Both the position numbers and the translations under genes were made by a program. Of a stretch of DNA of 64,000 nucleotides, positions 1 through 64,000 are shown piece by piece. Position 1 is the stretch's first letter. Every line of letters begins with the position of its first letter. The DNA is from Syntrophorhabdaceae bacterium. Lineage in GTDB: Bacteria; Desulfobacterota; Syntrophorhabdia; Syntrophorhabdales; Syntrophorhabdaceae. Location of the stretch: positions 128,001 through 192,000 of the forward strand of contig CAXXUO010000004.1 in the NCBI GenBank assembly GCA_963666485.2. Direction: 5' to 3'. The notes under the pieces are model-generated. The model saw nothing but the letters and a program-made list of their open reading frames with translations, had not been told where the DNA came from and searched no databases.

Positions 1-70
1 TCATGTTCTTTAAAAGAACAGGCGAGACGGCCTGACAGTTGAGATCGAATATTCCTGTAATACCGCACAT
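1..70 (-). CDS. asnB: Asparagine synthase (glutamine-hydrolysing)-family amidotransferase, N-terminal fragment (runs off window)
   Basis: Manual translation from ATG at 70 gives MCGITGIFDLNCQAVSPVLLKNM, the MCGI(A/T)G Ntn-amidotransferase start; such genes are typical of LPS/EPS loci. Confidence 0.8.
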   Translation of the reverse strand, partial: MCGITGIFDLNCQAVSPVLLKNM

Positions 71-123
71 GATCGGTTTATTCCTGAAACTACTATTGTG
101 GCCGGGTCCGGCTTCGAACTATT

Positions 124-1113
124 TCAGCCCGCAGCCCTTCTCCGTGCTTCCAATTCCTCAATATGATTCTTTCTCCACTCGATGAGTTTCTGGAAACCTT
201 CCTCGAGGTCCACCGTCCACGTAAAACCGAGGTCCTTTTCCGCTGCAACCGGGTCTCCGACCCGGTTCGTCACGAAGGTCTGACCTGCAGGTTCATACTG
301 CAAGGGCAGTGATGACCCGGTGATTCGAAGCAGAAGTTCAGCCAGTTCCTTTATCGATGTCTTGATTCCCCGACCCACGTTATAAAACCCGAATGGCACG
401 TCGGCCTTGAGGGAACACACATTGGCCCGCGCGACATCGCTGACATAGATAAAATCATATGACTGGCTGCCGTCCCCAAAGACAACCGGGGAAATTCCCT
501 TGTCTATGTTATCGAGTATCTTCATCATAACCGCGACATATGTGCCCTTGTAATCCTGCCGCGCCCCATACACATTCATGTACCTGAGGCAAACACCATT
601 CATGCCATACCGTTTATGGTATGCCTTGAACATGTGCTCGCTTGCGATCTTGGTGGCACCGTAGAAGGTCCAGTTGTTGTAAGGATGGTCTTCGGACATG
701 ATATCGGTAAGCGCATCGCCATAAACGGACGCCGAAGAAGAATAAACAAGCCTCTTGATGTTGTTGGCAACACAAGCTTCGAGCACGTTGAAAGTACCCC
801 TGATATTCACGTCGAAAGCAGCCTGGGGATATTCATAGCACTGAAGGAGCCAGAGGGCCGCAAGGTGAATCACGGCATCGGTGTTCTTCATGGCGGCATT
901 TAAAATATCGGTCTGCATAATATCGCCGCCGATCTCAAAAATGTTGCAGCGGTCGTCTTTCAGGGCTTCATTGAGGTTTTCATGGGTACCCCGGCAGAAA
1001 TTATCATAGACGGTTACCTTGCCGATATCTTCTTTCAAAAGCTCTTCAACCACATGGGAGCCGATAAGGCCCGCACCCCCCACAACAAGAATGTTCTTGC
1101 CTCTAATGTCCAT
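124..1113 (-). CDS. NAD-dependent epimerase/dehydratase (extended SDR)
   Basis: GGAGLIGS Rossmann motif, SSASVYG and YGATK catalytic motif. Confidence 0.9.
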   Translation of the reverse strand: MDIRGKNILVVGGAGLIGSHVVEELLKEDIGKVTVYDNFCRGTHENLNEALKDDRCNIFEIGGDIMQTDILNAAMKNTDAVIHLAALWLLQCYEYPQAAFDVNIRGTFNVLEACVANNIKRLVYSSSASVYGDALTDIMSEDHPYNNWTFYGATKIASEHMFKAYHKRYGMNGVCLRYMNVYGARQDYKGTYVAVMMKILDNIDKGISPVVFGDGSQSYDFIYVSDVARANVCSLKADVPFGFYNVGRGIKTSIKELAELLLRITGSSLPLQYEPAGQTFVTNRVGDPVAAEKDLGFTWTVDLEEGFQKLIEWRKNHIEELEARRRAAG

Positions 1114-1144
1114 CGCATCTCCTTATCAAAAATGGAATGAGCAA

Positions 1145-2311
1145 TTACCGGTCCTTCAATATCCTGCGTACTTCATCCGTGACCCTTCCGCAGTCCTCTT
1201 CCGTCATTAACGGCTCGATGGGAAGGCTCAGGACCTCCAGCGTTGCCGTCACAGTATTGTCGAGGTCACCAAAGGGCTTTTGTTTTCCGTTGAACACTTT
1301 CATGTGATGCAAAGGGACGGGATAATACACCATCGAATCGATCCCCGCCCTCTTGAGGCCTGCCTGCAGGCGGTCTCTTTCCCCGGCAAGGACTCTCAGC
1401 GTGTATTGATGGAACACATGCCCGGCATCGAAACCGCCGGGAGAGGTGGGCAGGATTATTCCGCTTTGCGCTCCCAACTCACGGTTATAGAAAGACGCTA
1501 TCTGTCTCCGGCGACCGTTGAATTGGTCGATATACCTCAATTTGGCCACTAAAATAGCAGCCTGAAGGGTATCAAGCCTTGCATTATAACCGACATGATC
1601 AACATTATATTTGTCCTTGCCCCCATGCTTAAGAAGCATCCTGACAAGATCTGCTATGGTATCGTCATTGGTCGCGACCATTCCCGCATCGCCGAAACCT
1701 CCAAGATTCTTTGACGGAAAGAAACTGAATGCCCCCGCATGGCCGACGGAACCTAACTTCTTTCCTTTAAAAGAGCCCCCAAAGGCCTGGGCCACATCCT
1801 CGAGAACAAAAAGATCATACTCCCTCGCGATGGCGAGTATTTCATCCATATCGCAGCCCTGCCCATAGAGGTGAACGGGAATGATGCCGACAACACGTGA
1901 ATGATCTTGTTCAACGCATTCTTTTATCTTTGCAGGGTCAATATTGTACGTTCCGGAATCGATATCGACAAAAACCGGGGTTGCCCCTGACCTGAGAATG
2001 GCATCACCCGTCGCCGTGAAAGTAAACGGCGTAGTTATGATCTCATCTTCATGATCGAAATATTCTTTGCCTTTACGTGATATGGCAAGGGCCCTCAACG
2101 CCAGCACCAGCGCATCAGTACCGGAAGACGCGCCGATACAGTGTTTGAGTTCAAGATACCCGGCCACCCGGCTCTCCAATTCAGCGACTTCCGGGCCCAG
2201 TATCCATTTTTGATGTTCAAGGCACCGGGCGATAGCCGCGTCAATATCTGCCTTCATGAATAGATATTCTGCGTGAAGGTCCAACATTGAAACGTGCTTT
2301 ATCTGATTCAT
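1145..2311 (-). CDS. wbpE: DegT/DnrJ/EryC1/StrS PLP aminotransferase, WbpE-like
   Basis: SGTDAL, PVHLYGQ, EDVAQAFG, FSFFPSKNLGGFGDAG and GYNARLD; clustered with wbpB/D/I/A-like genes. Confidence 0.85.
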   Translation of the reverse strand: MNQIKHVSMLDLHAEYLFMKADIDAAIARCLEHQKWILGPEVAELESRVAGYLELKHCIGASSGTDALVLALRALAISRKGKEYFDHEDEIITTPFTFTATGDAILRSGATPVFVDIDSGTYNIDPAKIKECVEQDHSRVVGIIPVHLYGQGCDMDEILAIAREYDLFVLEDVAQAFGGSFKGKKLGSVGHAGAFSFFPSKNLGGFGDAGMVATNDDTIADLVRMLLKHGGKDKYNVDHVGYNARLDTLQAAILVAKLRYIDQFNGRRRQIASFYNRELGAQSGIILPTSPGGFDAGHVFHQYTLRVLAGERDRLQAGLKRAGIDSMVYYPVPLHHMKVFNGKQKPFGDLDNTVTATLEVLSLPIEPLMTEEDCGRVTDEVRRILKDR

Positions 2312-2314
2312 GGT

Positions 2315-2941
2315 CTAGTTTTCCTGAACCGCAATTAACCCGCCGGACTTCAGGGTATATTCATTTCCGCAATAAGAGCATTTCAAGTCACCCCGGGTCT
2401 TCGCATCTTTACCGTTCGCCGTTAGCCGTTCGCCGTTAGCCGACTTAAGCGTCGTCCCGCATTTACATGTCCATCCCACCTGCCGTGCGGGCACTCCAGC
2501 CATAACGGCATAATCCGGAACATCCTTTTTCACGACAGCACCTGCGCCGATGATCGCATACCTTCCAATCGTGGATCCGCAAACGATCGTTGAATTAGCA
2601 CCGATGGTAGCACCTTTTTTGACACGGGTTTCCCTGAACTCATGTTTTCGTTCTATGAAAGCCCGGGGGTTATATACATTCGTGAATACACACGATGGGC
2701 CGCAGAAGACCTCATCCTCGAGGACCACGCCTCTGTACACAGAAACATTGTTCTGAATCTTGCAGCGGTCCCCGACAACGGCATCACGCTCCACACATAC
2801 ATTCTGGCCTATGATACAATTCCTGCCAATCCTGGCCCCGGAGAGAATATGCGAGAAATGCCATATTTTTGTTCCATCACCTATTTGCACGTTATCATCG
2901 ACATAACTGCTTTCATGCACAAAAAACTGTCCTTCACTCAT
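2315..2941 (-). CDS. wbpD: Hexapeptide-repeat N-acetyltransferase, WbpD-like
   Basis: GTKIWHFSHIL, CKIQNNVSVY, GPSCVFTNVYNPR, GATIGANSTIVCG and a C-terminal CxCG...CxxCG. Confidence 0.85.
   Translation of the reverse strand: MSEGQFFVHESSYVDDNVQIGDGTKIWHFSHILSGARIGRNCIIGQNVCVERDAVVGDRCKIQNNVSVYRGVVLEDEVFCGPSCVFTNVYNPRAFIERKHEFRETRVKKGATIGANSTIVCGSTIGRYAIIGAGAVVKKDVPDYAVMAGVPARQVGWTCKCGTTLKSANGERLTANGKDAKTRGDLKCSYCGNEYTLKSGGLIAVQEN
2412..2442. repeat. Heptamer tandem repeat (CCGTTCG/CCGTTAG x4) inside the wbpD coding sequence
   Basis: ccgttcg ccgttag ccgttcg ccgttag ccg; same unit as the intergenic arrays at 19265 and 21740. Confidence 0.85.
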
Positions 2942-2945
2942 ATGT

Positions 2946-4097
2946 CTAATCCAATCCTTTAAGAATCGTTACGATCCTGTCCACGGCGTGACCATCCCCA
3001 TAATAGGGATGCCAGTCACCGGGACCGGTCCCGCGGGCAAGTCCGATCGCTGTCCCTGCTATCTTTTCCCTGTCAATTCCCGTCAGAATGTTCCAGCCGC
3101 TTTCAACGAGTTCAACCCACTCTGTTTCATTTCTCGGTATGATGCAGGGCACCCGAAAGAAAAAACCTTCTTTTTGAACGCCCCCGGAATCCGTGATTAT
3201 ACCGGATGCATTGCTCTCGAGAACGAGCATTTCACTATACGATACAGGTTCGGCACATTGAATGTTCGTTTCCGTATCGAGCGGAATTGAATTTTCCATG
3301 AACGCTTTTCGTGTCCTGGGATGCAGAGGGAAAAAGACGTTGATCCCTGCCCGGGCTATTTCCCCGAGTGCCTCCCAAATAATACGCAGATTATCGGGAT
3401 TGTCCGTGTTTTCCGCCCGATGGATGGTAACCAGTATATATTTGTTCTTTGCCAATCCGAACCTTTCCAGGACACTGCCGGGATTGACCATCTCGCACAT
3501 TGAAACGGCAATGTCGTACATGACATCGCCAACATTTGCCACAAGCGGCATGGCGGAACCGGGACCGACCGCCGGATCATCCCTGTCGATCAATTTCCCG
3601 CCATTCACAGGATTGTCAAATCCTTCCTTTACCAGGTTATTTATCGATATTTCCGTCGGGCAGAACAGAATATCCGACACGTGGTCCGTGACGACCCTGT
3701 TGACCTCCTCGGGCATGCTTTTGTTGTAACTTCGCAACCCTGCCTCCACGTGGGCGACCGGTACATGTATCTTCGACGCGGCCAGCGACCCGGCCAGTGT
3801 CGAATTTGTATCCCCGTAAACGAGGACGAGATCGGGTTTCTCCCGGAGCAAAATTTGTTCTATTGAAGACAGCATATCGCCGGTTTGTTTCCCGTGAGAT
3901 GCAGAACCCACTCCCAGATGGTAATCGGGTTGCGGTATACCAAGCTCCGCGAAAAAGATGTCCGACATGTTCAGGTCATAATGCTGCCCCGTATGCACGA
4001 GGACTTCCCGAAAACCGTTGTCGCGCAATTGCCGGCAAACCCGGGATGCTTTTATGAATTGAGGCCTGGCCCCTACTATGCTGACGATCTTTTTCAT
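2946..4097 (-). CDS. wecB: UDP-N-acetylglucosamine 2-epimerase (non-hydrolysing), WbpI/WecB-like
   Basis: GARPQFIK, HTGQHYD, GDTNSTLAG, HVEAGLRS and TDSGGVQKE. Confidence 0.9.
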   Translation of the reverse strand: MKKIVSIVGARPQFIKASRVCRQLRDNGFREVLVHTGQHYDLNMSDIFFAELGIPQPDYHLGVGSASHGKQTGDMLSSIEQILLREKPDLVLVYGDTNSTLAGSLAASKIHVPVAHVEAGLRSYNKSMPEEVNRVVTDHVSDILFCPTEISINNLVKEGFDNPVNGGKLIDRDDPAVGPGSAMPLVANVGDVMYDIAVSMCEMVNPGSVLERFGLAKNKYILVTIHRAENTDNPDNLRIIWEALGEIARAGINVFFPLHPRTRKAFMENSIPLDTETNIQCAEPVSYSEMLVLESNASGIITDSGGVQKEGFFFRVPCIIPRNETEWVELVESGWNILTGIDREKIAGTAIGLARGTGPGDWHPYYGDGHAVDRIVTILKGLD

Positions 4098-4108
4098 TGC
4101 GCCAAAGG

Positions 4109-5065
4109 TCAGGGAACGTCCAGGTTCTTCAATAGCGGGTGATACTCGCCTTTCAGGCCCACCGGTTTTGCGTTGCGGATCTCGAATGCCGTTTCGATGG
4201 ACTGCTTGACATCGCTTAGTCCAAACCCGTCGCCTTCGAGTATCTTCTGATAGCTGACAGTGTGCAGATCCGTAAACCCGTCGGAGAACTCAATTTCTTC
4301 GCCATTGACCGTGATCGACCTGTACGTCGTCTTTTTTTCGGCAACTGCATTCTCCGGGAGATCATTTCTGTCAAGCGAGAGGAACCAGCGGACCCGGGCA
4401 TTGGCAAGTTCCAGGAAACCGGCGGCCTTCGTCTCCTGGTGCACATGAACGACATTCCTTTGAACCGGCCCGAAGATCCACTGCAGCATGTCAAAAAAAT
4501 GGATACCGATGTTCGTCGCCACCCCGCCGGATTTCGAGATGTCCCCTTTCCATGAAACGAGGTACCATCTGCCCCGCGACGTGATGTACGTCAGGTCGAT
4601 GTTGACCTTCGTGTCCTTGGGCCCGGCCAGGCTCCTCTCTTTCAACGCGATGATGGATGGATGGAGCCTTAGCTGCAGGATGGAATTTACGCGCCTGCCC
4701 GTTTCTTTCTGCATTTCTTCCAGCGCGTCAACATTCCACGGATTGAGGACCAACGGTTTTTCACAGATCGCGTCGGCGCCGACCCTCAACGCGAAGCGCA
4801 TATGGGCGTCATGGAGATAGTTCGGGGAAGCGATGCTGACATAGTGGATCCGCTTGTCATCGTCCGTCCTCTTGAGGCGTTCGACATGCCTGTCCAGTCT
4901 TTCGAATTCGATGAAGAAACTGGCATCGGGAAAATAACTGTCGATAACCCCTACGGCATCATGCTTGTCCAGGGCTGCGGCAAGATTGTTGCCCGTCTCT
5001 TTGATCGCTTTCATGTGCCGGGGGGCGATATATCCTGCAGCACCGATCAAGGCAAAGTTTTTCAT
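4109..5065 (-). CDS. wbpB: Gfo/Idh/MocA oxidoreductase, WbpB-like UDP-GlcNAcA 3-dehydrogenase
   Basis: MKNFALIGAAGYIAPRH, SPNYLHDAH, ICEKPLV and ATNIGIHFFDML. Confidence 0.88.
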   Translation of the reverse strand: MKNFALIGAAGYIAPRHMKAIKETGNNLAAALDKHDAVGVIDSYFPDASFFIEFERLDRHVERLKRTDDDKRIHYVSIASPNYLHDAHMRFALRVGADAICEKPLVLNPWNVDALEEMQKETGRRVNSILQLRLHPSIIALKERSLAGPKDTKVNIDLTYITSRGRWYLVSWKGDISKSGGVATNIGIHFFDMLQWIFGPVQRNVVHVHQETKAAGFLELANARVRWFLSLDRNDLPENAVAEKKTTYRSITVNGEEIEFSDGFTDLHTVSYQKILEGDGFGLSDVKQSIETAFEIRNAKPVGLKGEYHPLLKNLDVP

Positions 5066-5105
5066 ATTAGATCCTCATAAAATAACTGAAAACAAAATAT
5101 CGCTC

Positions 5106-6047
5106 TCAACCGTTCCTACGTTGCACGTACCAATCTACGGTCTTCTCAAGGCCCGCCTGGAAATCGACCTTAGGTTCATAACCCAGAAGCGATCTCGCTG
5201 TCTCGATCGAGGCAAAGGAATGCTTTATGTCCCCGGACCGCGGATCGTCATAACGGGCATGTATGTCCTTCCCGAGAATCCTGTTTATCGATGCGACGAG
5301 TTCATTGAGCGTTACACTGCCCTGGCACGCGCAATTCATTACGGACCCCGCAGGACAATTGCCCGTCGCAGCAAGAAGATTGCCCATAACAACATTTTCA
5401 ACAAACGTAAAATCCCTGCTTTGCTTGCCATCCCCGAATATCACCGGCCTTTCCCCGTCCAGTATCGCATTGATAAATTTCGGGATCACTGCGGCGTATT
5501 GGGAATTCGGGTCCTGCCGTGGGCCAAACACATTGAAGTACCGTAAAGCCACCGTGTGAAGACCGTACGTTCGTGCAAAAACAACGCAATATTTTTCGGC
5601 CGCCAGTTTCGTAACGGCGTACGGCGATATGGGGTTCGGAGCCAGGCCTTCATGCTTCGGCAGAACAGGGTTGTCGCCATATACGGAAGACGACGAAGCA
5701 AAGACCACTCTCTCCACGCCGGTTTCGTGTGCAGCCCTCAGGACATTCAGCGTCCCGGTGATATTGACGTCATTACTGGTAGCCGGGTCCTTGATGGACC
5801 GCGGCACCGACGGAAGTGCGGCCTGGTGCAGAACAATGTCGGATCCTTTCATTGCTTTACTCAGAGCTTCAAAATCCCTTATATCGCCCTCAACGATGTC
5901 GATGACATCTTCATGCGGGGCCAGGTTCTCCCGGTGCCCCGTGTAAAAATTATCGAAGACGGTGACCCGGTCGTTCCGCTGCGTCAGCGCATGGACTATG
6001 TTCGACCCGATAAAACCGGCACCGCCTGTCACAAAGTACTTTTTCAT
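5106..6047 (-). CDS. SDR UDP-GlcNAc 4-epimerase, WbpP-like
   Basis: TGGAGFIGS, HQAALPSVPRS, YAVTK and RYFNVFGPRQDP. Confidence 0.85.
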   Translation of the reverse strand: MKKYFVTGGAGFIGSNIVHALTQRNDRVTVFDNFYTGHRENLAPHEDVIDIVEGDIRDFEALSKAMKGSDIVLHQAALPSVPRSIKDPATSNDVNITGTLNVLRAAHETGVERVVFASSSSVYGDNPVLPKHEGLAPNPISPYAVTKLAAEKYCVVFARTYGLHTVALRYFNVFGPRQDPNSQYAAVIPKFINAILDGERPVIFGDGKQSRDFTFVENVVMGNLLAATGNCPAGSVMNCACQGSVTLNELVASINRILGKDIHARYDDPRSGDIKHSFASIETARSLLGYEPKVDFQAGLEKTVDWYVQRRNG

Positions 6048-6063
6048 GGTTCGCGCATACCTC

Positions 6064-7368
6064 TTATGCGGAATAAATGCGGCCCCTTAACTTTTCTTTA
6101 TCAACAATATTCCTGGTGTCCACGATCGGTACACCAAAAGAACTAAAGTCTACGGAGTGGTACTCCGCATGGGGTGTAGCGATGAGGAACAGGTCGTAGT
6201 CCCCGGTGATCTCACGCGATTCTTTTCCGGCATAGCGTGCAAATTCCCGTGACGGCCTTATCACGGGGATGTTCGGATCGTTGTATTCCACCATGGCCCC
6301 CATTTTTTCAAGTTTGTCCATGAGGTGATACGAAGGGGATTCCCTGTCATCGTCGATATCGGCTTTATACGCAAGGCCGAGGATGAGTACCCTGGCACCT
6401 TTGACAGGCTTTCCTGACTCATTCAGGGCATGGATCACTTTTGAGACCACAAAGTCGGGCATGGCGGTGTTGATCTGCCCGGCCAATTCGATGAACCGTG
6501 TGGGGCACTCATATTCCCGGGCCTTCCAGGTAAGATAAAAAGGGTCAATGGGAATGCAGTGGCCGCCCAGTCCGGGGCCGGGATAAAAAGCCTGGAATCC
6601 AAAAGGTTTTGTCCGGGCGGCATTTATAACTTCCCAGATATTGATGTCCATTTTATCGAAGAGGATCTTCAGTTCATTCACAAGAGCGATGTTCACGGCC
6701 CTGTAGATGTTCTCGAGAAGTTTTGTTGCTTCCGCCGCACGGGTACTCGATACCGGGACCGTTTTCTGCACGATCGAGTCGTACAAAGCCTGGGCCAGCC
6801 GGCAGCATTCGGGTGTATACCCTCCAACAACCTTCGGTACCGTCGTCAGCCCGAAATCCTTGTTGTTCGGGTCTTCCCGTTCCGGTGAGAAAGCGAGGTA
6901 AAAATCCTTCCCCGCAACAAGCCCTGATCTTTCCAGTATCATCCGCATATCCTGGTCGGTCGTCCCGGGGTAGGTCGTGGACTCAAGGATCACAAGCTGC
7001 CCTTTTCGCATATTTTCCGATATCGACCGGGCAGTTTCGAAAACATATTTCATCTCGGGCTCCCTGTTTTTGTTCAGGGGCGTCGGAACGCACACGAGAA
7101 TACAGTCCATCCCGCTCAGACGCGTAAAATCGGAGGTAGAAGTAAATCGGGCCGTACTTTCGGGGTTGTCGAAAACGACAGACATATCGATATGCTTGAT
7201 GTAGCTTTGTTTGTTTGCCAGTTTTGTTATCTTGGATTCATCGACGTCAAAACCCGTCAATGTGAAACCGTTCCTGAAGAATTCGATAGCCAGGGGAAGA
7301 CCGACGTACCCGAGGCCGATTATCCCGATGTGCGCTTTTTTGTTTTTGATCTTGTCTATCAGATCCAC
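6064..7368 (-). CDS. wbpA: Nucleotide-sugar (UDP-GlcNAc) 6-dehydrogenase, WbpA-like
   Basis: GLGYVGLP, ESTTYPGTT, FSPEREDP and GGHCIPIDP; start set at GTG 7368 because the longer track ORF overlaps the MarR gene. Confidence 0.88.
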   Translation of the reverse strand: MDLIDKIKNKKAHIGIIGLGYVGLPLAIEFFRNGFTLTGFDVDESKITKLANKQSYIKHIDMSVVFDNPESTARFTSTSDFTRLSGMDCILVCVPTPLNKNREPEMKYVFETARSISENMRKGQLVILESTTYPGTTDQDMRMILERSGLVAGKDFYLAFSPEREDPNNKDFGLTTVPKVVGGYTPECCRLAQALYDSIVQKTVPVSSTRAAEATKLLENIYRAVNIALVNELKILFDKMDINIWEVINAARTKPFGFQAFYPGPGLGGHCIPIDPFYLTWKAREYECPTRFIELAGQINTAMPDFVVSKVIHALNESGKPVKGARVLILGLAYKADIDDDRESPSYHLMDKLEKMGAMVEYNDPNIPVIRPSREFARYAGKESREITGDYDLFLIATPHAEYHSVDFSSFGVPIVDTRNIVDKEKLRGRIYSA

Positions 7369-7399
7369 CTTAAAACCCCCACAATTTAATTTGCCGAAC

Positions 7400-7720
7400 C
7401 TACTGGGAAGATTTAATCTCGCCCTTAAGCTCTTCGATTTCCTTCTGCAGCCTTTCGTATTCATCCAGTTTAAGCTGCAGGAAATACTGCGTCTGCCGGA
7501 CCCTTTCATTGATCCCCTGCGGGGTCAGGACATAAATGTACGCCGCCTTGTTGTTTGAGTTCTTGAAACGTTGTGCCTTGACGTAGCCTTTCTTGATAAG
7601 TTCTTTCAAGATGAAGTTGACGCTTCCGAGGCTGAGCCCGATCCTTTTTGACAGATCACGCTGAGAGATTTCTCTCGCTTCCGACAACTCTCTGAGTGTT
7701 TTAAATTGTGCTTCGTTCAT
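7400..7720 (-). CDS. MarR-family EPS-associated transcriptional regulator
   Basis: ISQRDLSKRIGLSLGSVNF, KAQRFKNSNNKAAYIYVLTPQG and EYERLQKEI are typical of the MarR_EPS type; first gene of the sugar operon. Confidence 0.85.
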   Translation of the reverse strand: MNEAQFKTLRELSEAREISQRDLSKRIGLSLGSVNFILKELIKKGYVKAQRFKNSNNKAAYIYVLTPQGINERVRQTQYFLQLKLDEYERLQKEIEELKGEIKSSQ

Positions 7721-7790
7721 GGAAGGATTCACGACAGGCTACCGCCACGGCGTTCGATGCTCTATCGTGACAAATTAAAATGATTATTGA

Positions 7791-7811
7791 TGTGTTCAGG
7801 CATTGAACACA
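7791..7811. promoter_or_regulatory. Perfect inverted repeat TGTGTTCA-N5-TGAACACA; candidate operator in the divergent marR/gmd intergenic region
   Basis: Seen directly; function inferred. Confidence 0.5.
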
Positions 7812-7961
7812 CTCATCTTCTCAGTTATACTGATATAAGTCAAGTTATTTCTAATAAAAGTCGATAAACTATTATAGTGTTTTTCTCCATATTGATTTCG
7901 GGCCCGACTGGCGTGTAAGATTAGTATTACACGATAATAAACACCCAGATAAGGAGATCAC

Positions 7962-9110
7962 ATGAAGCGTGCATTAGTTACAGGGATCACGGGGCAGGAT
8001 GGATCTTATCTCACTGAATTTCTCCTGAATAAAGGCTACGAAGTACACGGCATTATTCGGCGGGCCAGCACGTTCAACACGGGGCGGATCGACCATATCT
8101 ATTCCGACCCGCATAATCCCTCGACCAACCTGTTCCTGCATTACGGCGATCTTTCGGACTCCGGGCAGCTTATTGAGATAATCTACGACATCAAACCCCT
8201 GGAAATATATCATCTCGGCGCACAAAGCCATGTCCGCGTCAGCTTTGACACTCCCGAATATACGGGGGATATAACCGGAATGGGTGCAACAAGAATACTT
8301 GAAGCGATCCGCCGCAGCAGTATCAGGACAAAGTATTACCAGGCGTCGTCTTCCGAATTATTTGGCGCATCCCCTGCCCCGCAGTCCGAGACCACGCCGT
8401 TCTATCCCCGAAGCCCGTATGCGGCAGCCAAACTGTACGCATACTGGATGACCGTCAATTACCGCGACGGCTATGGGTTGTTCGCCTGCAACGGTATCCT
8501 TTTTAACCATGAATCTCCGAGGCGCGGTGAAACGTTCGTGACCAGAAAAATTACGCGGGCCCTGGCAAACATCGTTGCGGGAAACCAGCACAGGTTATAC
8601 CTCGGAAATCTCGACTCCAAAAGAGACTGGGGTTTTGCCCCTGAATATGTGGAGATGATGTGGTTGATGCTCCAGCAAGACAAGGCCGACGATTATGCTA
8701 TAGGGACCGGCGAAAGCCATTCCGTCCGGGAAATGCTGGAAACTGCGTTTCGCTATATCGGGATCGAACTTGAATGGAAAGGGACCGGGGTTGGGGAAAA
8801 AGCTCTGATCGCATCGGTCGACAAGGGCTTAAACCTCAAGACCGGTGATACCATCATCGAGATCGATCCGCGGTATTTCAGGCCTACGGAGGTGAACCAC
8901 CTTCAGGCGGACATATCCAAGGCCAGGAGACAATTGGGCTGGGAACCGAGGATCACATTCGCGGAACTTATAAAGACAATGGTCGATTATGACCTCCAGA
9001 TGGTCGGTGTGAAAGCGCCCGGCGAAGGCATCAAGGCTTGCCTTGAAAAAGGGTTCTGTTATACAGATCACAGTTATTCCCTGTATGAAAAGATCCGCGA
9101 AGGGTCTTGA
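7962..9110 (+). CDS. gmd: GDP-mannose 4,6-dehydratase
   Basis: [33 protein letters not shown] and [26 protein letters not shown]. Confidence 0.96.
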
Positions 9111-9125
9111 TAATACATTCTAACG

Positions 9126-10235
9126 ATGAACAGAACAGTGATGACATTCAACGACAAGCATATTACCGTGACCGGGGGCAAAGGGTTTCTTGGAAGACAC
9201 GTGATAAGCAAACTCCGCTCGCTTTCATGCACGAATGTGATGATAGCAGATCTTCCCGAATACGACCTTACAGACATTTCCCATATCAGGCGAATGTATG
9301 ACGAACAAAGGCCCGACATCGTGATCCACCTCGCAGCCAGGGTTGGCGGGATCGGGTTTAACCAGGAGAACCCCGCATCGCTCTTTTATGAGAACGCAAT
9401 GATGGGTATTCAGTTGCTGCATGAAGGCTACGCACATAAGATCGAGAAGTTTGTGGCCCTCGGCACCATCTGCGCCTATCCCAAGTTCACATCCGTCCCT
9501 TTCCACGAAGAAGACTTATGGAACGGCTATCCGGAAGAGACCAACGCACCGTATGGCCTTGCAAAAAAGATGGTACTCGTTCAGTCCCAGGCTTACCGTC
9601 AACAGTACGGGTTCAACTCAATATTCCTCCTGCCCGTCAACTTGTACGGCCCGGGAGATAATTTCAGTTTCAAGTCTTCACATGTTATTCCGGCACTTAT
9701 CAGAAAATTCCATCTCGCTCGTCTTCTTGCCGCAGGAGATGTTGCAGGCATTATCACCGATTTTATTATCAATGAGGACACCGATGCGGTGATTGACGGC
9801 TCACCGGTCACGATCGACAGGAGCTCATCGCCCGAAGAAGTCGTGAGGCTTCTTAATCATTACGGTATTTCCAACAACGATGGAGAACAGGTAGCGGTCG
9901 AGATCTGGGGTACCGGGTCTGCTACCCGAGAGTTTTTCTATGCAGAAGATGCAGCGGAGGCCGTAATTGCCGCCACGCAAAGCTACAATAAGAGCGATCC
10001 GGTAAATATCGGCGCGGGTTTCGAGATATCGATAAAGGACCTGGTGGAGCTTATAGCAGGGCTCATGAGATTTAACGGAAGAATTATTTGGGACCACACA
10101 AAACCCGACGGTCAACCCCGGCGCATGCTGGACACAACGAAGGCCCGCGAAGAATTTGATTTTACTGCCCATACATCGTTCAAGGAAGGGTTGACAAGGA
10201 CTATCGAGTGGTACTCTATGAGAAATAATGAATAA
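9126..10235 (+). CDS. fcl: GDP-L-fucose synthase with an internal insertion
   Basis: [51 protein letters not shown] and KPDGQPRR; follows gmd. Confidence 0.92.
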
Positions 10236-10469
10236 TCAATCCTCGCTCAGGGAAATCCTGGTCTCGACGATCCTCCGTGACAGTTTCGGGCGTCCCGATA
10301 ATTGTGAGATTTTCGACGTCGACGCAGGATACGGGACGTGATGTTGAATCGATGTGTATCCCTGTGAAGGAAAAACACCGGATTGCGAATATGTCCGAAG
10401 AAATACTCGAATTTATATACGGCCGCTAAACGAAATTAAACAAAGATACAGCGGACCATCCGAAAAACG

Positions 10470-12377
10470 TCAAATTAATTTCAGTTGCAATATGGTCTTT
10501 TTTAACGCATCGCAGACTACGTTTATTTCTTCAATATTCATGTTGTTGTGAAAAGGTAGTGCGATTGTCGATTCGCCTGCGCTCTCGGATACCGGGAATG
10601 ACCCGGGCTTATGACCGAATCTCTCCCGGTAGAAATTCTGCAAATGAATGGGGGTGAAATAAGGCCTGGTAGGGATTCCGAGTTTGGCCATTGCCTCGAT
10701 AACATCGTCCCGACCGATCCCGTTTTCCAATCGAACGACATAGACAAACCAGCTCATCCGCGTCGTTGTTGGCGCAATGTCCAGTATCTTTACTTCATCT
10801 ATGGAGATCAGGACTTTCTTGTAAAGGTCGGCGACATCATTCCTCTTTTTCAGTATCTCGTCAAGCCTTTTCAGCTGCACAACTCCCACGGCGGCATTAA
10901 GTTCGGACATGCGATAATTATATCCAAGGCGTGAATGGTTTAACCACCCATCCATTATATCCCTGCCCTGATTGCGAAGACTTCTCATGAGATCTGCCCA
11001 CGCACCGTCGTTTGTGACTATTACGGCCCCTTCACCTGTCGTCATCTGTTTATTGGGATAAAATGCAAAGGTACCGGCCTTCCCGATCGTACCGACGCGG
11101 CGGCCCTTGTAATGCGCGCCAATCGCTTCACACGCGTCTTCGATAACGATCAGGCCGTGCTTTGCCGCAATGTCCATGATGGGGTCCATATCCGCCGGTT
11201 GACCAAAGATGTGAACGGGGATTATGGCTTTTGTTCTTTCCGTGATCGCAGCCTCAATTTTCGCCGGATCGATATTGAGCGTGTCGGGGTCGATATCGAC
11301 AAATACGGGGGTGCCCCTCTCGAAAAGAATGCAGTTGGCGGAAGAGATGAAGCTGAAAGGGCTTGTGATCACTTCATCTCCCGGTTCTATGTTCGATGCA
11401 ACCATGCACATGTGCAACGCGCTGGTCCCGTTAGATACGGCGATAGCATGCTTTGCGTCCGCCTGTTCCGCCATGAGCTTTTCGAATAACACGGTTTGGG
11501 AACCAATGCTCAGGTTCCTCGATTGCATGACCTTTACAACCCCTTCTATTTCCTCGCGGGTGATATCCGGCATTGACATAGGAAGCCTTAAACCAACGCT
11601 GGTTCCCAAAACCGGTTGCTCGATATCGCCCAGGATCCCCGACAAATGAGGTACGGTCCTATAAGGCAGCGAGGCTTCCCGGCATATGTTCTGGATATTC
11701 CTGATCGTCTGGTCGGCTGCGCTCGGGATTGCAATGATCACTTCGTCTATCGATAATTTTTTTGCGACATCTTTCAAGGTGATAATGGGGCCGTACACCT
11801 TCACATCCGCTATGTTCATTGTGATCTTTGCCGGGTCGTCATCAAGAAAAGCTGCGGCCTGCAACCCGAGATAAGGGTTGTTCCTCATTTCATTCAAGGC
11901 ATATGTACCGGCGGTCCCTGCCCCGATGATCAAGGCCCGGCGGCCAGGCTCAAGACCGGTCTTCTGCCAGTCGATATCTCCGGCATAATGAATGTTCTTA
12001 CTGAGAAAAAAACGTAAAGACATAAGAAGCAGAAGGCTTAAAGAGCCTTCGAGAAAAACTACGGATTTTCCGATCAGGTAGATCAAATTCAATTTCAAAA
12101 CAAAGTAATTCAAGAAAAGGAGCAGTAAAGAGCCCGCCACGATACTGATGGCGACAGTCAGGAAATCACGGGCCGTCGCATAACGCCATATGGTCTTATA
12201 GCTGCCCGACAGAAAAAGGAAGAGCGGTCTGATGATAACGGCTGCCAGAACAAAAGGCAGTATATCGATGAACTGAAACCAGGATGAAAAATATGATCCC
12301 CTGCCGAGCCTGACCGCGAAGATGACAGAAAGTGATGTCAGGAAAATGTCATATAATATCCAGTAATATAACTTCAT
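10470..12377 (-). CDS. Fusion of a PglF/CapD-like N-terminal membrane plus Rossmann-like region with a DegT-family aminotransferase
   Basis: N-terminal TM helices with YKTIWRYA, ALIIGAGTAG, FLDDDPAK and VIIAIPSA; C-terminal SNGTSALH, EDACEAIGA, FAFYPNKQMTTGEG and GYNYRMSE. Confidence 0.8.
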   Translation of the reverse strand: MKLYYWILYDIFLTSLSVIFAVRLGRGSYFSSWFQFIDILPFVLAAVIIRPLFLFLSGSYKTIWRYATARDFLTVAISIVAGSLLLLFLNYFVLKLNLIYLIGKSVVFLEGSLSLLLLMSLRFFLSKNIHYAGDIDWQKTGLEPGRRALIIGAGTAGTYALNEMRNNPYLGLQAAAFLDDDPAKITMNIADVKVYGPIITLKDVAKKLSIDEVIIAIPSAADQTIRNIQNICREASLPYRTVPHLSGILGDIEQPVLGTSVGLRLPMSMPDITREEIEGVVKVMQSRNLSIGSQTVLFEKLMAEQADAKHAIAVSNGTSALHMCMVASNIEPGDEVITSPFSFISSANCILFERGTPVFVDIDPDTLNIDPAKIEAAITERTKAIIPVHIFGQPADMDPIMDIAAKHGLIVIEDACEAIGAHYKGRRVGTIGKAGTFAFYPNKQMTTGEGAVIVTNDGAWADLMRSLRNQGRDIMDGWLNHSRLGYNYRMSELNAAVGVVQLKRLDEILKKRNDVADLYKKVLISIDEVKILDIAPTTTRMSWFVYVVRLENGIGRDDVIEAMAKLGIPTRPYFTPIHLQNFYRERFGHKPGSFPVSESAGESTIALPFHNNMNIEEINVVCDALKKTILQLKLI

Positions 12378-12483
12378 GTCCCGTCATCAAGATAAACCAA
12401 ATCGCTCTGAATTGCCATGTTTTTTCAGATGCGGTTACAGGCTTGAGATGGCCGTTTTCGCCGGAGCCCCGGGGCGAGGGTGA

Positions 12484-13779
12484 TTATGTTCCGCTTATTT
12501 TCAATCCTTCAACATACAGGGATGGTGAGCCGACAGGTCCGTAAAATATCAAGTCATTGCCGGATTCTTTAAAATTCTGGAAGATATCGAAAACGTTACC
12601 GGATATCATAACTCCTTGAAATGGGGTGCGCGTTCCGTTCCTGACCGCATAGCCAAGGCACCCGACGGAAAAGTCACCCGTGATTGTGTTTGCGGTATGG
12701 GTACCCATTAATTCCTCGATCACTATCCCTTCCGTGATAACAGGCACGATATCACGTGTACCCGGGAGGACATATATGCCGCGAATACCGCACTTCGGCG
12801 GGGCCTTCAGAGAACCTCTAACGCTGTTGCCTGTCGAAGTTTTTCCAAGTTTACGCCCGAAATAGGAATCATACAGGAATGATGCGAAGACGCCGTCCTG
12901 AACAACCGTACTGTCGGATGACGGGATGCCTTCGCCGTCGAAAGTAAAGCCGTCGGTCCCGGCCATACCGGAATCGATGATCGTGAGCCCGTCGGCAAAA
13001 CACCGTTCGCCTTCCTTTCCCTTGAGTCGCGTCTTGTCTTTGAAGAGGCTTTCTCCCAGAAATGATTCGGAGAGTATCCCGAGAAGGTCCGTCGCGGCCT
13101 GGGGGGTAAAAATCCCATCATAGGTCCCGGTGGGTATCTGCCGGGCATTGAGCATGCTTATGACCTTTGCGGCAATATGGGTCCCCATTTCTTTCGCGTT
13201 GATATCTTTCAAAGTATGCGCCCATCGCCAATCGTACCATGAGACCTCATCGCTGCCCTCTGCTGCGACTGTCATGGCTGAATACAGAAAAAGGCTGCTG
13301 CGTCCCGTGATGTTAAGCCCGTTGGAATTAACGAGTGAGGCAGAGACCTCGACCTCCTGAAACTCGCAGCTCCTTACGGTTTTTATGCGGGAGTCATACT
13401 TTCTGATCGTCTCTTCCATTTCCAGGAGAACGGACCGTTTTTCGTCATCATGCACGGCGAGGCCGGATGCATCGTACAGGTTTCCTTCCGGATACTCCCC
13501 GGAAGGCCCCGGAAAGAGCATGTCTTCGTCTATCTCCATAACAGGCAATATCGCCTGTGCATTTTCTGTAAGCTTTCCTGCCGGATCGCCGCGATCATAT
13601 GTGTAGCAGAAAACAGGCCGCGAGCCTTTAACGGCACGCAGGGCATACCCCTCTTCCTCTTTGTATTCGGCCGAGCAGATCTCCCCGTCCCGCGCCTCCA
13701 TCTTGTTGCCTTTTTCGCTCAGACAGAAAACTTCATACTGGTCAAACGTGCGGGAGATCTTATCGACAACGTCCTTCAT
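12484..13779 (-). CDS. pmbA: TldD/PmbA family protein (PmbA/TldE type)
   Basis: FDGEG, STGNSVR, MGTHTANTITGDFS and GSPSLYVEGLKISG. Confidence 0.85.
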   Translation of the reverse strand: MKDVVDKISRTFDQYEVFCLSEKGNKMEARDGEICSAEYKEEEGYALRAVKGSRPVFCYTYDRGDPAGKLTENAQAILPVMEIDEDMLFPGPSGEYPEGNLYDASGLAVHDDEKRSVLLEMEETIRKYDSRIKTVRSCEFQEVEVSASLVNSNGLNITGRSSLFLYSAMTVAAEGSDEVSWYDWRWAHTLKDINAKEMGTHIAAKVISMLNARQIPTGTYDGIFTPQAATDLLGILSESFLGESLFKDKTRLKGKEGERCFADGLTIIDSGMAGTDGFTFDGEGIPSSDSTVVQDGVFASFLYDSYFGRKLGKTSTGNSVRGSLKAPPKCGIRGIYVLPGTRDIVPVITEGIVIEELMGTHTANTITGDFSVGCLGYAVRNGTRTPFQGVMISGNVFDIFQNFKESGNDLIFYGPVGSPSLYVEGLKISGT

Positions 13780-13889
13780 ACATTACCTCAAGGTTTATTT
13801 CTGGCATTATAGTACGCAACAAGCTCGGTATCAAGGCGAAACCTTTCTGAATAACCCGTTACGCCTTCTTTACGGCGGTTGAACAAACA

Positions 13890-13916
13890 CTGGATTCCGG
13901 CCTTCGCCGGAATGAC
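13890..13916. repeat. REP-like palindrome CTGGATTCCGGC-CTTC-GCCGGAATGAC
   Basis: Identical copy at 49138-49164 and near-identical copy at 20723-20749. Confidence 0.85.
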
Positions 13917-13939
13917 GTATTTCTATTTTAGGTTTTACC

Positions 13940-13967
13940 TGGAACGTGGAACCTGGAACCCGGAACC
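13940..13967. repeat. Heptamer tandem repeat TGGAAC(C/G) x4, followed by hairpin GCGGC-GCA-GCCGC
   Basis: tggaacg tggaacc tggaacc cggaacc; same unit at 23288 and 31045. Confidence 0.8.
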
Positions 13968-13979
13968 GCGGCGCAGCCG

Positions 13980-14429
13980 CTATATCTCCCTTATCATCGC
14001 CGTCTCGTCGCATTCCGGGAATTTGGGGCATTTGATGCAGTCCGACCATATCTTTTGAGGAAAGACTTTTTTATCGCTGATAGAAAATCCGCACTTCTGG
14101 AAAAAGTCGACCTGATACGTCAGTAAGAACAGCTTATGAATCTCATAGGCGCGGGCCTCTTCGACACATGCCTCGACGAGGGCACGGCCCGTGCCTTTTT
14201 TCCGGGCGAATTCGGCGACGCAGAGGGAACGGACCTCGGCGAGGTTCTCCCAGCATATGTGGAGAGCTCCGGTTCCGGCTATGTTGTCTCCCTCTATGTA
14301 AACAAAATAATCTCTCAGGTTGTCATAGAGCTCGCCGAGCGACCGCGGCAGCATTTCGCCCCGGGATGCGGCTTGATTTATCAATTGGTGGATCTTTTTG
14401 ATATCTTCGACACGTGCTTTTCTGATCAT
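13980..14429 (-). CDS. GNAT N-acetyltransferase (short ArgA-like amino-acid acetyltransferase)
   Basis: MLPRSLGELYDNLRDY, LAEVRSL and FPQKIWSDCIKCPKFPECDE. Confidence 0.85.
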   Translation of the reverse strand: MIRKARVEDIKKIHQLINQAASRGEMLPRSLGELYDNLRDYFVYIEGDNIAGTGALHICWENLAEVRSLCVAEFARKKGTGRALVEACVEEARAYEIHKLFLLTYQVDFFQKCGFSISDKKVFPQKIWSDCIKCPKFPECDETAMIREI

Positions 14430-16027
14430 AATTGCAGCATCTCCCGCGCTCTTTTTATCGTTATATCGGTGATCATGGCCCCGCCCAGCATTCGGGCCAA
14501 CTCTTCAACGCGCTCTTCGGCATTAAGCTCGCGTATGGCGGTAACGGTCCGGCCGGAGACCACCTTCTTTTCGACAACAAAATGCCTGTCACCGTAGGCC
14601 GCTATCTGGGGCAGATGGGTGATACACAGGATCTGGTGTTTGACCGAGAGGTCCTTGAGCCGTTTGCCCACCATGTCGGCTATGCGCCCTCCGATCCCGG
14701 AGTCCACCTCGTCGAATATCAGCGCTTTTTCTTCCTCGCCGCCGATCACTTTCTTGATGGCGAGCATGATCCGCGACAATTCGCCGCCCGACGCGATCTT
14801 TCTCAGCGGCTTCACGGGTTCGCCCGGGTTCGTGGATATCAGGAGCTCAATGTCGTCCCGGCCATCCCTGTCGATGCGCCCTTTATCGTCGATCGATACA
14901 CGGAACTGCAGGCCGTTCATCGAAAGGAACCCCAGTTCATCGATGATCGTCTTCTCGATGCGGGACGAACCTTTTCTGCGTTTATTCGAAAGGTCAACGG
15001 ACATACCTTCCACATTATTCCGAAGGTCTGCCTGCTGCCTTTCCAGGTGGTCAATATTATCGGTAATGCCTCTCAGGTATGCAAGCCTTTCCCGGGCCGT
15101 ATTAAGAAAATCCTGTATCTCCCCGGGCGAGCCGCCATATTTGTCTTTCAGCTTAAAGATCTCAGACAGGCGCTCCTCCGCCTTGAGCATTTCTTCTTCA
15201 TCGAGGAGTATGGTTTTCTGGAAGCTGTGCATTTCGGACACGAGGTCCTCTATCTCATAGGAAATCGTGTCCAGCCGCGTCCTGAAGCTCTCTACCGCTT
15301 CGATGTTCCCGAGACCCCGCAGCAGGGCGCCGCAGTTCTTGATCATCGATTCGGCAGAACTATCGGACATCTGAAGCCCCTCGGCTATCTCTTCAAAAAC
15401 CCTGGTGATCTTCTCGGCGTTTTTCAGGACCTTGAGCCTCTCCCGCAGGTTTTCTTCCTCAACCTCGCCTATATTTTTTGACTCGATCTCATCGATCTGG
15501 AATTCAAGAAGGGCTATTTCCCTGTCCTTTCCTTCGGCCTGGCGTTTCATCGCGGCAAGGTCCGCATTTACCTTCTTTAATTCATCAACCTTTTCTCCGA
15601 GCTTTTGCCTCTCCTCGTCGAGCCCGAGGAGCGTATCGATAATAACCGGATAATTCTCCTTGTCGAGCAGGTGCTGGAATTCGTTCTGGCCGTAGACGCT
15701 GATCAATGTCGAGCCAAGATTTTCCATTTTCGCGAGGGTGACGGGTTCATCGTTCAGGAAGGCCCGCGACCTCCCCGAATTACCGATGATGCGCTTCAGG
15801 ATATATTCTTCATTGCCGCTTATAAAATGGCCGGTCACTTCAGCCTGCGCGGCATCGGTGCGCACGGCATCCGGGGCGGATTTTGCATTCATGAGGGTGG
15901 CAAGTGCGTTAATGACGATCGATTTCCCGGCACCGGTCTCGCCGGTTATCACGTTGAAGCCTTCGCCGAACTCGATCTTCAGTTCATCGATGATAGCGAA
16001 GCCCTTAACCCCGAGATACGTCAGCAT
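14426..16027 (-). CDS. recN: DNA repair protein RecN
   Basis: ITGETGAGKS Walker A, ASGGELSRIML, FDEVDSG and CITHLPQIAA; downstream of nadK. Confidence 0.95.
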   Translation of the reverse strand: MLTYLGVKGFAIIDELKIEFGEGFNVITGETGAGKSIVINALATLMNAKSAPDAVRTDAAQAEVTGHFISGNEEYILKRIIGNSGRSRAFLNDEPVTLAKMENLGSTLISVYGQNEFQHLLDKENYPVIIDTLLGLDEERQKLGEKVDELKKVNADLAAMKRQAEGKDREIALLEFQIDEIESKNIGEVEEENLRERLKVLKNAEKITRVFEEIAEGLQMSDSSAESMIKNCGALLRGLGNIEAVESFRTRLDTISYEIEDLVSEMHSFQKTILLDEEEMLKAEERLSEIFKLKDKYGGSPGEIQDFLNTARERLAYLRGITDNIDHLERQQADLRNNVEGMSVDLSNKRRKGSSRIEKTIIDELGFLSMNGLQFRVSIDDKGRIDRDGRDDIELLISTNPGEPVKPLRKIASGGELSRIMLAIKKVIGGEEEKALIFDEVDSGIGGRIADMVGKRLKDLSVKHQILCITHLPQIAAYGDRHFVVEKKVVSGRTVTAIRELNAEERVEELARMLGGAMITDITIKRAREMLQL

Positions 16028-16031
16028 TCCT

Positions 16032-16880
16032 TTACCGCTCGCCCCATTTCAGCTTTGTTCGCAATATCTCAAAATATCCGCGTGCCGATTTTACGAGATG
16101 AACGCAATGGCCCGACTTCTTCACTATGACCTCGTCCGCATACTCGAGGGGGAACCCTACCTGCCCGTCGAGTGTCAGGATGACCTTTTCGTTCATGGAT
16201 TTCAGGACGGCCCTGATGACGACGGATTCGGGCAGGATTATCGGGCGGTTTGTCAGTGTGTGCGGGCAGATCGGTGTAACGATAAGATTCGTGAGGGATG
16301 GATACATGAGCGGCCCGCCTGCCGCCATGGAGTATCCCGTGGATCCCGTGGGCGTGGAGACGATGAGTCCGTCGGCCTTGTACGTGGTCAGGTACGCGTC
16401 ATTCACGTATGTTTCGATGTCGATGATGCGCGCCAGCGCATCTTTTGTAATGACGGCATCATTCAATATGGTGATGCCGAATATCGGGTCGCCCTCGCGC
16501 ATCACCTTGACATCGAGCATGATGCGTTTGGAGATGCTGAAATCATCACGCAGCACCTTGTCCAGGGTGACCGCCGTTTCCTCGATAGATGTCTCGGTCA
16601 AAAATCCGAGCCCTCCCAGGTTGACCCCCACAATGGGCACCTCCGAGCCTTTTCCGTGGCGCGACACTGACAAAAGAGTGCCATCACCGCCAAGCACCAC
16701 GATAACGTCAGCGCCCTCTCCGACATGTTCCATCTCGAATGTTTCGCCATAACCGATGCGGGATGCGGCCTCTTCCTCGATCACGATCCGGTTGCCATCT
16801 CCAAAACGGTTAATTATCTCGCCCGCTATTTCCAGTGCGTCTTTCTTTTCCCGTTTGCACACAACATGGATGGTTTTCAT
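16032..16880 (-). CDS. nadK: NAD(+) kinase
   Basis: VLGGDGT, NLGGLGFL, ADGLIVSTPTGSTGYSMAAGG and PICPHTL. Confidence 0.95.
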   Translation of the reverse strand: MKTIHVVCKREKKDALEIAGEIINRFGDGNRIVIEEEAASRIGYGETFEMEHVGEGADVIVVLGGDGTLLSVSRHGKGSEVPIVGVNLGGLGFLTETSIEETAVTLDKVLRDDFSISKRIMLDVKVMREGDPIFGITILNDAVITKDALARIIDIETYVNDAYLTTYKADGLIVSTPTGSTGYSMAAGGPLMYPSLTNLIVTPICPHTLTNRPIILPESVVIRAVLKSMNEKVILTLDGQVGFPLEYADEVIVKKSGHCVHLVKSARGYFEILRTKLKWGER

Positions 16881-17914
16881 TGCATGTACCTTTCCTTCAG
16901 GTCTGCCGACACCCTGTTCAAAAAATCAAAAGCCCTTTCCACCGTTTCGGTCCGGTCGGGATTGGCGAGATTACATGTGGCAGGGGCAAGCAGGCTGCCA
17001 GCGGCTATTTCAGTCGAATCCAAACCCCTCTGAAGCAGGGGTCCCCACAAAGCATTCAGTCGGGCGATCACAGACCCGGTATCTTCTTTCGTAAGCTCTT
17101 CCTGGTATGTCGGTACGATCCCCCAGCTGACTATGCCGCCTTTCTTGATAAAATCATTCACCTTTCCGTAATTTACGAAGATATCGCCAAATCCCCATGC
17201 ATTCAACGAAATGATGTCCAGGCCGAGGGAGAGGAGGAAATCCCAATCGGGGTTCCCGCACAGATGGAGGCCGCGCGGACTTTCGACACCGTCATAGAAC
17301 TGCAAAAGCTCGTCCCGGGCCTTGACATGATCATAGCCGCTCATCGCACTGAAGATAAACTCCAGGCCAGGGTCATCTATCCAAACAAACGCATGTTCAT
17401 TCTTCACGACAAGCTCCCTGTATTGCGCATTGACCCTTTTCTGGATGAACGAGAACGCAATTGAACGTATGTCATCATTATAAACTATCGGTTTTCCATT
17501 CTCATCTACAATTTTCAGGGTAAGGGATACCGGGCTGATCACCTGTCCATGGACCGATTTGAACCCGGAAAGATCATGTGCAAGGAATTTCCGGTACACC
17601 TGCGAATAATTATCGGACAATGCGAACCACGCGATATCGTTCTCGTGAGCAAAAAATTCATCAAGACCGGTGTAGAAAAGCCGGGTATCAATATAGATCC
17701 GCTGCGATGCCTCATCGAGCACCATTCCTGGAAAATGCTCCAGTGCCTGCACATACATGTCCTCAAAAAAAGAGACCCGGGGGAGCTGCGGCCAGAAAGG
17801 GATATCGAGGGACAAGGCGAGGTTAAGCGCTTTATCGACATCCTCATGAGGTAGGATGCCCATGGCTGTCGTGGCAAGGCCGGCGGTAAAAGAGGCCTTT
17901 TTCTTCATATACAT
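16877..17914 (-). CDS. Stand-alone 'core' MetE-like (cobalamin-independent methionine synthase catalytic domain) protein
   Basis: TTAMGILPH, DIPFWPQLP, an HxC motif (GLHLCG), WGIVPT and PATC; about 345 aa; start uncertain. Confidence 0.6.
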   Translation of the reverse strand: MYMKKKASFTAGLATTAMGILPHEDVDKALNLALSLDIPFWPQLPRVSFFEDMYVQALEHFPGMVLDEASQRIYIDTRLFYTGLDEFFAHENDIAWFALSDNYSQVYRKFLAHDLSGFKSVHGQVISPVSLTLKIVDENGKPIVYNDDIRSIAFSFIQKRVNAQYRELVVKNEHAFVWIDDPGLEFIFSAMSGYDHVKARDELLQFYDGVESPRGLHLCGNPDWDFLLSLGLDIISLNAWGFGDIFVNYGKVNDFIKKGGIVSWGIVPTYQEELTKEDTGSVIARLNALWGPLLQRGLDSTEIAAGSLLAPATCNLANPDRTETVERAFDFLNRVSADLKERYMQ

Positions 17915-17950
17915 CTGTATCAAATGAGGGTCTTGTATGTCAATGGATGG

Positions 17951-18045
17951 AAGAACGGCGTACGGCTAACGGCGGACGGGAAAAACTAAAATGCGAAAGG
18001 TAAACGGCGTAAGGCTGACGGCTGACGGCGTACGGGAAAGGCGGT
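17951..18045. repeat. Degenerate heptamer arrays (ACGGCTA/ACGGCGT family), starting AAGAACGGCGTACGGCTAACGGC
   Basis: First 23 nt are identical to 18790-18812. Confidence 0.75.
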
Positions 18046-18170
18046 CTGAAATGGGGTGATTTGGGCTGCATGATTTTTAGATGGTTTGTCCAATATAATC
18101 ACATAGTTATCTGTTATACTGCTCATAAAAAGGGTTGACAAGAATATATGGATTGGGCTATGTTAACCGG

Positions 18171-18788
18171 ATGAATCGTGGAAAGCCCTTATACATTGCT
18201 CTCATAACACTGCTTTTCCTCGTGAGCATCCTGACGGCAGGGTTCTGTGCGTCGGGTGTTTTGCGCGAAGATACCCAGTCCGAAAAGACTGAAAAGGCGC
18301 TCATCATCGAGAAGACCGTATCGTATCTCAAGGAACGTAAACCGGGGATCCCCGAGGAACGCGTCAAGATCATAGCGAGCAGCGTCTACGAAGAGTCAAA
18401 GAAGTACGATCTTGACTACCGGCTTGTTCTTGCCATTATGAAGGTCGAAAGCAACTACAAGACAGAAGCGGTATCGAGAACCGGCCGTGGATTGATGCAG
18501 ATAAACCCGAGATCGGCCAAGGCCCTTGCCCGGCAGTCAGGCGTCGAGATCAAGGGTGCAAAATGTCTTCATGAACCGGAAAAAAATATCAAGCTCGGCG
18601 TCAGCTACCTCTCAAGATTGCACAACATGTTCGACAACATAGTGTCTGCACTGCACGCGTATAACGCCGGTCCCGGCAAGGTCCAGAAACCGGAGAACGA
18701 GCAGCAGGCGAAGACCACCTCATTTACTCGCAAGGTCATGAGCGAATATCAGCGGATAGCGGAAGTATTGCCGGATCCGGAAGAGTAA
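18171..18788 (+). CDS. Lytic transglycosylase (SLT domain), N-terminally anchored
   Basis: LAIMKVESNY, GLMQI, NIKLGVSYL and ALHAYNAGPG; ATG 18171 preferred because the track's TTG start lies in a TTGACA box. Confidence 0.85.
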   Translation: MNRGKPLYIALITLLFLVSILTAGFCASGVLREDTQSEKTEKALIIEKTVSYLKERKPGIPEERVKIIASSVYEESKKYDLDYRLVLAIMKVESNYKTEAVSRTGRGLMQINPRSAKALARQSGVEIKGAKCLHEPEKNIKLGVSYLSRLHNMFDNIVSALHAYNAGPGKVQKPENEQQAKTTSFTRKVMSEYQRIAEVLPDPEE

Positions 18789-18793
18789 AAAGA

Positions 18794-18825
18794 ACGGCGT
18801 ACGGCTAACGGCTAACGGCTAACGG
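18794..18825. repeat. Left arm: heptamer array ACGGCGT-(ACGGCTA)3-ACGG
   Basis: 18795-18818 is the exact reverse complement of 19265-19288. Confidence 0.9.
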
Positions 18826-18881
18826 AAAAAATCCCAGTAAATTAATTCGGAAAACAATTCTGACAATTAAGGGATAGGTCT

Positions 18882-19271
18882 GTGTCAAAGGGGGGATTTA
18901 GAAATCTTAAGGTCTGGCAGCGAAGCAAAGATCTGGCGGTGAGGATATATAGCGTAACAGGTGATGGGAAATTCGAAAAAGATTTCGGTTTGAGAGACCA
19001 ACTGAGGCGGGCCAGCGTATCCATTCCCAGCAATATAGCTGAAGGTGACGAAAGAAATACTGACCGCGAAGCCGTCCGCCATCTCTACATTGCAAAAGGA
19101 TCTGCCGCCGAGTTACTGACCCAACTGATAATAGCCCACGAAATTCGATATTTGGACACGAATTTATTTAAAGATCTCGAAGATGATTGCCTGGCAATTT
19201 CCAGCATGCTTTCAAAATTAATCGCCTCCCGCTCCAAAACTTTCAGAACCGATGAATGTCTTTCCCGTTAG
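18882..19271 (+). CDS. Four-helix-bundle protein (23S rRNA IVP / Avd-like family)
   Basis: FRNLKVWQRS, FGLRDQLRRASVSIPSNIAEG and LYIAKGSAAELLTQL; GTG start after GGGATAGG. Confidence 0.92.
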   Translation: MSKGGFRNLKVWQRSKDLAVRIYSVTGDGKFEKDFGLRDQLRRASVSIPSNIAEGDERNTDREAVRHLYIAKGSAAELLTQLIIAHEIRYLDTNLFKDLEDDCLAISSMLSKLIASRSKTFRTDECLSR

Positions 19272-19288
19272 CCGTTAGCCGTACGCCG
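19265..19288. repeat. Right arm: CCGTTAG-CCGTTAG-CCGTACG-CCG; supplies the TAG stop of the four-helix-bundle gene
   Basis: Perfect 24-bp inverted repeat with 18795-18818. Confidence 0.9.
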
Positions 19289-19289
19289 C

Positions 19290-19955
19290 TTACCATTTGT
19301 ACCTATCTTCCATAAACGAATAATACATATACCCAAACCGGTTATACCAATCTTTCTCACCGTAATATTTGGCCTCACACTGGTCGATCTCCTGCAGCAC
19401 GGCTTTCAGTTTATCGGAGAGTTCCTGGTGTTTGTTGCGGTATGCCTTTTCGAAATTCTTGAATGACGCCTCTATCTTGCGCCTTTCCGCCTGCCAGCCA
19501 AGACCTGCCACCCCATGCACGCCCGATACGCTGTCCCCGAACGAAAGGGAACTCTTTGTGAAATCTTCGGTGGCTATCTTGAGTGCCCGGAGCTTTTCGA
19601 AGTTTACTCTCAGCCTGTACAGCTTGTCATATGCGCCTTTATAACAATCCTTGCAGCCGTCCTTCTTCAACTCGTCACAGCTTGTCGGGACCTGGGGCAT
19701 CCCCGGGGGGTTGTAATTCGGGTCCGCCTGCTTGTCGAGGTCGGAAAGAGGTTTGAAACTGTCGAAAAGATTGACGGCGCCTTTCGATATATCCTGTGCC
19801 TGTTTTGACGAGTCATATGCCTTGCCTAAGGTGTCCATACCCTTCCAGAGGTCCTGAATGGGCAATTCGGAAGGGCCGGCAAGGGCACATAACGGTAAAA
19901 CCAGCAATACAGATACAAAAGAAACGACAGTATTTTTTATCATTATCTTTTTCAT
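19290..19955 (-). CDS. Hypothetical exported helical protein with four mature-region Cys
   Basis: Signal-peptide-like N terminus; SCDE..GCKDCY..QCE; start abuts the upstream gene's stop. Confidence 0.7.
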   Translation of the reverse strand: MKKIMIKNTVVSFVSVLLVLPLCALAGPSELPIQDLWKGMDTLGKAYDSSKQAQDISKGAVNLFDSFKPLSDLDKQADPNYNPPGMPQVPTSCDELKKDGCKDCYKGAYDKLYRLRVNFEKLRALKIATEDFTKSSLSFGDSVSGVHGVAGLGWQAERRKIEASFKNFEKAYRNKHQELSDKLKAVLQEIDQCEAKYYGEKDWYNRFGYMYYSFMEDRYKW

Positions 19956-20569
19956 TATCTTCGACCCCGCTTAAGAAATATGATCAGGACGATAAGGATC
20001 GCGGCAAGCAATACGGCAATAATCCAGAGCACTGCCGATCCCATACCGAACCCGCCGCCCATACCGCCCTTCATTTTCTTGTACTCCTCTTTCGGAATGA
20101 AGGCGGGCCTGATAGCCGGCCGGATCTCGTCACCTACCCAGACAACCAGTTGATAGGGCCTCTCACCCTGGGCGGACGCGACAAAGATCTTGAGATCGCC
20201 CTCCGTGCGGAGCTTGAACGTCTGGACGCCTGACCCTTTCGTTGACCCCGACTTCTCCGGCTTTTTCCAATCGAACTTGCACACCTGGAGCGTCAGGTCC
20301 GCGTCCTGGTCCTTCGACAGGAGCGTGACTTCCACCGGCTGCAGGATACCGAGTCCCTCAACGATGAACTTCTCCCCGCCCTGCCCTACGGTTCCCTGCA
20401 AGGCCATGACCTTGCCATTGGGAACCCTGGGGTCCTGCTTCGGCACGATCCTGAATTCCTGGGCCCCTGCATAAACCGGCAAAAGAAAGGCCAGGAGCAG
20501 CAAGAAGGAAAACAACGCGGCCACCGTTCTGCGCAAACACCTGATGTGACGTAAAGGCATTACTTTCAA
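19955..20569 (-). CDS. Hypothetical protein: signal peptide, beta-rich domain and C-terminal TM anchor with basic tail
   Basis: AGA-Q cleavage-like site; Gly-rich linker then hydrophobic helix and KRGRR; AGGAG RBS. Confidence 0.7.
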   Translation of the reverse strand: MKVMPLRHIRCLRRTVAALFSFLLLLAFLLPVYAGAQEFRIVPKQDPRVPNGKVMALQGTVGQGGEKFIVEGLGILQPVEVTLLSKDQDADLTLQVCKFDWKKPEKSGSTKGSGVQTFKLRTEGDLKIFVASAQGERPYQLVVWVGDEIRPAIRPAFIPKEEYKKMKGGMGGGFGMGSAVLWIIAVLLAAILIVLIIFLKRGRR

Positions 20570-20722
20570 GGAGCAACTCCTTTAGACATTATTGAAGTTG
20601 AGTTTTGAAATTTATATCCCGCGGGGGAGGAAGTGTCAACAGGGATGCGTTGCTTTATGGTGAGAACTATATGATGTATGACGTACATAGTCAATATCAT
20701 TGAACATAAAGGATAAAAGACA

Positions 20723-20749
20723 CTGGATTCCGGCTTTCGCCGGAATGAC
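20723..20749. repeat. REP-like palindrome CTGGATTCCGGC-TTTC-GCCGGAATGAC
   Basis: Family member, 26 bp left of the IS110 left junction. Confidence 0.85.
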
Positions 20750-20811
20750 GGGTGGTTGGTTGGAAAAGAAAAACCTTGTATGATACTCCCCGTGGAATAT
20801 CACGAACAATC

Positions 20812-20975
20812 CATGATAGAAAAGAGAAAAAGGTTGCCGGTGTGGCAGGCCGTAAAAACCAGGGGATGATATCCCGTATCCAAGCTCGGGCCGCCACACC
20901 TTCTCCTTACAAACCCGGACAGTTGCAGGGGACTCGTACCAGGAGATCCCGCATTGCACAAGGAAGGGACACGGG
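20812..20975 (+). ncRNA. Putative IS110 bridge RNA (target- and donor-binding loops); ends approximate
   Basis: Stem GGTGTGGC 20839-46/GCCACACC 20893-900 encloses AAAAACC, a GGGAT/ATCCC hairpin and ATCCAAG; a second loop has ACAGTTGC, GGGA-CTC..GAG-TCCC and ACAAG; these segments match the element's own junction. Confidence 0.7.
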
Positions 20976-20991
20976 AAAAAGGGGTGATATC

Positions 20992-21171
20992 ATGGACGAC
21001 GTCTTCATCGGGATCGACATATCGAAAGAGCATTGTGACCTCGCGGTCATACCGGGCGGCACGCAGAAGAGGTTTACAAACGACGAGGAGGGCCACGAGG
21101 CGATCCTTGCCTTCGTACTTCCTCTCAACCCTTCCCGCATCGTCATCGAGGCGTCGGGAGGATACGAGATG
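20992..21171 (+). pseudogene. IS110 recombinase fragment (first 60 aa)
   Basis: MDDVFIGIDISKEHCDLAV...RIVIEASGGYE matches GIDxSK and EATGGYE of the DEDD_Tnp_IS110 domain; then runs into unrelated repeat sequence and stops at 21231. Confidence 0.85.
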
Positions 21172-21188
21172 GGAGCAGGGAAAAATTT

Positions 21189-21401
21189 GGGGGACGTCCT
21201 TAAGAAAGTAAGAAACTCCTCAAACAACTAAACGGACCGCCCTGTCGTTATTATCCCCGGACCGGGTGATTTTAAGTTACTTACTTTCTTAAGGACGTCC
21301 CCTTTGCCTTTATAAGTTACTTACTTTCTTAAGGACGTCCCCTTTGCCTCGGACCGGGTAATTCTAAGTTACTTACTTTCTTAAGGACGTCCCCCTTGCC
21401 T
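21189..21401. repeat. GGGGACGTCCTTAAGAAAGTAAG element: one copy on + (21189-21212) and three inverted copies (about 36-bp units at 21274, 21314, 21366)
   Basis: aagttacttactttcttaaggacgtcccc(t/c)ttgcct x3; the reverse complement matches 21190-21212. Confidence 0.85.
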
Positions 21402-21476
21402 TTACGGCTTCCGCCGGAATGACGAGGGTGTGGTTGGATTCCGAATTCCGAGACTGTATCCCAATTCAAAAAGGTC

Positions 21477-21597
21477 GTCATTCCGGCGCTTGACGCCGGA
21501 ATCTAAGGTTTTTCTTTTAGGTCTTTCCATAAAAATGGAACCGGGACAAACTAACAAAAATCAAACCTTGGATCCCGGTGTCAAGCACCGGGATGAC
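21477..21597. repeat. Inverted doublet of REP-like palindromes (21477-21505 and 21569-21597)
   Basis: gtcattccggcgcttgacgccggaatcta ... tggatcccggtgtcaagcaccgggatgac. Confidence 0.8.
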
Positions 21598-21739
21598 GAA
21601 GAAGGCTTATTCGGGCGGGTGTAGACTAACGGCTTACCGCGAGCGGTTTGCGGTGTACGACGAACGAGTGGGTGAGAAATTGTGACACAGCCTTCGCCGA
21701 AGTGCCAGGTAAGGGTAAGTCGTTTCCGTTCGTCCCCAA

Positions 21740-21780
21740 CCGCTCGCCGTTAGCCGTTAGCCGTACGCCGTTAGCCGTTA
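21740..21780. repeat. Heptamer array CCGTTAG family x6, overlapping the glcD stop
   Basis: ccgctcg ccgttag ccgttag ccgtacg ccgttag ccgtta. Confidence 0.85.
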
Positions 21781-23144
21781 AATATCTTCCCCGGGTTCAA
21801 TATATTATTCGGGTCGAAGAGGGCTTTGATCGACTTCATGGCCGCAATCACGTCGGCGGACAATTCCATATCGAGGTATGCCGATTTCGCTATGCCGATG
21901 CCGTGTTCACCCGAAAGCGTGCCGCCAAGGCGAACAGTCTCAGCGAAGATGTCCTTGACCGCCAGCTCTGCCTTGTGGCGGTCTTCGGGGGTATCTTTTA
22001 TCATGATGCTCACGTGAAAATTGCCGTCACCCGCATGGCCAAAACTCAATATAGGTATCTCGTACTTTTTCTCGAGGGCCTCAAGTATCCGGATCAGAGA
22101 AGGGATGTGAGAACGGGGAACGACCACGTCCTCAGCTATCTTGACCGGGTTCAGATTATACGTTGCCTGGGACAGGACGCGCCGGGCCTGCCACAGTTTA
22201 TCCGCCTCGACCGGGTCCCGCGTCACATCGCACTGCAGGACATTCTGTTCGGCCAATATCGCGCGTATCTTTTCGACCTGCGGCCCTACGGACTCCTCGT
22301 GGCCGTCAACCTCGATAAGGAGCAACCCGCCCACATTCTCGGGCAACCCCATGGGGGAAGCCTTTTCGCTGCAGCGGACGGAAGCCCTGTCCATGAACTC
22401 TATCGTCGACGGTATCACCTTTGCCGCAATGATGGCAGACACGGCCCGGGCGGCATCTTCGACTTCACTGAAGAGCGCGAGTATGGTTGCCTTTGCTTCG
22501 GGCATGGGGAGAAGCTTCACGATGATCTTTGTGATCACCCCGAGAGTGCCTTCACTTCCCACGAAAAGGCGCGTCAGGTCATACCCGACAACCCCTTTCA
22601 TCGTGCGCACGCCCGTGTTGAGGATCTCGCCCGTCGGTTTCACCACCTCGAGCCCGATGACATAATCGCGTGTAACACCGTATTTGAGAGAATTCGGCCC
22701 GCCGGCACACTCGGCGACATTCCCTCCTATGCTCGAATACTTGTACGACGCAGGGTCCGGCGGATAAAAAAGGCCGTACTTTGCCGCTTCCTGCTGGAGG
22801 GCGAACGTGACGACCCCCGGTTCGACGACGGCGATGAGATTCTCCTGGTCTATCTCGAGGATCCGGTTCATTCGCGTGAAAACGAGGATAACACCTTCGA
22901 CAACCGGAGTGGAACCGCCTGTCAGGCCCGTACCGGCCCCCCGCGGGATAACGGGAAACATGTGCTGGTTGGCGAGCTTCAGGATCGCGGACACTTCCTG
23001 CGCTGAGGACGGAAACACGATGAGTTCCGGCACGATCCCGTCCGTTCTGGCATCATACGAATAGCACCTGCGTTCCTCAAGTGAATCGACCACATTCTCC
23101 TTGCCGACTATCTTTCTTATCTCTTCAATGACCCTGCTATCCAC
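21771..23144 (-). CDS. glcD: FAD-linked oxidase, GlcD / D-2-hydroxyacid dehydrogenase family
   Basis: PRGAGTGLTGG, YPPDPAS, GGNVAECAGG, GSEGTLG, GHAGDGNFH, SGEHGIG and DPNNILNPGK; GTG start 23144. Confidence 0.88.
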   Translation of the reverse strand: MDSRVIEEIRKIVGKENVVDSLEERRCYSYDARTDGIVPELIVFPSSAQEVSAILKLANQHMFPVIPRGAGTGLTGGSTPVVEGVILVFTRMNRILEIDQENLIAVVEPGVVTFALQQEAAKYGLFYPPDPASYKYSSIGGNVAECAGGPNSLKYGVTRDYVIGLEVVKPTGEILNTGVRTMKGVVGYDLTRLFVGSEGTLGVITKIIVKLLPMPEAKATILALFSEVEDAARAVSAIIAAKVIPSTIEFMDRASVRCSEKASPMGLPENVGGLLLIEVDGHEESVGPQVEKIRAILAEQNVLQCDVTRDPVEADKLWQARRVLSQATYNLNPVKIAEDVVVPRSHIPSLIRILEALEKKYEIPILSFGHAGDGNFHVSIMIKDTPEDRHKAELAVKDIFAETVRLGGTLSGEHGIGIAKSAYLDMELSADVIAAMKSIKALFDPNNILNPGKIFNG

Positions 23145-23197
23145 GCCGCCCTCTTTAAAGGTTATTTTCAGCGTGAATATAACATATAAAGACCTTT

Positions 23198-23315
23198 GTT
23201 CCAAGTTCCACGTTCCAGGTTCCACGTAAAAGAAATGTACGACTGACGTATCAGTGTTACAATCTCTGCCCGCAGCCATTCTTTAGCGTGGAACCTGGAA
23301 CGTGGAACCTGGAAC
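23198..23315. repeat. Inverted pair of heptamer arrays (GTTCCAN x4 / NTGGAAC x4) around a ~60-bp spacer
   Basis: 23198-23225 gttccaa gttccac gttccag gttccac; 23288-23315 gtggaac ctggaac gtggaac ctggaac. Confidence 0.85.
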
Positions 23316-23388
23316 CGTTCTTACCTTTGTTTTCGTTTGCTTTTTTGCCCATGCACGGGTTATTTTCAATAAATACTCAGGAGGCGGG

Positions 23389-23790
23389 ATGAAAAAGGTC
23401 GCGGTCGCGTTATTGTTGTTTTTTGCAATCTTATTGCTGGCGGGGAACGTTAAGGCGGCACCCGATGCCTTCGACACGGTTGACACGAACAAGGACGGCT
23501 ACATAACGAAGGATGAATTTGAATCGCATATCAAGTCCAGGTTCAAGGAATACGATACGAACAAGGACGGAAAAATAGATGCAGACGAATTCGGGGTTAA
23601 AAAGAACCCTGAAGCAGTCAAAGAGTTTGGATATATGGACAAGAACAAGGACGGTGTCGTCAACGCCGAAGAGTTCTACAGGGCGGCCCTTCAAAGGCGC
23701 GACCAGATGGACCTCAGCAGCGATGGAAAACTAAGTCGGGAAGAATATAATTCAAATAAAACTCTGCCATTCCTGCAATTTTACTTTTGA
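23389..23790 (+). CDS. Exported EF-hand calcium-binding protein (four EF-hand-like loops)
   Basis: Signal peptide; DTNKDGYITKDE, DTNKDGKIDADE, DKNKDGVVNAEE and DLSSDGKLSREE; AGGAGG RBS. Confidence 0.85.
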   Translation: MKKVAVALLLFFAILLLAGNVKAAPDAFDTVDTNKDGYITKDEFESHIKSRFKEYDTNKDGKIDADEFGVKKNPEAVKEFGYMDKNKDGVVNAEEFYRAALQRRDQMDLSSDGKLSREEYNSNKTLPFLQFYF

Positions 23791-23892
23791 CACGTACCGG
23801 GGCAAGGGAATACCGATATCTGCTGCCATAGTTATGGCATGGTCGAACGGTAAACATACCGTCGTCCATATCCGGATAAACATGGCGCCTCT

Positions 23893-25500
23893 ATGAAACC
23901 TGACAAGACACCCGACCAAAAACATATCTTTAGCGCCCTCGGCGACAGTTTCTTTCGCATGCTCTGGATAGCAAACGTGATGTCACTGGTCGGGTCATGG
24001 ATGCATGAGACGGCAGCGGCGTGGCTTATGACGTCGATGACAGTGTCGCCGGTGATGGTCGCCCTGCTCCAGACTGCGATGACTCTGCCCTTTTTCCTCC
24101 TGGCATTGCCCGCAGGCGCCCTGGCGGATATCATCGATCGCAGGAAGATCCTGATCGCCGCACAGACGATAATGCTCCTCGCTGCGTGTGCACTGGGAAT
24201 ATGCACACTGACCGGCGCCGTTACGCCGGTCGTCATCCTCGTCCTGACATTTGCGCTCGCCATTGCGGCGGCGGTCAATGCGCCTACGTGGCAGTCGATA
24301 ATACCGGAGCTTATAACACGCGACCGGCTGCAGTCGGCGGTGACGCTGGGTTCCGTCGCTTTTAACGTCGCGCGCGTTGCCGGCCCTGTTCTCGGTGGTC
24401 TTTTTCTTGCGCTGACGGGCCCTGCATCGGTGTTTTTCATCAACGCACTTTCATTCACGGGCGTGATCTTCGCCCTTATGCGCTGGCGATACAGGCAGCC
24501 GGAGCAGTCTCTCCCGGCCGAGCGTTTTTTCGGCGCGATCAGGACAGGCGTGGGCTATGTCAGGCATGTTCCCCAGGTCAAGACCGTTCTTCTGCGCATG
24601 GCCATCTTTTCTTTCTTCGGCGGCTCCCTCTGGGCGTTCCTGCCAATCATCGCGCGTGTACGGCTGGATCTCAGCCCTTCGGGTTTTGGTTTTCTCATGT
24701 GTTTTTTTGGAATCGGCGGCCTTGCCGGAGCGGCCCTGCTTCCCGTAGCCGGTCAGGCCTTACGGCTTAAAACCCTTGCCAATTGCGCGACCCTGCTCTT
24801 TGCCGCTTCAATAGCCATCCTGTCTTTCTCGTGGCATTTCTGGCTGACATCCCTCGCCCTCGTCATTGGAGGGATCGCCTGGCTGGTCCTCATTTCCACA
24901 TACAATACAGCAATATTGTCCATTGTCCCGTCCTGGGTAAGAGGACGCGTCATGTCCGTATTTATGCTCGTCTTTTTCGGTCCCTTCGCGGTGGGGAGCG
25001 CATTGTGGGGTTTTTTAGGTTCATGGCTGGGGATAACCGCCACCCTCGCGCTGACATCGATCTTTACGGCCCTCGGCACGATCGTAACAATGCGGATGCA
25101 ATTGTCGGAACCGCACGGCATTGACCTGACGCCGTCGGAGCACTGGCCCCAGTTCACAGGTGAGGTCGAGCCCGCCCTTCACGAGGGGCCTATCCTGGTC
25201 GTTGCGGAATATACCATTGATCCGTCCCACATTGAGGAATACCTGAGAGCGGTATCGTCCTTACGAACGATCCGCAGACGGGATGGCGCCTTCAGGTGGA
25301 ACCTCTTCAAGGACGCCGAAGACCCCTACCGTTTCATCGAGTCATTCCTCGTTGAATCGTGGGCCGAATACATGCGGCAAAAGGAACGGTTCACGGTATC
25401 GGACGGCGGTGTTGTCGATACGGTCCGCTCGTGCCAGAAAGACGGCGAGCCCGTAATAATACGCCACTTTGTGGCCCAGCCGCTGAAACGGGAAAAATAA
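23893..25500 (+). CDS. MFS transporter (MFS_3/DHA3-like) with a C-terminal soluble domain
   Basis: About 12 TM segments, AGALADIIDRRK and FNVARVAGP; C-terminal RRRDGAFRW. Confidence 0.88.
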   Translation: MKPDKTPDQKHIFSALGDSFFRMLWIANVMSLVGSWMHETAAAWLMTSMTVSPVMVALLQTAMTLPFFLLALPAGALADIIDRRKILIAAQTIMLLAACALGICTLTGAVTPVVILVLTFALAIAAAVNAPTWQSIIPELITRDRLQSAVTLGSVAFNVARVAGPVLGGLFLALTGPASVFFINALSFTGVIFALMRWRYRQPEQSLPAERFFGAIRTGVGYVRHVPQVKTVLLRMAIFSFFGGSLWAFLPIIARVRLDLSPSGFGFLMCFFGIGGLAGAALLPVAGQALRLKTLANCATLLFAASIAILSFSWHFWLTSLALVIGGIAWLVLISTYNTAILSIVPSWVRGRVMSVFMLVFFGPFAVGSALWGFLGSWLGITATLALTSIFTALGTIVTMRMQLSEPHGIDLTPSEHWPQFTGEVEPALHEGPILVVAEYTIDPSHIEEYLRAVSSLRTIRRRDGAFRWNLFKDAEDPYRFIESFLVESWAEYMRQKERFTVSDGGVVDTVRSCQKDGEPVIIRHFVAQPLKREK

Positions 25501-25505
25501 GGTCT

Positions 25506-26333
25506 CTATGTGAAGTTCTTGTAATATTGCTGTGCGAACGGCGCTATGGCCTCTACAAAACCATCCTGTTCTTCCCAGTCCATCGTCCTGAAAGACCGTG
25601 CAAAGTAGACGTTCTGTTCAAGCTGCTCCATCGTGTCGCAACCTATGACGGCAGTCGTAATACGCTGAGACAGGGCGTACCGGAAAAATGCCTCCATGGA
25701 TGTGTAAAACGTCAGCTTTGAGGTAAAGCCGCGGACATATATCTTCATTCCGATAATGCCGACATCTCTTCCGGCCGCCATCGTCACGATATCTTCAAGA
25801 TGATTCTTGCCCGAAGCTTCGGCAGGGTTGACGGGAATATGTATCGTATCGAAGTCGAACCGGTCAAGGCATTCACTGATGACGCGCAGGTCCCCGTGCC
25901 CGCCTATGCCGACAAAACGCGTATAGCCTTTCTCTTTTGCTTCGATAAAGGCTTCGATGGCCCCTCCGGGCGCAAAGACCGCGTTCATGGCGTTCTTGTC
26001 GCCGACATCGTGTATCTGCCAGAGATCGAGATGGTCGGTCTTGAGTTCTTGCAGTGTCGCTTCGAGGTCCTTCAGGGCACCTTGTTTCGTCCTCTCTTTT
26101 GACTTGCTCGTGAGAAAGACGTCCTTCCTTCGCTCGCGGAGCGCTTTGCCGTAATATTCCTCGCTTCCGTCGTATGAGCGCGCCGACTCAAAAAAGTTGA
26201 TGCCCAGGTCGAGTGCCTTGTTGATCAGCTGATATGCCTCTCGATCCTTTCCCTGGCTCCGCAGAAGGCCCTCCCCGCCGAGCCCGATGATCGTCGCATC
26301 AAAATTTGTCCTGCCGAGTTTTCTCTTTTCCAA
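25506..26333 (-). CDS. Aldo/keto reductase
   Basis: RKLGRT, GINFFESARSY, LKTDHLDLWQIH and GIIGMK. Confidence 0.85.
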   Translation of the reverse strand: MEKRKLGRTNFDATIIGLGGEGLLRSQGKDREAYQLINKALDLGINFFESARSYDGSEEYYGKALRERRKDVFLTSKSKERTKQGALKDLEATLQELKTDHLDLWQIHDVGDKNAMNAVFAPGGAIEAFIEAKEKGYTRFVGIGGHGDLRVISECLDRFDFDTIHIPVNPAEASGKNHLEDIVTMAAGRDVGIIGMKIYVRGFTSKLTFYTSMEAFFRYALSQRITTAVIGCDTMEQLEQNVYFARSFRTMDWEEQDGFVEAIAPFAQQYYKNFT

Positions 26334-26356
26334 ATTATCAGCCTTCTGAGTACGTT

Positions 26357-28027
26357 TTAATCCAGGTCCCGTTTAAAAACCGCCCCGCCCGCTGCCGAGG
26401 TTACCATCGCGGCATATCGCGCCATGTAGCCTTCTTTGATCTTGGGCTCGGGCCTCTTCCAGGCTTTCCTGCGCTTCTCGAGCTCCTTTTTTTCCACCTT
26501 GAGGTCGATCGTTTTTTTAACGAGGTCTATCTCAATAATATCGCCATCTTTTACAAGTGCGATCGGGCCGCCTTCCGCTGCTTCGGGTGACACATGCCCG
26601 ATGCACAGGCCCCGTGTCCCCCCCGAAAAACGGCCGTCCGTGATGAGGGCGCATTCCGCGTCGAGGCCCCTGCCTGCCAGGATGCTTGTCGGGGTCAGCA
26701 TTTCCCGCATGCCGGGACCGCCCTTCGGCCCTTCGTACCGGATGATGACCGCGTCTCCCGGCACGATCTTGCCGCCCATGATCGCTTTGCCTGCTTCTTC
26801 TTCGCTCGCAAAAATACGGGCCTTCCCCGTGAAATGCCAGATGTTCTCGTTGACACCGATCCGCTTGACGATCGATCCTGCCGGGGCAAGGCTCCCGGAA
26901 AGCACGGCCAGTCCGCCCTTCTCGTGGTAGGCGTTTTCCAGCGTGCGGATCACGTCGCGGTCGCTTGCGGCGACATTTTTAAGGAGTTCCGTAAATGACC
27001 TGCCGGATACGGTCCGGCATGATTTCCGGATAAGATTGCGGCGGGTCAATTCTTTCATGATAGCGTAAACACCGCCGGCCTCGTTGAGGTCTTCCAGGTG
27101 ATGCGGACCGGCAGGGCTCATATTGCAGATATGCGGGACCTTTTCAGATATCGCGTCGAAAATGCTTAAAGGGAGATCAATCCCGCCCTCGTGCGCGATG
27201 GCCGGTAAATGGAGCGCTGTGTTTGACGACCCGCCGAAGGCCATGTCGACGGAGATGGCGTTTTTGAATGCATCGAGGGTCATGATGTCCCTCGGTTTCA
27301 GGCCTTGCCTGATCGTATTGACTATGGCCATACCCGTTTCCTTGGCGAGCCGTATCCGCGCTGCATGAACGGCGGGGATCGTCCCGTTCCCCGGAAGTGC
27401 AATGCCTAACGCCTCGGAAAGGCAGTTCATGGAATTCGCCGTGAACATCCCCGCACACGAACCTGCGCCGGGGCACGCGCATTCTTCGAGCATTGCCAGT
27501 TCATTCTTATCCATGAGGCCCCCGGCAACCTTGCCCACACCCTCGAACACCGTTATAAGGTCGACCGGTTTGCCCTTGAAGCGTCCTGCCAGCATAGGGC
27601 CGCCGCTGACCATAATCGCCGGGATATTAAGGCGCATCGCGGCCATCATCATGCCGGGAATTATCTTGTCGCAATTGGGGATCAGGACAAGCCCGTCAAA
27701 CGGGTATGCCCTGGCCATCACCTCTACTGAATCGCATATGAGTTCGCGCGACCCGAGGGAATACTTCATGCCCTCGTGGTTCATCGCGATGCCGTCGCAG
27801 ATCCCGATAGTTGAAAACTCCATCGGTGTCCCGCCGGCCATGCGGATACCGTCCTTGACTGCCTGCGCGATCTTGTCGAGATGGATGTGCCCCGGAATGA
27901 CCTCATTCTTCGCGCTGGCAATCCCGATGATCGGCCGCGCGAGTTCTTCCTTTAAATATCCCATAGCTCCGAAAAGGCTCCTGTGCGGCGCCTTCTCAAG
28001 ACCTTTTTTCATTTTGTCAGACCTCAT
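26357..28027 (-). CDS. ilvD: Dihydroxy-acid dehydratase
   Basis: [39 protein letters not shown] and TDGRFSG; start MRSDKMKKG. Confidence 0.96.
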
Positions 28028-28297
28028 GGGGCCTCCTTCCCTGATAATAGATGTAATAAAAATATTGTTCCGGCAGATCGCATCCCGAGAATCTACAAGA
28101 TTATTATACAGGACACCGGTTTGCAAGACAAATAACGGGTTTTAAGGTAATGGCGGGCCCTGTTATTCCGTGCACGGAGAGGTTTCGCTCTCCGACCTCC
28201 GCACATGGCTACCTCCTTCACCCCTGCCCTTACGGTCCCGGCCACCAATCCTTAACATCAACCCCGGCCTTAACTCATCATCCCGACCTACTTTCTC

Positions 28298-28411
28298 CGT
28301 CTCCCCGGCCCATGAGCCGGGGCCCAAGGTTTCTCTTTCTTTTATTTTGGGTAGGAATAGAAATAAACCAAAAAACAATACCTTGGGTCCCGGGTCAAGC
28401 CCGGGATGACG
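28298..28411. repeat. Inverted doublet of REP-like palindromes (28298-28332 and 28381-28411)
   Basis: ccccggcccatgagccggggcccaaggttt ... ccttgggtcccgggtcaagcccgggatgacg. Confidence 0.7.
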
Positions 28412-28434
28412 GGGTGGGGTACTGGGCATTCCGT

Positions 28435-28860
28435 CTATTTGAGCGCCGGTCGTTTTCCGGCTGCAATGTACACAAAATAATCAGTCAGTATTCTTCCGTG
28501 ATCAAAAGCTATATCCGCTGGAAGATCGTTTGCCGTAAAGACAGCGGCCTTGCGGGCGTCGTCTGCGCCCTTGAGAACTCCGCTACCGTCGGCTATGAAA
28601 ACAACAGAGGCGGTGTGAAAACGAGGGTCGCGGGCGGGGTCCGAGTAAACGTGGAATTGCTCGATGAGCCTGACATCCAGGGACGTTTCCTCTTTCGCCT
28701 CACGTATGGCAGCTTTTTCGACCGATTCCCCGACATCGACGAAACCGCCCGGGATCGCCCACCCGGCAGGAGGGTTTTTACGCTCGATAAGTATGATCCC
28801 GTTCTGATATTGAATAATTATATCGACAGTCAAAAGCGGGGTGGTCGGCAGGCTGCGCAT
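28435..28860 (-). CDS. NUDIX hydrolase (ADP-ribose pyrophosphatase-like)
   Basis: [22 protein letters not shown]udix box, RDPRFHT and AFDH. Confidence 0.9.
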
Positions 28861-28917
28861 TACAATTTCCTCCCTCTATTCAAGACATGAATTACAGTAT
28901 TGCACTTGCCCCGTATC

Positions 28918-29063
28918 GTCATTCCGCCGGCTTTTGCGGCGGAATCCAGTGTCTTTAAAAATTTTGCTACCGATAAAACTTATAACCCAATAGATATCCA
29001 CATTACCATGAATACGGAAGAACGAAAAGGCAAAGACGCTGGATTCCGGCAAGCCGGAATGAC
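28918..29063. repeat. Inverted doublet of REP-like palindromes (28918-28955 and 29032-29063)
   Basis: gtcattccgccggcttttgcggcggaatccagtgtcttt ... aaagacgctggattccggcaagccggaatgac. Confidence 0.8.
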
Positions 29064-29170
29064 GCGCGGCGGTGGCCTCTACACAATTCGATAACAATAT
29101 ATTTTCATTGCGGGATTATTCTAATGATGTTTACAAAACGACCTGCCATATGATAAGCAATCAATCATCT

Positions 29171-29908
29171 ATGGGTGCAGACCTTATTATTGACAGCCAT
29201 TCCCACTGGGGACCGTCCCTTTCGATGGGCATAACCGTATCCACGTCGGAACTCCTCAAGCAGCAGAAGGAGTCCGGTGTTGATTACGTTATTATCATAC
29301 CCTTCCCTTCCACGGCAATCGAAAACAATTCGATCAATGTCCGCCTGCTCGACGAATCCAACCGGATAGAAAGTTTCTTTCCGTATCATTACGTACGCGA
29401 GAATTACGATTCTCCGGGCTTCAATCCCCTTCCGGCTCAGTATTACGGCGGGAAATGGCACTGGATGCGGGGTATACAGGATTCGTCGTCCAATTACAGG
29501 GTGCTCAACGACCCCCTGCTTCCCGGGCTTGTGGAGAAGATCACGGCAACCGGCAAGCCGGTCATCTTCGAGGAAGAGCTGGATTTTACCCGGACCTTTG
29601 TCGAGATGTTCCCGGATATGACGATCATAATCCCGCACCTCGGGCTTCTCGGCGGTTATCCCCTCGATTTTCTCAAGGCATTCAAGGCGAATGAAAACAT
29701 TTACTTTGACACCGCACTCGGCTCGCGCGATACGATCTTCGAGTTTATCCGGACGATCGGCCCGGAGCGCGTATTGTTCGGTTCTGATATCCCGTTCGGC
29801 ACGATGCGGGGTGAACTCGCAAAGATCACCGGCCTGTCACTGAGCGACAAGGAAAAAGAGCTCGTTTTGTCCGGCAACGCGGTCCGGTTGGCGCGCTTGC
29901 CTCTGTAA
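29171..29908 (+). CDS. Amidohydrolase-2 family TIM-barrel metal-dependent hydrolase
   Basis: IIDSHSH, IIPHLG, NIYFDT and RVLFGSDIPF. Confidence 0.8.
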   Translation: MGADLIIDSHSHWGPSLSMGITVSTSELLKQQKESGVDYVIIIPFPSTAIENNSINVRLLDESNRIESFFPYHYVRENYDSPGFNPLPAQYYGGKWHWMRGIQDSSSNYRVLNDPLLPGLVEKITATGKPVIFEEELDFTRTFVEMFPDMTIIIPHLGLLGGYPLDFLKAFKANENIYFDTALGSRDTIFEFIRTIGPERVLFGSDIPFGTMRGELAKITGLSLSDKEKELVLSGNAVRLARLPL

Positions 29909-29977
29909 CATTAAATAACCGGCGCAAATCGGCGATTACTATATATGGAATGGCAGTTCATTTTTCAGGGGGATAAT

Positions 29978-30991
29978 ATGGGACCCAAGGATGCTCCGGA
30001 TACGGGCCGCAGGATAAACAGAAGGGATTTCTTGAGGATCGCGTCACTTGCCGGGGGTGCTGTTGCCCTTGCCGGGATACCGGATGTATTTGCACTGTCA
30101 GCCAAGAGGATGACTGTTGCGACAGCCGGCATCGGGAGCGTTCAATTTACAATTGGCGGGGCAATAGCGCGCACTATTGCGCAATATACCGGGCTCGAGG
30201 CCATCGCCGAGATAACGTCGGGGCGGGCCGATAATTGCGAACTCGTAGGATCGAAAAGGTCAGACCTCGGGCTCATCGCCGCCGATATGGCCTATGACGC
30301 CTTTCGCGGTACGGGAATGTTCGAGGGAAAACCGGTCCCGATCCGCGTGCTCACGGCCCTTTATCCCAGCTACACGCACATCGTGACCTTAAAGAACAGC
30401 AAAATAGCTTCTGTAAAAGACCTGGCGGGCAGGCGGGTAGCCATCGGCATCAAGTCAGGTGCAACTCACACCGTGGCGCTTCGGCTCATAGAGGCTGCGG
30501 GAATCGGCAGTGATAACGATGTAAAGAAAGTAACCATGTCATCGTCCGAATCGCCCCGCGCGCTGCGGGACGGCAAGATCGACGCCTATGTCTGGACCGG
30601 AGGGATTCCTTCCGCATCTATAGCTGACCTTGCACAAACCCCGGGCCTTGGCATGTCGCTCGTGGGCCACGGGAACCTCGTGCCTGCCGTCAATGCCACG
30701 TACGGGCCCGTTTATTACCGGTCACTCATTCCCCAGACAACGTACCCCGGCATGAAAGAGGATGTTTCCGTATGCGCATTCCAGAATATCATTATCTGCC
30801 ATAAAGATATGGAAAACCGCACGGCATATAACATACTCAAGATCATGTTCGAGCACCTCGGCGAGATATCCGCCGCCCACGCACAGGCGAAGCAGATGGG
30901 CCTCGAAACAGGCGCTTCCCTGACCTCAGTCCCCTACCATCCGGGCGCGCAGAAGTTTTTTGCGGAGAGAGGGTACAACGTTCCAATGTAA
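29978..30991 (+). CDS. TAXI-family TRAP solute-binding protein with Tat signal
   Basis: NRRDFL twin-Arg; SVKDLAGRRVAIG, ALRDGKIDAY and VPYHPGAQKFF. Confidence 0.85.
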   Translation: MGPKDAPDTGRRINRRDFLRIASLAGGAVALAGIPDVFALSAKRMTVATAGIGSVQFTIGGAIARTIAQYTGLEAIAEITSGRADNCELVGSKRSDLGLIAADMAYDAFRGTGMFEGKPVPIRVLTALYPSYTHIVTLKNSKIASVKDLAGRRVAIGIKSGATHTVALRLIEAAGIGSDNDVKKVTMSSSESPRALRDGKIDAYVWTGGIPSASIADLAQTPGLGMSLVGHGNLVPAVNATYGPVYYRSLIPQTTYPGMKEDVSVCAFQNIIICHKDMENRTAYNILKIMFEHLGEISAAHAQAKQMGLETGASLTSVPYHPGAQKFFAERGYNVPM

Positions 30992-30996
30992 AAACG

Positions 30997-31065
30997 GTTC
31001 CACGTTCCAGGTTAAAAGCTTTTCTTATTTAGCGGGGTTTTAGCGTGGAACGTGGAACGTGGAAC
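30997..31065. repeat. Inverted pair of heptamer arrays (GTTCCA(C/G) x2 / GTGGAAC x3)
   Basis: Seen directly after the TAXI stop; preceded by AAAACG. Confidence 0.75.
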
Positions 31066-31099
31066 AAAAAAGCCGGCCAATTTCTTGGCCGGCTTTTTT
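31066..31099. terminator. Bidirectional intrinsic terminator
   Basis: AAAAAAGCCGGCCAA-TTTC-TTGGCCGGCTTTTTT between convergent genes. Confidence 0.85.
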
Positions 31100-31114
31100 A
31101 TCTGTTCCTTTTTT

Positions 31115-31891
31115 TTACGCTTTTTCCATCGCTATGATGGCGGCGCCGAGCGAACCGACTATCTGCGGTTCGACGTGAATCTTGAGCTGCGTTCCGAGTG
31201 CTGCTTCGAGGGCTTTTACGACACCGATGTTCTTGGCGACGCCGCCCGCCATGATGACGTCATTCTGGATCCCGCCAAGCCTGTTGATGAGGCCCATCGT
31301 CCTGTCGGCGATCGCTTTGTGAATACCATACAGGATATCCTCAAGCTCCTCGCCTTCGCTGACGAGAGAAATGACCTCTGATTCGGCGAAAACAGTACAT
31401 ATGCTGCTGATCGTTACTTCTTTTTTGTGTTTCAGAGAAATATCACCGATCCTGTCAAGTTCTACGTTCAACGCTTTTGCCATGACCTCGATGAACCTTC
31501 CGGTCCCCGCGGCACACTTGTCGTTCATTTCAAACTCAACAACGCGGCCTTTTTCGTCGATCCTTATGACCTTCGTGTCCTGGCCGCCGATATCAATGAT
31601 CGTCCTCGCCTGCGGGAAAAGATGATTGACGCCCCGTGCTATGCAGGTAATTTCGGTAACTGCCTGTTTCGCGAAGGACGCGCGTTTTCTCCCGCAACCG
31701 GTCGCTACAATATAGGAAACATCTGAAGGACTTTTGCCCGGATAGGCAAGCACTTTCTCAAGTGCCATTTCCGCCGTTTTCTTCGAATCCGCGCCTGTTT
31801 GAAGTATCGTATAACCCAATATTCCAGAGTCCTTATCGAGAAGCAGAGCTTCAGTTGTAATCGAACCTATATCTATCCCGGCAACTAACAT
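31115..31891 (-). CDS. Acyl-CoA dehydratase activase (HgdC/BcrAD-type ASKHA ATPase, 4Fe-4S)
   Basis: GIDIGSITT, EITCIARG, IDIGGQDTK, MNDKCAAGTGRF and CTVFAESEVIS. Confidence 0.88.
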   Translation of the reverse strand: MLVAGIDIGSITTEALLLDKDSGILGYTILQTGADSKKTAEMALEKVLAYPGKSPSDVSYIVATGCGRKRASFAKQAVTEITCIARGVNHLFPQARTIIDIGGQDTKVIRIDEKGRVVEFEMNDKCAAGTGRFIEVMAKALNVELDRIGDISLKHKKEVTISSICTVFAESEVISLVSEGEELEDILYGIHKAIADRTMGLINRLGGIQNDVIMAGGVAKNIGVVKALEAALGTQLKIHVEPQIVGSLGAAIIAMEKA

Positions 31892-31911
31892 AAGCTTCTC
31901 CCCCTTTTTAA

Positions 31912-32127
31912 CTATTCGAGTGTGGCAATAACTGCATCCGCTTCGACTTCCTGGCCAGCTTCGACGTTGATCGACTTGATCGTGCCGGCTGCAGGCGATA
32001 CGATCGGCATTTCCATCTTCATTGCTTCGAGGATTGCAACCTGATCGTCTTCCGCTACCTTGTCGCCAACTTTAACGTCAACTTTAATGATCTTTCCAAC
32101 CATGGGGCATGTAATTTCTGTAGCCAT
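31912..32127 (-). CDS. Stand-alone biotin carrier protein
   Basis: ILEAMKMEMPI biotinylation motif; 71 aa; AGGAGG RBS. Confidence 0.9.
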   Translation of the reverse strand: MATEITCPMVGKIIKVDVKVGDKVAEDDQVAILEAMKMEMPIVSPAAGTIKSINVEAGQEVEADAVIATLE

Positions 32128-32159
32128 ATTTCCTCCTTACGAGATTGACTGTTAAATTT

Positions 32160-33314
32160 TTATTTCCTGTACCCGAGTGCGAACTGGGCGATGATCATCT
32201 TCTGTACGTTTGATGTTCCTTCCACGATCTGATAGGACTTCGCATCCCTGAGGTATCTCTCGACAGGATATTCTGAAGAGAAACCGTAGGAGCCGAAGAT
32301 CTTCACTGCTTCACCGGCGCAGAAGTTTGCTGATTCGCCGGCATAGTATTTAGCCATCGAGGTCTCGAGGGTGTTGTTCATTCCCTGGTCTTTCTGCCAT
32401 GCTGCCCTGAGGACGAGAAGCTTCGCGGCTTCGTGCTCAACTGACATGCGGCCGATCTGCTCCTGGACCATCTGGAACTGGCCGATCGCCTGACCGAACT
32501 GCTCTCTTTCATTTGCATAGCGGCATGCTTCTTCGATACAGCTTTCTGCAACGCCGACTGCCCTGGCTGCTGAGCTCAAGCGGGTGAAGTTGAGCATCGT
32601 CATACAAATGTTGAAGCCCTGGCCGAGCTTGCCGACGAGTGCGCTTTTCGGGATCTTCGCTTCTTCGAAGAAGATCTCGCCGGTGGGTGCGCAGTGGAGG
32701 CCGAGTTTCGTGGTGATGGCTCTCTGGACAACGCCCGGGGTGTTGAAATCGATGAAGAAGGCCGACATGCCTTTGTGCTTCGCTGCCTTGTCGGTCATTG
32801 CATAGACTACGCCGCAGCCGCAATACGGTACGCCGGAGATCCATGTCTTTGAACCGTTGAGGATATAACCGTCATCGACTTCGACTGCGGTGGTCTTCAT
32901 GCTTGCAACGTCGGAACCGGAGTTCGGCTCGGTGATTGCAAAGCAGCCGCCGCTTGTGCCTGCGATCAGGCCGGGAAGGAACTGCTCTTTGAGTTCTTCG
33001 CTGGCATACTTAAGGAGAACATTCTGGGGACCGTTCATCTGAAGGTTGAAGGGAAGACCCCATGACGGGCTGACCCGTGCGAGCTCGGTTGCCATGAGAG
33101 TTGCTGCCATGTTGCCTTCTTCGAGTCCCAGGCCGCCGAATTTTTCCGGGGCCAAGCAAGCGAACATGCCCTGATCGCCCATTTTCTTGAGAAGTTCCGG
33201 ACGATATTTGTGCTCTTTCTCGTCTTCTTCCATCGTCGGTTTAATATTCTTTACTGCAAAGTCATAGGCCATCTTACGCATTGATTCGAGTTCGTCGGAA
33301 ATCTTAAATTCCAT
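32160..33314 (-). CDS. Acyl-CoA dehydrogenase, resembling non-decarboxylating glutaryl-CoA dehydrogenase
   Basis: FAITEPNSGSDV, LNGSKTWIS, LNFTRLSSAA, REQFGQAIGQFQ and YQIVEGTSNVQ; substrate inferred from the adjacent biotin carrier. Confidence 0.8.
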   Translation of the reverse strand: MEFKISDELESMRKMAYDFAVKNIKPTMEEDEKEHKYRPELLKKMGDQGMFACLAPEKFGGLGLEEGNMAATLMATELARVSPSWGLPFNLQMNGPQNVLLKYASEELKEQFLPGLIAGTSGGCFAITEPNSGSDVASMKTTAVEVDDGYILNGSKTWISGVPYCGCGVVYAMTDKAAKHKGMSAFFIDFNTPGVVQRAITTKLGLHCAPTGEIFFEEAKIPKSALVGKLGQGFNICMTMLNFTRLSSAARAVGVAESCIEEACRYANEREQFGQAIGQFQMVQEQIGRMSVEHEAAKLLVLRAAWQKDQGMNNTLETSMAKYYAGESANFCAGEAVKIFGSYGFSSEYPVERYLRDAKSYQIVEGTSNVQKMIIAQFALGYRK

Positions 33315-33375
33315 ATTTTGCTCTCCTTTCTTTTCGGTATTTTTATGGCAATATTGTGAAACAATTAGCAAACCT

Positions 33376-33405
33376 ATCTTAGCAAAAGCGCTTTTCGCCT
33401 GTCAA
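33376..33405 (-). promoter_or_regulatory. Sigma70-type promoter TTGACA-N18-TAAGAT (TGn-extended) with palindrome AAAAGCGCTTTT in the spacer
   Basis: Minus strand reads TTGACAggcgAAAAGCGCTTTTgcTAAGAT, about 60 nt upstream of the acyl-CoA dehydrogenase start. Confidence 0.55.
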
Positions 33406-33576
33406 GCTAATTCTGATAAATATTTTAAGCGTTTACCAATGATTTAAGGTGGTTAACCGATTGCCGGTACACCCTTAGTTCCCGCCCCGAATTTTGTCTG
33501 GATAACGGGCAGGAATCATTGCATAAGTGCTTATTATTTTATATAATTAATCCGTCTGCATGGCAAGAAGAAAAGA

Positions 33577-34491
33577 ATGATCATCAATAGAACTGGACTC
33601 GTAGACCGGGAATTGTACGTCGCCGGCATGGCGTGGTCGCCAACATACCTTGTGAATGCTGTCACACCCTTGCTTTTCGAGGCAGGGTTCTACCCTATCG
33701 CTCCGGTCTATCTCAGAGACATCCGGAAGGTCATCGGCGAACGTCAGCCTTCCTATCTCTTTCTGACCCATGTCCATTACGATCATTGCGGGGCGGCAGC
33801 ATATTTCCGGCAACACTTTCCCGGCATGAAGATCTGCACCTCGAAAAGGGCGGCAGAGATACTGAAAAGGCCTAACGCGATAGAGCTCATGACGGAATTG
33901 AGCCGTAATTTCGCCCACATCGCCGAAGATCTCCCGGGGATAAACAGGGATGACATCCTCACCGCCGATTTCGAACCCTTCACCCCGGACATCGTCTTCG
34001 ACAGCGATCAGCTTTTCGAGGCCGGCCCCTCCCTTACCGTTCAGGTGCTCGTCACCCCGGGGCATACCCGGGACATGCTGAGCTTTTACGTCCCGGAGCG
34101 CAAGATACTCATTGCCACGGAATCCGCGGGATGCCGCAGTCACACGGGGGAGATCGTCACGGAATTCCTTGTAAATTTCGATGAATATGTCGAATCGTTG
34201 AAAAAACTGTCCCGTCTTGACTGCGACATCGTCTGCCAGGGACATCATTTTATATATACAGGGACCGACGTTCAGAGGTTTTTCGATGACTCCCTGAAGG
34301 CCGCCCTCGACTTCCGTTCCCATGTCAACGAGCTTCTGGATGCGGAGGGTGGTGACGTGGAAAAGGTGGTAACGAGGGTAAAACAAGAGGAATACGACCC
34401 GAATCCCGGGCCGAAACAGCCCGAAACTGCATACCTCCTCAACCTCAGGACCCGTGTCAGTCACCTTGCCGGGCTTTCCCGGAAAGGTTAA
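33577..34491 (+). CDS. Metallo-beta-lactamase fold hydrolase
   Basis: THVHYDHCG, TPGHT and CQGH. Confidence 0.85.
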   Translation: MIINRTGLVDRELYVAGMAWSPTYLVNAVTPLLFEAGFYPIAPVYLRDIRKVIGERQPSYLFLTHVHYDHCGAAAYFRQHFPGMKICTSKRAAEILKRPNAIELMTELSRNFAHIAEDLPGINRDDILTADFEPFTPDIVFDSDQLFEAGPSLTVQVLVTPGHTRDMLSFYVPERKILIATESAGCRSHTGEIVTEFLVNFDEYVESLKKLSRLDCDIVCQGHHFIYTGTDVQRFFDDSLKAALDFRSHVNELLDAEGGDVEKVVTRVKQEEYDPNPGPKQPETAYLLNLRTRVSHLAGLSRKG

Positions 34492-34667
34492 GCGTTACCT
34501 TCATCGTCTGCGTTCTGACAGCGGTCCCGCCTTGAGGCATGATACCCCGCAATAATATTGGCTTTAGGGACGAAAACTGTTGACACGTTATGCATAATAA
34601 TAGTTAGATATATGACCATGTGAATTTTTTAATTTTTCAAAAACCAAATCTAATTAGGAGGGGCTGT

Positions 34668-35528
34668 ATGGATATAAAAACGATCGGAGTTTTGGGCGCT
34701 GGCGTCATGGGTAACGGCATTGCTCAGGTAGCCTCAATGGCCGGGTACAATGTCATCTTAAGAGATATCGAAGACAGGTTCGTCGAAGGCGGAATAAAAA
34801 ATATCGATAAGTTCCTCGCAAAGACAGTCGAAAAAGGCAAAATGTCGGCTGACGACAAAAACGCCATCATGGGCAGGATCAAAGGCACCACCGATATGGG
34901 CGCCATGAAGGATGCGGACTTCGTCGTCGAGGTTGTTGTCGAAGTCATGGATATCAAGAAGAAAGTCTTCAAGGAACTCGATGAGATCACGAAACCCGAT
35001 GTCATCCTTTCCTCAAATACATCATCAATGTCACTGACCGAAATGGCGACCGCAACAAAGAAGCCGGACAAGGTCGTCGGCATGCACTTCTTCAACCCGG
35101 TCCCCCTCATGAGGCTCGTTGAGGTTATCCGTGCGGTCCAGACAAGCGATGCAACAGTGGCGGCAACCCTCGCCCTCACCGAGAAGTTCGGCAAAGTTCC
35201 CGTCGAAGTCAAAGTCGACATCCCCGGCTTCCTCGTCAACAGGCTGATGGTTCCCCACTTCATCGAAGCTATCAAACTTTACGAGCAGGGCATCGCATCC
35301 AAGGAAGATATCGACAAGGCAGCGAAACTCGGCCTCAACTACCCGATGGGCCCGTTCGAACTGATGGACCTCACCGGCCTCGACATCAACCTTCACGTAC
35401 AGCAGTATTTCTATGACAACCTGCCGAAAGAGCTCAAATGGGATCCCCCGCTGGCGCTCAAGAACCTCGTGAAATCAGGCAACCTCGGCCGCAAGAGCGG
35501 AAAAGGCTGGTACGATTTTTCTAAATAA
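34668..35528 (+). CDS. hbd: 3-hydroxyacyl(butyryl)-CoA dehydrogenase
   Basis: GAGVMGNGIAQ, SNTSSMS, GMHFFNP and PMGPFELMD; AGGAGG RBS. Confidence 0.9.
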   Translation: MDIKTIGVLGAGVMGNGIAQVASMAGYNVILRDIEDRFVEGGIKNIDKFLAKTVEKGKMSADDKNAIMGRIKGTTDMGAMKDADFVVEVVVEVMDIKKKVFKELDEITKPDVILSSNTSSMSLTEMATATKKPDKVVGMHFFNPVPLMRLVEVIRAVQTSDATVAATLALTEKFGKVPVEVKVDIPGFLVNRLMVPHFIEAIKLYEQGIASKEDIDKAAKLGLNYPMGPFELMDLTGLDINLHVQQYFYDNLPKELKWDPPLALKNLVKSGNLGRKSGKGWYDFSK

Positions 35529-35551
35529 GACACGGGAAAGGAGGGCTCCTC

Positions 35552-36334
35552 ATGGCCTATGAAACTATCATAGTCGAAAAGGAAGCACCGATCGGGATCA
35601 TCAAGCTGAACAGGCCTCCCGTGAACCCGTTGAGTGTCCAGTCCTACTATGACCTCTACGACGCGATCGTAGATCTCGAAAAAGACGATTCAATCGGCGC
35701 AATCATCATCACGGGCAACGGCGACAAGGCCTTTGGCGCCGGCCTCGATGTCAAGGATGTCATGGGAAAATCCGGGGTCGAGACGCTCGATTTCCTCTGG
35801 AAAGCACCCAGGAAAACGTTTGATAAATTAACCTCTATCGCAAAGCCGACCATAGCGGCCGTTTTCGGCCTGGCACTCGGCGGCGGATGCGAAGTGGCGA
35901 TCTGCTGCGATCTTCGCATAGCATCCGAAGACGCAGTCTTTGGTGTGCCGGAGATCAACCTCGGCATTATGCCGGGTTCCGGTGCGACACAGCGCCTGCC
36001 GAGGCTCGTCGGCCTCCCCAAGGCAAAAGAGATGCTCTATTTCGGTGACACGGTCAATGCCGAAGAGGCATACCGGGTCGGCCTTGTCAACAAGGTCGTA
36101 CCGAAAGACAAATTGCAGGAAGAAGCAAAGAAATGGGCAAGCAAGCTTGCGGCGAAACCGAAGGCGGCGCTTGCACTGATCAAGAAATGTGTCGATACCG
36201 GTATGGACACAGATATTGCAGCGGGATTGACCCTCGAGATGGATTCTTTCGCTATCGCGTTCACGTCGGAAGACGGGCGCGAAGGCATTAATGCCTTTGT
36301 CGAAAAGAGAAAACCGGTTTTCAAGGGTAAGTAA
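35552..36334 (+). CDS. crt: Enoyl-CoA hydratase / crotonase
   Basis: AFGAGLD, ALGGGCE, PEINLGIMPG, TQRLPRLVG and AFVEKRKPVF. Confidence 0.88.
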   Translation: MAYETIIVEKEAPIGIIKLNRPPVNPLSVQSYYDLYDAIVDLEKDDSIGAIIITGNGDKAFGAGLDVKDVMGKSGVETLDFLWKAPRKTFDKLTSIAKPTIAAVFGLALGGGCEVAICCDLRIASEDAVFGVPEINLGIMPGSGATQRLPRLVGLPKAKEMLYFGDTVNAEEAYRVGLVNKVVPKDKLQEEAKKWASKLAAKPKAALALIKKCVDTGMDTDIAAGLTLEMDSFAIAFTSEDGREGINAFVEKRKPVFKGK

Positions 36335-36363
36335 GTAGGACCAACCGATATAAGGAGGAATTT

Positions 36364-37548
36364 ATGGCACGAAATGCAGTAATATTGGCCGGTGGCCAAT
36401 CCAAATGGGGTGTCAGAGAGGCCCACATTGTCGACCTCTTCCAGGAAGCAGCGAAAGCCTGCATGGACGACGTCCCCAATCTCAAACCGAAGGACGTTGA
36501 CGGTGTCGTCGTTGCCACGTCATACGCCGGAAGGTGCTCGTTCCAGGTTAATACCGCTCCCGTCATCGCCGAGAGATGCGGTCTGAAACCGACATCCATC
36601 TGTACACGCTGCGACACACTGTGCGCAGGCGGCTCGACTGCTATCATCCTCGCAAAGGGCCTCGTGGAATCAGGCTGTGCCGACATCGTCATGGTGCTCG
36701 GCGGTGAGAAACTCTACACACCGCAGAAATGGGAAGTCTTCTACAGCGAACTCGCGTCAGTCGACCACGACTGGGACGGCGTGCACGGCATGGGCCTTCC
36801 GCCTCCATTTTTCTCATTGACCGCACAGGAACACATGATGCACTACAACACAAAGAAAGAAGACCTTGCGGCCGTATCGGTAGCCAACTACAACTACGCT
36901 GCAACGAACCCGGTTGCCCAGATGCAGAGACCTCTGACACTTGAAGAGGCGATGAGCGCTCCGGTCGTCGTTCCCCCGCTGACACTGTACGATTGCTGCC
37001 CGATCACGGACGGCGCTGCGGCGGCTATCATCACGACCGATGAGATCGCAAAGAGATTCAGCGACAGGCCTCTCGTTTACATCAGGGGCACCGCACAGAC
37101 ATGCTTGAACAGCGTTTCAGCGAACTTCCCGGGCGCGCACCTCGCAGACTGGGCACACACCAGGATCGCGGCTGCGAAGGCATACGAAAGAGCAGGAGTC
37201 ACGGCAAACGACGTTAAGGTTGCCCAGACACATGACTGCTTCTCGATTTCCGAAGTCATCGAAGTTGAGGAACTCGGATTCTGTAAGAAAGGTGAAGGCG
37301 GAGAGTTCTGCAGCTCCAAACAGATAGAGCTCGGCGGCAAGGTTCCCGTGAACACAGACGGCGGGTTGCTGGCAGTTGGCCATCCCTTCGGCGCAACGGG
37401 TATCCGGCAGGGTACCGAGATCATGAAGCAGCTCCAGGGAAGAGCACGTCATCAGGTGAAAGGCGCCGACATTGGACTCACGCATAACCTCAGCGGAGCC
37501 AACGCGGAACATACGATCTTAGTGTATGGCCAGACCCCAGTAAAATAA
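36364..37548 (+). CDS. Thiolase-like protein (SCP2/SCP-x or archaeal type)
   Basis: LCAGGS, CPITDGAAA, HDCF and NTDGGLLAVGHPFGATG. Confidence 0.85.
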   Translation: MARNAVILAGGQSKWGVREAHIVDLFQEAAKACMDDVPNLKPKDVDGVVVATSYAGRCSFQVNTAPVIAERCGLKPTSICTRCDTLCAGGSTAIILAKGLVESGCADIVMVLGGEKLYTPQKWEVFYSELASVDHDWDGVHGMGLPPPFFSLTAQEHMMHYNTKKEDLAAVSVANYNYAATNPVAQMQRPLTLEEAMSAPVVVPPLTLYDCCPITDGAAAAIITTDEIAKRFSDRPLVYIRGTAQTCLNSVSANFPGAHLADWAHTRIAAAKAYERAGVTANDVKVAQTHDCFSISEVIEVEELGFCKKGEGGEFCSSKQIELGGKVPVNTDGGLLAVGHPFGATGIRQGTEIMKQLQGRARHQVKGADIGLTHNLSGANAEHTILVYGQTPVK

Positions 37549-37559
37549 GGAGGAGAAAT

Positions 37560-38057
37560 ATGGCTGTTTTGGGAATCCCTATACTTGAAGACCTTTACCC
37601 ATCAACGATGGATATGTGGCCTCTCGAGGCTAAAGAATTTAACAGGTCCTGGCAGTTTTATGAAAACCTGAAAGCTGGCAGACTGACGACAACAAAATGC
37701 AAAGCCTGCGGGAACGTTTCATACCCGCCCAGGGTTATCTGCCCGGAATGCTATTCCGAGGATCTCGAATACACCGATCTTCCGACAAAGGGAAAAGTTA
37801 TCGTTTTCTCCGAAGAGGTGAAAGGTGTGCCCCTGGGATTTGAGTCACCGCTCATCCACGCGGTTATCGATCTCGGACAGGACCCGGCACGCAGGGTTCT
37901 CACCAGGATCATGAACTGCGCCGCCGGACAGCTCCAGAGAGGCGACGAAGTGCAGCTCATCGTTTTTCCGGTCCCTGCCCTTCCTATCGATAAAGGCAAA
38001 CAGGGAACAATTATGTCCGATAGAGTGTTTTTTGCTTTCGAACCGGTAAAGAAGTAA
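37560..38057 (+). CDS. DUF35 Zn-ribbon/OB-fold protein (thiolase partner)
   Basis: CKACG..YPPRVICPEC; directly after the thiolase. Confidence 0.85.
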   Translation: MAVLGIPILEDLYPSTMDMWPLEAKEFNRSWQFYENLKAGRLTTTKCKACGNVSYPPRVICPECYSEDLEYTDLPTKGKVIVFSEEVKGVPLGFESPLIHAVIDLGQDPARRVLTRIMNCAAGQLQRGDEVQLIVFPVPALPIDKGKQGTIMSDRVFFAFEPVKK

Positions 38058-38069
38058 AAAAGCATGCCA

Positions 38070-38105
38070 AATAAAAAAGGCCGGAGCAATCCGGCCTTTT
38101 TTATT
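38070..38105 (+). terminator. Intrinsic terminator of the hbd-crt-thiolase-DUF35 operon
   Basis: AATAAAAAAGGCCGGA-GCAA-TCCGGCCTTTTTTATT. Confidence 0.85.
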
Positions 38106-38108
38106 TGG

Positions 38109-38234
38109 CGGCGTACGGCGTACGGCGTACGGCGTACGGAAAAAATATCCAGATTGTTACACTATACTGCCGCCCTTTCGCCTTCCGCCTTTTTGCTTTT
38201 CACCGTCAGCCGTACGCCGTCAGCCGTACGCCGT
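38109..38234. repeat. Inverted pair of heptamer arrays (CGGCGTA x4 / CCGTCAG-CCGTACG x2)
   Basis: 38109-38139 and 38203-38234, with degenerate units inside. Confidence 0.85.
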
Positions 38235-38379
38235 TTTTTAATCAACATTTTCAAGCCTTATCCCCCACCCCTTACCCATCACCTGTCACCTTCCCTTCCA
38301 TATCCCTGTAAAGATTATTTTTTATCACGCGCATATTTTGTTTCCTGTATCGGAGAATATAGTGTAAAATCATCTCGAT

Positions 38380-38997
38380 ATGCTTAGGAGACTTATCGCC
38401 TCGGCCCTTTTTATCGCGCTTCTTTTGCCCGCCATTCCCCTTTTTGCCAGAGACACGGTCGTGCGCAAGATCATCGATGGAAATACGGTCCAGCTCGAAA
38501 CGGGAGAGATAGTGAAGTACATCGGGGTGGCGGCGCCCGAGATGAACAAGAAGGAAGGGCCCGAGTTTTACGCAAGGCAAGCGGTGAACTACAATAAGAA
38601 ACTCGTTTTTATGAAGAAGGTCAGACTCGAGTTTGATGCGAAGAGGAAGGACGAGAAAGGCAACATGCTCGCTTATGTCTTCGTCAAAAAGACGCTGGTA
38701 AATGCGGAACTCATACGGAACGGCTGCGCACGGGCGGAAGTTCAGCCTCCTAACCTGAGGTATAAAGACGCCCTCCTCGATGCGCAGAAGAAGGCGATGT
38801 CCGAGGATAAAGGCATCTGGGCCGAGAAAAAGAGAGACACGGAAAAATACTATGTCGGCAACAAACGGGCCTCCATGTTTCACAGGCCGTCATGCAAATT
38901 GGTCGAGAAGATACCCGACAAGGGCAGGATCGTCTTCCATAGCAGGAGCGACGCAATAAAGATAGGTTACGTACCATGCAAGATATGCAAGCCATAG
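38380..38997 (+). CDS. Exported thermonuclease (SNase) with a C-terminal Ada-like Zn-binding domain
   Basis: KIIDGNT, YIGVAAPE, LAYVFV..VNAELIRNG and FHRPSC...GYVPCKICKP; canonical DGDT and one catalytic Arg appear altered. Confidence 0.8.
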   Translation: MLRRLIASALFIALLLPAIPLFARDTVVRKIIDGNTVQLETGEIVKYIGVAAPEMNKKEGPEFYARQAVNYNKKLVFMKKVRLEFDAKRKDEKGNMLAYVFVKKTLVNAELIRNGCARAEVQPPNLRYKDALLDAQKKAMSEDKGIWAEKKRDTEKYYVGNKRASMFHRPSCKLVEKIPDKGRIVFHSRSDAIKIGYVPCKICKP

Positions 38998-40481
38998 CCG
39001 AAGAATATCTCCGCTACTGGGGCCTTGAGCACCACCCTTTCCTCCTGGCCCCCGACGGTCACATGATGTGCGTTACGGGCCAGTACTTCGAGTGTTACGA
39101 GCGCCTGAAATATGCGATCATGACAAACAAGGGCGGTGTCCTTATCGCATCCGAAGAGGCGGGGCTCGGCAAGACAACTATACTGCTCAAGCTGATCGAA
39201 GACATGACCGAGGAGCACGGCAAGAATTTCCGGTACGCCTATATCGATCATCCCACTGTTAGCGCCGACGAGATGATCGGGCAGATAACGGAAATGATAA
39301 GCGGTATACCCGCTTCGGAAAATAAGATCCAAAACCTGGCGACCCTCAAAAATGCCCTTATCGCCGGTAAAATGGAAGGAAGCCGGAACATTATCGTCGT
39401 CGACGAAGGGCAAATGCTCTGCGACGCCCGCCCTGTGCTGCAGGAATTGCGGGCACTCATAAATCTGACCCATCACGGCCAGTACCTTCACACGTTTATC
39501 CTGTCCGGACAAAAGGCGCTCTGGGACACCCTGCAGGAAATGCCCGAGTTCTGGCAGAGGCTGCCTGTCCGCTATTATCTCACACCGCTGCGCTTTGAAG
39601 AGACGCGCGAAGTGATCCGATATCGTCTCAACAAGGCCGGCCTCGACGTAGCTCGCGAGCTATTCACCGATGAGGCCATCGAGATCATCCATAAATATGC
39701 GCAGGGCCTGCCGCGGACTATTATAGCTGTTTCCGATCTCGCTCTCCTCACCGGTTATAACGACAAAACACGAAAGGTGGGCTTCAAAGAGGTCACAAAG
39801 GCGATCAATTCGATGAGCGGCAGGGGCGAGACCATGCCGTATGTTATATCGGACAAGAATGGCAATGGCGGGGAATCTGCTTCACGGGTGGCCGAAGCGT
39901 TTTCCACCCGGAATGGCTTATCACCTGTTGAAAACACATCCCGGCCCCCCGGCAGGGGTTTTTTCGATTCGGTGCAGGCTCTACGGCCAGTCATTATTGT
40001 ACTTCTTATAATCACTTTCATCTTCATAGGTGCATTGGGTTACCGCTTGTTCTCGTCCGCGATCACCCCTCCGCCGCCAAACACTGTTATAATCAAGGAA
40101 GTGGAAAAACCGGAAGCGCCCAAAAAACCCGCCCCCGCCACTCCCCCCGTACAAAATGCGGAAGAACCCGCCAAGACAGAGCCGGCGGGCCAACTGTCAT
40201 TTGAACCCGGTTCTCAGAAAGACATCATAGAGTCCTTCAGGGAAGAGACCAAAAAAAGGCGTGAAGCAAGCCGATACGCGGTTATCACAGTGGAGTCCGC
40301 AAACGTTCGCAGTGCCCCCGACATTGGATCCTCACGGATCCTGACGATAGTCCGGGGTGAGAGGCTTGCCATTATCGGGGAGAAGGAAGACAGTGACGGA
40401 ATGAAATGGTACAAGGTAAACCTGTACGGCAGCCGGACCGGGTGGATCGCATCGATAGTGGCGGAAGCGAAGAACAGATAA
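38976..40481 (+). CDS. ExeA/GspA-like AAA+ ATPase with TM helix and C-terminal bacterial SH3 domain
   Basis: YWGLEHHPF, AGLGKT, VVDEGQ, ILSGQ and GLPRTI; ANVRSAP...WYKV...GWIAS. Confidence 0.82.
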   Translation: MQDMQAIAEEYLRYWGLEHHPFLLAPDGHMMCVTGQYFECYERLKYAIMTNKGGVLIASEEAGLGKTTILLKLIEDMTEEHGKNFRYAYIDHPTVSADEMIGQITEMISGIPASENKIQNLATLKNALIAGKMEGSRNIIVVDEGQMLCDARPVLQELRALINLTHHGQYLHTFILSGQKALWDTLQEMPEFWQRLPVRYYLTPLRFEETREVIRYRLNKAGLDVARELFTDEAIEIIHKYAQGLPRTIIAVSDLALLTGYNDKTRKVGFKEVTKAINSMSGRGETMPYVISDKNGNGGESASRVAEAFSTRNGLSPVENTSRPPGRGFFDSVQALRPVIIVLLIITFIFIGALGYRLFSSAITPPPPNTVIIKEVEKPEAPKKPAPATPPVQNAEEPAKTEPAGQLSFEPGSQKDIIESFREETKKRREASRYAVITVESANVRSAPDIGSSRILTIVRGERLAIIGEKEDSDGMKWYKVNLYGSRTGWIASIVAEAKNR

Positions 40482-40484
40482 ACG

Positions 40485-40598
40485 GTTCAAAGTTCAAGGT
40501 TCAAAGTTCAAGCAAAAAATCCCCCATCAAAAAATTATGTCTCTTTGAGGCTTACGTAAGTTTTTTTAACTTTGAACTTTGAACTTTGAACCTTGAAC
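40485..40598. repeat. Inverted pair of heptamer arrays (GTTCAA(A/G) x4 / (T/C)TTGAAC x4) filling a convergent intergenic gap
   Basis: 40485-40512 and 40571-40598. Confidence 0.88.
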
Positions 40599-40604
40599 GG
40601 TCTT

Positions 40605-42494
40605 TCAGCCTCTAAGTACTCGCTTATCACCCTTACGGATCGTCAGTTTTATCTGATCGAGATATTCGAGCAGCGGAATAAGGAACTTACGGGACAGGTT
40701 CAGTTCTGATTTAAACTCGGACGGTCCCATTTCCTGGTGCTGCTTGAGGTAATCTATCGCCTTGCGCTTGACCTCTTCGATCATGTCCGGATGAAAGTAC
40801 ATGTCCTGGGCAACCTTGATCACGCCGCCACGGAAGGCAAGGCGGTCAAGAAGTTCCCGCGCATTTTTTTCGTTGATGCCGATGCCGGCTGCAAGGTCTT
40901 TCGGGCCCGGCGGTGTAAACGCAGACGAACGGAGCGCCTCTACGATCTTTCGTTCCGTCTCATTGTTCTGGTTTGCCCTGGCGTGCGCCCCTGACGTCAC
41001 GCGGTCCTTCTCGAGGACAATACGACCGTCTGCAGCACATTCATCAAGCGCTGCCTGAAATATCTGGACATCGGTGGCCGGGAGCCGCATCCGCAGTTCT
41101 TCTTTCGATATACCAACCTTTAAGGGGTTCGCCTTGTGGTATTCATTGACCAAAGAAGTGATCCGCTCTATATAATCCTTCCAAAAATCATTATGGATAT
41201 AAGACTTGCCGATAAGCTTCACGCTGGAATTCTTTATCAGGACCTCGCCCGTCCTTTCGGTGAACGCGAGGTCTTTCCCGATCAGGATCGAAAGCGTCTC
41301 CTGTTTTATTCCCCGGTACGAGCCCTTCTTTATATGATAGGCCATTTTATCGACGTCTGAGCCCCTATTGAGGACCTTATACACGTTCGCGAGGGTGTCG
41401 CTCTTCCTCTTGTGGCGGGCAGGCATGATGTCGAGGACATTACCCCCTCCCACGGTCTGTATCGCGTAGGAACCGCGCAGGATGAAGCGATCTCCCGGAA
41501 GGACAACGATCGGCTTCTTGAATACGAATTGCACAAATTGCTCCTGACCCGGTTCTATCTGGTCGGACCCGAGGAGCACCAGCCTTGCCTCCTCCTGCGT
41601 CGTCGCGATATGAAAACGCAGGATGCTGTCGTGCCGTATCGGTTTTATCGGGAGCTTCAAAAGTTTCAGCGAAGCGTCAATCCGTGACGTGAGCAGAAGC
41701 GTGTCGGGCCGCGCGATCATGCTGCCGCGCTCGACCTCCTGCCTGTCGAGGCCCTGCAGATTGAGGGCGATACGCTGGCCTGCCATAGCCTCTTTTACAT
41801 CGTCATGATATGCCTGGATGCTGCGGACCCGTGCCCGCCTGGCGAAAGGGAAAAGCTCAACGTCTTCACCGATCTTGAGCGAGCCCGATATGCATGTGCC
41901 CGTTACAATGGTGCCGAGACCTTTCAGCGTGAAAACCCTGTCAACCGGCAGGCGGAATATGCCCTCGCGGGACCTCTCCTCTATCGTGTCCGCGATGGTG
42001 CGCAGCATATCTTTCAGAATATCGAGATTCTCACCCGTCGCCGCGGAAACAGCCACGACAGGGGCTCCTTCCAGTGCCCGGCCCTTGAGGAAATCCTTGA
42101 TATCCTCCTCGACAAGCTCGACCATATCGTCATCGACGAGGTCCTTCTTCGTGATGACGACGATGCCCTTCGTAAGCCCCAGCATTTCGCATATGTCGAG
42201 ATGTTCCCGTGTCTGCGGCATCACACCCTCATCCGCGGCCACAACGAGAAGGACGGTGTCGATGCCCCACGCACCCGCCACCATGTGGCGCACGAACTTC
42301 TCATGGCCCGGCACGTCTACGATACCGACAAGGAGATCGTCGTCGAGGTGCCAGTGGGCGAACCCCAATTCCGTAGTGATCCCCCTCTCCTTCTCTTCCT
42401 TCAGCCGGTCGCAGTCTATTCCCGTCAAGGCCTTGATCAGGGTCGTCTTCCCGTGGTCAATATGCCCGGCAGTGCCGATAACTATGCGTTTCAT
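40605..42494 (-). CDS. selB: Selenocysteine-specific elongation factor SelB
   Basis: GTAGHIDHGKT, EEKERGITTELGF, DVPGHEKFV, MPQTREH and C-terminal SRKFLIPLLEYLD winged helix. Confidence 0.95.
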   Translation of the reverse strand: MKRIVIGTAGHIDHGKTTLIKALTGIDCDRLKEEKERGITTELGFAHWHLDDDLLVGIVDVPGHEKFVRHMVAGAWGIDTVLLVVAADEGVMPQTREHLDICEMLGLTKGIVVITKKDLVDDDMVELVEEDIKDFLKGRALEGAPVVAVSAATGENLDILKDMLRTIADTIEERSREGIFRLPVDRVFTLKGLGTIVTGTCISGSLKIGEDVELFPFARRARVRSIQAYHDDVKEAMAGQRIALNLQGLDRQEVERGSMIARPDTLLLTSRIDASLKLLKLPIKPIRHDSILRFHIATTQEEARLVLLGSDQIEPGQEQFVQFVFKKPIVVLPGDRFILRGSYAIQTVGGGNVLDIMPARHKRKSDTLANVYKVLNRGSDVDKMAYHIKKGSYRGIKQETLSILIGKDLAFTERTGEVLIKNSSVKLIGKSYIHNDFWKDYIERITSLVNEYHKANPLKVGISKEELRMRLPATDVQIFQAALDECAADGRIVLEKDRVTSGAHARANQNNETERKIVEALRSSAFTPPGPKDLAAGIGINEKNARELLDRLAFRGGVIKVAQDMYFHPDMIEEVKRKAIDYLKQHQEMGPSEFKSELNLSRKFLIPLLEYLDQIKLTIRKGDKRVLRG

Positions 42495-42516
42495 GGGTGG
42501 GTAAAATATAACATAA

Positions 42517-42772
42517 AAGACGGGCAATAGGCGATAGGCAATAGGCTATGGGAAAAACAGAGATCTTTTCCATCATTTTGGTTGTTCCCTATCGCCTATC
42601 GCCCATTGCCCATCGCCCGTCAATAGCCTATGGGAAAAACAGGGATCTTTTCCGTCATTTTGGTTGTTCCCTATCGCCTATCGCCCGTCAATAGCCTATG
42701 GGAAAAACAGGAATCTTTTCCATCATTTTGGTTGTTCCCTATCGCCTATCGCCTATCGCCCATCGCCCGTCT
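42517..42772. repeat. Heptamer inverted-repeat element (GGCRATA / TATCGCC family) triplicated in tandem; units of 82, 68 and 82 bp
   Basis: Units start at 42539, 42621 and 42689 and share ctatgggaaaaacagrratcttttccrtcattttggttgttccctatcgcc. Confidence 0.88.
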
Positions 42773-42811
42773 TCTCTTGACTTCCCCCCTCCGCATATGA
42801 TTTATAAATGC

Positions 42812-43567
42812 ATGGAAAAGATCAAGACTATATACAGCCCCGTATTCCTTACGGATTATCCCACTGTCGATTGCGAGAACCCCGGCAGGGTCGAATTCAT
42901 CCATGCCAAGATAAAAGACATCGTAGATCTTATCGAACCGGAACCATGCACCCTGTCCGATCTCGCCCTGTGCCACAGCGACGCCCTGATCAAGACCGTC
43001 CAGCGGACGAAGGAAGTTTTCGACACCGCGGTCCTTGCCGCCGGCGGAGCGATGATGGCTGCGGAGATCGCACTGAGGGAGCCGTCTTTTGCTCTTATCA
43101 GGCCGCCCGGACATCACGCCGGACATAATTTCAATGGCGGGTTCTGCTTTTTCAACAACATGGCGATCGCCGTCAAGAACCTCCTGGCACATGATACGAT
43201 AGAAAGTGCACTGATAGTGGATATCGATCTCCATTACGGGAATGGTACGGAGGATATCGTAAAGTCCGATCCCCGGATCGCATTCCGGAACATAGACGCC
43301 CGTTCAAGAGAGTCTTTTTTTCAGGACCTCGAGGAAGCCCTCACGGATGCATCGAAGTTTGACATACTGGGATGCTCGGTGGGCTTTGACACGTACATCA
43401 GGGACTGGGGCGGCCTCCTGTTCGGAGAGGATTACCACAAGGTCGGCTCTATGCTCGTTACCGCCAATCGGCGCCTGTTCTGCCTCCTCGAGGGCGGCTA
43501 TTATGTAGCAGACCTCGGGATCAATGCCCAGTTTCTCCTCCAGGGCATCCTGAAGGCTTGTTCGTAG
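42812..43567 (+). CDS. Histone deacetylase-family protein
   Basis: RPPGHHAG, GGFCFFNNMA, DIDLHYGNGT, SVGFD and LEGGY; the track's earlier start lies in the repeat. Confidence 0.85.
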   Translation: MEKIKTIYSPVFLTDYPTVDCENPGRVEFIHAKIKDIVDLIEPEPCTLSDLALCHSDALIKTVQRTKEVFDTAVLAAGGAMMAAEIALREPSFALIRPPGHHAGHNFNGGFCFFNNMAIAVKNLLAHDTIESALIVDIDLHYGNGTEDIVKSDPRIAFRNIDARSRESFFQDLEEALTDASKFDILGCSVGFDTYIRDWGGLLFGEDYHKVGSMLVTANRRLFCLLEGGYYVADLGINAQFLLQGILKACS

Positions 43568-45813
43568 CGTCGATCAGTGCTTTCATAGCAGGCATATATC
43601 TCGGGACCTTCGAATATCACATAATCACCTGGGCAGGAGCTCTTCTCCTCGCTATAATAGTACTCGTGCCTTTTCTCCTCAGGCACGGTCTTCTGCGCAT
43701 ATCGGCTGTTGCTCTCGTTGCCGCCTTCTTCCTGACGGGGATAGTGCGGGTATCGCTGACAAGCACAGACGAAAAACCGCTTGTGTACACGGATGCGGCC
43801 GTATTCAGCGGTACGGTGGTTGAATCCTCACAGACCACAAAGACGATCACCATAACCTCCCCGGAAGAGATGCGAGGGGCAAAAGCTTTGATCCGTTCGG
43901 ATGAAAGCGCAGGGATCGGGGACACCATCGTTGCATACGGGACACCAAAGGAACTTGCGCTCAATTTCAAGAACCCCGGCCGGATATCCTGGACATGGAT
44001 AAAGAAGCAGGAGGGGATACTGTACGAGATCCGGGGACGCATCATCTCGGTTCGTGCGGACCCCGGCATCATCGAGCGGATACGGCGCTATTGTGCTGAC
44101 AGGATAGATGCGAGCGGAGCGGCACATCGGGACGTAATAAAGGCCCTGACGATCGGCGATACGGCAGACCTCGATGGCGCAACAAAAGACCTCTTCCTCA
44201 GGACGGGCACGACCCACATCCTCTCCATATCAGGGTCGCATCTCGCGGTCGTCACCGGCCTTGTCTTTTTTCTGGCCACCCGCCTTATGTGCATCAATCC
44301 CCGTCTGCGGCTCAAAGGATCGGACAAAAAGTATGCCGCCTTTGTTGCGATCCCTTTCGCGGTCGGTTTCATGCTGATAAGCGGGTCCAGCCTTCCCGCC
44401 ATCCGGGCCACCATTATGGTTGTCATCTATATGTTCGCCATCATCTTCGACCGCAACCGGCATATCGAGAATGGCCTTTTTTTGAGTGCCCTCGTCATTT
44501 TGACCATCTATCCGCTCTCCCTGTTCTCACCGTCATTTCAATTGACGTTTCTGAGCGTGCTCTTCATAATCCTGGTAAATAAAGCCTTTGGACATAGGCT
44601 TTCAAGGATGCCCCGGCCCTTGCGCTGGGTCATATCCATGATTCTCGTAACAATAGCGGCCACGGCCGGAACGCTCCCCGTTGTGCTCTATCACTTCTAT
44701 GGATTTAACCCTTTAAGCATGGTCCACAACCTTATAGCGGTGCCCCTAATGTGCACCGTGGCGACGCCTCTTTCCCTCGCGGGCATCATAGCACCGTTTG
44801 GCGAGCATCTTTTACGGCTCTCCGGGAATATTATCGAATACACCATCCTGGTGCTCGACAGGCTTAACTGGGGATATATTTACCCCGTCATACGGCCGAG
44901 CCCTCTGGAGGCGATCATTTACCTTACCTTCGCAATCTCGCTCGTCTACATCAGGACAAAACCGGTCAGATCTATCTTCATCACACTGGTTCTGCCGATC
45001 TCTCTTCTCACTGCGGGGCTCGCCTGCCACGAGCGGCTTGGAAATAAGGACCTGTGCCTGGACTATATCGACGTCGGGCTCGGCGATGCCATACTTGTAC
45101 AGGCACCCCGCGGTGCCCGGCTTCTCATAGACGGCGGCGGGTTTTACGGAGATAATTTCGATATCGGCAAATCAGTTATAGGTCCATTCCTTCTCGCGAA
45201 AAAAATATCGACCCTGGATTACGTTATCAACACGCACCCGCACCAGGACCATTTTGCCGGTCTTCAGCACATCCTGCAGCACTTTGGCGTCCGAAATTTC
45301 GCTGCGGGAACGGAAGGCCCGGAACCCCGCAGTATCAGGAAGATCACTTCCGCCGCAAAAATACCGTTCACGCACATGCGCACGGGAGATGTCATCCGGA
45401 TCGGGAGCGACCTGTCCATCCAGGCCCTCTATTCTTTCCCGGTCCCGGGGAACACTAATGACTCTTCCCTTGTCCTCAAGCTCACGTATGGCAGCATCGC
45501 CTTCCTGCTGACCGGGGATATCGGGGAAGACGTCGAGAGGTCGCTTATACTGCGCAAGGGCGACATCAGGGCGAATGTCCTCAAGATCCCCCATCATGGA
45601 AGCCGCCATTCAAGCACCGTGGCATTCATACGGGCCGTGAGACCCGATATAGCCGTGCTCAGCGCCGGGCCCGGCATACGGGGCATCCCCTCCAATGAGG
45701 CAATCGCGCGCTACAGGGCTTTCAATATCCCTCTTTACAGGACAGACAGGGACGGATGCGTCCGCGTGTGCACCGACGGCAAAAACCTGACCGTTCAAAC
45801 AGAACAGCGGTAA
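43558..45813 (+). CDS. comEC: DNA internalisation competence protein ComEC/Rec2
   Basis: HILSISGSH, SFQLTF, DVGLGDA, THPHQDH, NDSSLV, LLTGD, PHHGS and YRTDRDG. Confidence 0.92.
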   Translation: MFVASISAFIAGIYLGTFEYHIITWAGALLLAIIVLVPFLLRHGLLRISAVALVAAFFLTGIVRVSLTSTDEKPLVYTDAAVFSGTVVESSQTTKTITITSPEEMRGAKALIRSDESAGIGDTIVAYGTPKELALNFKNPGRISWTWIKKQEGILYEIRGRIISVRADPGIIERIRRYCADRIDASGAAHRDVIKALTIGDTADLDGATKDLFLRTGTTHILSISGSHLAVVTGLVFFLATRLMCINPRLRLKGSDKKYAAFVAIPFAVGFMLISGSSLPAIRATIMVVIYMFAIIFDRNRHIENGLFLSALVILTIYPLSLFSPSFQLTFLSVLFIILVNKAFGHRLSRMPRPLRWVISMILVTIAATAGTLPVVLYHFYGFNPLSMVHNLIAVPLMCTVATPLSLAGIIAPFGEHLLRLSGNIIEYTILVLDRLNWGYIYPVIRPSPLEAIIYLTFAISLVYIRTKPVRSIFITLVLPISLLTAGLACHERLGNKDLCLDYIDVGLGDAILVQAPRGARLLIDGGGFYGDNFDIGKSVIGPFLLAKKISTLDYVINTHPHQDHFAGLQHILQHFGVRNFAAGTEGPEPRSIRKITSAAKIPFTHMRTGDVIRIGSDLSIQALYSFPVPGNTNDSSLVLKLTYGSIAFLLTGDIGEDVERSLILRKGDIRANVLKIPHHGSRHSSTVAFIRAVRPDIAVLSAGPGIRGIPSNEAIARYRAFNIPLYRTDRDGCVRVCTDGKNLTVQTEQR

Positions 45814-45827
45814 ATGTGGTCTGCCGT

Positions 45828-47360
45828 CTAGCCGTCGATTATTTTGTGCAGCTTTCTTTCGAGCTCGCCCGCGTCGTAGGGCTTTGTGAGGACTTCCGCG
45901 AAACCGTATTCCTTGTAGTTTTGTATGATCGGGTCGGTGAGGTATCCGCTCGATATGATCGCCTTGACGTCGGGATCGGCCCGAAGAAGTTCACGCATCA
46001 CTTCCTTGCCTCCCATGCCGCCCGGAACCGCAAGATCGAGGATGACCGCGTCAAAAGGTTCGTTCAATTTTACTGCCTGGTTGAACAGGGTTACCGCCTC
46101 CTCGCCGCTTTGGGCGGTGATCGCCGTGTAGCCGAGATAATTCAGGAGCTCCTGCGCGATCTCGAGGATCAGGGCCTCATCGTCGAGAAGCAGTATTCTG
46201 CCCGTCTTTTTCGATGGACGGTCCTCCGCCGTTCTATCCGCCGAAACATCGCTCCCGTACGCGGGAAGGTCGATATGAAAGGCTGTTCCGTGTCCCCGTG
46301 TGGATTCGAGGGTTATGTTCCCGCCATGCTTTTTGATGATCGCATAGGAAATGGCGAGCCCGAGGCCAACGCCCTTTTCGGCACCCATCACCTTGGTTGT
46401 ATAATAAGGGTCAAACACCCGGGGAATGTCCTCCGGCAGAATCCCCACCCCCTCATCGATGATGGATATCCTGACATAATTCTCCTGGATAAGGGGAAGC
46501 CTGTCGTCCGGTGCGAGCCTGATATTGCTGACTTTCACAGTTATCTTCCCGCCGGCCGGCATTGCATCCCTCGAGTTTCTCAATATATTTTCAAAAACCT
46601 GCCTCAATTGCTCCCGGTCGGCCTCGATAGAATGAACGCCGGGCGGAATGTCAAAAACGCACGTTATCGCGGTGCCCCGCAGTATATCTTTTGCCACGGA
46701 CGCCACGATCGATTCGAGTTCGATTATACGCCTGACCGGATTTCCGCCCCGCGAAAAGGTCAGCAATTGCTGCGTCAGGTTCTTTCCCAAAAATGTAATG
46801 CGCTCGGCCTCGTCGATATATTCGGCCGCATTGATATTCTTCGAGACGTTGAGCTTGGCAAGCGAGAGATTCCCGACGATCGCCATCAAAAGGTTATTGA
46901 AATCATGGGCGATGCCCCCGGCGAGCGTTGCGAGCGACTCAAGGTTCCGCGATCTTGAGACCTCGGCTTCCATATTCTTCTGCTCACTGATATCCATCAG
47001 CAGGCCGACAATACCTGCTATTTTCCCGTCGGGACCTGTGATGGTCGCTTTTTTCACTAACTGGTGGCATATCGACCCGTCATTTTTTACCCATTGCAGT
47101 TCATACATCTTGGAGCCGGGTTCTTTAAGGAGTTCCAGGTCTGCTTTCCGATGCACCTCGGCATTCTCGGGGCGCATCGGCAGGGCCGAGACATCCTTAC
47201 CGATGAATTGGTCACTAATGCCAAAATATTCCCTGAATGCTTTATTGATGATGATATAGACACCCCGGGTGTCCTTGTAATAAACCGGACTGGGGATGTT
47301 ATCGATAAGCGCCTGAAACAGGTCAGGCGTGGCCGAAATGAGCTCTATGAATTTTTCCAG
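45828..47360 (-). CDS. PAS-domain hybrid sensor histidine kinase/receiver; start uncertain and probably non-canonical
   Basis: AGGIAHDFNNLL, FDPYYTTK, GLGLA and receiver LLLDDE/ILDL/KPY; frame open upstream of ATG 47177 through PAS-like LIDNIPSPVYYKDTRGVY to a stop at 47391-47393. Confidence 0.85.
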   Translation of the reverse strand: MEKFIELISATPDLFQALIDNIPSPVYYKDTRGVYIIINKAFREYFGISDQFIGKDVSALPMRPENAEVHRKADLELLKEPGSKMYELQWVKNDGSICHQLVKKATITGPDGKIAGIVGLLMDISEQKNMEAEVSRSRNLESLATLAGGIAHDFNNLLMAIVGNLSLAKLNVSKNINAAEYIDEAERITFLGKNLTQQLLTFSRGGNPVRRIIELESIVASVAKDILRGTAITCVFDIPPGVHSIEADREQLRQVFENILRNSRDAMPAGGKITVKVSNIRLAPDDRLPLIQENYVRISIIDEGVGILPEDIPRVFDPYYTTKVMGAEKGVGLGLAISYAIIKKHGGNITLESTRGHGTAFHIDLPAYGSDVSADRTAEDRPSKKTGRILLLDDEALILEIAQELLNYLGYTAITAQSGEEAVTLFNQAVKLNEPFDAVILDLAVPGGMGGKEVMRELLRADPDVKAIISSGYLTDPIIQNYKEYGFAEVLTKPYDAGELERKLHKIIDG

Positions 47361-47433
47361 ATCTATTCTCTCTTGTCTTGCACTGCAGTTTTATCATTAA
47401 ACGAAAATGACCGTCCACAAAAATCTGACCCGG

Positions 47434-48333
47434 TCAGCATCTTTCGTAAAGCAGACCATACCGGACGCCCGCCGCGCTGACAATGCAGGATTCGAAACCG
47501 CCGTGCAGCATGACTTCCTTCAGTATCATCGCTCCCTGCACTATAATATCTTCCCTGCCGGCTTCCATACCCGGTACATCCCTTCGGGCCGAGCTTTTCA
47601 GCGGCCGGAGCGAAGCAATAAGGCCCTCGAGGTCTTTCATGCGGATAGCATACCCGTGTATCCTGGACTTATCATATTCATTGAGGCCCAGTATCAGCGC
47701 GGCAATATTTGTCACTGTCCCTGCCGTGCCGATGAGCGGCCCATTCTTGTTCATGCGCAGGTTTGTGAGATTTTCCCGGATGAACGAGGATACATTGTGC
47801 AATTCATCGGCGCGAGGCGGATCGTGCGAAACATACGCGTCTGTCAGCACCACGCTGCCTATCGGTAAAGAGACATACCCGGCGAAACGGTTCTCAGCCC
47901 CGTCGATTATCTCCGTACTGCCTCCCCCGATATCGACTATCGTCATATCGGAGCACTGCAAAACCTCATCATTGCTGACAGACAGGTACGTGTAATACGC
48001 CTCGTCACGCCCGCTTATTATCTCGATATCCAGACCGAACATGTCTTTGACCCGGGCTACAAATTCATTTCCGTTCTTCGCTTTTCTCAGCGCTTCGGTG
48101 CCGACGCATATAATTTTATCGACCGTGTTGGATTCGATAATGCCGAGATAATTTCGCAATCCCTCGATGGTCCGGGAGATTGCCTCTTTCTTGAGGCTGC
48201 CTGACCGGACCAGGTCTTCCCCGAGCCTTACTATGTTCGAGACATCAGCTATGTCGGTAAGCGCCTCCCCGTTCTTCTCGGCGATCAGGAGGAGGACCGT
48301 GTTCGTTCCGATATCTATGGCCGCACATTTCAT
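47434..48333 (-). CDS. ppx: Ppx/GppA family phosphatase
   Basis: IDIGTNT, GTEALRKAKN, ISGRDEA, DIGGGSTE and GVRYG. Confidence 0.88.
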   Translation of the reverse strand: MKCAAIDIGTNTVLLLIAEKNGEALTDIADVSNIVRLGEDLVRSGSLKKEAISRTIEGLRNYLGIIESNTVDKIICVGTEALRKAKNGNEFVARVKDMFGLDIEIISGRDEAYYTYLSVSNDEVLQCSDMTIVDIGGGSTEIIDGAENRFAGYVSLPIGSVVLTDAYVSHDPPRADELHNVSSFIRENLTNLRMNKNGPLIGTAGTVTNIAALILGLNEYDKSRIHGYAIRMKDLEGLIASLRPLKSSARRDVPGMEAGREDIIVQGAMILKEVMLHGGFESCIVSAAGVRYGLLYERC

Positions 48334-48370
48334 TTGACATCCCTGCTATATAATCACTAAATTACCTGAC

Positions 48371-49102
48371 ATGACCCCTGCTTCAATAAATGTGAGCGGG
48401 ATCGCAGCTTTTCTGTCAGGCCTGCTGTCCTTCTTCACCCCGTGTATCCTGCCTCTCGTACCTTCGTACATAATTTATATCAGCGGCATAACGGTCCGTG
48501 ATATGTCGGCCCCGGAAGCCGGCCACAGGAAAAAGGTCTTTCTTCATTCGCTTCTCTTCATTCTCGGTTTTTCCTTCGTTTTCGTGGCGCTCGGCGTCTC
48601 GTCGTCACTGATCGGCACATTTCTTTTTAAATACCAGGCATATATCATCCGGATAGGCGGAGCGGTCCTTATTCTCCTCGGCCTGTTCTACCTCGACATC
48701 CTGAAGATCCCTGTTTTTAACCGGCAGTATGCGCTTCAGCTCAACCAAAAACCCATCGGGCTTTTCGGTTCGTTCATAGTCGGCATCATTTTTTCCCTCG
48801 GATGGACACCCTGTGTCGGCCCCGCCCTGTCATCGATCCTCATCGTCGCATCGGTGTCCGGCAAGGCATTGGACGGCCTGTATCTGCTTTCTCTTTATTC
48901 GCTGGGACTTGCCATCCCATTTTTGCTATCTTCCCTTCTTTTTGACAGGCTTTTTTCCTTGCTGAAAAAATACAGCTTTATATCCCGGTACGTAGTACGC
49001 GTGCTCGGGATACTTCTTATCATTCTCGGCCTGTTGATGGTCACGTCATACTACCGCCTGATCAATCTATGGTTGGGAATGATACTCACGCCGGGAACCT
49101 GA
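48371..49102 (+). CDS. ccdA: Cytochrome c biogenesis / thiol-disulfide transporter CcdA
   Basis: GLLSFFTPCILPLVP, GWTPCVGP and YSLGLAIPF. Confidence 0.9.
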   Translation: MTPASINVSGIAAFLSGLLSFFTPCILPLVPSYIIYISGITVRDMSAPEAGHRKKVFLHSLLFILGFSFVFVALGVSSSLIGTFLFKYQAYIIRIGGAVLILLGLFYLDILKIPVFNRQYALQLNQKPIGLFGSFIVGIIFSLGWTPCVGPALSSILIVASVSGKALDGLYLLSLYSLGLAIPFLLSSLLFDRLFSLLKKYSFISRYVVRVLGILLIILGLLMVTSYYRLINLWLGMILTPGT

Positions 49103-49137
49103 TAAAGAAAGTCGGCGGGAGCAACACCAGAAAAACC

Positions 49138-49164
49138 CTGGATTCCGGCCTTCGCCGGAATGAC
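49138..49164. repeat. REP-like palindrome, identical to 13890-13916
   Basis: ctggattccggccttcgccggaatgac preceded by aaaaacc. Confidence 0.85.
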
Positions 49165-49179
49165 GACAGGGCCACAGAA

Positions 49180-49323
49180 GCCTTTAGCCTTTAGCCTTTA
49201 GCCTTTAGCCTTTAGCCGTTAGCCTTTAGCCTTTAGCCTTTAGCCGTTAGCCGTTAGCCGTTAGCCGTTAGCCTTTAGCCTTTAGCCTTTAGCCGTTAGC
49301 CTTTAGCCTTTAGCCGTACGCCG
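49180..49323. repeat. 20-unit heptamer tandem array GCC(T/G)TTA ending GCCGTAC-GCCG
   Basis: Counted directly: 13 GCCTTTA, 6 GCCGTTA and 1 GCCGTAC; adjoins the rpoH stop. Confidence 0.95.
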
Positions 49324-49328
49324 GTCTT

Positions 49329-50225
49329 TTAAAAATCCATCTCATGGAACTCGCTCTGAAAACGTTCCTTGAATTTCTTGATGACCCTGTTCTCTATCTG
49401 CCGCGCCCTTTCACGGGAGATCTTGAATTGCTGGCCGATCTCCTGGAGGGTAAGAGGATCTTCGGACATGATCCTCTGCTCGAAGATGAAGACTTCTTTA
49501 TCGTTGAGGCCCTTCTTGAATTCTTTTACTCTCTGGGCAAGTATCTCGCGCTTTTCTTTGCTTGAAACGACTTCTTCCACATCGTCGCCGCCACGGATCA
49601 TATCCATGATCGTATCATCGCTCTCATCGTGAATGGGCGAATCGAGAGATACATCCGTGAATGCAAGACGTTTTTGCATCTCTTCTATCTCTTCTTCCTT
49701 CACGTCGAGGTTGGTGGCAAGCAGCGCCGGCGCGGGGATCATGCCGAGCGCCTCCAGTTTCTGCTTTTCCTTGTTGAGGCGGTAGAATAGCTTTCTCTGG
49801 CTCTGTGTCGTCCCGACCTTGACGAGGCTCCACGAATCCATGATGTACTTCAGGATATAGGCCCTGATCCAGAACGAGGCATAGGTAGAGAATTTCGTGC
49901 CCTTGTAAGGGTTGAACTTTTTCACTGCGTGCAGGAGCCCGACATTCCCTTCCTGGATGAGGTCGAGCACGTTGAGATACGTGTTGTAATATTCGAGGGA
50001 GATCTTGACCACCAGTTTGAGGTTCGACATGACGAGCTTCTGTGCTGCAAGCCGGTCCTTGTCCTCGTATACCAGGCGGGCGACCTCGAACTCCTCCTCC
50101 CGCGACAGGACACTGTAACGGGACACCTCGGAAAGGTATTTCCGCAACGGATCGAACGTGGTCGGTAAAGAACTGTCCTCTGTCCGGGGCGGTGATGGTC
50201 TTTTTTCTGTCTTATCTTCATCCAT
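49329..50225 (-). CDS. rpoH: RNA polymerase sigma-32 (RpoH-like) factor
   Basis: DLIQEGNVGL, FSTYASFWIRAYI, RpoH-box-like WSLVKVGTTQSQRKLFYRL and SRERARQIE. Confidence 0.88.
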   Translation of the reverse strand: MDEDKTEKRPSPPRTEDSSLPTTFDPLRKYLSEVSRYSVLSREEEFEVARLVYEDKDRLAAQKLVMSNLKLVVKISLEYYNTYLNVLDLIQEGNVGLLHAVKKFNPYKGTKFSTYASFWIRAYILKYIMDSWSLVKVGTTQSQRKLFYRLNKEKQKLEALGMIPAPALLATNLDVKEEEIEEMQKRLAFTDVSLDSPIHDESDDTIMDMIRGGDDVEEVVSSKEKREILAQRVKEFKKGLNDKEVFIFEQRIMSEDPLTLQEIGQQFKISRERARQIENRVIKKFKERFQSEFHEMDF

Positions 50226-50236
50226 ATAAAGCGCCT

Positions 50237-51235
50237 CTACTCAGCGCGGACCTGAATAAGCTGGCCCACGATGCTCACAGCTATTTCCTGCGGTGTTTCA
50301 GCCTTGATCGCAAGGCCGATCGGAGCGTGAACCTTTGATATCGCTTCGTTGGAAAAACCGGACTCACGCAACATGTCAAATATCATCTTCACTTTTCTCC
50401 TGCTCCCGATCATTCCGATATACCGGACATCTTTTCCCAGGGCCTCGCGAAGGACCACCGCGTCGTGCGCATGGCCGCGGGTCACAATAACGACAAATTC
50501 GCTCCCGGAAAAAGATAAATTCGAAAAGCTTTTCACGAAATCTTCAACCATGATCTCGTCCGCCTCGGGGAAACGGGCGGAATTGGCGAATTCCTGCCTG
50601 TCATCGATGACGGTCACGGCGAATTCAACCATTGCGGCAACTTTAGCGATAAATTGGGAGACATGGCCGGCACCGAAAATATAGAGCCGTGCCCGGTTAA
50701 ATACGGGTTCAACGAGGAAAGCGCCGTCGTCGGAGATGACGGGCCTTGCCCCGGAGACAAGGCCCAGGCACTGCATCGCATTGCTTTCGCTCATCTCATC
50801 ACCGGTAATGCCCAGGTTTTCATCGATAAGGGTCTTCGAAAAAACATCCGTCAGTGACGTGACGACGATCCCCTTCTTTCCTTTCCGTTCCATGTCCGCG
50901 AGCCGTTGATATAATGCACCATGCCGTGCCATGACAGGTTCGAGGAGAACATCGACGTTGCCGCCGCAGATCATCCCCTGGTCCGCAACGGTTTTCGCGT
51001 TCATCTGGAAATGCATGATAGCGGCCGCGCCGTTATCCTTACGCTCGACAGCAGCGTTCTGTACCTGCAGTTCGATCAGTCCGCCGCCAACCGTTCCGTC
51101 ACTTTGCCCCATCTCGTCTACGAACATCCTTGCCCCGACATCCCGGGGTGCCGAACCGGTACGGCTGATCACGGTCGCAAGGACCCCTCTTCTGCCTGCT
51201 TCAAGGCTTTCTCTGATGGTGTCATATATGCTCAT
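50237..51235 (-). CDS. xdhC: XdhC/CoxI family molybdo-hydroxylase accessory protein
   Basis: GSAPR, GTVGGG, GMICGG, FGAGHV, TRGHAHD, YIGMIGSRRK and AETPQEIAVSI. Confidence 0.9.
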   Translation of the reverse strand: MSIYDTIRESLEAGRRGVLATVISRTGSAPRDVGARMFVDEMGQSDGTVGGGLIELQVQNAAVERKDNGAAAIMHFQMNAKTVADQGMICGGNVDVLLEPVMARHGALYQRLADMERKGKKGIVVTSLTDVFSKTLIDENLGITGDEMSESNAMQCLGLVSGARPVISDDGAFLVEPVFNRARLYIFGAGHVSQFIAKVAAMVEFAVTVIDDRQEFANSARFPEADEIMVEDFVKSFSNLSFSGSEFVVIVTRGHAHDAVVLREALGKDVRYIGMIGSRRKVKMIFDMLRESGFSNEAISKVHAPIGLAIKAETPQEIAVSIVGQLIQVRAE

Positions 51236-51242
51236 CGATCAT

Positions 51243-52070
51243 TTACCTTTCATCTTGACCAAAATAATAATGGAGAACTGCCTCGAGCACTCCTCCCGCG
51301 ATGCCGCGCGCCTTTTCGGAGATCGTAAAACAATACTCCTTTTTGGCCCTCGGGTCGACATCACCGACCTTTTCGCCTTTTTCGACCACCATTTCCCTGA
51401 TGAGCCCCCGAAGTATCCCGTCAAACGGCGCATGAACGGGAGCATCGCCGACATACAGCACAAGGTCTCCCTGCTTCACCTCGTCTCCGAGAAGATGCAC
51501 ATGCTTCACCGGTCCTGGAACAGGTGCCCGCAAAACGCGTTCTTTCGCAACACCCTTGATCTCGCCCGGCATCCCGGTATAGGGTTCAGCCGAACCATCG
51601 TAGATAACGCGCCCGAGGTCATGTCCGCGGTTGCTCTCGATAACCGCATGGACATCGTGCGGGGCGATGAAGCCAGGGCCAACCCCGATAACAAAGGGAG
51701 CTTCTTCCTTTCGCGTCCCGACGTTCCTCTTGGCCATAATTGCATCGATAACAATATCAGGCCTCACGTCCTTCAGGCTTCTCCATTCGGGGTCCACGGT
51801 CACAGCGATCTGCCCTGCCTTCCATGCCGACTCCGCATCCCGGGCGTTCTCAACGAATCTCGCGCTGATGTTCTCAACGGCGACCATGCCGTCATGCACG
51901 GCTTCACAAAATGACACGAAACGCCGCACGCACAGGGGGTTCGCAACCTCCAGCATGAGGATGCGCGTCATCCCCGACCGGTAGAGCCTGTGGGCTATTC
52001 CCGACGCCATCTCACCGGCGCCTTTTATGACGACGGTCGCATCCGTTATCTTTTTTTCTGTCGCGGGCAT
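51243..52070 (-). CDS. yqeB: YqeB-like selenium-dependent molybdenum hydroxylase system protein
   Basis: KGAGEMASG, DAIMAKRN, GVGPGF, ESNRGHDLGR, KVGDVDPR and ISEKARGIAGGVLEA. Confidence 0.85.
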   Translation of the reverse strand: MPATEKKITDATVVIKGAGEMASGIAHRLYRSGMTRILMLEVANPLCVRRFVSFCEAVHDGMVAVENISARFVENARDAESAWKAGQIAVTVDPEWRSLKDVRPDIVIDAIMAKRNVGTRKEEAPFVIGVGPGFIAPHDVHAVIESNRGHDLGRVIYDGSAEPYTGMPGEIKGVAKERVLRAPVPGPVKHVHLLGDEVKQGDLVLYVGDAPVHAPFDGILRGLIREMVVEKGEKVGDVDPRAKKEYCFTISEKARGIAGGVLEAVLHYYFGQDER

Positions 52071-52083
52071 GCCCGAAACCTCG

Positions 52084-53103
52084 CTATAACCCTTTTCCGA
52101 AGTGACACGCCGGATAATGGCAGACATCACAGTACGTGCACAGTCCGCCATACCCGAGCATCGCCACATCACGCTTTGAAACCTTTTCCCCGGCCAAAAG
52201 CCTCAGGAGCACGATATCGAGTGCCGTATAGCCATTGTAATAGACGCATGCGGGAGCGCCGAGGATATATTTGCCATCCAGTTGCGCGAGAAGGAACATC
52301 GCGCCCGGGGCGATCGGCGTGCCATAGAATAACGTTTTTGCCCCTGTCGCCTCGATCCCCTCCTGTGTGACGTCGTCGGGATCGACCGAGAGACCGGCCG
52401 TAGTGATCACGATATCGGCCCCTTTCGCAAAAAGGTCGAGGATCGCGTCCCGGATCATGGGGACCTCGTCGGTAACAACCCTTTTCCCGATCACGTCTGA
52501 ACCGTATTTTCTGACCTTGGCCTCCACGATATGGGAACTGTCCGGCACCCGCCCGTCATATACCTCGCTGCCGGTGACGACGATACCTGCGGACAGTGCC
52601 TTAAACGGCATTACCTTGATCGTCTTCTTGTACTTCCCGCCTTTTTCGACACGGGCCAGGGACCTTTCATTGATATAGAGCGGTATTATCCTGGCGGCGG
52701 CTATCATATCGCCCGCTTTGACGGGGTACCTGTTCGGCAGCGTCGTCACGAGTACATCCTCGATCCGGTTCAACGCGTACAGCATGTCAGGGTCGACCTT
52801 GAACAGTCCGTCGACGGTGCTTTTGATAACGACCTTGCCTTCCTTCGGCGGCACCATCTCCATGAATTTTCCCATGACAGCACGCGCGATCCTCATGCCC
52901 GCGTCGTCCTCGTGCACCCCCTGTATGGAATCGTCAAAGACAAACAAATGCCTCTTCCCGAGATCGAGGAGCCTTTCCACGTCTGATGCCTTGATGACCG
53001 TCCCTTTCGTGAAAGCGACATCCTTCTTCTTTCCGGGAATGATCTCCGTAATGTCGTGGGCAAGTATCATGCCCGGGGCGTCTTCAACTCGTACCTTTTT
53101 CAA
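52084..53103 (-). CDS. Molybdopterin-binding (MoeA-like) protein
   Basis: HDITEIIPG, VTGSEVYDG, GLSVDPDDVT, PGAMFL and C-terminal GGLCTYCDVCHYPAC. Confidence 0.82.
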   Translation of the reverse strand: MKKVRVEDAPGMILAHDITEIIPGKKKDVAFTKGTVIKASDVERLLDLGKRHLFVFDDSIQGVHEDDAGMRIARAVMGKFMEMVPPKEGKVVIKSTVDGLFKVDPDMLYALNRIEDVLVTTLPNRYPVKAGDMIAAARIIPLYINERSLARVEKGGKYKKTIKVMPFKALSAGIVVTGSEVYDGRVPDSSHIVEAKVRKYGSDVIGKRVVTDEVPMIRDAILDLFAKGADIVITTAGLSVDPDDVTQEGIEATGAKTLFYGTPIAPGAMFLLAQLDGKYILGAPACVYYNGYTALDIVLLRLLAGEKVSKRDVAMLGYGGLCTYCDVCHYPACHFGKGL

Positions 53104-53695
53104 CGTTGTATCCTTTTCGTGTCAGATTCTGGATATCGTCGGCGGTGTCGATATCGAACAACGCGCCGTTATCCGTTTCTATAAATAGCACATCTTCTTT
53201 ATGATTTTCTATAACTTCACGGAGGCCTTTGTCCCCCGCGAGGCCTTCCATTTCCTCGATATACAGGGCGGCATCGATCAGGACCGGGTGGCCTTTCTGC
53301 CCGCCGCACACAGGGACGATTATGGGCTTTCCTGCCGCGCGGAAAGCTTCGACCATATCTTCCAGCAATTCCTTGCTGATAAATGGCTTGTCCCCCAGGT
53401 GGAAAAATACCGCCTTCGCACCACGCACCCACGGAATGGCGGCCTTGACCGAACTCGACATGCCCGTGTCGTGGTCTTTATTATGTACGACGGTGACGTT
53501 AAGCCCCGTGAGTTCGCGGTTTATTTCAGGCAGATAAGGACCGGCAACGACGACAACATCTCCCAGGCCTGCCTCTATGAAAGGGAGGACCGATCTGCGG
53601 ATAACCGCCTCGGAATCGATCTTCAGTGTAAGCTTGTTGAAACCGAGCCGTCGTGAAGACCCTGCCGCCAGGATGACGGAACAGATGTCTCTCAT
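53084..53695 (-). CDS. mocA: MocA/YgfJ-like molybdenum cofactor cytidylyltransferase
   Basis: ILAAGSSRRLGFNKL, GMSSS, LGDKP, GHPV, GDKG and DIDT. Confidence 0.82.
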   Translation of the reverse strand: MRDICSVILAAGSSRRLGFNKLTLKIDSEAVIRRSVLPFIEAGLGDVVVVAGPYLPEINRELTGLNVTVVHNKDHDTGMSSSVKAAIPWVRGAKAVFFHLGDKPFISKELLEDMVEAFRAAGKPIIVPVCGGQKGHPVLIDAALYIEEMEGLAGDKGLREVIENHKEDVLFIETDNGALFDIDTADDIQNLTRKGYNVEKGTS

Positions 53696-53722
53696 GAAAC
53701 CAAAACACCGTTATGATACATT

Positions 53723-53920
53723 CTATTCTTCCCCGACGATCAGCATCAGGCCGGCGAGAAGCCTGTCGACATCTGCGCCGTGGACCTGTGCTGCCTGTTC
53801 GATATTTTCAAAAAGTGCGGCCTCGCAACCGGCACACCCGAGACCGAAATCCTCGAAGACTTTCAAAGACCCCGGGTATTTGCTCAGAACTTCACTGACG
53901 GACATCTTTCTATCGATCAT
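53723..53920 (-). CDS. Small DUF1858-like protein with CxxC
   Basis: MSVSEVLSKYP...GLGCAGC...ENIEQAAQVHG; GGAGAGG RBS before ATG 53920. Confidence 0.78.
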   Translation of the reverse strand: MIDRKMSVSEVLSKYPGSLKVFEDFGLGCAGCEAALFENIEQAAQVHGADVDRLLAGLMLIVGEE

Positions 53921-53966
53921 AGCCTCTCCGGTTGTGACCGGTGCATGTGCGCACGGCCCGAAATTT

Positions 53967-54500
53967 TTAGAAAACGTCGGCAGAAAAGATATATATGTCT
54001 GCGTCTTCAGATTTCCAGGCGTCCTTCGGCAGGCCCGCTTTATAGCATGTATATTCCAGGAACTCGGTCCTGTCCCAGCCCTGCTCTGTCGCGACCTGGG
54101 GAAGCAAAAGGCCCGAATGAACGCCTTTCTCGATATACAATCCGTGGACGCCAACCTCGATCTCGTCTACATTTTCGATCTTTTTCATGGGGGTCAGGAC
54201 CGAGATCTCGAAATCGCAATCCTTCCACTCGTCTTTCGAGACAGGCTCGAAGCGCGGGTCGTGAAAAGCGGCCTGCACCGCCATATGCCGCACGGTTTCA
54301 TGCAGGGGCAGGTAGCCCCGCAGGTACCCTATGCATCCCCTTAAAGACCCGCAGTTCTTTATGGTGACAAAAGCCCCGCATTTTTCGTCAAGAAGACCGG
54401 AGGTTTCGACCGGCAGGCATTCCTTGCCGAAAAGAACGCCTTCGATGGCGTCCTTGACCAGTTTCTTCAGTTTATCCCTTTCTTCCTGTGATAGTGCCAT
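53967..54500 (-). CDS. amrA: AmmeMemoRadiSam system protein A (AMMECR1 domain)
   Basis: GAFVT, LRGCIG, AAFHDPRF, EISVLT, GLLLPQVA and KAGLP. Confidence 0.9.
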   Translation of the reverse strand: MALSQEERDKLKKLVKDAIEGVLFGKECLPVETSGLLDEKCGAFVTIKNCGSLRGCIGYLRGYLPLHETVRHMAVQAAFHDPRFEPVSKDEWKDCDFEISVLTPMKKIENVDEIEVGVHGLYIEKGVHSGLLLPQVATEQGWDRTEFLEYTCYKAGLPKDAWKSEDADIYIFSADVF

Positions 54501-54511
54501 GATCCGTCCTG

Positions 54512-55348
54512 TCAGCTGTCGCTTCTAAACAACACGGCGGACACGTACCCGACGACACCGCTCCGGTCACCCGACACATCACCCGAGTTGGCATATTTCA
54601 GGATCGAACTCGAATGAGCGCCCAGTTTCCCGGCCGCCATCATGGTGGTGATCATAGGGCCCGCTCCGCATGCCTGGGCCTTTTCGGTCCTGATGTCACG
54701 CACCATTCCCGCGATGTCGAAATTCTTCAGATGCTCAATTGTAACGCTGTCAATTTTCACCGCCGCATCATAGGGATAGTAGTGAGAAAGGTCAGTACTG
54801 GCGACAATGAGGAACCGCTTATCACTACCTGATATGACCTGTCCAAGTATTCCCGCCGCCTCTTCGTACATGTCGTCATCCCCCGCGCCAACGAGCAGCG
54901 GCAACAGCAGGAAGTCCTTGAATATGAACTGGAGAAAGGGCAGTTGGACCTCGAGAGAATGTTCACCCTTGTGGACCTCCCTGTTTGCCCGGAAGGGACC
55001 ACCCCGCCCGACAATATCGGCGGCGGATGCGGCGTCTATTGCGATGTCCCCGAGAGGCGTCCTGAACACCCCTTCTTCCCACGCGGCGATCCCCTGGAAA
55101 TAAGCCCTGTGGCTCGGGGCAAGAACGATGACTGTGTCAAACTCTTGTGAAGACACAGCCCTGTACCCGTAGGCAGCGACCTGCCCTGAATACATATATC
55201 CCGCGTGCGGCGAAATGACCGCCAGGATATTGTCCGGGACCGGTCCGGAATCGGCAGCCTTCAGGTAACTCCCGACATCTCTCCTCAAGCTGACCGGATC
55301 ACCAGGATAAAACATCCCGCTCACAGCTGGTTCGCGCACGCTTGTCAT
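54512..55348 (-). CDS. amrB: AmmeMemoRadiSam system protein B (Memo-like)
   Basis: REPAVSGMFYP, PHAGYMYSG, EHSLEVQLPF, ASTDLSHY, ACGAGP and VVGY. Confidence 0.9.
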   Translation of the reverse strand: MTSVREPAVSGMFYPGDPVSLRRDVGSYLKAADSGPVPDNILAVISPHAGYMYSGQVAAYGYRAVSSQEFDTVIVLAPSHRAYFQGIAAWEEGVFRTPLGDIAIDAASAADIVGRGGPFRANREVHKGEHSLEVQLPFLQFIFKDFLLLPLLVGAGDDDMYEEAAGILGQVISGSDKRFLIVASTDLSHYYPYDAAVKIDSVTIEHLKNFDIAGMVRDIRTEKAQACGAGPMITTMMAAGKLGAHSSSILKYANSGDVSGDRSGVVGYVSAVLFRSDS

Positions 55349-55440
55349 ATCATACCCATGAGTCCATTATAACATATTATACTTTTGACAGTGCGCGGCT
55401 TTTTTGGCAAACCGTGACTGGCAATGCTATAATACATGCT

Positions 55441-55965
55441 ATGCTTAACGAACTGAAAAGAACTTTCCATACCCGGCTTGCCGTATGCATTCTTCTTTCG
55501 CTATGCGCCGCCGGATTCATTGCTGCCGGAGCTGCCGTGGCCACTGACAAACCTGTTATAGGCGCAGTAGAACACGTGATCCTCGAGCCCCAGGGAATCA
55601 AGATCACCGCTCGTATAGACACAGGGGCTGCAACCACGTCCCTCGATGCACGAAACGTGAAGGTTTCCGAAGACAAGGTCACGTTCAACCTTTCCCCCAA
55701 ATTCGGCGGGGCCGAGGTGACCATGCCGATCGTCGGCTGGAAGCACGTCCGCACAGCCGGGTCACGGGAAGAGAGGCCCCTCGTAGAGATGGACGTGTGC
55801 ATCGACTCGAAGCGGCTCCGCGTCCTTGTAAATCTTACTGACCGCTCGGAGATGCGCTACCCCCTGCTCCTGGGAAGAAATGTCATTATAGGAAATTTCG
55901 TGGTCGACCCGTCGAGTTCATATCTCACAAGGCCATCAAAGGATTGCGGGGACAAAGATAAGTGA
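55441..55965 (+). CDS. Exported putative protease of the RimK-associated 'ATP-dependent Zn protease' (retropepsin-like) family
   Basis: ARIDTGAATTSLDA, ERPLV and NLTDRSEMRYPLLLGR. Confidence 0.82.
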   Translation: MLNELKRTFHTRLAVCILLSLCAAGFIAAGAAVATDKPVIGAVEHVILEPQGIKITARIDTGAATTSLDARNVKVSEDKVTFNLSPKFGGAEVTMPIVGWKHVRTAGSREERPLVEMDVCIDSKRLRVLVNLTDRSEMRYPLLLGRNVIIGNFVVDPSSSYLTRPSKDCGDKDK

Positions 55966-57488
55966 AACGTCCAGCGTTGATCGTTGCGTTGACGCTGATG
56001 TTTCTTTCGCTTTTAATCACCGCGTACCGGATACTCATCCTGGGGTACCCGCTGTCCCCGGCCACGCCCGATTACGTCTGGACGTTCCGTTTCGACGGAA
56101 CGGTTGAAGGCACGGGCAGCGAGACGCTGCTCCTTCTTTCATTGCCATCCCAGGACCATGGCCAGATCGTGCTCGAGGAATCCATAGGGTCCGGCTCAAT
56201 GAATTTTAACCTGCTCAGGGAATATGACAACCGCATCGGCGTATGGTCGGGAAAAACCGGCGAAGGCGACGAATACGTCTCTTACAAAGCATCGATCCTG
56301 ATGCAGCACAAGGGCGCTGTGGCACTGGCGGAGCATCCCGGTGCGCAGTACCCTTATGGGACGAAAACAGAGGATATACCGGTCATTGAAGGCGTTACGC
56401 AGGGATGGCGGCCGCTCAGCATCCCGGCGCGCGTACAGGTTATACTCGGAATTATGAGAGGAATTGACAGGGATGCCGGGAAGGAAGAGGACATAGCCAG
56501 GCTTCGGCCCGTGATCGAGAAATATGACCGGACCACCCGCCTCATCATCCTCCTTTCCTCCGTGAACATCCCGTCCCGGGCCGTCGAAGGCCTTATGCTC
56601 AAAGAAGGGGTAACCGACCGGACATCATCGTGGGTAGATGCCTGGACAGGACAGCGCTGGGACCATATCGATATGGCGAATCTCCAGCTTTATCCGCAAA
56701 AAACAGGATTTTTCCCCTTGAGCGTGGGGGGTATGTCGGCCATGAGGATGTCCGGCGGGCAGCTCTCGTCGGGCCGGTTCGAACTTACGCGCGATATCAT
56801 GAGCCGATGGCATATATTTTTCGAAAGGATCAACCGTTCACGCAAGATACTCGACCGGTGGTCGCTCTTCAGGATCCCGCCCGAATATCAGCAGACGTTC
56901 AGGCTACTGCTCCTTGTCCCCCTCGGAGCCCTCCTGATTGCATTCCTCCGCAATATGATCGGGTTTCAGACTTTCGGCATCTTCATGCCGCTTCTCATGG
57001 CGCTCGCTTTCCGGAACACGGGCCTTTTTTACGGACTTGCGATGTTTGCCGGCATTATTGTCATAGGCTACGGGGCGCGCCGCTATTTGAACACCCTGCG
57101 CCTTCTCCTCATTCCCCGGATGTCGGTCCTCGTCACCCTGGTCATATTCTGTTTTGTCATACTTGCATTGATCGGGAACAAAGCGGGCATCCGGCAGCTC
57201 ATGGCCGTCGGCCTTCTCCCATTCGTTATCCTCACGATGACGATAGAACGCTTTTTCGTTGTCGTCGAGGAACACGGCGCGAAGACAGCGCTGCAGACCG
57301 CACTCGGCAGCGCGATCGTTTCAGTCATCGCCTTTCTCATACTTCAGTGGGAGATACTCCAGATCACCTTTTTTGTGTACCCTGAATTGCTTCTCTTCGT
57401 CATGGGCCTGCAAATACTCGTTGGCAGGTACACGGGGTACCGAATATCCGAACTTTTCCGGTTCCGTTCGTTCGGGAGTCACGAGTGA
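55962..57488 (+). CDS. Inactive transglutaminase-like domain fused to a 7TM region
   Basis: LLLVPLGAL, TFGIFMPLLMALAF, LLLIPRMS, PFVILTMTIER and GRYTGYRISE. Confidence 0.82.
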   Translation: MKRPALIVALTLMFLSLLITAYRILILGYPLSPATPDYVWTFRFDGTVEGTGSETLLLLSLPSQDHGQIVLEESIGSGSMNFNLLREYDNRIGVWSGKTGEGDEYVSYKASILMQHKGAVALAEHPGAQYPYGTKTEDIPVIEGVTQGWRPLSIPARVQVILGIMRGIDRDAGKEEDIARLRPVIEKYDRTTRLIILLSSVNIPSRAVEGLMLKEGVTDRTSSWVDAWTGQRWDHIDMANLQLYPQKTGFFPLSVGGMSAMRMSGGQLSSGRFELTRDIMSRWHIFFERINRSRKILDRWSLFRIPPEYQQTFRLLLLVPLGALLIAFLRNMIGFQTFGIFMPLLMALAFRNTGLFYGLAMFAGIIVIGYGARRYLNTLRLLLIPRMSVLVTLVIFCFVILALIGNKAGIRQLMAVGLLPFVILTMTIERFFVVVEEHGAKTALQTALGSAIVSVIAFLILQWEILQITFFVYPELLLFVMGLQILVGRYTGYRISELFRFRSFGSHE

Positions 57489-58429
57489 TCCGGTTTGCGG
57501 CATTCAAGAACCTGCGCCAAGCCGGGATCCTCGGCATGAACAGCAGAAATTCCGACATCATAATGGCGTATAATCCCCGGTCCGGCTTTCCCCTCGTCGA
57601 TAACAAGATCTTAACAAAGGAAGCTGCCGCCCTGCACGGGATCCCGACCCCGTCGCTCTATGGCGTTATAAAGAAACACGGTGACCTCGGGAAATTCAAT
57701 TCGATCATTGGGAACGTTGATTCCTTCGCGTTGAAGCCAGCCCGCGGATCCGGTGGAAGCGGCATTGTCCTTGTCCGGGAAGCACTGCCCCGATTCTTCG
57801 TGACAACAAGCGGAAGGAAGATAACCCCGGTAGATCTCGTGTATCATATCTCGGATATCCTGTCGGGTATCTTTTCCCTCGAAGGCCAGGAGGACAGCGC
57901 GATCATCGAGGCGCTTATAGAACCGCATCCCGTTTTCGAACCGGTCACCTACAAGGGTATCCCGGACATAAGGGTGATCGTGTACCGGGGCATTCCCATT
58001 ATGTCAATGGTCCGGTTTCCCACGTCCGCTTCGGACGGGAAAGCCAATCTTCACGGGGGCGCGATCGGGGCAGGAATCCAGATCGGGACGGGCCTGACGA
58101 ACACTGCCGTGCACAAAAACACCATCGTAAACGTCCATCCCGACACACTGAACCCCGTAAGCGGCATCACCATACCCGACTGGGATAAGATACTTCATAT
58201 GGCCGCTGTTTCATGGGAAATGACCGGACTCGGGTATATCGGCGCGGACCTGGTGCTCGACCGCGCGAAAGGCCCGCTTCTCCTTGAGCTTAACGCACGG
58301 CCGGGGCTTGCCATCCAGATGGCGAACAGGGCCGGCCTTATGGACCGCATCAAAAGAGTAGATTCTGCCCCTGCCTCACTATTTTCAGATCCTGCAGCAC
58401 GGGTCGCCTGGGCACAACAAAATCTGTGA
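57485..58429 (+). CDS. Alpha-L-glutamate ligase-like ATP-grasp protein
   Basis: LGMNSRN, VDNKILTK, KPARGSGGSG, GIPDIRVIV, GKANLHGG and LELNARPGLAIQMAN. Confidence 0.88.
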   Translation: MIRFAAFKNLRQAGILGMNSRNSDIIMAYNPRSGFPLVDNKILTKEAAALHGIPTPSLYGVIKKHGDLGKFNSIIGNVDSFALKPARGSGGSGIVLVREALPRFFVTTSGRKITPVDLVYHISDILSGIFSLEGQEDSAIIEALIEPHPVFEPVTYKGIPDIRVIVYRGIPIMSMVRFPTSASDGKANLHGGAIGAGIQIGTGLTNTAVHKNTIVNVHPDTLNPVSGITIPDWDKILHMAAVSWEMTGLGYIGADLVLDRAKGPLLLELNARPGLAIQMANRAGLMDRIKRVDSAPASLFSDPAARVAWAQQNL

Positions 58430-58435
58430 GTATAA

Positions 58436-59087
58436 TTATTTGAAGGATATCATGTCCGTGCGGGTGGCCGTCACCTGCTGGGAGACCCGCGGCGCATTGA
58501 GCAGATGCCAGACCGTATACTGTTCCGGGTAAAGGTCCTCGGCAGATATCCCGTCGACAGGTATAATAACTTTAAAACCGCGAAGGGCCGCTTCGCTCGC
58601 CGTGTGCAGCACGGCGCCGTGCGCGGCGGTGCCGGTGACGATCACGTGTGTCACGCCGGCCGTTTTCAGAATATTTTCAAGGTCGGTGCCCAGAAACTTG
58701 TCCGGGCCCGAGATCACGGAACGTTCGCCGGGCTTTGCGGCCAGGGCAGGAGCAACGTCGCCGAGGACGGCACCCGCCGACAGGCTGTAGGTGACCGGGA
58801 CCTTGGCGCTGCGGGCCCTCTGCGTCAGTTTCTCGACCGCAGGTACCGACGCTATGCACCTCGGGCGCCGCTCGTTATTGCACACCTGCTTGTTAAAATC
58901 GAGAAGGAGCAGCATTGTTTTGGAACTCTCGAGAACCACGGGTTTTACTTCGGGCGCCGGTTGGTGTCTTTACCTGGCCCCACAGGTCAATGATCGTTTG
59001 CGCGGACGCTGGGGTTGTGAGACCTGCCGTGAAAAAAAGTCCTGCGATAATTCCCGATACGATGAATACCGTTGGGATCTTTTTCAT
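58436..59087 (-). pseudogene. Exported isochorismatase-family (cysteine hydrolase fold) gene split by a 1-nt insertion near 58961 (possibly a sequencing error)
   Basis: The 59087 ORF gives a signal peptide plus AQTIIDLWGQVKTP; removing one base joins it to PAPEVKPVVLESSKTMLLLLDF...DKFLGTDL...GTAAHGAVLHTA. Confidence 0.75.
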
Positions 59088-59149
59088 TACCGTACCTCCC
59101 TTTCAATTCTCTTGTGTGAAACCAGGGGAAATTACCTTCAACCCGGCCT

Positions 59150-60240
59150 ATTTCATACAGGCAGGGACTACGGATGCGAGCCCTGCATCCCTGATGATAT
59201 CCCTGTAACGCTTGAACGCTCGCTCTCGATCTCCGCCTTGAGGGCCCGGCGGGCAGGGCGGCCCCCTTTTCAGGATATCGCTGTTGAGACCGGGCGAGGA
59301 CGGCATTGCAGCAGGCCGCCATACCGATCGCAAAATTGCAGGAACCTACCGTATCGCACAGGGTTATTTCGCCTGAACCATATTCGAATTTCCCCCGCTG
59401 AAGGATGAAGGAACTACGATGGTCCTCCCGATCGTTCGATGCAATTTTGGCGGAACAGGTGCTGGAAATCACCTTCCCTCCCGATATGGTCCGTCAATGA
59501 TTCCAAGCCTGCGCAATACCTTCTCCAGGTCCTCGATCAATCGGGCCCTGTTCTTTATCGATTCTTCGTCCTCGATAATATAGGGCGCGTCCTCCTCTTT
59601 GGGAACCGCCTCTTCTTCTATTTTTACCGGCTCTTCGGCAGGTTTGCCTTCGCATATTAACGGACCGGTCCCGGTGCTCTCACAGGTAAGCTCTTCATCG
59701 GGTACCTGTGCCGGGCTTGAAGGCACCAGGCTCCGGGACGGCCTCAAGGACAGGGCCGGCGGAGGATTCAAGCTCTATGACCGCCGGGGGTTCCGGACCA
59801 TCAACTGCAGGGATTTCAGTTTCGGGGACCGCTGAGACCTGAGGCCCGGGGACTATGGTAGATTCAGGTTCGAAAACCCTGTCAGGTTCGGGTTCCGGAA
59901 TTTGACAGCAGTTCGGGGCTCAGGAGCCGCAACGAGTTTCAGGTTCGGGAGTCAAAAGCGATTCAGGTTCGGGGACCGCGGGCGGTGGCTCAGGGGGTGC
60001 TGTCGTTTGATCTTCGGCCGGAAGAGGTCCGGATGCCTCACCCGACATGCCGGCACTATCATATACGTCAAAGACTGCGCCATTTCTTACCGCGTAGTTA
60101 AGGGCGGGGAGCAGCGATTCTCCGTCGTAGACATTAATATTCCCCGACCCGGAGATCATCTGGAAACCCCGTTGTCTTCCCGTCTCTTAACGACAGGGAC
60201 CCAATCCTGTCCCCCGGCCCTGCTGAAGACATCTAGAGAG
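59150..60240 (-). pseudogene. Fragmented hypothetical gene with Pro/Glu-rich linker; boundaries approximate
   Basis: Overlapping short minus-strand ORFs (59920-60159, 59469-59771, 58987-59472) with PEPPPAVPEPES and EEPVKIEEEAVPKEE. Confidence 0.4.
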
Positions 60241-60299
60241 CCGGTGTAGCCCTCCTTCTTCAGTTTTTCAAGAAACTGGCCCAAAAAGGACGGGATTCA

Positions 60300-62323
60300 T
60301 GTTGAGCATCATGTCGACCTCGTAGCTCGCGTATGATCAGGTCATGACCACATCGATCCTGCGCACGGCCGAACTGCGTGCTTGCTATTTCCTCGGGCCT
60401 GGCCGCCCGGTCGAATGTGGCCATGAGGCACGCTAAATATTGTCCCGGTGCCAGGTTTCCTGTCGAAAATGAAAACGTACCGGAACAGGAACCGTCCTCG
60501 GCAAAACACGACCGGGGGGCGTGAGCGTCTGTTTCTTTTCCCTGCCGTCCATCGTGAGAATGGCAACTTCGACCAGCACCCGCCGTGATATCAGCCCCGT
60601 CCACCGGTGATGATCTTATAGTAGACGGTTTCCGGCAGGCCTTGATATATCGGACTTGGCTGTGCCATTATCGTGGCGTCGAGAAGTATCGTTAAGCCAA
60701 TATCAACAGGGGCATCCTTGTTCAACACAGCCGCCGGGCCGGCCTTTTCAACACCTCCCTGCTTTACAGGAGCCCCCGCAGGCGGTACGGCGTCGGGGCT
60801 TTTTCAAAAAATCGTGCTCAACGAAAAACTCCGCGATCGCTTCTGCCAGGTCTTCCTCCCCGTCGGACAGGACAACGCGCGCCCTGTGATACCCGGGAAA
60901 TGCCGATGTGAGGTTGAGCACTATCCCATCTATCCGTTTATCTACGCCTGGCGGGAAGTTAATGCCCCTGCGTGAGGCCTGCTGGATGATGGAACCATCG
61001 GCGTCTTCGATACTGGCCGTCAGCCGGGCGGTTTTCTCGGAATTGCTGACGTTCTTGAAGGGAACACCCGATACTCACGTTGTCGCCCCGCTGTAAATAC
61101 GTCATCGTTGAGATCGATGGAAGAGATGACACGACGAGGGCAGTACGTGGACGTGGCAGGGGCCGAATTCCCTGTGTATGGCGACACCCGCCGGCGTCCG
61201 TGTATGTTATGTGCAACGAATCGCTGATAACGCGTTCTTCCCCCGGGCGGGGGCCGAGCACCGTAACATTGAAGAGCGTATCCTCTTTCTGGCCAACTCT
61301 CAAGCTCTTCAGGTCCCATTCCACGGTGATCGTGTCGCCGTTCTTCTCGAGCCGGGTCCGGTTTCCCGCGTAAAAGATGCCTGGTCCACCATGACGTCGG
61401 GGCCGCCGATCGAGGTTGTGACGCGGACATCCTCCATCGGCTTCACGGGAAAAGGTGAATAATAAACGGGGTGTGGAGAAATACCGGGTAGCTTTGTCGG
61501 CACCCCTGTGCGTCCATATCCAGTTGGCTTCGAGGTCGATCCCGAAGAGGGTCGACCACCGACCCAAGCCCGTTCTTGCCGATCGAAACGGACCGCCCCC
61601 GGGGTGCCCCCAAACCGGTCGAGATATGAACCACCAGTGATCTTCCGAAGTCACGATCTTCTGCGTACCATCCGCAAAATGAAAATTAGGGTCGTTCAGG
61701 GTGAGGTCGCGCGATAAACGCCGGGACCGGTCCCTTCGTATCGACGCACTTTACATGGAGATAGTTGGTAACGCCGGGGACAAGGCAGGCATTGATGCTC
61801 TGGAGTGGATGCCCATCCCTGGCCCTTCCCGACCAGCGTGCCCTCCTCCGATTCGTCCTGGCTGACGTACAGGGAAAATAGATCGTTCGACGTAATATTG
61901 GCCGTAACGGACATCGACGAATAGGAGCATATCTTCACGACCCGGTCCGCATAAGAAGGGGATCATCCAGATGCAGTCACCGTCAAAAACGCCTCCCGTG
62001 AATGCATTCACGCCCTTGTGGAAGCCCTGCGGCCAATCGTGAAGCTCAAAAACCTCACCGGTGTCTTTGTCGATCCTGACGACGCGGTCCGCATTGAGGG
62101 GGACCATCCATAGGGACCGGGCCGTCGAAGGCGCCGCCGGAAAAGGCATATTCGGTCTTTCCCATCTCGGCCGGCCTCGGGTGATGACCGGTCATGCGGC
62201 CGTTTGACGTTGTCCATCCTGACGACCTGTTCCGAATAATACGGGACCATCCATAGGGACCGGCCGTCGAAGACGCCGCCGGAAAAGGCGTATTCCACCA
62301 TCGCGTGCCCTTCGGGCCACTCG
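60300..62323 (-). pseudogene. Frameshifted continuation of the large 62324->64000 protein (three more propeller repeats plus beta-rich domains); left boundary approximate
   Basis: FSGGVFDGRSLWMVP, SLWMVPLNADRVVRID and FTGGVFDGDCIWMIP continue in shifting frames; single-base insertions explain the breaks checked. Confidence 0.7.
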
Positions 62324-64000
62324 TTATAATCTTTTCATTTCAGCCGTCACGGTGTCGAACGCGATCACGCTGTCTGCATTTGCCGGGATCATAAAAACGC
62401 TGCGGCCGTCGAAGGCGCCGCCGGAAAAGGCATGCCCGCCCTTTGCAAAACCTTCGGGCCAATTATTGTAGGCCGTCATATCACCGCTTATGGTGTCGAT
62501 CTTTACAACACTGTCCGCATAAGACGGGACCATAAAGATCGACCGGCCGTCGAAGACGCCGCCGGCGAAGGCCTGCTCGCCTTTCGTAAAACCCTGGGGC
62601 CACGCATTGTACGATGTCATCGCGCCATTCGTTATGTCGATCCGTATGAGGCCCTCGGCATTTCCCGGAATGAGCCAGACATACCGGCCGTCGAAGACGC
62701 CGCCCGAGAACGCCTGGTTGCCCTTGCGGAAACCCTCCGGCCATTGACCGTATGCCGTCATTTCCCCCGTGTTCCTGTCAACCTTGACGACGCTGTGGGC
62801 ATTTGCCGGTACCATCCAGATGTGCCCGCCATCAAAGACTGCGCCGGTGAATGCCTGGTTGCCCTTGCGAAAGCCGGTGGGCCACTGGCCGTAGCCGGTC
62901 ATGAACACACGCTCGGTGAGCGGCTTCGGCGCTATCGCCCCGCTGAAGCCGAACCCGTCCTGGTTGAAGACAGGAGGGGATACCCGGTTCGCTACCAGTT
63001 CATTAACAAACGGTATAAGGGGTCTTCCGTCGACGCATACCAGATCCTCGGACGAAAGCGAGATATATATCTGTGCGCCCTCGGAGACCGCATCTTCGAG
63101 CATCAGTTTAAGGGTCGTGATGTCGGGAATATCGAGAGAAAGGTCCTTTATGACAACGGGACTCCCATCGACTGTCACGGCAAACCGTGATTCATTCCCC
63201 GTCGGGTCCGCCATTGCCTTGTCGCAGGTTATGTATATCGCGTCCCCCACGGTGTTCGTCCGCGCATGCACGATGGACGGGTTGGCCGTGATCCCGACAC
63301 CCTCGAGGCGGATGCCTACCCGGACGGCCTTGTCGCCGTCGGGGGTAACGATCGAGGGATCGAGGCTCCGTGTCGCGTCGATACGAACGGGAGGGTTGAC
63401 ATGAACGGCCGTCCTTGCCTGTGAAAAAAGGGTGTTTCCTGACCTGACCGCCGCCTCGATGGAATATTGACCGCATTTCTTGAAATTGTACAGTATCGAT
63501 CCCAGCTCCATGACGGTATCCGGCGCAGAAACGGGAAGTTCAAATTTGACCGACTCCCGGTGCACGGTATTGCCGTCGGGGTCTTTCAACACGACGTCAG
63601 CTTTCAGGGGAGCATTCGTGTTCGATCTGTTCTTAAGGGACATCGTAAGCGCAATGCTCCCTTCCTCGTTCGCACTGCAGTACGCCGGGGTTGCCGATAT
63701 GCTCACCTCTTCGATCACGATGGCCGGGGTTATGGAAAAGTTTATTTTCTTCTCATCAAGAATATGGCCTTCGGCGGCATCGGCCACGGATAGGCGCACG
63801 CTGTACGCACCCGCAGGGTACATACCCGTATGCCATGACATGGCGACGGGTTCGAACGCACCGGGGCTGAGGTTCACGGACGGCCCTGTGTCATGCGATG
63901 CAGTGCCCGCGATATACCCTGACGGATCGGCGATCTGGGCGCTCACGACGATACTCCGGTCAAGATCGGACTTATTGTCGATCGTCGAATATATATGAAC
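62324..64000 (-). CDS. Very large multi-domain protein (5' end outside window): Ig-like beta domains, SwmB-like domain and 47-aa GGVFDG beta-propeller repeats
   Basis: Frame open to 64000; the repeat WPxGFxKGxxAFxGGVFDGRxIxMVPxxADSVVKIDxxTGxMTxY has a 141-bp period. Confidence 0.75.
   Translation of the reverse strand, partial: VHIYSTIDNKSDLDRSIVVSAQIADPSGYIAGTASHDTGPSVNLSPGAFEPVAMSWHTGMYPAGAYSVRLSVADAAEGHILDEKKINFSITPAIVIEEVSISATPAYCSANEEGSIALTMSLKNRSNTNAPLKADVVLKDPDGNTVHRESVKFELPVSAPDTVMELGSILYNFKKCGQYSIEAAVRSGNTLFSQARTAVHVNPPVRIDATRSLDPSIVTPDGDKAVRVGIRLEGVGITANPSIVHARTNTVGDAIYITCDKAMADPTGNESRFAVTVDGSPVVIKDLSLDIPDITTLKLMLEDAVSEGAQIYISLSSEDLVCVDGRPLIPFVNELVANRVSPPVFNQDGFGFSGAIAPKPLTERVFMTGYGQWPTGFRKGNQAFTGAVFDGGHIWMVPANAHSVVKVDRNTGEMTAYGQWPEGFRKGNQAFSGGVFDGRYVWLIPGNAEGLIRIDITNGAMTSYNAWPQGFTKGEQAFAGGVFDGRSIFMVPSYADSVVKIDTISGDMTAYNNWPEGFAKGGHAFSGGAFDGRSVFMIPANADSVIAFDTVTAEMKRL

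Follow-up and report, generated by a model that had tools for sequence, protein, structure and literature searches.

A four-helix-bundle gene inside a heptamer hairpin of a Syntrophorhabdaceae genome, and differing arm families at orthologous gene junctions

The locus described here raises the question of how a small gene enclosed by an inverted repeat came to lie between two convergent host genes, and whether it moves as a unit, is processed as RNA or is kept in some other way. It lies in a 64,000-nt stretch of a Syntrophorhabdaceae genome (hereafter the window, to whose positions the coordinates refer), for which a first-pass annotation had proposed a mobile or RNA-processing cassette. The features needed to follow the argument are these:

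17955-18035, plus strand: two gene-less left-type arms of the cassette's heptamer family, upstream of the SLT gene
18171-18788, plus strand: upstream host gene encoding an SLT lytic transglycosylase; flank, outside the cassette
18794-18825, plus strand: left arm, one ACGGCGT and then ACGGCTA units, with perfect pairing of 18795-18818 to the right arm
18826-18881, plus strand: A-rich leader of 56 nt inside the stem, with Shine-Dalgarno-like AAGGGA at 18869-18874
18882-19271, plus strand: four-helix-bundle gene (23S_rRNA_IVP / S23p family, Avd fold), 129 aa, GTG start, TAG stop
19265-19288, minus strand: right arm, exact reverse complement of 18795-18818, supplying the TAG stop of the ORF
19290-19955, minus strand: convergent host gene without a Pfam family; flank
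20775-21231: IS110 remnant, a truncated left end
21747-21778, minus strand: right-type arm of the cassette's heptamer family, at the stop of a FAD-oxidase gene

The left arm began 5 nt past the transglycosylase stop (18788) and the right arm terminated 1 nt before the stop of the convergent gene (19290). The exactness of the inverted repeat and the provision of the stop codon by its right arm had both been recognised in the first-pass annotation and were borne out, as was the left heptamer arm, although this proved one ACGGCTA unit longer than annotated. When folded as RNA, the arms closed a perfect 24-bp stem (-50.7 kcal/mol; z = -2.62; 0/100 shuffles as stable). No sigma-70 promoter-like site was found in the leader, and a scan of 18700-19400 detected neither promoter- nor terminator-like sites. 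Nothing in Rfam matched over the cassette; weak sub-threshold matches at 21460-21611 corresponded to a REP-type palindrome and were discarded. The gene had also been called AT-richer than its neighbours, a difference that was real but modest, since its G+C content was 45.6% in comparison to 51.5% for the transglycosylase gene, 48.3% for the convergent gene and 52.9% for the window, with third-position values of 46% versus 65% and 61% in the two neighbours. Across the window, ACGGCTAACGG with at most one mismatch occurred 27 times (1.0 expected), and a long right-type array of ~20 heptamer units of the cassette's family was located at 49179-49324.

The encoded protein matched PF05635 with 125.4 bits (cut-off 33.8) and TIGR02436 with 123.2 bits (cut-off 24), and was basic (pI 9.0). 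For structural comparison we used an alignment-based model (pLDDT 93), a single-sequence prediction having given pLDDT 43. Foldseek matched this model to Xcc0516 (2GSC; E 1e-6, TM 0.82, rmsd 1.4 Å), to the fold of BT_0352 and, more distantly, to the Avd protein of diversity-generating retroelements (DGRs; 4DWL, TM 0.71, 14% identity), in agreement with the kinship to Avd that had been annotated. By analogy with the solved homologues 2GSC and 2RLD, which contain five chains each, the protein likely forms a homopentamer. The ORF was under purifying selection (dN/dS = 0.13 relative to its orthologue in the related genome G007), its dS was no higher than that of the SLT gene, and the two orthologous proteins were 80% identical, similar to their neighbours. 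Exactly two PF05635-family genes were present in the genome (3.77 Mb, 99% complete): that of the window, bracketed by GG-type arms, and a paralogue whose arms are GGTTCAA. A paralogue lacking such flanks had been named in advance as evidence against the cassette; instead, the second gene was likewise bracketed by heptamer arms.

Two side observations concern other members of the family. In the genus, many family genes (L002, L003, L007, L009, L010, L012-L017, L028-L030, L249 and L265) had the conserved word AAGTAATA(T/C) upstream, within the left arm; it stood 7 nt before the ATG in several loci and had no exact copy at the window's gene. The word may be a binding site or, in a leaderless promoter, the -10 box. 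Locus L263 (G014:C103) matched the family weakly, had a 30-nt segment directly repeated on its flanks, and was followed by a frame that presumably resembles a DGR template region, so that it is possibly a true Avd.

The arms of the cassette belonged to a genome-wide population of heptamer repeats. Period-7 arrays numbered 507, and no other period between 4 and 12 gave more than 24. A lower threshold yielded 612 arrays, which formed 145 short inverted pairs identified without an assumed orientation; in all 145, each unit class was exclusively a left or exclusively a right arm. The two main groups among these pairs, GTTC-type (104) and GG-type (40), match the two four-helix genes. Using family patterns drawn from the short pairs, neighbouring arms were found in left-right order 190 times and in right-left order never (~190 hairpins), and left-right neighbours were of one family in 180/190 cases versus 76 expected; pairs in reversed order were, by eye, host genes lying between two adjacent hairpins. 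Arms had a median length of 28 nt, equal to four units. A left-type arm occurred no more than 19 nt past the stop of 297 genes and a right-type arm at the same distance in seven, and 19/612 arrays lay in gene bodies. Partner arms shared unit variants more often than shuffled ones in family A (0.44 vs 0.23; 0/2000 shuffles) and in the window's family (0.37 vs 0.25; 3/2000 shuffles), while in a third arm family, B2, neither partner matching nor genome-specific drift was found. B2 hairpins between tandem genes displayed a strand asymmetry of their own, the stop-proximal arm favouring A (GGCGATA, GGCAATA) and the distal arm G (GGCGATG; 51 vs 12 mismatches).

The loops between the arms were unrelated. 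Of 127 gene-less loops, 80 matched no other loop and none matched either cassette interior, and the largest cluster of loops was held together by nested REPs and arm remnants. Among 169 inverted pairs with loops shorter than 1200 nt, the only ones filled by a recognisable gene (by eye) were those carrying the two four-helix genes. CGTC-type REP palindromes (GTCATCCCG...CGGGATGACG and variants) were often nested in heptamer hairpin loops and also occurred in the window at 20718-20752 and 21405-21600. We considered whether the hairpins are carriers of terminators and rejected this, as terminator-like loops were no commoner inside arms (13/188) than in arm-free convergent gaps (11/118). Nor could a GxxExxY nuclease be counted as a second cargo. 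The only such gene (PF13366; L188, G000:C1:1409219-1409569) lay in another inverted repeat, which is not built of heptamers and abounds in GCAGAG words, and similar gene-less arms were present in G006, G008 and G011; this is possibly a parallel gene-plus-arms system.

The distribution of arrays over intergenic gaps bears on a first alternative. Arrays occupied 125/274 convergent, 206/1184 tandem and 39/389 divergent gaps, as judged from a custom hexamer-based gene caller that missed the window's four-helix gene itself. This strong preference for convergent gaps would be expected if receptive junctions (3' ends, terminators, REP palindromes) were colonised and cleared by host processes alone, the four-helix gene being a passenger of unrelated function that survives best in hairpins. 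The nested arms (26 left-left, 20 right-right) favour such an account too. We nevertheless consider it unlikely in light of the comparisons across relatives and phyla given below.

A second alternative is a non-autonomous transposon (MITE- or REPIN-like), with the arms as terminal repeats, the gene-less hairpins derived by deletion, and movement by a transposase supplied in trans. The genome does contain candidate partners, namely four intact IS110 copies, and the annotated absence of an adjacent transposase requires one correction, in that the truncated IS110 left end begins ~1.5 kb away (from near 20775); beside this remnant lay three near-identical ~40-bp copies (TAAGTTACTTACTTTCTTAAGG...) at 21273-21400. 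The four intact copies were identical, and each interrupted a REP-type palindrome with GATGACG at its end, always at one point; three also had a heptamer right arm nearby. We rejected IS110 as a partner because its copies share this separate REP-type target rather than the heptamer arms. No match to PF01797 (the Y1 HUH transposase of RAYTs) or RVT_1 (reverse transcriptase) was found in the 99%-complete genome, and the unrelated loops described above are not what deletion derivatives of the cassettes would leave.

The transposon account further predicts that sites should be found filled and empty, and they were. In G007, the cassette was present after the SLT gene with arms of the same family that differed in variants and length, whereas in G011, G012 and G015 the SLT and convergent genes were directly adjacent, so the empty orthologous sites sought by the first-pass annotation do exist. 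In the outgroup G003, 10-bp arms of the cassette's family surrounded ~170 bp without a gene at the SLT site, an arrangement that the passenger account accommodates well. The element that follows the SLT gene directly abutted, in G007 and G003, the orthologue of the FAD-oxidase gene, and the two gene-less arms at 17955-18035 were missing from the orthologous gap in G011 and G007. As a separate observation, G003 (100% complete) possessed only a broken family gene (L266, G003:C17), yet held 38 GTTC-pattern matches.

The host tree, built from two host proteins (14 rows), was (G003,(G007,(G000,G011))), where G000 is the present genome and its grouping with G011 was supported at 98/96. The simplest reading is that the cassette has been inherited since the split from G007 and was lost in the sister genome G011. 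At the empty site of G011, the TAG was followed by CCGTT, which equals one right-arm unit and follows only 5/4517 TAGs outside arrays in the G011 sample; as a single case, this fits a deletion through 3-nt microhomology. No target duplication was detected, either next to the arms or by comparison with the empty G011 site, although an old one may have decayed because the relatives are only ~80-85% identical. The cassette is therefore one that has been gained and lost over species divergence and not a recent jumper, given its synteny in G007, its dN/dS of 0.13, the lack of a target duplication and the loss in G011. The suggestion that it is a currently mobile unit did not survive these comparisons, and vertical inheritance, which had been proposed as a sign against it, was found within the three-genome clade. 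Together with the retention of host terminator-like loops under differing arms (below), we regard transposition of the cassette and the hairpins as unlikely.

We further compared the arms at orthologous junctions between the present genome and G011, using 565 kb of ~2.6 Mb (a sample partly picked from array-holding contigs). Across 419 syntenic junctions, arms occurred in both genomes at 34, only in the present genome at 13, only in G011 at 3 and in neither at 369; several of the one-sided junctions carried degenerate arms by eye. Site sharing was far above chance in every gene orientation (Fisher test, P = 2e-12, 1e-3 and 7e-7). At 11 of the 34 shared junctions the arm family nevertheless differed, with two matching arms in both genomes at nine of the 11 (by eye). 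The family was kept at the other 23, versus 10.7 expected, and replacement is therefore partial. Divergent gaps are the rarely occupied class, yet three of the six shared divergent sites had switched family, which does not sit easily with receptive junctions alone.

At one junction (G000:C4:7919), a single terminator-like loop was kept in four genomes under three arm types: the present genome had GGTTCAA, G011 GGCGATA/GGCTATA, G007 an AAGGCGT-like type and G003 one short left arm of GTTC type. A terminator-like loop at C9:162579 was similarly common to the present genome and G007 under different arms. The dominant unit followed the genome (GGTTCAA here, CGTTCTA in G011). Likeness between orthologous arms was 0.052 in family A, versus 0.062 between non-orthologous arms and 0.16-0.19 within genomes (8 sites); in the window's family the corresponding values were 0.13, 0.13 and 0.23-0.26 (6 sites). 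In two of three families, arms at orthologous sites thus resembled each other no more than arms elsewhere, and the orthologous loop ranked first at 3/17 sites. The family switches and genome-specific units fit paired renewal of the arms in place and fit a transposing unit poorly. With a synonymous divergence of ~1 among these relatives, they could also have arisen if receptive sites lost their hairpins and were colonised anew, or if arms drifted under selection.

The occurrence of arms around family genes was then assessed across other phyla, where 77/80 loci were scorable. At an inverted-repeat score of at least 14 across the gene, 28/77 loci passed and 49/77 fell below the threshold, compared to 2/276 shifted controls passing; a period-7 run was found on at least one side in 41/77 loci, versus 6/276 controls per side, with almost nothing at other periods. 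Among relatives, 11/23 scored loci passed (a further 7/30 being incomplete or unmatched), and further loci had degenerate arms by eye. The ORF-in-stem layout outside rRNA, proposed from the window alone, is thus general, since it applies to both paralogues of this genome and to many homologues in other phyla. In many phyla, and in array-poor genomes too, arms were more frequent at the gene than at nearby positions, which argues against the gene being a passenger. The neighbours were host genes, and the operon junctions were diverse (dprA-topA, hisF-T2SSE and pepP-efp among them), a spread that would suit a transposon. Against this, no transposase, integrase or reverse transcriptase was detected among the 120/155 neighbour ORFs scanned; a viral scan returned three loci.

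In a quick tree of 113 proteins (5/118 rows left out), the clade of the window protein (15 rows, SH-aLRT 90) spanned Verrucomicrobiota, Nitrospirota and Bacteroidota among others, and 14/14 labelled rows had GGC/GGT-core arms. The paralogue's clade (9 rows, support 97) had GTTC-like arms wherever arms could be seen, and AGCT arms prevailed in a 49-row clade drawn from several other phyla. That the arm core tracks the protein clade is not expected of a passenger and suggests recognition of the arms by the protein; co-inheritance fits as well. The tree does not prove co-evolution, because GGC/GGT cores also occur outside the window protein's clade and kin share labels. In G011, many GG-type arms coexisted with a family gene only of the other clade, and in G015, 121 GTTC-pattern matches coexisted with a family gene only of the window's clade, both assemblies being fragmented and the G011 contigs breaking at arrays. 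One protein therefore does not map strictly to one arm family, a point in favour of the passenger account. Outside the genus, four arrays were found in 211 kb from four gene-bearing genomes versus two in 418 kb from seven genomes without the gene; in these small samples, gene carriers had no clear excess of arrays, and possession of the gene does not imply many hairpins.

A third alternative places the function at the RNA level. The cassette would be an intervening sequence of an mRNA, in which a read-through transcript folds the stem and RNase III releases a ~470-nt ORF-bearing RNA, the hairpins being selected RNA-processing signals and the protein acting on such RNAs. The stability and perfection of the stem, the presence of an RNase III gene in the genome and the co-orientation of the upstream neighbour in 72/77 loci of the broad set are all in keeping with this. 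There are also precedents in the heptamer-bearing intervening sequence of Coxiella (PMC4990558) and the hmw 5'-UTR hairpin of Haemophilus influenzae (PMC12721329), both cut by RNase III. At hairpins between tandem genes, arm mismatches were G-U-compatible on the transcribed strand in 41 cases and on the other strand only in 80 (17 vs 34 elements). This asymmetry is opposite to that expected from selection for an mRNA stem, though one family contributes nearly all of it and replication strand is a confounder. Processing alone also leaves the family switches unexplained. We therefore give this account a low probability, while noting that it is compatible with the one we prefer.

Our preferred explanation, which we put forward tentatively and with slightly less than even confidence, is that the cassette is a gene-bearing member of a heptamer-hairpin family, whose protein is likely a pentamer binding its own arm type and whose arms are likely renewed in place rather than transposed. 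The layout, the single polarity of the arms, their position after stop codons, the protein fold, the inheritance of the cassette at its site with a single loss, and the differences in arm family at the same junction in relatives are direct observations. Starting from these, the basic S23p/Avd-fold pentamer would recognise its own heptamer arm type, sequence-specific binding being likely in view of the arm cores that track protein clades. Both arms of a hairpin would be renewed together in place by copying from the arm pool of the genome, most likely through host repair or recombination (ectopic gene conversion or template switching on an extruded hairpin, plus slippage of units). We infer copying by host enzymes because neither a reverse transcriptase nor an HUH transposase was found. 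By marking or protecting cognate hairpins, the protein may favour their spread and upkeep, and its gene would persist inside one of its own target sites, reaching new junctions only rarely and at the scale of species divergence.

A bolder extension, which we hold to be doubtful, is that S23p/IVP proteins confer specificity on an undescribed system that has no transposase or reverse transcriptase of its own and writes and overwrites paired arms at gene 3' ends by means of host enzymes. Clade-specific cores and rival families overwriting each other would then be its signature, rRNA intervening sequences would be its insertions, and DGRs would have recruited the pentamer as Avd. A link of this kind would join the large S23p family, which has solved structures and no assigned function, with the surplus of 7-base repeats between bacterial genes, and if true it hints at the origin of Avd and of rRNA intervening sequences. 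Paired replacement of arms round a retained host loop, if true, would mean that repeats can spread in an uncommon way, unlike that of MITEs or REPINs. The two paralogues and two arm types of this genome predict reciprocal binding specificity.

Several known systems resemble the cassette in part. ORF-bearing 23S intervening sequences encoding S23p are described from Coxiella burnetii and Leptospira (PMC4990558). In Coxiella the S23p ORF lies in a 28-bp stem and is reported as decaying, and the intervening sequence bears tandem GACAGAT heptamers at its 5' end and is cut by RNase III (PMC4990558). The window's cassette shares with these the PF05635 protein and an ORF in the loop of a terminal stem (24 bp here), but lies between two convergent protein genes and not inside a 23S rRNA gene. 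In contrast to the Coxiella ORF as reported there, its ORF is under purifying selection and is accompanied by ~190 gene-less sister hairpins. RNase III also cuts the heptamer hairpin in the H. influenzae hmw 5'-UTR and is needed for change in its repeat number (PMC12721329).

The arms themselves belong with the bacterial intergenic heptamer repeats of the Xanthomonas GGGAATC or STRR type. Such repeats include GGGAATC in Xanthomonas and GGGGA(C/T)T in Nostoc (PMC4692102), with 70 and 75 gene-less inverted pairs in two Xanthomonas species (PMC4692102), and TAACTGA in Beggiatoaceae (PMC4679880). Those described there likewise lie between genes in arrays some four units long, frequently paired in inverted orientation, no more than 50 bp from a stop and on the coding strand. 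In the present genome, unlike in those accounts, several unit families coexist and replace each other at orthologous sites. Neither 'S23' nor 'intervening' occurs in the main texts of PMC4692102 and PMC4679880. A full-text search over articles without their supplements, including few subscription papers, likewise returned no paper linking the S23p family with extragenic heptamer hairpins, or describing paired arm replacement. The rRNA form (Coxiella) and the gene-less pairs (Xanthomonas) are thus already published, and the link between them was found in no paper.

The Avd of DGRs is described as a pentamer that forms an RNA-binding barrel, and is likened to S23 proteins (bioRxiv 10.1101/2023.10.23.563531). 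The window's protein resembles it in fold and in being basic, whereas avd has a reverse transcriptase beside it and none was found adjacent to the cassette, in the genome or among the scanned neighbours. Finally, CGTC-type REPs and RAYTs are covered in PMC3733652. REP and REPIN systems with a RAYT offer a parallel to a gene between short inverted repeats that recur gene-less after stops throughout a genome. Here, by contrast, the flanked gene encodes no HUH transposase, the arms are tandem heptamers and not single palindromes, and the loops are unrelated; MITEs differ from it in turn by their target-site duplications and the interior sequence shared among their copies. In its layout, the cassette works like an ORF-bearing intervening sequence or a REP-flanked gene, and it is a member of neither.
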